Assembly: GCF_006345805.1 (NCBI RefSeq)
Contig: NW_021836037.1
Coordinates: 1-25,886 of the forward strand
Length of the DNA stretch: 25,886 nt
From: Octopus sinensis
Taxonomy: Eukaryota
Direction of reading: 5' to 3'
Part shown: piece by piece, positions 1 through 25,886 of the stretch
Layout of the letters: every line of letters begins with the position of its first letter
How positions within the stretch are numbered: position 1 is the first letter of the stretch
The notes under the pieces: model-generated
Databases searched by the model: none
What the model was told of the DNA's origin: nothing
The model's input: only the letters and a program-made list of their open reading frames with translations
Translations under genes and position numbers: made by a program

Positions 1-200
1 TTTTAACTTTTATTTATTTTTTGTGTGTGGGGAGGATGACAAACACTAAGGCATAAGTGCCATGTTTTTCCAAGGAAAATTTATGGCTCGGGGTAAATGT
101 CCCTTCCGGAGAGCTGAATTGTATCATACATCCATGAGCCATCATCCAAGGAATATCTATCTATCTATCTATCTATCTATCTACTATCTATCTATCTATC

Positions 201-233
<33 letters not shown>

Positions 234-378
234 TATACATATATATATATATTACCATATATATATACATATATATATATATCATATATATATATATATA
301 TATATATCTATATATATATATATATATACATACATATACAATATACAAATAGGGCTGTGTGGTAAGAAGTTTTCTTCT

Positions 379-523
379 GTTTCGGCTGATATACCCTCCA
401 GCCTTCTCCAGGTGTATTGGGGAAATTTTGAACCTAGGTTCTCATTTCAATGTTATTATTATTATTATTGTTGTTATTGTTCAGGTCTCTGCCTGGAATC
501 GAACTCGGAATCTTGGGGTTAGT
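379..523 (-). mobile_element. Truncated copy of tRNA-headed SINE-like element (family E), head-to-head with the copy at 533-805
   Basis: Reverse complement aligns with ~567-702: B-box region CCGAGTTCGATTCC, (AAT)n tract, ACACCTGGAGAAGGCTGGAGGGTATATCAGCCGAAAC. Confidence 0.75.
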
Positions 524-532
524 ATGCCCATA

Positions 533-805
533 GGCATATGGCGTAGTGGTTAAGAGCGTGGACTACTAACCGAAGATTCCGAGTTCTATTCCAAGCAGTG
601 ACCTTAGCAATAACAATAATAATAATACCTAAGAAATGAGAACCCAGGTTCGAAATTTCCCCAAGACACCTGAAGAAGCCTGGAGGGTATATCAGCCGAA
701 ACGTTGTGTTGAAAACAAACAAGATGAGGAGAAATATCCGTCGAATGTAAATAATGTAAATAATGTAAATAATGTACATAATTCCTCATCTCTTAAATAC
801 AGAAA
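533..805 (+). mobile_element. tRNA-headed SINE-like element (family E) with a hammerhead-like motif in its 3' half
   Basis: A box TGGCGTAGTGG and B box GAGTTCTATTCC at tRNA spacing; ends in (AATGTAAAT)n; second inverted copy adjacent. Confidence 0.7.
665..710 (+). ncRNA. Minimal type I hammerhead ribozyme-like motif (Penelope/retrozyme type)
   Basis: GACAC-CTGAAGA-A-GCCTG..CAGCC-GAAA-CG-TT-GTGTT: core CUGANGA/GAAA, stem I GACAC/GTGTT, stem II (GGCTG/CAGCC in the sister copy), loopless palindromic stem III, GUU cleavage triplet. Confidence 0.6.
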
Positions 806-1094
806 TGTTCTTTCAAGGTCCCTATTTTGTTTCTGTCAATGATATAAAACGGTAGAGAAAGAACCCTAGCTATTTGTTGCAATGAATACATCTACAGTAA
901 TTTTTTTCTATGAATCAATAAAATTCTACCGTGGGTCCAATTTATTATTTTGCTTGTGTGGTTCTCCCAAAAACCATATGTGGAGTACACGGGGTTATAT
1001 GGACCCCTGTTGGAAACCATTGGTTTTAAAGAGATAAGATTGATATGTTCCATCTGGAGGACGCTTTCAAGGGTTCTCTTCACGAAATCAATGC

Positions 1095-1254
1095 AGATCT
1101 GACGTGTGATATCACCTATGTAAGAGGAGGGGAAAAGGGTTGTTGGGGAGGGGGGGTTGATAAGAGGATTATTAATGAATAAAAGAAAGAGGGCGAGGGA
1201 CAAAAGTGGACACGAGGAAAGATCAGGAATGGAAGAACGAAGGACGGGCAGCAC
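1095..1254 (-). pseudogene. Highly decayed LINE reverse-transcriptase fragment
   Basis: LSLALFLLFINNPL...SYIGDIT resembles the RT motifs LSPxLFLLFINDL...YADDT. Confidence 0.35.
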
Positions 1255-1495
1255 TCCATCAACACAAGCCGCAGTTGTATAGTGTGAGAGGAAACTGCCG
1301 TTCCGAGAGACAGCTGGAGTCCTGGCGATTGGGATGAGGATGATTACTGAGTGTTGATGAGGATGATGATGATGATGATGATGATGATGCTAAGATGATT
1401 ATAACTACAGTGAAATGACAAAATGATGATGGTATATAAACGGTCTCTAAATATACAAAATTAATAACCATCTAAAGGCAAACGTCATCATTCTC

Positions 1496-1529
1496 ACGTC
1501 TTCTTCTTCTTCTTCTTCTTCTCTTCTTC

Positions 1530-1573
<44 letters not shown>

Positions 1574-1619
1574 GTAGTAGTAGTAGTAGTAGTAGTAGTA
1601 GCAGCAGTAGTAGTAGTAG

Positions 1620-1671
<52 letters not shown>

Positions 1672-1672
1672 C
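1496..1672. repeat. Compound trinucleotide microsatellite (CTT)n(ATT)n(AGT)n(ATT)n
   Basis: Directly visible. Confidence 0.95.
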
Positions 1673-2036
1673 TATTTCTGCTTTCTTTCTTTATATCCTC
1701 GTCCTCCCCTTTATCCTCTCCTTCCTCTTCCTCCTGCTGCTGCTGCTCCCCCTCCTCCTTCGTCTTCATCTTTTTCATTCTATCTTTCTTTCTACCCATT
1801 CCTCCTCCTCATTCTACTTCTTCGACTTCTTTCTTTCTTTCTTTCTTTCTTCCCATTACATGAAAGCACTCCTCTTAAAGAGTTGGTCTTTAGTGCCTGT
1901 ATGGAGTGCACCAACATACATATATACTCATACATACAAGCATCCATCCATCCATCTATCCATGCATCCATACAAACACACACACAAATACAAACATACA
2001 CGCATGTATACAGTCATATACGTATGTAGTGTTAAT

Positions 2037-2052
2037 ATCTCCTCTCTCTCTC

Positions 2053-2110
<58 letters not shown>
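2037..2110. repeat. (CT)n microsatellite
   Basis: Directly visible. Confidence 0.95.
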
Positions 2111-2113
<3 letters not shown>

Positions 2114-2352
2114 AACACTATACAAATATTCTTCTAAAAAAATTTTCTTTTAATTTTTCTAAATTTAATTATTTAATTGTTACAGTTGAAAAAGTCTCAA
2201 TGACTGAAACCGGTACTGAAATATTTTTTATAAAATTATTTTAGCATTTTCTATCTTGACATTTTTTCCATATATATTTGTATGTATGTATATATATGCA
2301 TGTGTGTGTGGTGTGTGTGTGTGTTGTGTGTGTGTGCGTGCGTGTGTGCATG

Positions 2353-2574
2353 AAGGCGACGTGCTGGCAGATTCGTTACCGCACCAGACAAAGTGCTTAG
2401 CTGCATTTCGTCTGTTCTTACGTCCTGAGTTGAAATTCCGCCGAGATCGTCTTTGACTTTTTATCTTTTCAAAGATCGATAAATCAAGATGCAGCTGAGC
2501 AATGGGGGTTGATATTATCGACTTAACCTCCCCACCACAACCGCCTACGAAATTGCTGTCCTTGTGCCCAAAAC
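2353..2574 (+). mobile_element. Old, diverged relative of SINE family A with a different 3' tail
   Basis: Colinear with the head and body at 19916-20080 (GCTGGCAGA, GAGTTGAAATTCCGCCGAG, ATCGACTTAA), then ends in AAATTGCTGTCCTTGTGCCCAAAA instead of the Tx1-type tail. Confidence 0.75.
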
Positions 2575-2577
2575 TGC

Positions 2578-2679
2578 AAGGCAAAGTCGACCTCGGCGGA
2601 ATCTGAACTCAGAACGTAGCGGCAGACGAAATACCGCTAAGCATTTCGCCCGGCCCGCTAACCTTTCTGCCAGCTCGCC
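2578..2679 (-). mobile_element. SINE family A, 5' part with an intact, unoccupied target site
   Basis: Reverse complement GGCGAGCTGGCAGAAAGGTTAGCGGGCCGGGCGAAATGCTTAGCGGTATTTCGTCTGCCGCTACGTTCTGAGTTCAGATTCCGCCGAGGTCGACTTTGCCTT matches 19919-20020. Confidence 0.9.
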
Positions 2680-2701
2680 CCTCATACCACTCGACACACA
2701 T

Positions 2702-2920
2702 ACCACTAGAGTAGTTCTCAGGGAGATTCAGCGTGACACAGAATGTGACAAGGCTGACCCTTTGAAATACAGGTAAAGTTTATTTTTTTCCAGCTGATTG
2801 AACTGGATCAACGTGAAATAAAGTGTCTTGCTCAAGGACACAAGGCGTCGCCGGGAATTGAACTCACGACCTTACGACAGCGAGCCGTATACCATCACCG
2901 CTAAGTCATGCGCCTTCACA
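2702..2920 (-). mobile_element. tRNA-derived SINE (family D) with a CORE-like segment
   Basis: Minus strand: GGCGCATGACTTAGCGGT (A box), GAGTTCAATTCCC (B box), then GTGTCCTTGAGCAAGACACTTTA (CORE-like). Confidence 0.75.
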
Positions 2921-3223
2921 CATATATAATATGGAGAGATGAGATATTTAGGCCGTGTTAATCGAAGTTCTTCGCTTCACTGTAATGCGTATGTGAGACG
3001 CTCCGGTAGAGATACCACATCTGGCTGGAGTTTAAAGAAAGAAAGGCTTAAAGAAGATGTTGGGGGTAGAGGCAGAGAGAAAGGGAAGGGTACAGGTGTA
3101 TGGGGAGAGATGGATGATAAGATGAGACTGAGAGGAAAAGAAATAGACAGATAAATAAACAAAGATAGAGAAGGCCAAATAAATAAACCGTATGACGAAC
3201 AGTTTGTATATATTGCGTGTGCA

Positions 3224-3261
<38 letters not shown>

Positions 3262-3489
3262 TGAGTGAGTGTGTGTGGATGTAAGTGTGTGTATCTGTGT
3301 GTGTGTGTGTGTTTGTGTGTGTGTTTGTGTGCTCGAACGTGCGAATCAGTTGAATCAGGGCAAAAGAAAAAGATATGTAGAGAGAGACAGGGTAAGCTAG
3401 ATAGAAAGAGAGGAGAGAGAGTGTGTGCGGGGGGGGGGGGGGGGGGGGGGGTGAGATCTAAGTATTTAAATAATGATATATAGGATACA

Positions 3490-3709
3490 GGCGTGGCTCC
3501 GTGGTAAGAAGCTTGCTTCCTGACCTGTGGTTTTGGGTTCAGTCTCACTGTGTGGCATCTTGGGCAAATGTCTTCTACTCGGGCCGACCAAAGTCTTGTC
3601 AATGCATTTGGTGGACGGAAACTGAAAGAAGCCCGTCGTACATACATACATACATACGTACATATATACATACAGCATACATACATACATACATTTAATA
3701 TATATATAT

Positions 3710-3767
<58 letters not shown>

Positions 3768-3772
3768 TATAT

Positions 3773-3806
<34 letters not shown>

Positions 3807-4226
3807 GGTATGTATGTATGTATAAATGTACGACGGGTTTCACGGCAGGAGTGCAGATGAGGGCAGCTGCATCAACTCCCTCATGCACCAAATGTCAATT
3901 GCTAAAAAGCATTCGTGAAGTAAAATCATGTAGCAACACTGAATAGCGGTGCCCCAGCATGGCCACAGCTCGTGAGCTGAAACTAGATAAAATAAAATAA
4001 AATAAAATAAAATAAATATATATATATATGCATATGTATGTGATGGGGGTTCTGTGTCTGTATTTGTCTCCCCGCCACTGCTTGGCAACCGGTGTTCGTG
4101 TGTTTACGTCCCCGTGACTTAGCGGTTCAGTAAAAGACACCGATCTGACTTATTCAACTAAATCCCTTCATGGTGGTGCCCCAGCAAGGCCGCAGTCAAA
4201 TGACTGAAACAAATAGGAGATAAAAG
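3490..4226 (+). mobile_element. tRNA-derived SINE (family B) with an internal expanded (TA)/(TACA) microsatellite and a nested insertion
   Basis: Head GGCGTGGCTCCGTGGTAAG..GGGTTCAGTC and CTTGGGCAAATGTCTTC (3490-3641); 3' part 4052-4226 ends GGTGCCCCAGC..CAGTCAAATGACTGAAAC. A related head lies at 21048. Joining the two halves is inference. Confidence 0.6.
3842..4017 (+). mobile_element. 5'-truncated retroposon 3' end with (AAAAT)n tail
   Basis: GCGGTGCCCCAGCATGGCCACAGCTCGTGAGCTGAAACT followed by (AAAAT)n; the same tail occurs at 10030-10070. Confidence 0.65.
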
Positions 4227-4237
4227 GTATATATATA

Positions 4238-4782
<545 letters not shown>

Positions 4783-4930
4783 TGACAAAATGCGTTTGTC
4801 AAGACTTATACACGCCCTGATACCGTCGGTATCTACATATCAAATTTGAGCGCAATCGGATGGAAGATGCCCGAGATCCTAGAAGACACACACACAGACA
4901 GACACAACGGATTTTATATAATGGATATAA
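4783..4930 (+). mobile_element. Possible non-autonomous Helitron/Helentron-like fragment
   Basis: AAATTTGAGCGCAATCGG...ACAGACAGACAC...TTTTATATA layout is typical of such elements; recognised by pattern only. Confidence 0.35.
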
Positions 4931-5154
4931 TAGATATACATACATACATACATACACACATAAATATATATATATATATATGTTATTCTACCAATTATAT
5001 ACGTTTTTATTATTTTTTTTGCAATTTACTTAATCATTGATATTTTATTGTTATTTTAATATTTATATTTCTATTATATGTAATTTTGTAGATGATATAA
5101 TTTAATTGTTCATTTTGAATTGATAAAAGTGGTTTTTTTCTAAGTTTATATATA

Positions 5155-5203
<49 letters not shown>

Positions 5204-5274
5204 TGTGTGAATTTGATTTAGTATTTCTAAATGAATTTTTTTCCCTGTAAGTTTGGATTTATATTCCCTCAAAA

Positions 5275-5290
5275 AATAACAATAATAATA

Positions 5291-5334
<44 letters not shown>

Positions 5335-5406
5335 TAATAATAATAATAATACTAATAATTAATAATGATGATGATTATAATGTGATGATATAATAAAATA
5401 ATAATA

Positions 5407-5463
<57 letters not shown>

Positions 5464-5525
5464 TGATGATGATGATGATGATAATAATAATAATAATAAA
5501 ATATATATATATATATATATATATA
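5275..5525. repeat. (AAT)n/(GAT)n/(TA)n microsatellite
   Basis: Directly visible. Confidence 0.95.
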
Positions 5526-5844
5526 ATCTTGTATACATTAATGAATGTCTAGATGCGTGTGTATGGCAACATGTGAAGTATCCCTATATGTATGCTGTAG
5601 TCCTCAGAAAGTTTAAGACCGATAGCATTCAGCATTTTGTTATGACAGCTGTATAACGCACACATATACATTCATACTCATATACAACACACTACACTCA
5701 GACACAGACACACACACACAGTGGCACATATACTGACACACTGACTGGCAAGACAAACAAGCCCATGCTATATATCACACTCATTCATGTACACATGTAA
5801 TCATACGCATATTCACAAACACAGCTATATATACTTACATATTT

Positions 5845-6134
5845 ATGTGTGTGTGTGTGTGTGTGTGTGAATTTGTATATTTGTTGTAGTTATACATATA
5901 TGTGTGTGTGTGTGTGTGTGTATGTTTGTATGTATGTATACGTACGTACGTACATATATATATACATGTATATATATATATATATATATACATACAATAT
6001 ATACATACACACATATATACATACGCGGTATGTGTATATATGTATATATGTGTGTATGTATATATATGTATGTATATATATATATATATAATATATATAT
6101 ATATGTATATGGTGTGTATGTATATATGTATGTA

Positions 6135-6179
<45 letters not shown>

Positions 6180-6309
6180 CATATATATACATACACACAA
6201 TATACATACGCGGTATGTGTATATATGTATATATGTGTGTATGTATATATGTATGTATATATATATATATATATATATATAATGTATATATGTGTGGTAT
6301 GTATATATG

Positions 6310-6360
<51 letters not shown>

Positions 6361-6660
6361 CATACATATATATACATACACACATATATACATATATACA
6401 CATACCGCGCACACACGGACACATACATATACAAACACATATATCAGCGCATACACATATATGTATGCATGTATGTATATATACGTAGGTACAAACCTAT
6501 ATGCGTACGTACATATATATATATATATATGTATCATATATATTCATGTATAGATTATATGAATACATACATACATACATACTCACATACATATATACAT
6601 AGATACACACACCGCACACACACGGACACATACATATACAAACACACATATCAGTGCATA
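5845..6660. repeat. Long (TG)/(TA)/(CA) low-complexity tract with internal direct and inverted sub-duplications
   Basis: CATACGCGGTATGTG at ~6020 and ~6205; inverted CACATACCGCG at ~6400. Confidence 0.9.
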
Positions 6661-7044
6661 CTCATACAGTCATACACGCAGACGTATCCACACAACTCAC
6701 ACAGATACACAAGCAGTCACACATTTATGCACGCAAAAACAGAAGCACAATGCTTCTCCAGAGGTGGAGACATCCGACTGTGAATCGGCCATGGTAGTGG
6801 TTTTTATCTCAACAATAAGAGGTTTGGCTGTTAGATTAGCGGATGAGCTCAGTTGGGTATTTTTGACAAAGTTGATACCGTAGATGGCGTTAGTAACATA
6901 ACAAAATATACTCTGTTTTACTGGGCGGTTAATACCAACATGACCACCTATGATACATGCAGCTGGAAAATAAGCGCTAAGATATTCAAAATGGCGACCA
7001 AGAAAGATTGGATTTCCGTATGAGTTTTTTTCTAATAATCCTAA

Positions 7045-7426
7045 GTGAAAAACGGCGACGCCGTGGTGATCTCATTCTCGCTCACAACACCATAAGCAGA
7101 AAGTGTAACCTCTCGAAAGAGCTGTTCTTCACTCCTGCTCCAGAGCGTGGGCTGCAGGGTCACTCCGAAAAGCTCTATCTGCGACGATTTCATCTCAATC
7201 GAAGGAGAGGGGCTTTCTCCGTCCGGGTTGCGAATCCGTGGAATAAGCTGCCGGACGAGATTATGAAGATGCCGACGACCGCTCGGTTCAAAGTCTCTCT
7301 TGACCAGAAATGGCCTGAACTCTTTCTATGACCACCCTCCATGTACATAACTCCCTTTCCCCCTACATGGCCTTGCTTTTGCTTTTTGAGCCAATAAAAA
7401 TTGAATTGAATTGAATTGAATTGAAT
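7045..7426 (+). mobile_element. 5'-truncated CR1-group LINE 3' end (ORF2 C-terminus, 3' UTR, (TTGAA)5 tail)
   Basis: RRRRGDLI..GLQGHSEKL..FSVRVANPWNKLP..FKVSLD is the typical C-terminus of CR1-group ORF2; stop at 7329-7331; AATAAA then a pentanucleotide tail. Confidence 0.85.
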
Positions 7427-7600
7427 GTTGTTGGGTAGTAACTGTTATTTCCTATTTGCTTAACCCTAGAAAGTATCTAAAATGGCTGATGCTTTCTTCA
7501 GACTTGGCTTTCCTCAAACTAGTCTCCACTTGGGCATCTAGAAGTAAACTGAATTGTTGAGCTTACGACCCCTGTATTTATGCTGCTATCAATGTTGCCA

Positions 7601-7682
7601 GAACGTTCTAGAATTTCTTGAACTTTTAGAAACTTCTGGAAAGTTTTTGAAACTTATAGAAATTTCTAGAAGTGCTATAAGT
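7601..7682 (+). promoter_or_regulatory. Array of heat-shock-element-like nGAAn/nTTCn units followed by a TATA-like CTATAA
   Basis: GAAcgTTCtaGAA (7601-7613) and GAAacTTCtgGAAagTTTttGAAacTTAtaGAAatTTCtaGAA (7629-7671) in 10-bp phase. Confidence 0.45.
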
Positions 7683-7740
7683 GTAGGAAACCTACTTTAA
7701 AAGTCCACAGGGGCGGGTACAGTTGTGTTATGAAGCTCAC

Positions 7741-8397
7741 CGTCGGAGAGAAGAGAAAAAACCAAAAAGTACCGTAAATCCTCGAGTATTGTCCGCCCTT
7801 AAGTATAATACGCAGGGGATTTTTAGTGGACTGTACCTCTGAAAAACCTAAACCTTGTGTATAATACGCACCCCTTCTCTAACTTGAGTCAAGGATGTCT
7901 ATATAACGTCCTTGGTTTGCAAAAATGTATACGGTAACGTCCTTTATTATTATTGCATATATAACTTAATGCAAACGTGTAGATTTTTTGTGCATTTTGT
8001 TTGCAGAAAATAAAGAATTAACAGTAATAATGTTTAATAAATGTTACTTATTGTAAGTTATGGATGATTCTTTTATGACTTCATTTTTCGGGCACGACAT
8101 CACCAAATGCGTCTGAATAAACATTGCCGGACAGCAAATAGAGACTCGGACATTGCTTAGAAAATAATTTTCATTTTTAACCTCGTATATAGTACGCACT
8201 AGGGATTTTGACCTTTAAATTTTGGAGAAAAAAATTGCGGATTATACTCGAGGATTTACGGTACATGATGCAGAACATTCATAACCGACAAGAGAGCGGC
8301 CAATATCATATTGCTGGATGCTGAGAAAACCGAAGTCAACAGAAACCAGTGGTATCAGCTTGCTGCCCAATATGTCCGTGAGGACAGGAGAAACTGA
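7741..8397 (+). pseudogene. RTE-clade LINE ORF C-terminal remnant, split by the MITE
   Basis: Removing 7772-8263 gives in-frame PKST*CRTFITDKRAANIILLDAEKTEVNRNQWYQLAAQYVREDRRN*, resembling the RTE end RPKxTWRRT..EA...A.DR..W..LVA. Confidence 0.55.
7772..8261. mobile_element. Tc1/mariner-superfamily (Tc2/pogo-like) MITE, 490 bp
   Basis: Perfect 18-bp TIRs CCGTAAATCCTCGAGTAT (7772-7789) and ATACTCGAGGATTTACGG (8244-8261); TA TSD on both sides; internal repeats GTATAATACGCA; non-coding. Confidence 0.9.
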
Positions 8398-8589
8398 TAC
8401 CGAGGTTGCAATTCACACTGTCAGAAAACCGGCGAGATTGTCATGGCTGGCATTCCTTTGATCATAGACGGTTCTATCAGGCTGGTTTCGATGATGCTGG
8501 TTGTGGTAGTGGTGGTAGTGGTGACAGACTGGTTATTTCTAGAGTTGAGACAAAGCATTGTCGAAGAGGTGGGGAAGAGTGCAGGTTGA

Positions 8590-9332
8590 AGTGGTGGTGT
8601 TGGTTGTAGTAGTGGTGGTAGTGGTAGTTAGCGATCATGATCGTGATGGTGGTGGTCGCAGTGGTAGCAGTTGTAGTGTTAAGGACGAGTGTAGTGGTAG
8701 AAGTGATTGTGGTGGTAATAGTGATAGTAGTGTTGATGGAGTTGAATGTACAGGTGCAGGCTGCCGTGGTGGTAGACGGTGATAGTGGTTCTAGTGCTGA
8801 TAGTAGTAGTGGTGGTGCTGGTGGTAGTAGTATTGGTGGCAGTGGTTGTGGCGGTGTGGTTGATAGTTGTGGTGGTACTTGTGGTAGTGATAGTAGCAGT
8901 GGTTGTGAAGGTAGAGCTGATGGTAGTGGTGGTGGTGATATTGGTGGTTGTGGTGGTGGCGGTATAGCGACGGTATGGTGGTGGTATGATAGTGGAGATG
9001 GTGTTGTTGTTGCTGTTGGTGGTGGTATTGGTGGTGGTGATGGTGGTGGTGGTGGTGGTGGTGGTGATGGTTGTGGTGGTGGTAGTGGTGGTGGTGGTGG
9101 TGATGGTTGTGGTGGTGGTAGTGGTGGTGGTTGTGGTGGTGGTGGTGGTGATCGTTGTGGTGGTGGTAGTGGTGGTGGTTGTGGTGGCGGTGGTGGTGGT
9201 GGTGGTGGTGGTGGTTGTGGTGGTGGTATTGGTTGTGGTGGTGGTAGTGGTGGTAGTGATGGTTGTGGTGATGGTAGTGGTGGTGGTGATGGCGGCGGCG
9301 ATGGTGGTGGTGGTGGTGTTGGTGGTGGTGAA
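8590..9332. repeat. Degenerate (GGT)n/(AGT)n trinucleotide tract
   Basis: Directly visible; produces spurious poly-G/V/P/T ORFs. Confidence 0.95.
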
Positions 9333-9760
9333 GTGTGAGAATGTTTCCCTGTACCTCCCAACAATATCCGCTCCTAGGCCTGTTCCTGCTCTTCCTACAA
9401 CCACCCTTCTCCTATACACAGTGTACACCCCATACACCGAATCTACCCTGTTTCCACCCGGTGTCACCAGCTGCACCAACAAAACTCACAGCAGTAGGGC
9501 TGGATAACCTTTTTTTTTTTAGTCAACCTTTTCCTTTCTCACTTTCTACTTCAACAGAAGGTTTTGCTCACTTTTACACAAACACACACACATACACACA
9601 CACACGCACACACACACATACACACACACACACGCACACACACACACTTTTGTACGCACAAGCATATATGTACGCGCACACATATACATACGCACGCTTA
9701 TGAATATATATATGTATAAGTGTATGTTTGTGTGTATATGTATATATGCACAGACACACG

Positions 9761-9794
<34 letters not shown>

Positions 9795-9866
9795 CATATA
9801 TGTATATGTAAATATATATACATATATACATATATATATACATATATACACATATACATATACGTA

Positions 9867-10100
9867 GAGGCGCAATGGCCTAGTGGTTAGGGCAGCGGAC
9901 TCGCGGTCGCAGGATCGAGGTTTCGATTCTCAGACTGGGCGTTGTGTGTGTTTATTGAGCGAAAACACCTAAAAGCTCTACGAGGCTCTGGCAGGGGGTG
10001 GTGATCCCTGCTGTACTCTTTCACCACAATGGCGGTGCCCCAGCATGGCCACAGCTCAAGAGCTGAAACTGGAAAAACAAAAACAAAAAACAAACAAAAC
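9867..10100 (+). mobile_element. SINE family C head and body joined to the GGTGCCCCAGC-type tail with (AAAAAC)n
   Basis: A box TGGCCTAGTGG, B box GTTTCGATTC; homology to 4238-4530 stops at CTCTTTCACCAC (~10027). Confidence 0.8.
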
Positions 10101-10187
10101 ATATGTATATATATATACATATATACATATATGTGTATATATATATATATACATATATATATGTATATATATTTACATATACATATA

Positions 10188-10218
<31 letters not shown>

Positions 10219-10420
10219 GTATATATATTTACATATACATATATGTATATATATATACTGTATATATATATATATACGTAAGTATGTATATGTATATACA
10301 TGTATATGTGCATGTATATATGTATATACATGCACTGTGCACCTACCGCTTCTGCACTCGTACAAGCAAATACACATATACACACACATACATACATACA
10401 TGCATACACACACACACATC
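10101..10420. repeat. (TA)/(TACA)/(CA) low-complexity tract
   Basis: Directly visible. Confidence 0.9.
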
Positions 10421-10648
10421 AGGTTCTGCATGAATTCTATTGCTACTGCTGTTGTTCTGGCTGTTGTCTCTAGTATTGGCAGCAGATTTTTAAATCGACA
10501 TTATCCACCCGTCATCATCTTGTGATATACTTTTATACACATATAATTCAATAGAATTTCCGACACTTGATCCTTTGAACCCCACTCCGGATCCATACAT
10601 AGACAACATATGTAAGAAGCGACCTTAAAATAAAATATAGAACATGTT

Positions 10649-11189
10649 TATTTCTTTATTGCCCACAAGGGGCTAAACACGCAGGGGACAAACAAGGACA
10701 GACAAAGGGTTTAAATCGATTATATCGACGCCAGTAGGTAACTGGTAGTTATTTAATCGACCCCGAAAGGATGAAAGGTAAAGTCGACCTCGGCGGAATT
10801 TGAACTGAGAACATAGCGGCAGACGAAATACCTATTTCTTTACTACCCACAAGGGGTTAAATACAGAGGGGACAAACAAGGACAGACAACGGATTAAATC
10901 GATTAATCGACCCACAGTCGTAACTGGTACTTAATTTAATCGACTCCGAAAGGATGAAAGCAGTCGACCTCGGCGGAATTTGAACTCAGAACGTAGCGGC
11001 AGACGAATACCTATTTCTTTACTACCCAAAGGGCTAAACACAGAGGGAAAACAAAGGACAGACAAAGGATTAAGTCGATTACATCGACCCAGTGCGTAAC
11101 TGGTACTTAATTTATCGACCCCGAAAGGATGAAAGGCAAAGTCGACCTCGGCGGAATTTGAACTCAGAACGTAACGGCAGACGAATACC
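10649..11189 (-). repeat. Tandem array of three headless SINE-A units (~180 bp each); the head is displaced to 16493-16558 by the LINE
   Basis: Units 10649-10832, 10833-11011 and 11012-11189; each reads on the minus strand GGTATT(T)CGTCTGCCG..GTTCAAATTCCGCCGAGGTCGAC..TAAAGAAATA. Confidence 0.92.
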
Positions 11190-11438
11190 AATTTCTTTAT
11201 TGCCCACCGGGGGCCAAACATAGATATGGACAGTACAACTGATGGGATCAGTGAATCGATATGATTTTACATAAATGTGACATCAAAAATAAAATACAAT
11301 ACATAAAAATCGAATGGAATACACAGTACAAAAACAATACAAATGAAGCGATGATCAAGTTACGCTCCGATCCCACAAGCCCCGATCTACCGCTGATACC
11401 TTTTTATTTTTCCTTTTTTTTTTTTTTTCCTCGTCTAT

Positions 11439-14400
11439 TCACACGGTTCCTTGCACGCACAACACTCGTGCAACATACTTCCATCTCTTTTGGAACGTAC
11501 ACTCTGACAGACACCTCTTCTCCAGCCACAGTTTCCTTTTCAAATGAAAAGAAAAAAAGGATCGTAAATTGTCACCAGAGATAAAGTTGCCTGTCTTAAT
11601 TCCTTTTATCCTAGTATTCCATACAGCCTCTTTTGCTATTGCTACAACCGTGAGAAAACAATTCTTACCTTCGTTCGTTAGAACTCCCGGTGGGTCAATT
11701 TTTATAATTGACTCAGTCGACAGCCGTACTCTTCCTTCGCCGGACAACAGATGTTCAGCATAAGCCCACATTTCAGTTATCTCCGGACACTGAACAATAG
11801 CGTGAGGGACGGTTTCCTGTCCCCACCGCATCTTGGACAGGTCGGCGACTGACGTTTACCATGTCTTGCGAGCTTATCCCAAACGGGCAAGGCACCTCTG
11901 TAGCATTGCCAGGTTAAGGACTTTTGGAAGTTGTCCAACGTTCTCAACCCGAATGTACGATGAAACAAGCTGTCCAGTTGAATAAATCCGAGACCTAGAG
12001 TCGACCCCAGGCCATCGTCGCATTCAGACTCTACCACCCACTATATAAAATCCGTGTGGAACCCCCACCGCTGGCGTTGCCCGAGCGCCGGAACAGCAAG
12101 AGGGCCTTACGGCACTCTTTATGCCACTCACTCGACCTCGGTCTACGAGAACACCAGGCTTCCTGTTCGCAAAAACTCTTGAACTCAGGGAACATTTGTC
12201 TGGCCAGCGGAGACCACACCCGTTCACTATCCAGGAGAATCCAGAGGTGCCTCAACCTCAACGCATGTCTGCGCATCATTAACCAAGGCATCCCTAAACC
12301 TCCATTTAAAGGCTTTTGACAGCAGACAGAGCGTTTCACAAGTGGCGACCTGCCCTTCCACAAAAAGCGAAAGAGCTGTCTCTCCAACCTGATCAACCAC
12401 GAATCCGGACAGGGCACGACAGTCAGGCGGTAGGTAATGACCGATGCGATAAACACATTGGCCACTTCCGCCCTCCCTTTCAGGGATAGCCACCGCCAAG
12501 ACCAAGTCTTGACTACTGCAGCCACCCTGCTCAATACCTCCGTCCATTTCTTCTCTATCTGGAGGCCTGGTCCAAACCAGACTCCCAGCAACTTAACCGG
12601 TCCCTCCGTCCAGCGCCTAACAACACTGTCTGAAGGCATCGACTTGCCAACCCAGGTGCCGAGCTGCAAGCCGACCGACTTTTCCCGGTTAATCTTTGCT
12701 CCTGCTACCTCCTCGTAAGCCTCAATAGTCTTACCTACTTCACGTAGGCGTACCACTGTGGTTACACTGATAGTGATATCATCCGCGAAAGCCGTAACAA
12801 ACTCCTCTCTAGTCCTGGTTCTCTCGGGGATGCCACTCAACCTTTGCAGTAATGGCTCGAGAGCCATCACATACAAAAGTGGTGAAAGCGGACATCCTTG
12901 ACGAACCGAGCGTCTGATGCAGAACGGCTTCGAAAGGAAACCGTTCACCCGAACTATCGAGTCAATGTTGTGGTACAAAGCGATAAACCACCTGAGGAAG
13001 CCAAGGCCCAGGCCAAACCGCGCAAGTACAGTCGCTAGGTATCGATGGTCAACCCTATCAAAAGCTTTAGACTGGTCCAAATGCACCAATGCCCCACCTT
13101 TGCCAGATTTATTACCAAACCTCTCTATGGTATAGCGAATAAGATGGAGGGTATCCTGAATGGTTCTGCCTGGGATGGCACATGTCTGTGCCTCCCCGAC
13201 TATACCATTCGCGACACGCGCCAACCTTTTTGCTAGAACCTTGGCCAAAATCTTCACTTCTGCGTTTAACAGAGTGATGGGCCTGAAATTCTCTAGAACG
13301 TCCCCCTTGTCCGGGTCCTTTCTGACCAACGTCACTACTCCCCGGCGCACAGATCTGGGGATAAACCCATTCTGTTTCCAGTTCGCGTACACGTCAGTCA
13401 GTAGTTGCCCGAACAAGTCTGGCATACATTTATACAGCTCGTACGGAAGACCATCAAGTCCCGGTGACTTACCCGCTTTACAATCGGCCAAAGCCTCCAT
13501 CACCTCCTCAAGTGTGATTGGCCCTTCGCAAGACTCCGCATCCGACCCCGAGAGGCACGGCAGCCCGGTAAGAAAGTCCTCGAGGGCTCTCCCACCACCA
13601 GGACCGCCGTCACCCCCGAACAGCTGGGCGAAGTACTCCCGAAAGACCTCACACATTTTCTCGGGTTCGTTTATCAAGACACCATTTTGATTCGTCAAAG
13701 ACCGAATAGAGGAACTATTTCCTTGCCGAGCTTCCACCACTCGGGCCCATCCAGCGGCTTTGATTCCTTCACTTCCCATTGCACGTAACTTAGCTCTGGT
13801 AATACTTCCCATGTGGTGGGCTTCAAGATGCTGGTTTAACTCCAGTCTTTTCACCCTCGCTTGGTCTGTATTACCAGTCCTCCAGGCTTCTAGTTCCTTA
13901 ACTAGACCATCTCCTATTTTACGTCCCTTCTTAGCTAAACTTATGCTAAACCTAATAGACTCATATTTGATGGCTCTTTTTAGGGCGTACCACCATTTGT
14001 TATTAATGATGGTACCTGTTAATGCCCTCTGTATTAACATCTTGATCCGCTTTCTGTACTCCTCAATCGCCAAAAGGGACGTATTGAGTTTCCAGTAGCC
14101 AGATCCCTGTCTATGCAACTAGAAAAAACTGTGGACACTCAACTATGGACTTATCTTTTTCTCTAATTAAAATCCTATCTAGATATGTTCTGGTAGACCC
14201 GTCACTATTTGACCACGTCCACTGTGGAGTGTTCGGGTGCTCCAACCTATATGGATCTGCTAGCTGAAATTGACTTAGCAGATCCCGAAAGCCTGTGTTA
14301 CATTTTCTGTTCATGTTCGAGTTTGAGCCAACACCATCTGTGTGTGCTGCACATATTGTATTAGAGTCTCCTAACACTACTAGTGAATGCGACGTGGCTA

Positions 14401-14788
14401 GGAACTTTCCTAGGCCACGAAAATATTCAGTTTGCGGGCCAATAATGTTTGGTGCATAAATAGCGACCAGCCTGATTGTCTTGCCACAACTGAATGTCAA
14501 GTCGAGAACGACCAGCCTGCCTTCTGGGTCAGAAAAAACCAACTTTTTCTCGGCTACCCGGTTTCTTTTTAGTAGGACCAACACCCCACCCCCACCTCCC
14601 GCCCGACTCGGAGAAACGTATTTCTCGTAGCCGTTCAGGAGGGGGAGCAGATCTCTTGGCCCCTTCACCCGGGTTTCCGTTGCAACAATTACATCCAAAT
14701 TTCTCGACCTGATGTCATTCAGAAAGCGTCCTTGCTTCCAGCTTGACAACAGGCCATGAACATTTAAACAACCAATGTGAATAGCCAT
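11439..14788 (-). pseudogene. ORF2: APE endonuclease, reverse transcriptase and C-terminal CCHC (zf-RVT), broken into at least 4 frames
   Basis: EN: CLNVHGL, TET, AIYAPN, GDSN, YLDRIL. RT: KSPGLDGLPYE, FRPITLLN, LDQSKAFDRV, VRQGCPLSP, FADD, KLLGV. C-terminus: CPRC..ETVPHAIVQC. Breaks near 14115, 12035 and 11825. Confidence 0.93.
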
Positions 14789-14799
14789 CACTTACCTGT

Positions 14800-16356
14800 T
14801 TAATTAGGATTGTCCGGTGGAGGGGGACCCTCCACCTTTTTTTATCCAGGGTCGGAGGTGGACGGTCTTGGGAAATAGATTTGTCAAAATCCCGTCTCAC
14901 CACCGACACAGAATTATCAGGTGGAGGGGGAATCTCCACCTTTTCCTTTTCTCGCGGGATCGGAGCTGGTAATCCATGAAATATCGACTTGTTAAAATCT
15001 AATCTCAATGAAGATACAGTCTTTCTGTACTTATTTTGTAGAATTCTATAAGTCTTATTTGAGACTTCATATATGTCGTAATTGATAAATTCCTCTGAAA
15101 GGTTATCAATTTTTTTACAGTCTTTATGAGTTGAATGTCTCTCATGAGCTCAGTATCTTTAGTGTATACGGCTATTATGCCTTTTTCTTCTTTTTCTCTT
15201 CTGGCAGTCTTTTTTGGTCGTTGTTCTGTAGTAGTCGCCGCTCTCGGCTGGGTTGCTGGTTGTATTTTTCTTTTGTTTGTTGTTTTTTTCTCATCTGTTT
15301 CTTCTTTATCTTCTTCCTCTTTGTCTTTTTTCTCCTCTTCCTCTCTTCTTCATTTTCCTTGCAGTTCCTTCGAATGTGGCCTAATTGACCACATAAAAAA
15401 CATCGAGGTTTTCGGCCCTCAACAAACCACGAGGTTCTCCTCCCCTACCTCAATTGTCTCAGGAATTGTTTGAATTATTTTAGGGTCCGCTTGAATGAGA
15501 AGATTAATTGTTTTACCATCCCAGCGTGGGTTTTCCGTAGCGGTAGCCTGGAGGAGAGTAATTTTTTCTACCTCTTTGATTAGGACTGCCGCCAACACCA
15601 CATAGGTTCGACCTCTGGCGGGACCCTTGTAATTTTTATTCGCGACGTCCTCATCCCATATATAATAGGGTATTAACTCCACGTCGTTCGTTTTCAACGT
15701 TTCCACTGAGTTCTTGTGTGCTATTTCTTTATTGGTGAACCTTACTTCCACCGTTCCGAATTTTTTTCCTCTTCTCAGAAATACTACGTCTCGCCCAATA
15801 TTGGCTTTAAGCACTTTTCTATTTTCTCTTCTGACATTCTTTCAATTTTTCTATTTTGTAGACAATATGTTTTGAAAATTATTGTTTTTTGCTTTTCTTC
15901 TTCCTGTAATAACTTTTGCGGAGGTTCAATTTTCACACTGTTGTCATTTATTTCCATCATTTTGCTGTATTTCATAATTTCGCTTTTATTCGTCGACAGT
16001 ATCTGGGTTCCACCCCCAGCAGCCAACGCAAAACTTTTTTTTCCATTTTTTGGTTCTATCTGGATGCTAGGCACATCAATTATTCTCTTCGACACAATGC
16101 CTTTGTTCTCTGGCAAAGTCGGAAACTCTTCTGGTGAAAGTTCTGACGAGCTCTCAGACACATCTCCAAAAATATCAAATATATTATCCTCTCTGCTATT
16201 CCTTCTTGTAGCGGGGGAAACCCCTATTTCCTTGTCTGTAGTTGGCTCCTCGCCGGACATGTATTTCCTCCTCTCAACAGGAGAAACAAGTATTTCTGCT
16301 CCAACGGTAGGCTCCATGCTAGACGACATTCTTCCCCCCAAAGGGGGAATGAACAA
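14800..16356 (-). pseudogene. ORF1 (gag-like nucleic-acid-binding protein) with a zinc knuckle, frameshifted
   Basis: Pieces 15784-16356 and 15419-15814; then EGRKPRCFLCGQLGHIRRNC (CX2CX4HX4C, 15361-15402), a K/E-rich stretch and a Pro-rich end; lies directly upstream of ORF2. The start codon is uncertain. Confidence 0.8.
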
Positions 16357-16492
16357 CGCGTGCTACCACAAGCACTAAGTGTTTTCAATTGAAAACTCCA
16401 ACAGTTAAGTTATTCAACAGTTTAACAAGAAACAACAGTTGTTAACAATATTAACACCACGAAACAGCAATTCTTACTTCACGAACACATGT

Positions 16493-16558
16493 GCGGCAGA
16501 CGAAATACCGCTTAGCATTTCGCCCGGCGTGCTAACGTTTCTGCCAGCTCGCCGTCTT
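16493..16558 (-). mobile_element. SINE-A 5' head (A box) left upstream of the LINE insertion
   Basis: Reverse complement GGCGAGCTGGCAGAAACGTTAGCACGCCGGGCGAAATGCTAAGCGGTATTTCGTCTGCCGC, nearly identical to 19919-19979. Confidence 0.92.
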
Positions 16559-17394
16559 TCACAAAATACCGAACAAACTGCTTTAATTTACAATTTTTCT
16601 GATTTCCTAATTTTTGCATCTTAATTTTTAATATTTCATATGGAAGAAGTAAAAGAATAAAAAGAAAAAGAAAAGAATTTCAGTATGGGCCACTTTGTAT
16701 TCTGTAATATTGAACGCTTATATCCAAAGATGCCTCTATAATAGTAACATGTATCAGCTTTTTGTATGATGTAATCCTATATTTAATAGTTAATGTTTTT
16801 TTAATATACTCTGGGACTCCTGGGACTCCTGGGACTCCTTCGAAATTCATTTTAGTAAAGTTTTGATCTACTGATGAGACAAGGAATATAACCAGGGGAG
16901 TTAATTCCTTTGGGATTCAATGAACTCCGCACTGTTTATCTGATCTTCACAGGGAGTCTCTGGATGCTGACGAAAACGACCTGACCAGTCTGTTCCGGAG
17001 AACTTTCTGGTCGGAAATTATGATGGATAATTTCAAGATGTCCTTGACCTGGCAGTACACCCGGGATAAGGGTGGGGCGCAACCAGTTCGGAATATATTC
17101 TACAGGAACGGATGTGCTGTCAGACTGGCTTGTCCAAGGTACACGCAGGGTGACCAAACCGTTCTTGCACGCCATCGTTCAGTGTCCGGGCATTGCTGAC
17201 TTGTAGGGTTTGGGAATTGATCCGGTACCAGTCAAGGATTCTGGATTACTTTTACTGCTTTTTTTTTATACTGAATTTTCGAAAGCGGCCGGGTTCATAT
17301 TTAATATTCTCGTTTGCGAGAGCAATCGAGTTTATTACAGATATTTTCATTTTAAAATTCATCTCTGGCTAATCTTTGAGGGGACGTTGGTGTT

Positions 17395-17426
17395 GCCTTG
17401 GCGGAGGTTTGCGCTCTCTGAGTGCT
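17395..17426 (+). mobile_element. Possible Helentron/HINE-like terminal motif
   Basis: GCCTTGGCGGAGGTTTGCGCTCTCTGAGTGC resembles a terminus common in aquatic-animal non-autonomous elements; recalled, not verified. Confidence 0.3.
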
Positions 17427-17447
17427 CTTCTTCTTCTTCTTCTTCTT

Positions 17448-17523
<76 letters not shown>

Positions 17524-17550
17524 TATTATTATTATTATCATCATCATCAT
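17427..17550. repeat. (CTT)n(TAT)n(CAT)n microsatellite
   Basis: Directly visible. Confidence 0.95.
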
Positions 17551-17867
17551 TCAGTAGTTTTATTTTAATAGCGTGCTTTCACTTCACTACCGAGCGCAGG
17601 TCTGTGTGCCTTAGGTATGTGATGTGATTTGTTGTGATGCTCTGATGGTTATTGTATGGAAAGTGTTCTGCGTAGGATGTGTGCAGTGCCTAGTAGTGCA
17701 ATTTTCTGTATGTTATATGTGTTTGTAAGTCCTGGTGTTTTTGTTATGTATTTGTCTGAATGTTTTTTTATCATGCCTAATGTACCTATTATGATAGGGA
17801 TTGTTTCTGCTTTTGGATTCCACATTCTGGTTACCTCTATTTCCAGGTCTTTGTATTTTGAAAGTTT
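17551..17867 (-). mobile_element. 5'-truncated R4/Dong-like (RLE-type) non-LTR element 3' end within (TAA)n
   Basis: Minus-strand translation LSKYKDLEIEVTRMWNPKAETIPIIIGTLGMIKK..IQKIALLGTAHILRRTLSIQ* (stop 17649-17651) is the R4/Dong-type C-terminus; flanked by TAA repeats, the known Dong target. Confidence 0.8.
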
Positions 17868-18186
17868 ATTATTATTATTAATGCCTAATGCACCTATTAT
17901 GATAGGGCTTGTTTCTGCTTTTAGATTCCACTTCCGGTTACCTCTATTTCCAGGTCTTTGTATTTTGAAAGTTTATTATTATTATTAATGCCTAATGCAC
18001 CTATTATGATAGGGCTTGTTTCTGCTTTTAGATTCCACTTCTGGTTACCTCTATTTCCAGGTCTTTGTATTTTGAAAGTTTATTATTATTATTAATGCCT
18101 AATGCACCTATTATGATAGGGCGTGTTTCTGCTTTTAGATTCCACATTCTGGTTACCTCTATTTTCAGGTCTTTGTATTTTGAAAG

Positions 18187-18188
<2 letters not shown>
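17773..18188. repeat. Four ~107-bp tandem units made of the Dong-like 5' junction plus (TAT)n
   Basis: Units start ATGCCTAATG at 17773, 17881, 17988 and 18095. Confidence 0.92.
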
Positions 18189-18230
<42 letters not shown>

Positions 18231-18255
18231 GATTATTATTATTATTATTATTATT

Positions 18256-18815
18256 GAGTGAGAGAGCAGTTCATGCCATCAAAGTGACACTGGGGTAAAA
18301 TATACGAAGCCCAATATACCCATCATGACTACCCGTCTGATAAAGGTACACCAGGCACATGCATCACAACCATATGTGCGCGACATGATGATCTCATATC
18401 AAGATAAACAGCACATGACCTTGCAGGTGGGGCCCAGTTAGAATTTTCTTCAGTTGAGTAGCCCATCCCGCTCAAACGGTCCCTGAATAAGGGTTGTTTA
18501 AGGATGTTGAAAGAACCACCCATGTTTCCAGAGGTGAACTATTCAAACCCCAAAGAATCCCTCTCAACACATGGCTATGATGCTCCCCCACTACTTCTGC
18601 TCGTGATCAGAGATGCACATATCGTCAGCCACTAAGGGACATGCCATCTGGATTAAGGTCAAACAACTGACAAGCAAATCTGTGGTATTGAGCAGAATAT
18701 TTGCTGTAGCCCATCTTTTATACCAAGACAAAACAATGTACATGATAACACTTCCAATCAGTTAAGATCAGAAGCCATGAGAGCCACTGCCTGGTACTGC
18801 ATCAGGGCATTGAGC
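18256..18815. mobile_element. ~560-bp non-coding complex-sequence insert between two (TAT)n tracts; probable interspersed repeat
   Basis: Sharp boundaries against in-register (TAT)n on both sides; no ORF or TIRs recognised. Confidence 0.45.
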
Positions 18816-18816
18816 A

Positions 18817-18875
<59 letters not shown>

Positions 18876-19915
18876 TCCGTATTCACTTATTGTAATTATT
18901 AAGAAGTATTTATTTCCTATGATGCATTATACGTCCGGATTGTGGATTTATTTTACTGGACGATAAATCTGTTAGGTCTTTGGGCGGGCATTGCTTTTCT
19001 GTGATGCTATAATGATTAAACTTATAACGTGATCAAATATCCGGGTTTGACTACATTGGCTTTAATTCATTCCATTATTTACTGTTTCTTTTTCAGTGCC
19101 TTTTGAACATGAAAATTTATATACAGCTGGGTGTATAGATATATATTCATATCTTTCACACATGATTTTGAGGACATTTATGGTTCACAGTGCTTTGGAT
19201 CTGCGTGGGGAGTGGGGTGGGGGCGAATGCTTGAGAGTTGCATGGATGCATATATGCTTGTATATGTGAATATACAGTTATATATGTATAGATATACATG
19301 TACATACATACATATATATTTGCATAAAGGGATAGGGGGTTTTTAAAGGAAACTTGACAGCCTGTTCCTTAGTCAATTCACACAAGGAGACAAAAACACT
19401 CGGATGCGGTAAAATACAGAAATGGGAAAAAAACTATATTCGTGGGAAAACTAACTGCACCCAGGCACTTTACCTATGACATACCTATTGATGTTATTCC
19501 CACACCGATACAAATTATGTGTTCATAATAAACACACCAAAGTACATACACACATTAGCCATACATACACAGTTACATATGTGTTTGTGAAAACATATGT
19601 ATATATGTATGTACTTATCTGTGTGTGTATTTATGTATGTATGTGGTTATGGATGTATGTATTAATGTATAGAAATATTTAAATACAAAAATACACTTGT
19701 AAGATATGTATTTTGATATTTCTCTACCGTTCAGAACATCGTTAAAACCACGTCCGCCATGTTGTTTAGTTTTATTGTGTTCTCTACACATTCTGTCTTT
19801 TACTGTGTCTTCTTGTCTTTGCGGTTGTTTTTCTTCCTACTGCTTCTTGGTGAGACTAAACTTCCCGTTTCAAGAATGCTAAGCGATATCAAATAAAGGG
19901 ATGAGGGTTTTTAAA

Positions 19916-20879
19916 GGAGGCGAGCTGGCAGAAACGTTAGCACGCCGGGCGAAATGCTTAGCGGTATTTCGTCTGCTGCTACGTTCTGAGTTCAAATTCC
20001 GCCGAGGTCGACTTTGCCTTTCATCCTTTCGGGGTCGATAATTAAGTACCATTTACGCACTGTGTCGAGTAATCGACTTAATACCTATGTCTGTCCTTGT
20101 TTGTCCCCTCTATGTTTACCCCTTGTGGATAATAAAGAATAGGTATTTCGGTCTGCTGCTACGGTTCTGATTTCAAATTCCCCGAGGTCGACTTTGCCTT
20201 TCATCCTTTCGGGGTCGATTAAATAAGTACCAGTTACGCACTGGGGTCGATGTAATCGACTTAATACCTATGTCTGTCCTTCTTTGTCCCCTCTATGTTT
20301 AGCCCCCTTGGGGTAATAAAGAAATAGGTATTTCGTCTGCTGCTACGTTCTTGAGTTCAAATTCCGCCGAGGTCGACTTTGCCTTTCATCCTTTCGGGGT
20401 CGATTAAATAAGTACCAGTTACGCACTGGAGTCGATATAATCGACTTAATCCGTTTGTCTGTCCTTGTTTGTCCCCTCTATGTTTAGCCCCTTGTGGGTA
20501 ATAAAGAAATAGGTATTTCGTCTGCTGCTACGTTCTGAGTTCAAATTCCGCTGAGGTCGACTTTGCCTTTCATCCTTTCGGGGTCGATTAAATAAGTACC
20601 AGTTACGCACTGGGGTCGATGTAATCGACTTAATACCTATGTCTGTCCTTGTTTGTCCCCTCTATGTTTAGCCCCTTGTGGGTAATAAAGAAATAGGTAT
20701 TTCGTCTGCTGCTACATTCTGAGTTCAAATTCTGCCGAGGTCGACTTTGCCTTTCATCCTTTCGGGGTCGATTAAATAAGTACCAGTTACGCACTGGGGT
20801 CGATATAATCGACTTAATCCGTTTGTCTGTCCTTGTTTGTACTCTCTGTGTTTAGCCCCTTGTGGGTAGTAAAGAAATA
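19916..20879 (+). mobile_element. SINE-A tandem array: one tRNA-like head plus five ~184-bp body/tail units, flanked by a 14-bp TSD
   Basis: Units start GGTATTTCG at 19963, 20142, 20327, 20512 and 20696; B box GAGTTCAAATTCC; TSD GATATCAAATAAAG at 19885-19898 and 20880-20893. Confidence 0.93.
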
Positions 20880-21047
20880 GATATCAAATAAAGCTATATA
20901 TTTCAGACTAACTGATTAGAGCTCGTTTTGGAAGGGACATGATTACATGATATTGAGAAATCGTATCATCTCAGAAATAGGCAGCTGAGATGCGAATTTG
21001 TTTCACTTCGTTATTAAGTATTTTGTGTCTTTAACACAATACGTCTA

Positions 21048-21180
21048 GGCGTAGCTGTATGGTAAGAAGTTTGTTTCTCAACCGCATGGTCCCGGGTTCA
21101 GTGCCACTGTGTCACATGTCATCTACTATAGCCTCGGACCGACCAAAATCTTGATATGGTTGGTACAAACTGAAAGAGTT
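21048..21180 (+). mobile_element. Diverged SINE family B 5' part
   Basis: Colinear with 3490-3635 (GGTAAGAAG, GGGTTCAGT, CCGACCAAA, AAACTGAAAGA). Confidence 0.7.
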
Positions 21181-21289
21181 CTATGTATGTGCATGTATAT
21201 ATATATATATATATATACATATATATACACACACACATACTTATATATATATAGAAATATATGTAAATGCCACCACATCACCCAGCAAT

Positions 21290-21723
21290 AAATACCACTA
21301 CTACAACTACAACTATCACTACCACCACCACTACTACTGCTACTATTACCTCTACTACTACCATCACCAACAACAACACCAACACCACAACTACTAGTAC
21401 TAGTATCAGCACCACCACCACCAGCACTATTACTAGCGCTACTACTACTCCTACCATCACCACCACTACTGCCACTATCACCACCACTACCACTAAAACT
21501 ACTACCACCATCACTACCACCACTAAAACCACTACTACTACCACTACCACCACCACCACAATACTACTACTACTAGCAACAATACCACCAATACTACTAC
21601 CACTACCACCACCACCACCACCACCACCACCACTACTACTACTGCTGCTACTACTACCACTACTACTACTACTGCTGCTACTACCACTGCTATTACTGCT
21701 GCTGCTGCTACTACTACTACTAT

Positions 21724-21758
<35 letters not shown>

Positions 21759-21772
21759 ATACTGCTACTACT
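21290..21772. repeat. (ACC)n/(ACT)n trinucleotide tract
   Basis: Directly visible. Confidence 0.95.
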
Positions 21773-22617
21773 GTATTGCAATAACAATTCCACAGTTAAG
21801 GAACTGTAGCTGCTTAGACGCTAATTAAGATAGCTTTGATATGTTTTTAACAACGTCTGAATGCTTAAGACTGTTTCGTAACGTGGTTTTTATTCTGGTT
21901 ATTGCTGCTGTTGTTCTTAATGTAGTCAATGCTGCTGCTGTTGTTGTTGCTGTTGTTGTTACCATTGTTGTAGTTGTTGTTTCAACTCTTTGTTGTGCTA
22001 CAATTAAGCGGAACTGAAATATTCGCTTCGTTGTGTTTCTCTCTTTTTGTTATTTGTTTTCCTTCTACTTTGCATTTGAGAAATATTTCTCTGTGTACGT
22101 GTGTATGTTGTATATATATATATATATATATATAAATGTGTGTGTACATGTGTGTGTGTGTGTGGTGTGTGTGTGCCTTTACGTGTATATATATGGACGT
22201 ACAGATTGTGAAGAATTCACACACACCTATATGGAAACGTTTCTACTCTGTCACATTCATCCAAGCAGGAACTAATACGCACATGCCTAGATGAAACACA
22301 CATACAGCCACGAATTCACACACATATTCATAAAAGCATCCCCTGCACATACAAATACACACTTATACATACTCATATATAGATACACCCCCACACAAAC
22401 ACACACATGCACAAATGCACTTGTACACAAATACAAAAATATGTTTGTGAATCTGTGTACCTTTACACAGAGCTACATGTGTATCTATGATTGTATATGC
22501 TTGCGATTTATGATGCTGATGAGGGTGGATTGATGGACATGTTTACTTGTAAATGCGGTTTTTTTCTCAAACTATTTGCAGGTTTCCCACAATCAGTAAA
22601 TACCCCCCCCAAAAAAA

Positions 22618-22955
22618 AATATATATATTACATAATATGTACGTATATGTGTATGTATGTACGTATGTATGTAAGAATGTATATCTGTGTGTATTTATGT
22701 ATGCACATATAAATTGAAGCATATATTTTCATTTTATATAATACATATATATTATATAATATATTATATAATAAATATATATATATATTATTAATACATA
22801 TTATATAATGAATATATGTATTGTAATATATATATATAATATTATATATGTGTGTGTATATATATATTTGTATATATATATATGTACATATATATATGTA
22901 TATGTGTATATACGTACCTACATACATACATACATACATACATACATACATACAT
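22618..22955. repeat. AT-rich (TA)/(TACA) tract
   Basis: Directly visible. Confidence 0.9.
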
Positions 22956-23536
22956 GCACTTCCCTTTCTAGACATAAGGATGTAAACAAACATTCTTATA
23001 AAAATATCAGATACAATGCAACACATCCGTTTGCACTAAAGATACAAATAAATGCATATCGTTACATGGAGACCATGAATATGCACACAGACACAGTGTG
23101 TCGCTGATGAAATCTATGCATAGAATATTTAGATTCTCTTCCATAGAAGAAACACTAGCTATAGAAATCTACAGAATTAAAACAAAAAGCTAATGAACAT
23201 GGTTTGTCTGATAAACTAATAGACCAAGCCGCAGAATGATACAAGAAAAATAAACCGCTATAAATATAACAAACATTAGACTTTATAAGAATAATACTAA
23301 CCACGCGTTAAGTGAATCAAACGCATAAACGCAAAGTATAGACTGTATGAACACTTTATCTACAGTTTCGTTAAACTATACAAATTGCATGGCACTAAAC
23401 TATAAATTAACGTTAATAATGAACAAATTAATGCTAGTCTGATGTACAAATTCGATAGTAAATGAGAACGCTTCAAACTTCACGACTGTAGCTGTTTTAT
23501 TGTTCGTCTGAATACGACACACTTCAGTCGGTTTAT

Positions 23537-23970
23537 AATGCTCCTGCAAAGAGAAGCAACAGAAATACACTACATAGACAAAACAATGCTCCTGCAAAGA
23601 CATGCAACAGAAATACACTACATACACAACACAATGCTCCTGCAAAGAGAAGCAACAGAAATACACTACATAGACAAAACAATGCTCCTGCAAAGACATG
23701 CAACAGAAATACACTACATACACAACACAATGCTCCTGCAAAGACAAGCAACAGAAATACACTACATACACAACACAATGCTCCTGCAAAGACAAGCAAC
23801 AGAAATACACTACATACACAACACAATGCTCCTGCAAAGACAAGCAACAGAAATACACTACATACACAACACAATGCTCCTGCAAAGACAAGCAACAGAA
23901 ATACACTACATACACAACACAATGCTCCTGCAAAGAGAAGCAACAGAAATACACTACATATACAACACAA
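23537..23970. repeat. 48-bp minisatellite, 9 copies
   Basis: Unit AATGCTCCTGCAAAGA(G/C)A(A/T)GCAACAGAAATACACTACATA(C/G)ACAA(C/A)AC. Confidence 0.95.
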
Positions 23971-24884
23971 AGCAAAACTAGATAGGAACATATTAGCGGA
24001 GCACGTATGTACTCTTGAGAATTCTCCACAAAAAAATAGACAGTTAATAACGGAAGCAACGTAAACAACGTTGCACAAGTGTAAAATGCACAGGAAATAT
24101 ACGCCAACATGTCTCCATCTTGAGGATGGGACAGTGTAGTTCTAAAAACACTAATGACAGGTTGAAATTGCAGAAATTGAAGAAAAACAACAACAAATAT
24201 CTTACAAACTATAGAGTTTTCTCAATAAAGCCAAGAGAAAAAGATGTTTTATAAACACATTCTACCAGTAAACGAAGTTTAAAAGTGTTTAGTTACGTGG
24301 AAATTATTTTTAAAAACTGCTGTTCAAATCAAAAAGATCCTAAAATTGTTTCTGAAGAAAGTAATATACGATGGTCACGGGTGGAACGTTTGTGATCAAG
24401 GAAATGCTCCGTCAGATCTGTAAACAACAGCAAACAAAACAAATTGGAGGCGAAGAGGAAGGAATATAAACTCAATATAATAATGGAGTGAAGATATGAA
24501 GACACAAAATCCTGAAAAAGAAACAAAAACACGTCTGATGTGGGAGGTGTGAGAAAGGACCGGGTAGGGTTTTTGTGTGAGGATGGGGATTAGGATATCG
24601 GTGAGAGAAGGTGGAGGCGTAGAACAAGAAATGGGTGGAGAAATAGTTCTTTGAGACAAAGGAATGAGAATCGCTGACTGAAGTGTGATGGAGGAGAACG
24701 ACAAACGAAGAAGAGGTGAATGGATGAGGAGGGCAAGCTGCTGTTCGGTCTTGGGTTTCAAAACTAACATTCGACGGATTTACAAAAACGTTTTACAGCT
24801 TCACACACAACTAAAGCTGAAATGTTACCCTCTAGTGAGAGAACAAGAGAGAAATATCTCTACATGGAGATACATACGCACAGA

Positions 24885-25374
24885 TTTATATATATATGTG
24901 TGTGTGTGCGTGTGTGTGTGAATTTGCATGTATATACATGTATGGGTATGTATGTGTGGGGGGAGGTATGGAGAGAGAGGAAGAGATAGGGAGAGAGAGA
25001 CAAACAAACATGAATATATGTGAGTGTATATATATATATGTGTGTATATATTTATATATATACATACACATATGGATTAAATGTATATAAATTTATATAT
25101 ATAAATATATATATATATATGTATATGTATATATATATATATGTATGTATATATGTATGCATGTATGTATATATATATATGTGTGTGTGTGTATGTGTGT
25201 GTACATATATATATGAAAATATGCTCTAATATTATTTTAACTCTTATTTCTAGCAATATAGGTGCTACCCTGCACCCTTAGTCACAATTAGTGGCTACTG
25301 AATTTTTCCTTTTTGGTTTCATTTTGCGCATAGCCGGCTTCGTTTGCATATATGTATATGTATATATATATATA

Positions 25375-25433
<59 letters not shown>

Positions 25434-25518
25434 ATATATATATATACTATATATATATATATATTATATATATATATATATGTATATACTATATATATAT
25501 AGTTATATATATATATAT

Positions 25519-25594
<76 letters not shown>

Positions 25595-25602
25595 GTATGT
25601 AG

Positions 25603-25630
<28 letters not shown>
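24885..25630. repeat. (TA)/(TG)/(TATG) microsatellite tracts with a short unique interruption (~25215-25350)
   Basis: Directly visible. Confidence 0.9.
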
Positions 25631-25635
<5 letters not shown>

Positions 25636-25793
25636 GTAATATGTGACAGTTATTCGGTAGCCAAGGTAAAACTCTGAGTTTCGGATGCCGAGGTGAAAAT
25701 CCCTGCCACCATCTCTTCAGTTAAGATATCCGGCCATCGTTTTATCTTCGCTTTATCTTGGCTACCGAATAATTGTCACATATTACATTTACA
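25629..25793. repeat. 42-bp inverted repeat (2 mismatches) enclosing a minus-strand hammerhead-like motif
   Basis: Arms 25629-25670 and 25752-25793; inside, on the minus strand, TAA-CTGAAGA-GATG..CATC-C-GAAA-CTCAGAG-TT-TTA. Confidence 0.75.
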
Positions 25794-25886
25794 GATGAAT
25801 TTCTCTATTTACATAATATCGAGGTATCTTTCTATCTTGTGTTATCTTACCGTTTTACCTATGTATATATATATATATATATATAT

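Follow-up and report, generated by a model that had tools for sequence, protein, structure and literature searches.

A site-specific L1/Tx1-type LINE of Octopus sinensis and the tRNA-like SINE that is its target and probably also its partner

Results

The LINE described here nearly always lands at a single base in the head of tRNA-like SINEs, and one of these SINEs, SINE-A, carries a tail matching the 3′ end of the LINE. We consider it quite probable that the LINE inserts through target-primed reverse transcription (TPRT) at this base and that SINE-A, having captured the tail, is its partner in a loop. The partnership is well supported, although indirectly, by sequence features, namely the common tail, the common base, the common second-strand position, and the preference for GGTA.

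The window, i.e., the whole analysed stretch of 25,886 bp, contains the following features.

16494–16556, minus strand: 5′ part of the host SINE-A, the tRNA-like head (A box 16536–16546)
16494–16509, minus strand: 5′ copy of the duplication, within the host SINE-A head
11190–16493, minus strand: LINE of the L1/Tx1 type, full-length at 5304 bp, broken by indels
14800–16329, minus strand: LINE ORF1, interrupted in the window copy (509 aa in open copies such as L047 and L063)
11439–14788, minus strand: LINE ORF2, interrupted in the window copy (1133 aa in open copies)
11190–11438, minus strand: LINE 3′ UTR without poly(A), its final ~45 bases matching the SINE-A tail
11012–11189, minus strand: SINE-A unit adjoining the LINE 3′ end (B box 11153–11165, body, LINE-type tail)
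11175–11189, minus strand: 3′ copy of the duplication, one T shorter
10649–11011, minus strand: two more SINE-A units without a head, both of which begin anew at the target base
19916–20879, plus strand: second SINE-A array, one headed unit and four units joined at the target base
2355–2580, plus strand: old sister-family SINE, head and body as in SINE-A, tail different

On the minus strand, the SINE head running to ...AATGCTAAGC is followed by GGTATTTCGTCTGCCG (16509–16494) and by the LINE (16493–11190), after which come GGTATTCGTCTGCCG (11189–11175) and the remainder of the SINE with the B box at 11165–11153. The re-reading of the coordinates agrees with the initial annotation, according to which the LINE divides SINE-A between its A box and B box; the flanking duplication with a 3′ copy one base shorter was seen again as well (16494–16509 and 11175–11189). 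The annotation had also placed the LINE breakpoint at the join of the SINE array units, and every restart in 10649–11189 and 19916–20879 indeed falls on SINE position 49, the LINE's base. The array at 19916–20879 displays the LINE-free site. The old SINE at 2355–2580 is 74% identical to the SINE-A head and body over positions 1–169.

The window LINE differs from the natural copy L047 by 4 substitutions and 15 indel events. The ORF2 of open copies encodes an N-terminal APE endonuclease, a reverse transcriptase (RT), and a C-terminal zf-RVT zinc motif (Pfam domains PF03372, PF00078, and PF13966 in protein P0001), and its nearest solved structure is human L1 ORF2p (E = 1.8e-64; R2, E = 1.6e-20). 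The ORF1 has a CCHC zinc knuckle, with PF00098 above the cut-off, and its domain search gave no match to the L1 ORF1 family; a zinc-knuckle ORF1 instead of the vertebrate L1 ORF1 family is a feature of the Tx1 clade. The element is an L1-group (L1/Tx1) non-LTR retrotransposon, as indicated by the APE–RT–zinc ORF2, the separate upstream ORF1, the duplication, and the 5′ truncations. The truncated copies include L017, L186, and L190, the first of which is inserted at the usual target base.

In an RT tree of 30 regions, built without reference Tx1 or L1 elements and rooted for drawing only, the LINE groups with sister LINE families, an Argonauta protein, and unnamed proteins, and a coral protein that its source calls "Transposon TX1" (37% identical) lies on another branch. 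The homolog searches, the cluster look-up, and the Atlas returned no named reference Tx1 element. Tx1 membership is suggested by the architecture.

The young LINE copies show a pairwise divergence of 0.66%; older copies at 86–93% identity are present, few of which were seen, and the genome-wide number of copies is 137–301. Contigs of two sequencing runs with different organism codes, X1 record 1 and X2 record 24, span the junction between the LINE 3′ end and the SINE. They hint weakly at a shared arrangement; strand, starts, and ends are unreadable from the contigs.

The motif (C/G)GTATT was found immediately 3′ of the LINE end in 40 of 40 fetched near-identical copies, and 98 of 99 ends in a second set of listed LINE ends lie at the target site; Kojima (PMC4494074) speaks of target preference when more than 20% of flanks are of one type. 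The 99 ends are the 100 listed rows minus L185, an apparent off-target end that turned out to be a SINE variant. L186 is the one real off-target copy among them. The sequence following the LINE 3′ end is a SINE in 39 of the 40 copies and an older, different LINE copy in L032. A SINE head stands at the printed 5′ junction in 38 of the 40, every flank being different; in L054 and L061 the printed junction is an internal break. This agreement of the LINE/SINE junctions is far beyond chance.

The insertion point of the LINE, SINE position 48/49, directly precedes (C/G)GTATTTCG and falls between the A box and the B box; the accompanying duplication is at most 16 bp long. The two duplication copies were compared in 35 loci, five being left out. 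In all 35, the duplication opens with the same base, C or G, on either side of the LINE, and positions 1–6 are identical; further on the copies often differ, at position 14 in 15 of the 35 loci, so that the 5′ copy probably has a distal part that is partly element-templated. The C:G ratio of the LINE hosts (53:34) tracks that of intact SINE heads (about 59:41). One LINE subclade has C-type hosts in 14 of 14 cases versus 11 of 24 for the other copies (p = 0.0009).

Of the hosts of 41 young LINE copies, 37 bear the LINE-type tail and four are without a tail call, and several LINE copies sit in older SINE families with other tails. The target is thus not exclusive to the partner SINE: the head and body that contain it are shared by at least two older SINE families, and it probably predates SINE-A. 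Since 137–301 LINE copies against at least 27,698 intact sites amount to an occupancy of ~1% or less, the LINE hardly limits the SINE.

SINE-A is a tRNA-like SINE of 231 bp; it is short, interspersed, and present in many copies (46,186 exact genome matches for one tail variant), and duplications of 10–19 bp flank many of its monomers. Its A-box-like and B-box-like motifs were assigned by the Pol III consensus. ARAGORN detected no tRNA in the head, and Rfam gave no tRNA or snRNA match for it, just microsatellite-driven miRNA noise. The head folds into a long hairpin, while the folding of the tail shared with the LINE gave no significant structure (z from 0.15 to 0.99). Octopus SINEs OK, OR1, and OR2 were reportedly published by Ohshima and Okada in 1994.

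SINE-A consists of an old head and body (positions 1 to ~168) and ~45–60 bases matching the 3′ end of the LINE lineage, about 45 of which align between the LINE and SINE-A. It inserts at the identical base in its own family and in the older sister families: 32 of 100 SINE-A tails are joined at the LINE target site, and exact tail-to-site junctions number 14,446 genome-wide. Most SINE-A insertions are off-site (67 of 100), whereas the LINE is nearly strict. The off-site insertions favour GGTA or TATA starts with duplications of 10–19 bp, and 25 of the 67 sit at GGTA. At non-self sites, TAT starts were found in 12 of 23 C-head and 1 of 13 G-head copies (p = 0.011). As a control, SINEs with the same head and other tails were followed by the target site in 0 of 58 local cases, and genome-wide they gave 27 tail-to-site matches against at least 5,151 tails.

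The sister LINE families, about 80% identical in the RT, carry the SINE/LINE tail motif as well, one of them matching part of the SINE-A tail as well as, or better than, the target LINE does. Since they share the tail, the mobilisation of SINE-A by the target LINE can only be inferred. SINE-A may have been moved mainly by such a sister Tx1-like family or by an extinct relative, so that the loop would hold for the lineage only. We regard this as rather unlikely, though several observations speak for it: the sister families have many copies with an open ORF2, the sampled LINE copies are far younger than the SINE burst (0.66% versus a median pairwise divergence of 9.6% among SINE-A units), and the TAT preference of C-head SINE-A may point to a second driver. 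However, the sister families insert elsewhere, namely in a 441-bp tandem repeat, at a recurring ACAACATGGAG site, and in other LINE 5′ ends, and none of those seen was inserted at GGTATT, while SINE-A shares the exact base and second-strand position of the target LINE. In addition, the tail end of the older LINE copy L177 is nearly identical to the SINE-A tail.

The initial annotation regarded the target as the LINE's own partner. The shared tail and site support this, with the qualification that the target is also present in older SINE families and that the driver is deduced indirectly. Its idea of a SINE supplying landing pads to the LINE is likewise supported with qualifications: SINE-A is abundant and bears the LINE tail, but the head probably predates it and the tail occurs in the sister LINEs too.

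The joining of SINE units at the LINE's base was examined in the arrays. Of 69 pairs of adjacent units, 27 exceed 95% of random pairs in similarity, and neighbours in arrays of four or more units have a median divergence of 4%. Array junctions are of the G type in 21,724 cases and of the C type in 194, despite the C excess among intact heads, and this near-exclusivity contrasts with the LINE junctions. Because of the similarity of neighbours and the G/C skew, we rejected the notion of an independent insertion behind every array junction; local amplification gave rise to many of the units. An origin of the arrays wholly at the DNA level, by duplication between a flanking GGTAT and the internal one with subsequent unequal exchange, would leave the SINE without self-targeting and make the junction that it shares with the LINE a mere side effect. 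It would fit this homogenisation and the local runs made by head-only 65-bp units; moreover, PMC11481361 and PMC10702118 ascribe similar SINE arrays of bivalves and reptiles to recombination. We nevertheless hold such an origin to be very improbable. The divergence of dimers comes close to that of random pairs (7.8% versus 9.6%), and the other-tail SINEs with the same head form no such arrays. In fifteen mixed dimers, SINE-A is joined at the target base to an older host SINE that has another tail (bodies 12% versus 18% divergent, 19% within a locus); these dimers need real insertion, because local duplication cannot produce them. Insertions are likewise needed for the C-type junctions, which occur in C-type heads, and for full-length nested SINEs (duplication, AA, and new head). 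The latter are rare (109 matches), with 72 loci among 100 listed rows and 10 loci at the control position, an enrichment of only ~7-fold against one control position of unmeasured background abundance. Local duplication explains the growth of the arrays, not their origin.

In 11 of 32 loci, versus 0 of 992 mismatched control pairs, the host SINE still has its own outer duplication on the two sides of the LINE, indicating that the LINE is a genuine insertion into a pre-existing SINE. This duplication was not found in the other 21 of the 32 loci, many of which run into another nested site, at which the scan ended. That the flanking SINE is instead part of the LINE RNA, the constant flanks being inherited and not chosen, is hardly credible: the 5′ duplication does often depart from the 3′ copy in its last bases, which also recur across loci, so that the LINE RNA probably carries a few target bases, and PMC4494074 gives snRNA heads to some crocodilian Tx1-Mar families, yet the flanking SINEs differ by several percent where the LINEs differ by 0.66%, private host variants occur in both duplication copies (L043 and L065), and the reading is largely refuted by the host outer duplication, which encloses the entire LINE-in-SINE structure. 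The target-specific LINE family proposed initially is borne out by the junction counts together with this retained duplication, and the 3′ flanks of its other copies are enriched for the site instead of being random.

Discussion

We propose that a site-specific L1/Tx1-type LINE inserts by TPRT in the head of a tRNA-like SINE superfamily. The ORF2 protein of the lineage, probably of older subfamilies given the ages, would recognise the tail and would have mobilised SINE-A. As the target head is common to older SINE families, the loop probably arose by tail capture: SINE-A would have been born, and the loop closed, once a target SINE had taken over the tail of the LINE already landing in it, and SINE-A would then have multiplied the landing sites. 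The endonuclease would set the site, aided by the pairing of read-through RNA with the nicked primer; this pairing is proposed because it would explain the heritable C/G and GGTA/TATA preferences. New DNA may often join the upstream target by homology, so that a nested SINE would usually lose its head, giving arrays of a head followed by successive units that would afterwards lengthen through local duplication and might also be mobilised in multimeric form. LINE insertion would silence the host SINE as a predicted Pol III template, while SINE self-insertion would leave the A and B boxes together. More tentatively, the prey SINE that captured its attacker's tail would have become a self-targeting passenger whose target choice is partly inherited through read-through flank bases, a possibility to which we give somewhat less than even weight; the LINE subclade confined to C-type hosts, as well as G-head SINEs going to GGTA and C-head SINEs to TATA, may reflect such inheritance.

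The safe harbours of the site-specific LINEs described to date are, to our knowledge, host genes, simple repeats, or unrelated transposons. If the proposal is true, the harbour here is spread by the LINE's own enzyme, which makes a LINE/SINE feedback loop. No such closed loop was found in the literature searched, Repbase and Dfam lying outside this search. Through positive feedback, this SINE family could have become one of the most abundant in the genome and acquired its arrays. The proposal would also explain why a highly abundant cephalopod SINE is arranged in tandem and offer a concrete route of SINE birth, in which the target captures the attacker's tail. The young LINE with its naturally open copies, together with intact sites in the tens of thousands and two site variants found in nature, makes the shares of endonuclease and RNA pairing in target choice testable, and sister LINEs ~80% identical with other targets are a natural comparison for changes in APE endonuclease specificity.

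New landing sites made by a passenger or by the element itself are familiar from L1 and Alu, where A-rich Alu tails are L1 endonuclease sites, and from Zepp of Chlorella, which inserts into itself. However, the L1 site is a short genome-wide motif and does not split the Alu promoter, and Zepp is without a SINE partner. R1Bm reportedly relies on the pairing of read-through RNA with its target. For R2Ol, PMC6530143 describes read-through RNA that pairs with the target; in R2/R1, as we propose here, element RNA extended into the downstream target can pair with the primer, but these rDNA elements belong to other clades and target a host gene, and the octopus pairing step is conjectural.

SINE-derived tandem arrays, homogenised when long, are described for bivalves and squamates in PMC11481361 and PMC10702118; the octopus arrays differ in that their junction is the LINE target base and their formation depends on the LINE-type tail. 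Tx1L of Xenopus targets the Tx1D transposon, Keno the U2 snRNA genes, and Kibi and Koshi microsatellites (PMC4494074), and the endonuclease specificity of Tx1L is described in PMC1950540. These too are APE-type LINEs with strict site specificity and a multicopy target, but their targets, which are DNA transposons, RNA genes, or simple repeats, spread independently of the LINE. The crocodilian Tx1-Mar LINEs and SINEU SINEs share a preferred site, a 16-bp duplication, and tandem SINEs with the duplication between the copies (Kojima 2015, PMC4494074). As in octopus, a Tx1-type LINE has a probable SINE passenger there, and the partnership was deduced from the common target. That target is a third element, Mariner-N4_AMi, whereas here it is in the SINE's own head; the octopus pair also differs in that its SINE carries the LINE tail and the LINE specificity is near 99%.

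Arrangement of the LINE and SINE-A in the window

An animal genome of 2.72 Gb was searched, in which the window is G000:C12508 (G000 denotes the genome and C-numbers its contigs). On the minus strand of the window, a SINE-A head is followed by a 16-bp sequence, the 5304-bp LINE, a 15-bp second copy of the sequence, and three SINE units. As the initial annotation had described, the copies of the duplication are unequal, and the LINE separates an A-box-like motif on its 5' side from a B-box-like motif on its 3' side. The claim that array units are joined at the LINE breakpoint also held, as the four inner units of a second SINE-A array begin at the target base. The repeats of the window are as follows.

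11190-16493, minus strand: the LINE
19916-20879: second SINE-A array, in which the uninterrupted, LINE-free target site is visible
2355-2679: old SINE with another tail (plus strand), adjoining a head from its own superfamily that lacks its 3' part (minus strand)
9865-10070, 4130-4530, 3488-3630 and 21045-21180: further SINE-like repeats whose heads resemble tRNA, falling by eye into two families
17773-18202: tandem array of four 107-bp copies, by eye resembling the 3' end of another LINE
23537-23970: tandem array of nine copies of a 48-bp unit

In the fetched stretch L083, SINE-A is inserted at a GGTAAG site in one of these other SINE-like repeats with tRNA-like heads.

Target specificity of the LINE

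All 40 scored 3' UTR hits were fetched; their selection rested on perfect identity to the 3' UTR, irrespective of the flanks. The proposal of a target-specific family was upheld by their 3' flanks: (C/G)GTATT came next in 40/40 copies, of which 39 run on into a SINE and one into an older LINE copy. A pattern search found 131 LINE ends. Among the 100 listed, AATT(C/G)GTATTTC was exact at 87 (53 C and 34 G by hand count). Eleven of the 13 non-exact listed ends were fetched: five lie in SINE hosts whose site is altered, four continue into a different LINE starting with a site remnant, and the remaining two are a SINE variant and an off-target end. The two unfetched ends each differ from the site by a single change. 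On-target ends therefore amount to 98/99 of those listed (from 100 of 131), a listing that the last letter of the pattern biases slightly toward such ends.

The LINE copies are insertions into pre-existing SINEs, because the outer flanks of LINE-bearing SINEs are unique, the C/G variant is identical on both sides of the LINE in 35/35 loci, and the host SINE's own outer duplication encloses the head, LINE, and body at 11/32 loci versus 0/992 mismatched pairs. The LINE's use of C and G heads matches their availability: 100 of the 27,698 intact sites were listed, and these comprise 59 C and 41 G. The LINE occupies approximately 1% or less of the intact sites. SINE-A houses 37/41 sampled young LINE copies. 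The target is not exclusive to this partner, since older copies (L177, L193, L194, L196) and young ones (L158, L195) sit in other-tail SINEs, which are older sister families with different tails.

Age and affinity of the LINE

In the naturally open copies L047 and L063, ORF1 has 509 aa with a CCHC knuckle, and ORF2 has 1133 aa with an APE endonuclease, RT, and zf-RVT. The best solved relative of ORF2 is human L1 ORF2p, and its closest named relative comes from Argonauta, which suggests an octopus-like host. The 3' end is without a poly(A) tail. By its architecture, the LINE is a candidate for the Tx1 side within the L1 group. The genome holds 137 exact LINE 3' ends and 301 candidates for the LINE 3' UTR. 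The family is young, as 38 full-length copies, leaving out the rearranged L054 and L061, differ by a mean of 0.66%. Compared with the SINE-A burst (9.6% median pairwise divergence), the sampled LINE family is far more recent, which tells against a simple reading of the pairing.

Sister LINE families, approximately 80% identical in the RT, have the same 3' tail motif, many open ORF2 copies, and other recurring insertion sites, offering a natural series for the change of target specificity.

Sister LINE families
L160-L176; G000:C6:112816500-112842500 and C9:70498000-70511000: sister-family copies
L163: target, 441-bp tandem repeat (17-bp duplication); L164 and L167 have the 3' flank in common
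L168, L173, L174, L176: target, ACAACATGGAG site
Further arrangement: head-to-tail trains of LINEs

Insertion of SINE-A at the same site

SINE-A is 231 bp long (one tail variant has 46,186 exact matches), and the final ~45 bases can be aligned to the 3' end of the LINE. Copies standing alone often carry duplications of 10-19 bp together with a few additional 5' A's. A hand count of 100 listed tails, covering the first places of contig C1 only, put 32 at the target base, 1 at a second site close to the A box, and 67 at other positions (25 start GGTA and 20 TAT). GGTATT follows 47% of SINE-A tails; as this figure takes in non-self sites and amplified arrays, 32/100 listed and 65/171 are the better estimates of tails at the target site.

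Three lines of evidence show that SINE-A does insert at the target base. Firstly, two older SINE families have the head and body in common with SINE-A to approximately position 168 and differ in their tails; the site followed their ends in 0/58 local cases and in 27 matches genome-wide versus at least 5,151 tails. Secondly, in 15 mixed dimers a SINE-A unit is joined at the site to an older other-tail host, the upstream bodies being 12% diverged versus 18% for the hosts; the sample includes loci retrieved with other aims, selection for C-type junctions among them. Thirdly, 100 listed rows include 72 loci with full-length nested copies (duplication, AA, and new head), in 13 of which the duplication ends exactly where that of the LINE does, versus 10 loci at one control position.

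A second recurring junction joins the SINE tail to AGAAACGTTAGC in the A-box region, at SINE position ~15 (e.g., L051, L053, L069, L081, L115, L121), and nine units begin at position 15. The monomer at L072:1299-1529 has several T3 runs and no T4, so Pol III would be expected to continue past its tail, transcribing flanking sequence or the unit that follows.

A simple reading is also opposed by the long SINE-A arrays, which are locally amplified: in 27/69 cases, divergence between neighbours is below the random-pair 5th percentile. A clear single case is L117, with at least eight units having common private changes. Array junctions are G-type in 21,724 cases versus 194 C-type, and the array continues right after the first unit in 0/23 C-head versus 12/26 G-head copies. 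A 65-67 bp unit, composed of SINE head, duplication, and AA, is repeated locally in tandem at the following places.

G000:C3430:1379-2207
C1:195358956-195359244
C7:15322785-15323078

Proposed course and mechanism

Most likely, a LINE lineage came to target an old tRNA-like head, one target SINE gained the LINE tail, the LINE protein spread copies of the tailed SINE to tens of thousands of positions, and this SINE became the LINE's main landing site. The insertion route would be target-primed reverse transcription: the first nick would fall ahead of the C/G base, and the second nick no more than 16 bases further along. The 5' copy of the duplication carries distal mismatches, which suggest homology-based joining of new DNA to the upstream target; such joining would also account for the usual lack of a second head in nested SINEs.

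The cut site adjoins a hairpin loop (SINE positions 30-59; window 16498-16527). Two head variants have G-C or U-G at the loop-closing pair; the linkage holds at 98 of the 100 sites listed and may represent covariation or two linked subfamily changes.

One LINE subclade sits in C hosts in 14/14 copies versus 11/24 for the remaining copies, and G-head SINEs are linked to GGTA sites and C-head SINEs to TAT sites. Both linkages are compatible with base pairing between read-through RNA and the primer, which has been demonstrated for R2Ol (PMC6530143). The same linkages could instead reflect timing or small endonuclease changes.

Comparison with known systems

In the accessible parts of the literature searched, including octopus repeat papers (PMC13282606, PMC9115989, PMC12988792) and SINE papers (PMC3747384, PMC4758252, PMC3531059, PMC11481361, PMC10702118), no LINE targeting the SINE it mobilises was reported; Repbase, Dfam, or subscription papers may describe one. 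The nearest case is Tx1-Mar and SINEU of crocodilians, where LINE and SINE both use a third-party Mariner target (PMC4494074). The initial reading, a LINE whose target is its own partner, stands as to site specificity (98/99 listed ends) and the tail and site common with SINE-A; it does not stand as an exclusive pairing, since the target is not SINE-A alone and sister families share the tail motif. The evidence strongly supports genuine site-specific insertion by this LINE, mainly into a SINE that bears the LINE's tail and uses the same site. The LINE and SINE-A belong with the known target-specific LINE-SINE pairs, and differ from Tx1-Mar and SINEU in that the target is a SINE bearing the LINE's own tail.

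What the first reader, a model, noticed from the sequence alone, without database searches (positions are those of the whole stretch)
11190..11235. LINE and SINE-A share the same 3' terminus (stringent-type partner pair, no poly(A))
LINE end (minus strand) TCTATGTTTGGCCCCCGGTGGGCAATAAAGAAAT versus SINE unit end TCTATGTTTAGCCCCTTGTGGG(T/C)AATAAAGAAAT: ~34 nt with about 4 differences, including a small GCCC..GGG(C/T) hairpin. Shared tails are the established signature of LINE-SINE partners, but L1-clade elements usually act through poly(A), so a tail-sharing Tx1 partner is uncommon.
Basis: partly seen in the sequence, partly recalled or inferred. Interest (0 to 1): 0.75.

Follow-up and report, generated by a model that had tools for sequence, protein, structure and literature searches.

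The report
Self-targeting SINE with its partner LINE
In this octopus-like DNA a long jumping gene and a short one end in the same 34 letters, and both appear to insert at one spot inside the short element itself, which would explain why the short element piles up in head-to-tail chains.

Summary
The last 34 nt of a near-full-length, L1/Tx1-like LINE (minus strand, 16492-11190) match the SINE 3' end at 30/34, and neither has poly(A). That target is inside the SINE's own head. All six internal junctions of two SINE arrays fall at the same base as the LINE's 3' junction. The second array landed at the best non-SINE mimic of that site in the window (15/20, P about 6e-6). The LINE tail's private differences are all AT>GC, against the local decay bias. 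Best reading: a site-specific Tx1-type LINE targets this SINE and also copies it, so the SINE inserts into itself and builds head-(unit)n arrays. Limits: one LINE copy only, no family consensus reachable, hairpin not statistically supported, Tx1 label inferred, 'stringent' recognition untested. The closest precedent read (SINEU/Tx1-Mar) shares a target but has poly(A), no shared tail and a third-party target. Verdict: new variant of a known kind.

The parts
11191..11224 (-). 34-nt 3' terminus of the LINE, shared with the SINE (30/34), with a possible 4-bp hairpin and an AATAAA, no poly(A)
11190..16492 (-). Near-full-length (5.3 kb), disrupted non-LTR retrotransposon, L1/Tx1-like
15355..16329 (-). 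Broken ORF1 region: ATG at 16329, CCHC zinc knuckle at 15426-15355 similar to ORF1 of related elements; true ORF1 end not determined
14114..14788 (-). ORF2 apurinic-type endonuclease domain (PF03372, E 5e-11)
12034..14118 (-). ORF2 reverse transcriptase region (PF00078, E 2e-29), 695 codons without a stop
11439..12019 (-). ORF2 C-terminal part in two further frames, stop at 11441-11439
11225..11438 (-). LINE-only 3' UTR, with an A-rich run at 11428-11401 just after the stop
16493..16509 (-). 5' copy of the 17-nt target-site duplication (motif T of the SINE)
11174..11189 (-). 3' copy of the target-site duplication (one base shorter, last base changed); also the start of SINE unit A1u1
16510..16559 (-). 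SINE head of array A1, separated from its body by the LINE; ends at the inferred nick site
10649..11189 (-). SINE array A1: three headless units (11189-11012, 11011-10833, 10832-10649), each from motif T to the tail
19913..19962 (+). SINE head of array A2
19963..20879 (+). SINE array A2: five units (19963-20141, 20142-20326, 20327-20511, 20512-20695, 20696-20879)
19875..19898 (+). Genomic insertion site of A2: target mimic (15 of 20 bases around the nick match the LINE's target) and 5' copy of a 14-nt duplication (19885-19898)
20880..20893 (+). 3' copy of the 14-nt duplication flanking A2
2575..2679 (-). Partial SINE copy (head, motif T, start of body) showing the empty target site

Best explanation
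A sequence-specific Tx1-type LINE uses a site inside this SINE's tRNA-like head as its target, and also reverse-transcribes the SINE RNA through a shared 34-nt poly(A)-less 3' end. SHOWN in sequence: the LINE sits between two copies of a 17-nt SINE motif (T); the SINE arrays read head-(T+body)n; LINE and SINE 3' junctions fall at the same base; the second array sits at a mimic of that site with a 14-nt duplication. INFERRED: (1) the ORF2 endonuclease nicks the bottom strand at head|T and reads mostly the 8-10 bases upstream of the nick; (2) reverse transcription starts at the end of the shared tail, probably helped by read-through RNA whose T sequence pairs with the nicked primer strand, as reported for R1Bm; (3) for SINE RNA, the cDNA joins the upstream head+T by homology, so each new unit lacks a head; (4) each insertion regenerates head|T and a complete first unit, so arrays grow from the head side and the SINE keeps supplying the LINE with targets. 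Which element donated the tail is not resolved.
For: The duplication brackets LINE plus tail. 6 of 6 internal array junctions and the LINE 3' junction precede the first base of T; both array ends stop at the same tail base. Of 5 exact TGCTWAGC sites in the window, 4 are in SINE heads and the fifth is at the A2 insertion site. That site matches the LINE target at 15/20 (P 6e-6; 4e-5 to 2e-3 for other symmetric window sizes), and only 4 of about 51,700 positions score higher, as many as there are SINE heads. Private substitutions from head to tail are 2, 4, 11 in A1 and 3, 2, 1, 1, 4 in A2: the 3'-most unit is the most diverged in both (chance 1/15). The only variant fixed in one array and absent from the other lies inside T, while body variants in A2 fall into two linked types. 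The LINE tail's 3 private differences are all AT>GC, while SINE decay is 17/28 GC>AT and 3/28 AT>GC (P 8e-5 to 1.4e-3). Relatives at 31-33% identity lie in U1, U2 and 5S genes.
Against: Only one LINE copy was seen; a family consensus could not be reached. Homology stops sharply at 34 nt, which a template switch also predicts. An A-rich run 10 nt after the ORF2 stop could be an alternative end, and homology of the UTR beyond it to relatives is only marginal (p 0.03-0.27 over 9 loci; no profile hit in the UTR). The hairpin is not significant. The AT>GC test weakens if the adjacent TT>CG change was one event, and it rests on a post hoc statistic from 8 units. No duplication or target mimic was found around array A1 itself. 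The closest relatives (43%) form pure LINE tandem arrays and lack this tail. Scattered 1-nt deletions suggest read errors in this region.
Confidence: 0.7

Rival explanations
1. Locus-specific chimera. Reverse transcription began on a SINE RNA (or another short RNA ending in this tail), copied 34 to about 210 nt and then switched to the LINE RNA; or the tail region was 3'-transduced. The LINE would still target and mobilise the SINE, but its family would not share the tail.
For: Sharp homology edge at 34 nt. A-rich run right after the ORF2 stop. Template switching is documented for Tx1/SINEU (PMC4494074). UTR homology to relatives is marginal.
Against: The LINE tail differs from all 8 SINE tails by three AT>GC changes, in a copy whose RT frame limits decay to about 3%. 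In the 6 relatives where an A-tail was scored past the stop, it lies about 170 nt or more downstream, not 10 nt. Shared tails of 35-61 nt at 72-95% identity are normal in mollusc SINE-LINE pairs (PMC11481361).
Confidence: 0.15
2. The arrays grew mainly by DNA-level duplication or unequal crossing-over, or moved as ready-made multimers. Self-insertion happened once or rarely, and the SINE's usual partner may be another LINE.
For: The A2 variant pattern can also be produced by one two-unit duplication of a trimer (my reading). A2 has no run of 4 T, so the whole array could be one Pol III transcript, and one duplication flanks the whole array. SINE tandem arrays by recombination are proposed in bivalves and squamates (PMC11481361, PMC10702118).
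Against: The unit boundary equals both the SINE 3' end and the LINE's junction in two arrays, which a random breakpoint would not give. At least two source types occur in A2. The A2 landing site mimics the LINE target. This rival and the best explanation can both operate.
Confidence: 0.11
3. One reading: the 34 nt are the remnant of a SINE unit; the LINE inserted 34 nt before a unit end and about 130 nt of SINE body were deleted.
For: 30/34 identity is in the range of variation among SINE tails (0-4 differences to A2u4). The tail is in register with the array.
Against: It needs a deletion ending exactly 17 nt after the unit boundary, leaves the LINE without a 3' end or duplication of its own, and does not explain the AT>GC pattern.
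Confidence: 0.04

Closest known systems
SINEU / Tx1-Mar of crocodilians (Kojima 2015, PMC4494074; parts 2-4 of 5 read, supplements not available)
   Same: A Tx1 LINE and a SINE insert at the same site; 16-nt duplication; tandem SINEU-3 copies separated by a duplication and explained by sequential insertion.
   Different: SINEU has a poly(A) tail and snRNA heads; no LINE sharing the SINEU-1 3' end was found; the target is a third element (Mariner-N4_AMi). Here the tail is shared, there is no poly(A), and the target is the SINE itself.
Target-specific Tx1 clade: Tx1L, Keno, Kibi, Koshi (passages in PMC4494074 and PMC4640811)
   Same: Apurinic-type endonuclease plus RT, insertion into a multicopy sequence, duplication of similar length; relatives found here lie in U1, U2 and 5S genes.
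   Different: The target is a tRNA-like SINE head. The targets named in the passages read are DNA transposons, LTR elements, snRNA, 5S, satellites and microsatellites (the figure itself was not seen). The small-RNA-targeting relatives mostly keep short A-tails.
L1-clade tail-sharing pairs: ZmSINE2/3 with LINE1-1_ZM, SINEX-3_CR with L1-1_CR (Ohshima 2013, PMC3747384; passages and Table 1 read)
   Same: An L1-clade LINE and a SINE share a 3' end with a proposed hairpin.
   Different: All 3 are plant or algal, none is Tx1, none is described as site-specific; the Chlamydomonas pair ends in poly(A).
R1Bm (via passages of PMC7265360 citing Anzai 2005, which I did not read)
   Same: Works like: accurate priming needs downstream target sequence on the RNA.
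   Different: R1 clade, rDNA target, no SINE; the analogy is untested here.
MetaSINEs, including cuttlefish SepiaSINE2 (Nishihara 2016, PMC4824008; passages read)
   Same: tRNA-like head, conserved body, exchangeable tails, partner LINEs unknown at that date; the window holds a sister copy with the same head and a different tail. The resemblance of the body to the Meta domain is recalled, not tested.
   Different: Could not be compared: the alignments are figures and were not held.
SINE tandem arrays in Scapharca broughtonii and squamate SINE-derived satellites (PMC11481361, PMC10702118; passages read)
   Same: Head-to-tail SINE multimers.
   Different: Their units are truncated at the tail or internal, and recombination is the proposed cause. 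Here each unit keeps the complete 3' end and starts at the LINE's target.

Membership tests
Non-LTR retrotransposon, L1 group | Apurinic-type endonuclease followed by RT in ORF2, with an upstream ORF1 | tested here: met
   PF03372 and PF00078; best solved relatives human L1 ORF2p 162 bits versus R2 63-77 bits; ORF1 zinc knuckle.
Tx1 clade | RT groups with named Tx1 elements | tested here: inconclusive
   No named Tx1 reference or outgroup was available. The RT scores 277-312 bits against elements in U1, U2 and 5S genes versus 162 against human L1 (same database size). In the midpoint-rooted tree it lies in a separate 15-row branch. The U2-inserted relative resumes at U2 nt 35-37, near but not at nt 39 reported for Utopia/Keno.
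Tx1 clade | Insertion into a specific multicopy target with a target-site duplication | tested here: met
   17-nt duplication inside a SINE head; one copy only, so family-wide specificity is inferred.
Tail-sharing (stringent-type) SINE-LINE pair | 3' ends are homologous | tested here: met
   30/34 nt, for this one LINE copy.
Tail-sharing (stringent-type) SINE-LINE pair | The shared end belongs to the LINE family consensus | not testable with these tools
   No eukaryotic genome collection; indirect routes found nothing.
Tail-sharing (stringent-type) SINE-LINE pair | Conserved stem-loop with compensatory changes | tested here: inconclusive
   4 pairs kept in 5 of 5 rows, outer pair G-C, G-U or A-U; 296/500 shuffles as good; folding z not significant.
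Tail-sharing (stringent-type) SINE-LINE pair | Same insertion signature for SINE and LINE | tested here: met
   Same junction base, 14- and 17-nt duplications, target mimic at A2; not found for A1's own flanks.
Tail-sharing (stringent-type) SINE-LINE pair | The tail is required for retrotransposition | not testable with these tools
   Needs a cell assay.
tRNA-derived SINE | tRNA-like head with A and B boxes | tested here: inconclusive
   An A-box-like site is in all 4 heads at up to 1 mismatch; no strict B-box match (consensus recalled). No tRNA call and no Rfam match.
MetaSINE | 66-bp Meta domain after the head | not testable with these tools
   Reference sequences are in figures that are not held; supplement searches found none of the short strings tried.
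SINEU / Tx1-Mar type | snRNA-derived head and poly(A) tail | tested here: not met
   No Rfam snRNA match; no poly(A).

The most novel reading that the evidence does not exclude
A closed loop in octopods: an abundant SINE is at once the dedicated target and the parasite of a Tx1 LINE. It borrows the LINE's poly(A)-less tail, inserts into its own promoter region without destroying it, primes on read-through copies of the target, and so grows polarised tandem arrays while creating new safe landing sites for the LINE. It would be a Tx1 pair with a shared tail, which I did not find in the papers searched, and a retrotransposition-driven source of satellite-like arrays.
Probability: 0.5. Interest if true: 0.78.

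Novelty: new variant of a known kind. Interest (0 to 1): 0.63.

Why it matters
L1-clade LINEs are the stated exception to tail sharing: 3 of 58 pairs in Ohshima's table, none of them Tx1. An animal Tx1 pair without poly(A) would bear on whether specific 3'-end recognition is ancestral in this clade. A SINE that is its own insertion target gives a simple, testable origin for SINE tandem arrays, and SINEs make up 11.6% of the O. vulgaris genome. It also predicts that repeat libraries count such arrays as separate families or satellites. A defined 34-nt tail and a roughly 20-nt target make both RNA and DNA recognition directly assayable.

Tried and rejected
Other copies of this LINE or SINE: a tail pattern in genome contigs gave 0 hits; the SINE against plasmids and phages gave no match; a search for chance peptides across the LINE-tail junction gave 1 candidate, none scoring; the RT search found nothing closer than 63%. 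The endonuclease search for named full-length relatives gave no hit at E 1e-8, and the 10 clusters looked up carried no Tx1 name. Homology beyond 34 nt, which looked plausible by eye, was rejected. Conservation of the tail in distant relatives was not found in 53 loci. UTR homology to relatives was marginal and is not counted as support. No duplication was found around array A1. A nested second insertion starting after the A-run was rejected because the bases there match motif T only in the first five positions (by eye). Rfam and ARAGORN found nothing on the SINE head. Literature searches for a Tx1 tail-sharing or SINE-targeting pair listed no such report, judged from listings and the passages cited. 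Repbase, Dfam, the O. vulgaris Zenodo library, Ohshima and Okada 1994 and Kojima and Fujiwara 2004 were not available, so a database entry may already exist.

Full report
Setting. The window is AT-rich and full of microsatellites. The best named relatives of its reverse transcriptase are from Argonauta hians (60%) and Sepia pharaonis (45%), so a cephalopod, probably an octopus, is inferred. Only this window was available as eukaryotic DNA.

Observation. The LINE block 11224-11191 matches SINE units A2u3 and A2u4 at 30 of 34 positions, far beyond chance. Similarity stops sharply there; upstream blocks score like shuffles. Neither element has poly(A): the SINE ends on a single A, the LINE on a T. 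The hairpin can form and no ungapped row breaks it, but neither folding energy nor covariation is significant (three SINE tails with indels were left out).

The LINE. It runs 16492-11190 on the minus strand, with a broken ORF1 holding a CCHC knuckle, an apurinic-type endonuclease and an RT. Among solved structures human L1 ORF2p is closest. A scan of bacterial bins returned 53 loci of apparently contaminating eukaryotic DNA with related elements. Of 15 scanned with Rfam, 6 held U1, U2 or 5S genes. In the five inspected, the element ends directly at a fragment of such a gene, mostly after a short A-run, and one shows a 13-nt duplication. These score 277-312 bits against the window RT, versus 162 for human L1. 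That is the behaviour described for Tx1 (PMC4494074, PMC4640811), but no named Tx1 was in the tree, so the label is inferred. The closest loci (43%) are pure head-to-tail LINE arrays and do not carry this tail.

Where the LINE sits. Its 5' flank is the SINE head (16559-16510) followed by a 17-nt motif T (16509-16493). Its 3' flank restarts with T (11189-11174, one base short, one changed) and continues into the SINE body. An empty head-T-body site is present at 2679-2575. So the LINE inserted into a SINE, T is its target duplication, and the 34-nt tail lies inside the insert.

The SINE arrays. Both read head-(T+body)n: A1 has three units, A2 five. All six internal junctions join a complete tail to the first base of T, the same base as the LINE's 3' junction. 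A2 as a whole is flanked by a 14-nt duplication (19885-19898, 20880-20893). Its landing site matches the LINE's target at 15 of 20 bases around the nick, 10 of 10 upstream (P 6e-6; 4e-5 to 2e-3 at other window sizes). Only four positions in the window score higher, as many as there are SINE heads. No such signature was found around A1. Private substitutions from head to tail are 2, 4, 11 in A1 and 3, 2, 1, 1, 4 in A2, so the 3'-most unit looks oldest in both, a weak signal (1/15). The one variant fixed in A2 and absent from A1 lies inside T, at a CpG, while A2 bodies fall into two linked types. This fits T being copied from local DNA and bodies from different templates, though partial DNA-level duplication is not excluded.

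Is the tail the LINE's own? In count, its differences resemble those among SINE tails. In direction they do not: the three private changes are all AT>GC, whereas 17 of 28 private SINE changes are GC>AT and 3 of 28 AT>GC (P 8e-5 to 1.4e-3; weaker if TT>CG was one event). The open RT frame bounds decay of this copy at about 3%. Against this, an A-rich run follows the ORF2 stop by 10 nt, and the UTR beyond it shows only marginal similarity to relatives, so a chimera or 3' transduction stays possible. No second copy could be found.

Mechanism. Inferred from target-primed reverse transcription (established knowledge): the endonuclease nicks at head|T, the RT primes at the tail end, and the top strand is cut 14-17 nt downstream. 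A copy already in a target is followed by T, so read-through RNA could pair with the primer strand and give exact junctions without poly(A); R1Bm is said to need downstream target sequence (PMC7265360). A2 has no run of four T, which allows such read-through. A SINE cDNA can join head+T by homology, giving a headless unit and regenerating the target.

Comparison. SINEU/Tx1-Mar is the closest case read: shared target and tandem SINEs from sequential insertion, but poly(A), no shared tail found for SINEU-1, and a third-party target. Ohshima's Table 1 lists three L1-clade pairs, all plant or algal, none Tx1. Bivalve SINE partners are CR1, CR1-Zenon, L2 and Nimb, and Tx1 does not occur in that text. 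Papers seen: PMC4494074 parts 2-4 of 5 and passages; PMC3747384 passages and tables; PMC13282606 part 1 of 3 and passages (supplement listed, not read); PMC4640811 passages and section 6; passages only of PMC4824008, PMC4758252, PMC11481361, PMC10702118, PMC5786205, PMC7265360 and PMC8967140; supplement searches for PMC4824008 (one file not searched), PMC11481361, PMC3472496 (one file not searched) and PMC5804259, the last two with no main text read. Nine searches listed no SINE-targeting, tail-sharing Tx1 pair. Repeat databases, figures and the SINEU supplements were not visible and may bear on novelty.

Verdict. Partnership is probable (0.7), and the more striking feature is that the SINE is its partner's target. 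New variant of a known kind; interest 0.63, limited by resting on one LINE copy and two arrays.

Noticed in passing
window 19899-19914 versus 19325-19350 (+): The extra bases between A2's duplication and the SINE head are a near copy of DNA about 570 bp upstream, overlapping the end of the duplication; this looks like templated fill at a 5' junction.
   Followed up: partly
window 2352-2572 (+): Older monomeric SINE with the same head and body start but a different tail and an altered target motif; it abuts the partial copy at 2575-2679 in inverted orientation. Likely a tail-swapped sister family and a natural control.
   Followed up: partly
window 19912-20030 (+): The SINE head folds as a long hairpin (z -2.6, 7 of 200 shuffles) with the inferred nick site near its apex; the target is a quasi-palindrome.
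   Followed up: no
window 16942-17203 (+): Fragment of a second, diverged LINE of the same group (47% identity over 53 aa to the matching part of the main LINE), in opposite orientation and cut by another repeat.
   Followed up: partly
L001-L035, L037, L039, L040 (contigs CAXXMW0100000xx): A bin labelled Arenicella holds many contigs of intact Tx1-like LINEs in pure head-to-tail arrays with a period of about 6.4-6.6 kb, no clear poly(A) and no Rfam RNA at the one junction scanned; apparently eukaryotic contamination and a curious arrangement in itself.
   Followed up: partly
L051 3478-3505 and 9015-9050; L036 about 10008; L046 about 7285: Tx1-like elements inserted in U1 snRNA genes at different positions, one near the 5' end with a 13-nt duplication; the 2015 Utopia paper lists no U1-targeting LINE.
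   Followed up: partly
window 11428-11385 (-): A-rich run just after the ORF2 stop, followed by five bases identical to the start of motif T; not a duplication, unexplained.
   Followed up: partly
window 10830-11200 and 19963-20326: Many single-base indels in homopolymers, possibly long-read errors; some LINE frameshifts may be of the same kind.
   Followed up: no
window 17773-18202 and 23537-23970: A 107-bp tandem repeat (4 copies, 97%) ending in (TTA)n next to a retroelement-like reading frame, and a 48-bp tandem repeat (9 copies, 96%).
   Followed up: no
window 9868-10085 (+) and about 4250-4530 (-): Two copies of another tRNA-like SINE, seen by eye.
   Followed up: no

Follow-up and report, generated by a model that had tools for sequence, protein, structure and literature searches.

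An array of SINE units in the 25,886-nt stretch of Octopus sinensis DNA analysed here (the window) is inserted at a short core sequence, at the same base at which a putatively Tx1-like LINE in the window entered another copy of the SINE. With moderate confidence, and judging from sequence comparison, we interpret the array as a target site duplication (TSD)-flanked insertion of this family, SINE-A, at a Y|GRTAT core, made by target-primed reverse transcription in partnership with a Tx1-like element. The long resemblance between the flank of the array and the LINE site would then be fortuitous, and homology carried by the RNAs would give rise both to the strictness of the LINE and to the chains of SINE units.

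The focal array and its flank

The array is bordered by exact copies of a 14-bp TSD (GATATCAAATAAAG; Table 1), confirming the claim of an earlier note on this DNA. Each of the five bodies (179–185 nt) begins with GGTAT and ends in the LINE-like tail AATAAAGAAATA or a close variant. Pairwise divergence of the bodies ranged from 1.9 to 9.4%. The non-SINE DNA to the left reads AATGCTAAGC|GATAT (19875–19889). It was identical at 14 of 15 positions to the host site of the LINE, AATGCTAAGC|GGTAT (16519–16505, minus strand), with the break at the same base, as had been reported. The sequence AATGCTAAGC is a rare variant, found at 1 of 30 LINE host sites and missing among the 12 commonest of 173 heads. 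Most heads (108/173) have AATGCTTAGC|GGTAT instead, which the flank matched at 13 of 15 positions; the score of 14/15 was obtained because the window's own LINE host, with its rare TAAGC variant, served as the comparison sequence.

Table 1. Features of the focal array and of the LINE insertion in the window
Feature	Position	Strand	Remarks
Single-copy flank AATGCTAAGC	19875..19884	+	8/9 to family majority at −10..−2, plus C at −1
Left TSD copy	19885..19898	+	Starts with core variant GATAT
17-nt spacer of unexplained origin	19899..19915	+	Between left TSD and head; present in runs X3 and X5 (to 19914)
SINE-A head (47 nt) as far as internal target site	19916..19962	+	
Five SINE-A bodies	19963–20141, 20142–20326, 20327–20511, 20512–20695, 20696–20879	+	
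Right TSD copy	20880..20893	+	
Full-length LINE, putatively Tx1-like	11190..16493	−	Broken ORF1; stops and frameshifts
LINE APE endonuclease	14791–14114	−	PF03372, E = 5 × 10−11
LINE RT	14118–12031	−	PF00078, E = 2 × 10−29
SINE-A head hosting the LINE	16510..16556	−	
Left 16-bp duplication at LINE 5' junction	16494..16509	−	
Right duplication and three SINE-A bodies downstream of LINE	10649..11189	−	

A decayed SINE-A head, raised in the earlier note as another possible source of the flank, was rejected: in-register matches (8/37 upstream, 9/50 downstream) were at the level of shuffled sequence, with 156 of 500 shuffles scoring as high. Outside the 15-mer, no SINE homology was found in the flank, and a genome search with 19700–19898 returned one match, the focal locus itself. 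The gap between left TSD and head was 17 nt at this locus versus at most 5 nt in 70 of 84 other loci, in a search that extended to 16 nt.

No empty allele was seen in the genome search, which gave the window copy only, or in runs X3–X6. Runs X3 and X5 read through from the left TSD into the spacer, the contig of run X4 ends at 19900, and run X6 yielded no left-flank contig. The right-junction records of X3, X5 and X6 contain only 17–21 SINE letters, under the bridging rule. Run X5 was nearly identical to the window and may be where it came from. Run X3 carries the insertion, has a right flank diverged by approximately 5%, and shows A in place of T at 19880, so that the flank match may have been one base lower when the insertion occurred.

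Across the genome, SINE-A is dispersed, with 80,976 exact tails and TSDs of variable length, and its 3' tail is common to SINE and LINE. Motifs resembling A and B boxes were recognized in the head by eye against the general consensus; ARAGORN and Rfam gave no matches there, and Rfam matches in the window were dismissed as microsatellite noise. Elsewhere in the window lie a truncated SINE-A (2575–2679, minus strand) and, in opposite orientation, an older relative (2360–2526, plus strand; 75% identical), as well as two other tandem arrays, 17773–18202 (107 bp × 4, 97%) and 23537–23970 (48 bp × 9, 96%). The segment 21047–21115 (plus strand) is, from a general resemblance, possibly the head of another, older tRNA-like SINE.

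The LINE and its insertion site

The second open reading frame of the LINE has an N-terminal APE endonuclease followed by a reverse transcriptase. The best solved matches of the endonuclease were L1-type endonucleases. The best named relative of the LINE was Xenopus Tx1 ORF2 (273 bits, 30% identity, 93% of the query), with human L1 ORF2 scoring lower (159 bits; two databases, same program). By score comparison and domain order, the LINE appears to be Tx1-like. Of its last 35 nt, 30 were identical to a SINE tail, and one SINE copy matched at 34/34. The family is young, with best copies 98–100% identical, and comprises 145 exact tails and 143 5'-end candidates in the genome. It inserts sequence-specifically and with a TSD.

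The LINE is strict in its choice of site. All of the best 30 LINE 3' ends were located at one base of SINE-A, all of the best 30 5' ends were at this site too, and both sets lay in differing SINE copies. Among the first 100 of the 145 tails, counted by eye, 95 were LINE-type (two of the five others were checked and were SINEs); 93 of these 95 were followed by a SINE body (≤2 mismatches) and the remaining two by GATAT and GGTAT. Twenty older copies were placed as follows: 14 at the SINE site, one joined to a SINE body via a short deletion, three in another repeat, one without a tail and one at a unique site. The last, a single case, is truncated, has a TSD and landed at T|GGTAT with 2/9 upstream matches. 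The repeat hosting the three older copies, all at one site, begins GGTATTGCGTC and has 12 of 13 bases in common with the SINE downstream of the break. Movement of LINE and SINE as one composite was rejected, since LINE copies 98–100% identical to one another are flanked by differing heads and bodies.

Full-length LINEs were found at 29 head sites and one tail|GGTAT junction, where junction use of approximately 32% was expected (p about 10−4). Upstream context therefore matters for the LINE, probably not via the endonuclease alone. Nor can the core by itself explain the strictness of the LINE, because YGRTAT occurs about 2 times per kb and SINE head sites about once per 33 kb. When the two copies of the duplication were compared in 15 LINE pairs, they agreed at 105 of 105 positions over +1 to +7 and differed at 18 of 135 over +8 to +16; two rare left-copy words each recurred at two loci and were absent from right copies. 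The restriction of left–right differences to +8 to +16 and the recurrence of rare words suggest that SINE sequence is carried at the 5' end of the LINE RNA.

Other Tx1-like families with a similar tail (45–55% amino-acid identity) were inserted in (CTAT)n, (TCCA)n or (TTA)n, C6:46.60–46.62 Mb being among the loci. The tail variant GGCAATAAA, identical to the tail of the window LINE, was followed by a GGTA-like site in 2 of 27 loci, versus 53 of 61 for the variant GGTAATAAA; the window LINE is thus no more than a candidate partner of the SINEs that land at GGTAT. Given the sister families with similar tails and a tail variant that tracks the target class, any pairing of a SINE subfamily with a partner LINE is provisional. 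A second self-insertion site near head position 15, where a tail is followed by AGAAACGTTAG-like sequence, was used mostly by copies with the GGCAATAAA tail.

The same observations bear on an unlikely alternative, in which the LINE protein recognizes a hairpin or inverted repeat, CGAAATGC-K-TAGC-S-GTATTTCG, and mobilization of the SINEs falls mainly to sister Tx1 families whose targets are looser or different. It agrees with the existence of several tail-sharing families and with the way the tail variant tracks the target class. An inverted repeat in the SINE head (window 19948–19973) is predicted to form a stem (z = −2.3) with the site at its apex, positions −5 and +1 covary (T.G in 130 and G.C in 28 of 173 heads), and the LINE used the G.C variant at 16 of 30 sites versus 28 of 125 available (p = 0.001). 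However, this covariation amounts to one subfamily event, and the G.C excess could stem from RNA-borne homology or subfamily age. Among the older LINE copies, 14 of 20 occupy the SINE site, almost always in its G variant, and the focal flank has no complementary arm, so that a hairpin would not explain the focal finding.

Landing sites of SINE-A

SINE loci were drawn from six 100-kb blocks, SINE-internal pattern matches and bystanders; two of the blocks and some further loci had been picked around known matches. TSDs were located from +6 onward only, and the pre-insertion site was taken from the left copy. Excluded before logos were made were 205 incomplete or tail-less heads, 53 motif-selected heads, 92 loci with no detectable TSD and 13 microsatellite sites, and the focal locus was kept out throughout. 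A TSD was detected in 95 of 187 complete loci (null 0.8%), 82 of them outside microsatellites.

The logo of these 82 sites was not flat, but its signal was confined to Y|GGTAT, where the break falls at the same base as in the LINE site. Positions −1 to +5 held 4.38 bits (7.0 bits in the core for 37 young sites) and −10 to −2 held 0.66 bits, of which approximately 0.23 is small-sample bias (approximately 0.026 per column). The core composition was G63 G68 T88 A85 T63 at +1 to +5, with a pyrimidine at 77% at −1. An earlier subset of sites gave the same picture; upstream match counts equalled the null, and of the three loci with the best upstream matches, two looked like old SINEs. The suggestion in the earlier note that recognition lies mostly upstream of the nick finds no support in these values. 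Of the endonuclease motif it had proposed, AATGCTWAGC|GRTAT, the break and a short core are supported, and the 15-bp extent is not. Nor does the LINE's commonest host site, AATGCGTAGC|CGTAT (15/30), fit this motif.

Genome-wide, 3,006 heads were preceded by H-N11-YGRTATV, a pattern whose leading H keeps the focal site out of the counts. TWAG at −5 to −2 occurred in 45 of them; after removal of 12 judged SINE-derived by eye, 33 were left versus 22–25 expected, or 1.3–1.5 times background (Poisson p 0.02–0.08, Fisher p 0.51). AATGC at −10 to −6 occurred at 16 sites (12 SINE-derived, two ambiguous, two unique), with approximately 2.7 expected. The exact proposed motif preceded a head 136 times, and among the 30 of these loci that were examined none was clearly outside SINE-derived DNA (one was ambiguous). 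The TWAG ratio, together with 0.12–0.18 bits apiece at −2, −3 and −6 in the 82-site logo, is compatible with a weak upstream effect on SINE landing.

It is accordingly improbable that the endonuclease reads approximately 15 bp, mostly upstream, and that the SINE chose the focal site for its long match. Three observations speak for such a reading: the low chance of at least 8/9 upstream matches at the focal locus (1.7 × 10−4 per locus), the preference of the LINE for heads over junctions, and use of the self site far above its share of YGRTAT sites. For the SINE, the nearly flat upstream logo largely refutes it, and upstream matches outside SINEs showed no clear genome-wide excess. The LINE, moreover, accepts TT/G and GT/C variants, and its copies outside SINEs match downstream of the break. 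The endonucleases of R1Bm, TRAS1 and Tx1L read approximately 8–10 bp around the nick (PMC1919474). At 1.7 × 10−4 per locus and approximately 81,000 exact SINE tails in the genome, a handful of chance mimics is expected, and the long upstream likeness of the focal flank to the LINE site is likely to be one of them. One site of this kind carries little evidential weight and should not be used to argue for an extended endonuclease motif.

SINE chains

The SINE-A/LINE system accounts for a large share of the SINE chains in this genome. Among the first 100 of the 80,976 tails, 36 were followed by a SINE body at the target base (counted by eye; one array contributes seven), and 67 of 240 units in the examined set were headless. 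Full-length SINEs were also found nested in older SINEs at the same base, with locus-specific TSDs, which demonstrates true self-insertion. Array units were often of different subfamilies, the first unit often belonging to another one. The first unit was less diverged than the last in 27 arrays versus 10 with the reverse (p = 7 × 10−5), and in 12 versus 5 unselected arrays (p = 0.013).

Sharing of variants was not confined to +1 to +16; adjacent units also had variants in common beyond the TSD zone (0.30 versus 0.16 in the null), and similarity was raised along the whole unit. Whole-chain copying or local duplication thus also acts, and insertion is not the sole source of arrays. That headless chains arose mainly by tandem duplication or unequal exchange is nevertheless hardly probable. 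Some adjacent units are only 0.6–1.8% apart and head-only tandem arrays exist, as such an origin would have it, but the mixture of subfamilies, the lower divergence of first units and the nested full-length insertions with TSDs at the same base argue against it. In the focal array, C>T at +15 was present in all five units, and units 2 and 4 were 1.9% apart, the rest 3.8–9.4%. The focal array fits a mix of insertion and duplication.

The head-only tandem arrays have periods of 65, 66 and 76 bp (C1:195358913-195359293, C7:15322780-15323090 and C4:103048073-103048281), and each of their units ends just beyond the target site. At one further SINE insertion, a SINE-head fragment lies between the left TSD and the element's own head, which suggests template switching.

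Proposed mechanism

In the interpretation that we prefer, the short core would set the break through endonuclease preference, probably aided by pairing of an RNA ending in GGUAU with the primer. Right TSD copies were nearer to GGTAT than left copies at 10 loci versus 2 (p = 0.04), a hint that SINE RNA ends carry GGUAU. RNAs with SINE sequence at their 5' end would complete integration best at sites offering a SINE to which the cDNA can anneal. Such annealing would confine the LINE to SINEs, and insertion of one SINE into another would produce head-(body)n chains, which may later be copied whole or duplicated locally. There are precedents for parts of this scheme: R2 makes seamless 5' junctions through cDNA annealing (PMC11331408), and co-transcription with the target can strengthen specificity (Kojima 2015, PMC4494074).

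A bolder version is offered tentatively. The APE-type LINE and its tail-sharing SINE might both be aimed largely by their own RNA ends: bases read through beyond the tail would pair with the primer, and a 5' leader derived from the SINE would anneal to the target. The target class of a subfamily would then be inherited from the landing place of its source copy, and the LINE would be a specialist parasite of the SINE that parasitizes it.

Comparison with known systems

Octopus tRNA-derived SINEs were reportedly described by Ohshima and Okada in 1994 under the names OK, OR1 and OR2. These probably come from the same host group as SINE-A, and SINE-A may already bear a name in that work or in Repbase. 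OR1 and OR2 are cited in PMC4824008 and PMC4758252, and SINE-A was not identified in the available parts of these two papers. In an octopus annotation, 13 L1-Tx1 families are given as recently active, and the word 'target' is absent from its main text as far as available (PMC13282606). Our search of open-access main texts returned no account of a cephalopod Tx1 family that targets its own partner SINE.

As in R2, RNA with upstream target sequence would lead to uniform 5' junctions, a relation deduced here and experimentally tested in R2 (PMC11331408). Unlike the window LINE, R2 carries an endonuclease of the restriction-like type and has only one target, in rDNA (PMC11331408). R1Bm likewise combines strict site specificity with an endonuclease consensus of only approximately 5 bases, other factors adding specificity, but differs in belonging to the R1 clade and in targeting rDNA (PMC1919474). 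How elements with an endonuclease of approximately 5 bases insert at one site is posed as an open question in PMC1919474. A single octopus genome, with approximately 145 LINE tails that are nearly identical and over 80,000 SINE tails, presents one base that is targeted both strictly and loosely, so that it becomes testable how much enzyme, DNA structure and RNA homology each contribute.

Xenopus Tx1L inserts in Tx1D (cited in PMC4494074 and PMC1919474). It resembles the window LINE in its APE endonuclease and RT and in having a mobile element as its target; this target, however, is a DNA transposon and not a tail-sharing SINE. Close parallels are found in crocodilians, where SINEU shares its target with the Tx1-clade LINE Tx1-Mar, some SINE families prefer the target far more weakly (13–23% versus 90%), tandem SINEs were ascribed to sequential insertion, and the TSD is approximately 16 bp (Kojima 2015, PMC4494074). 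A common target of a Tx1 LINE and a SINE, a weaker preference of the SINE and tandem insertion are already known (PMC4494074), and all of these, as well as the TSD of approximately 16 bp, recur in the octopus. In contrast to SINEU and Tx1-Mar, whose target is an unrelated Mariner, the SINE itself is the target here, it shares the 3' tail of the LINE, and its nested units are usually headless. The notable part is this strict aim of the partner LINE at the SINE itself.

Follow-up and report, generated by a model that had tools for sequence, protein, structure and literature searches.

How can a SINE come to consist of one head followed by several bodies? The question is raised by two tandem arrays in a stretch of 25,886 nucleotides from Octopus sinensis (the window), which is microsatellite-rich animal DNA and for which an earlier note had proposed repeated self-insertion by TPRT. 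Our answer, to which we give a probability of about 0.65, is that a target-specific Tx1-like LINE cuts the head of its passenger SINE, and that the SINE cDNA anneals to the TSD overhang and so adds headless bodies. Within the window, the basis of this reading consists of the two arrays and one LINE copy.

Two arrays and their internal site

Array 1 lies on the forward strand (TRF period 184, 5.0 copies, 93% matches, score 1598) and is composed of one tRNA-like head and five bodies of ~184 bp. Its parts and immediate flanks are:

19875..19884, + strand: genomic flank repeating the upstream motif of the internal target (AATGCTAAGC)
19885..19898, + strand: 5' TSD copy of array 1, 14 bp; this exact 14-mer occurs elsewhere on the + strand of the window only at 20880
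19899..19913, + strand: 15 extra nucleotides at the 5' junction, apparently copied from 19324-19350
19914..19962, + strand: tRNA-like SINE head with an A-box-like motif, ending at the target cut
19963..20141, + strand: body u1, type a, with five one-base deletions
20142..20326, + strand: body u2, type a
20327..20511, + strand: body u3, with a b-type middle and an a-type 3' end
20512..20695, + strand: body u4, type a
20696..20879, + strand: body u5, type b, the presumed founder
20880..20893, + strand: 3' TSD copy of array 1, the same exact 14-mer
20926..20929, + strand: first T4 run after the head, a possible Pol III stop

A single 14-bp TSD encloses the head and all five bodies, and since T4 runs are absent between 19914 and 20925, Pol III should transcribe through all five bodies. 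The head is 94% identical to the head at 16559-16510 and 93% identical to the one at 2679-2636. Positions 19893-19918 match 19324-19350 in 25 of 27 columns, a score reached by none of 300 shuffles, and the extra nucleotides at the 5' junction are likely a templated insertion during end joining. Their source lies ~570 bp upstream, with the end of the TSD and the start of the SINE as flanking homologies.

Array 2 (TRF period 178, 3.2 copies) is found on the reverse strand, with bodies starting at 11189, 11011 and 10832 and ending at 10649. The earlier description of single-head arrays of five and three units holds for the unit counts and for one head each, except that the head of array 2 is not adjacent to its bodies but lies beyond a 5.3-kb LINE. 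A clear outer TSD was not found for array 2, the best match being 12/17. The parts of array 2 and two further SINE copies are:

16510..16558, - strand: SINE head of array 2, 5.3 kb from the first body, split off by the LINE
11012..11189, - strand: body u1 of array 2
10833..11011, - strand: body u2 of array 2
10649..10832, - strand: body u3 of array 2, the most divergent unit and presumed founder
2575..2679, - strand: third SINE copy, a head with ~60 nt of body, its target site at 2635 unoccupied
2353..2574, + strand: older SINE from a sister family that shares head and core (~75%) and has a different tail and an altered site

The last two copies (2353-2679) are same-head SINEs placed tail to tail in opposite directions, and the younger one stops 60 nt into the body.

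The unit-unit junctions of arrays 1 and 2 all fall at one nucleotide (6/6), AAAGAA(A)TA/GGTATT(T)CG, where the slash marks the junction; this is ~49 nt into the SINE, and within the window the tail-body junction is as invariant as had been claimed. The head and body start of array 1 (19914-20010) form a long hairpin (z -2.64, reached by 2 of 200 shuffles) whose 4-nt loop lies directly before the junction. With its loop at the cut site, the hairpin means that the DNA target is an imperfect palindrome.

On both strands of the window, the pattern AATGCTWAGCG.TAT has four matches, three in SINE heads and one at a genomic place. AATGCTWAGC precedes the cut site only at the heads (19953, 16519 and 2645) and at genomic position 19875; the earlier observation that this upstream motif is retained only at the head-proximal site, the one used by the LINE, is upheld with the addition of the genomic place. 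The latter is the outer site of array 1, where the ten bases before the TSD equal the internal upstream motif and are followed by G.TAT. The chance per position at this outer site is 2.3e-6 for the 10-mer and 1.3e-8 with G.TAT, for a pattern picked post hoc. Together, the target-like motif and the TSD around array 1 suggest that the founder SINE landed on a look-alike of its own internal site. At 19885 the overhang agrees with the body in only 5 of 14 bases, and the SINE there was inserted with its head. The outer-site mimic, the contigs that enter the head (see below) and the use of the same nucleotide for SINE tails in two arrays suggest that the internal site is a real target.

The SINE carries A- and B-box-like motifs in its head, assigned by their consensus. 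ARAGORN found no tRNA, and Rfam gave no match for head or bodies among 142 rows. Given the box-like motifs, the short and non-coding sequence, the high copy number, the tail shared with a LINE and the TSD at array 1, the element is classed as a tRNA-derived SINE (SINE2). A short-string search for a CORE-, Meta- or Deu-SINE central domain in the accessible parts of the supplements of PMC4824008 and PMC4758252 found nothing, and a 31-nt body pattern had 0 matches in viral, prokaryote-genome and metagenome collections. The bins of SINE head and body are the deepest by far in all four public runs. Among the 24 of 3,470 loose contig ends that were listed, some place the 5' end of the family near 16558, and those at 11088 and 11098 belong to an abundant sister family that differs in its tail and has head and core in common. 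Heads of this sister family would form a large target reservoir.

The LINE inside array 2

The element that separates the head of array 2 from its bodies has these parts:

11190..16492, - strand: full-length L1/Tx1-like LINE of ~5.3 kb, its frames broken in the window
16493..16509, - strand: LINE 5' TSD, 16-17 bp, equal to the first bases of the SINE body
14791-14111, - strand: LINE EN (Pfam Exo_endo_phos, E 5.2e-11)
14118-12031, - strand: LINE RT (Pfam RVT_1, E 1.9e-29)
11190..11224, - strand: LINE 3' tail common to the SINE, 30/34 identical to the tails of u3 and u4 of array 1

ORF1 contains a CCHC knuckle, CFLCGQLGHIRRNC, at 15283-15420, which was read by eye as CX2CX4HX4C; such a zinc knuckle in ORF1 is a feature of the Tx1 clade. 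Compared with solved structures, the LINE is nearest to L1 ORF2p (E ~1e-46, against ~1e-20 for R2), and its EN is nearest to L1-type endonucleases. The Atlas automatic cluster name is 'Transposon TX1 149 kDa' (0.96, rank 2). With an AP-type endonuclease followed by an RT in ORF2 and an affinity to the L1 group, we label the element L1/Tx1-like, the Tx1 name being that of the automatic cluster. The best named relatives of the RT among the 120 matches listed are from Argonauta hians (60% identity) and a cuttlefish (45%), which makes an octopod host very likely. Relatives of 1,150 amino acids with ~43% identity (proteins P0003-P0028) are found in large unnamed clusters (up to 732 members) from ENA assemblies. 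In seven RT-related metagenome loci (28-48% identity), head, body and tail did not score above chance (best E 0.13).

The junction of the LINE to the first body reads AAAGAAATT/GGTATTCG. The repeat of the 5' TSD at 11189-11174 has one T missing and its last base substituted. Since the LINE is flanked by a 16-17-bp duplication of the body start, its first nick would have been made exactly at the array junction, and its position fits re-use of the head-proximal site. A tail common to SINE and LINE is the usual sign of a partner LINE, according to the accessible parts of PMC3747384 and PMC4824008; here the two elements diverge at 11224 in 51 contigs of run X15. The tail has the same 4-bp stem in LINE and SINE, with folding not beyond that of shuffles (z 0.3 to -1.3).

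LINE-head junctions outside the window were taken from contigs of four public runs (X7, X12, X13 and X15, the last being an RNA run by guess only), in which contig depth is not copy number. Two contigs, X7-32 (14560-16523) and X15-24 (14755-16521), continue without a break from ORF1 across the TSD and into the SINE head, where they end ~30 nt beyond the LINE start. In two of the four runs the 5' contigs of the LINE thus enter the SINE head; the other two list no piece there. From these X7 and X15 contigs alone, a LINE that carries the SINE head as its own 5' end is a possible alternative. In the window, the one LINE copy has its flank in the target repeat (1/1), and a published criterion for target preference is that >20% of flanks lie in one repeat (accessible part of PMC4494074). 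Run X7 matched 1,726 records, as compared to 245,028-449,550 for X13 and X12; with so few records, its contig of depth 10 probably represents many collapsed copies. An X13 contig with 0 other letters has a depth of 647.8 against 4.6-8.0 for divergent copies, which is ~100-fold. These depths, which are not copy numbers, suggest that the family is young, with about a hundred members that usually have this SINE head as their 5' neighbour. Two-head products were not seen, nor was a 5'-truncated LINE at the target site. The joints listed (15 of 1,585) are all head-to-body; the joint 11121-11027 is likely a misalignment of similar G-runs and was set aside. Against the family contigs, the window LINE shows 12 gaps versus 8-12 substitutions per 1.8-2.0 kb. 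These gaps suggest consensus errors in the assembly, so one-base indels were not used for dating.

Origin of the added bodies

In the proposed mechanism, the endonuclease of a young octopod L1/Tx1-like LINE would prefer AATGCTWAGC/GGTATTTCG, a site located between A- and B-box, ~49 nt from the start of a tRNA-derived SINE head that is very common. One strand would be nicked at the slash and the other 14-17 nt downstream, a distance given by the observed TSD. A SINE family with this head has taken over the 34-nt 3' tail of the LINE and would be inserted by the same enzyme at the same site. The staggered cut would leave a head-side overhang consisting of nt 1-17 of the body, and as the SINE RNA contains these 17 nt, the cDNA could anneal there in register, with second-strand synthesis probably beginning before the head is copied. 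The predicted arrangement is head-(body)-(old body), without a second head. The upstream motif is kept only at the head-proximal copy, which would therefore remain the place where the next SINE or LINE inserts. A look-alike site in the genome would offer no homologous overhang, and the SINE would be inserted there whole, head included, as at 19885, which serves as an internal control. Self-insertion of the SINE would place the A-box beside the B-box, and insertion of the LINE would separate the boxes. A prediction of the model is that each unit owes its first 17 nt to the locus and everything after them to the incoming RNA. From the dimer stage on, further units would probably also be added by unequal crossover and by multimer RNAs made by read-through, so that growth would be seeded by TPRT and not strictly proceed by one unit per event.

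The allele at position 15 in the TSD zone agrees with this prediction. It is T in all five units of array 1 and C in all three units of array 2, in the LINE 5' TSD and in the third copy, and it is the only allele that splits the two arrays. Position 15 is a CpG transition, and other CpGs have decayed in 4 of 78 cells; chance sharing by two lineages would accordingly be expected in ~1 of 20 cases (~5%). Array 1 forms one group in 4% of bootstrap trees without the TSD zone versus 52% with it, and in the AU test a single group for array 1 was not rejected (p 0.058). The LINE at the junction nucleotide, its TSD, the common tail, the six uniform junctions, the outer motif and position 15 together make self-insertion by TPRT the probable origin of the arrays, and on the first, second, third, fifth and sixth of these points the claim of TPRT at a fixed internal site is strengthened.

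Other unit relationships are more complex. About six positions distinguish type a from type b, and type a has the LINE-tail alleles at 153 and 174; beyond the TSD zone, u5 of array 1 shows 6 substitutions to u1 of array 2 versus 7-12 to u1-u4 of its own array. The tail alleles and the position of u5 nearer to array 2 point to two source elements in array 1. Units u1, u2 and u4 group together (93/92, not starred) and represent one haplotype; u2 was aligned pairwise, the MAFFT alignment being poor at its 5' end. The third unit resembles a u5/u1 recombinant, its middle being that of u5 and its 3' end that of the other units, a pattern that fits a two-unit unequal crossover and would also fit a third subfamily. 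The mean numbers of substitutions in array 1 are 8.1 (u1), 7.6 (u2), 6.4 (u3), 6.7 (u4) and 9.4 (u5), without an age gradient; u3 of array 2 has a mean of 11.6 substitutions to the other seven units. In both arrays divergence is highest in the distal unit, as expected of a founder, but array 1 contains units less divergent than u1, so that the expectation of youngest units next to the head is matched only at the distal end. In array 2, u1 and u2 have in common a missing T in the TSD zone; this deletion is absent from the LINE 5' TSD, and the self-insertion model explains it only as an assembly error.

Several other routes to such arrays must be weighed. In one, which we consider unlikely, retrotransposition of multimers is the main process: arrays at a few master loci are read through by Pol III, the LINE enzyme copies arrays or blocks, and array 1 is a single insertion. 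The one TSD around a head with five bodies and the absence of T4 before 20926 agree with this, and inheritance alone would account for the T15 of the five units. It leaves the origin of the first dimer and the LINE at the junction nucleotide unexplained, and the order of alleles differs between the two arrays. As a second step, multimer copying is compatible with TPRT-seeded self-insertion. A slightly smaller chance is given to duplication at the DNA level alone, in which the body was doubled through the short G.TAT homology between the internal site and the target-like flank after the tail, followed by unequal crossover. The order a,a,b/a,a,b in array 1 is that of a three-unit array crossed with a two-unit offset, and the AU result allows array 1 to be one group. 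The window shows duplication of this kind in the array of 4 x 107 bp at 17773-18202, in whose units the element's 3' end is missing, and unequal recombination is the cause proposed for squamates (PMC10702118) and clams (PMC11481361) in the accessible parts of these papers. The two source elements indicated in array 1 by the a/b differences, the tail alleles and the closeness of u5 to array 2 argue against duplication alone, and TPRT needs no extra cause for the same junction in two arrays and the LINE.

Much less probable is a headless template, formed when the head hairpin with its loop at the cut site leads to RNA cleavage or to a headless subfamily, from which R1-like tandem bodies separated by TSDs would arise. 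The fold of 19914-20010 and the place of its loop immediately before the junction speak for this route; a template starting at the junction, however, would still need annealing to avoid a doubled 17-mer, the window has no dispersed headless copy, and the bodies lack an A-box. That the number of units is in part an artefact of assembly from error-prone long reads is least probable of all. The gaps of the window LINE and the many one-base indels in several units would agree with an artefact, whereas the differences between units are patterned substitutions, the junction and TSD logic is clean, and the 750 bp of extra sequence fits within single long reads.

TPRT-seeded self-insertion is the most probable reading of the evidence; strict, polarised satellite growth by single units goes beyond it. 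The idea of one unit per event is not sustained, because multimer templates are possible with the T4-free array 1 and because a two-unit unequal crossover would give its order a,a,b/a,a,b as well. With only three to five units in the arrays of the window, which do not group by array outside the TSD zone, the picture of a growing satellite is not supported. Locus-specific clades, which the earlier note had named as evidence against its proposal, are partly encountered in the order of units in array 1.

A wider reading, to which we give slightly less than even odds, is a self-targeting SINE-LINE pair. The LINE endonuclease would have evolved to cut the head of the most abundant SINEs of the host, and the SINE that captured its tail would seed new targets as full-length copies and fill old ones as headless copies. 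If so, arrays would log insertions from tail to head, and bodies and tails would be swapped under existing promoters. SINE and LINE would then compete for one site, and only the LINE would destroy the promoter.

Relation to known systems and other features of the window

The following comparisons refer to the accessible parts of the cited papers. A close parallel to a Tx1-type LINE with a passenger SINE and one common target inside another repeat is the crocodilian pair SINEU-3 and Tx1-Mar, for which tandem SINE insertions sandwiching a TSD were ascribed to sequential insertion (PMC4494074). Their target is a third element, Mariner-N4_AMi, whereas the octopus target is the passenger's own head, so that each new SINE would make a new target and added units would be headless. 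The AP-type endonuclease, fixed multicopy site and TSD are also found for Tx1L in Tx1D, Keno in U2 and Kibi/Koshi in microsatellites; a SINE head is not among the targets of the Tx1 families in that part of PMC4494074.

That cDNA anneals to the target, and that re-insertion at the 5' TSD yields polar arrays, is documented for R1/R2 (PMC2718515). Tandem R1 in Drosophila 28S rDNA shares with the octopus arrays re-insertion at the 5' TSD, polar head-to-tail order with TSDs as separators, and precise annealed 5' junctions. Unlike the octopus SINE, R1 is autonomous, belongs to another clade and targets a host gene, and its annealing homology comes from co-transcribed 28S sequence (PMC2718515).

The squamate sSat arrays are likewise tandem repeats of a SINE part with a longer terminal unit, but comprise up to 1000 units, as compared to 3-5 here, and were ascribed to duplication and concerted evolution; that part of PMC10702118 names no target-specific LINE. 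In the mollusc Scapharca broughtonii, TSD1-(SINE)n-TSD1 arrays resemble those described here in their single complete head, their headless repeats and their single outer TSD (PMC11481361). Their inner units also lack the tail, while the octopus units all have the full LINE-derived tail, and the term 'Tx1' is absent from the main text of PMC11481361.

The O. vulgaris repeat paper lists 13 recently active L1-Tx1 families and, in its accessible part, does not discuss their targets; the corresponding parts of PMC4758252 and PMC8967140 contain nothing on self-targeting SINE arrays. A literature search, with Repbase Reports, Dfam, subscription journals and the O. vulgaris repeat library outside its scope, gave no Tx1 element targeting an octopus SINE, no partner LINE cutting the head of its own SINE and no headless self-insertion arrays. 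The new part seems to be the passenger SINE that targets itself, and a prior description is possible.

If true, the reading links interspersed and tandem repeats by a defined retrotransposition reaction, where unequal recombination is invoked in the accessible parts of PMC10702118 and PMC11481361. The SINE head would join the known Tx1 targets and provide a route for exchange of SINE tails under an existing promoter. Ordered arrays would help to date subfamilies in genomes where SINEs make up ~11.6% (O. vulgaris, PMC13282606), and in the endonuclease one would have a new AP-type nuclease that is sequence-specific and has a target both short and readable.

The window holds further repeats. At 17773-18202 on the reverse strand, four 107-bp inner copies of a 5'-truncated element are each found by (TTA)n, with the 3' end of the element near 17555. 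The protein piece encoded there resembles the C-terminus of LINEs of the R4/Dong type, which target TAA repeats; for the 107-aa frame at 17649-17972, the Atlas gave only unnamed mollusc-rich clusters. The open frame 6981-7331 had no Pfam hit and resembles, by its motif, the C-terminus of LINEs of the CR1/L2 type. Copies from other SINE-like families, again with tRNA-like heads, are located at 9866-10027 (+), at 4380-4530 (-) and from 21047 and 3489 onward. A long inverted repeat at 379-702 is MITE-like and 80% identical over ~335 columns, and a 48-bp minisatellite occupies 23537-23970 with nine copies (96% matches). Long degenerate trinucleotide tracts, rich in (TGG)n at 8480-9330 and in (TAC/CAC)n at 21290-21770, are ~71% mutually complementary.
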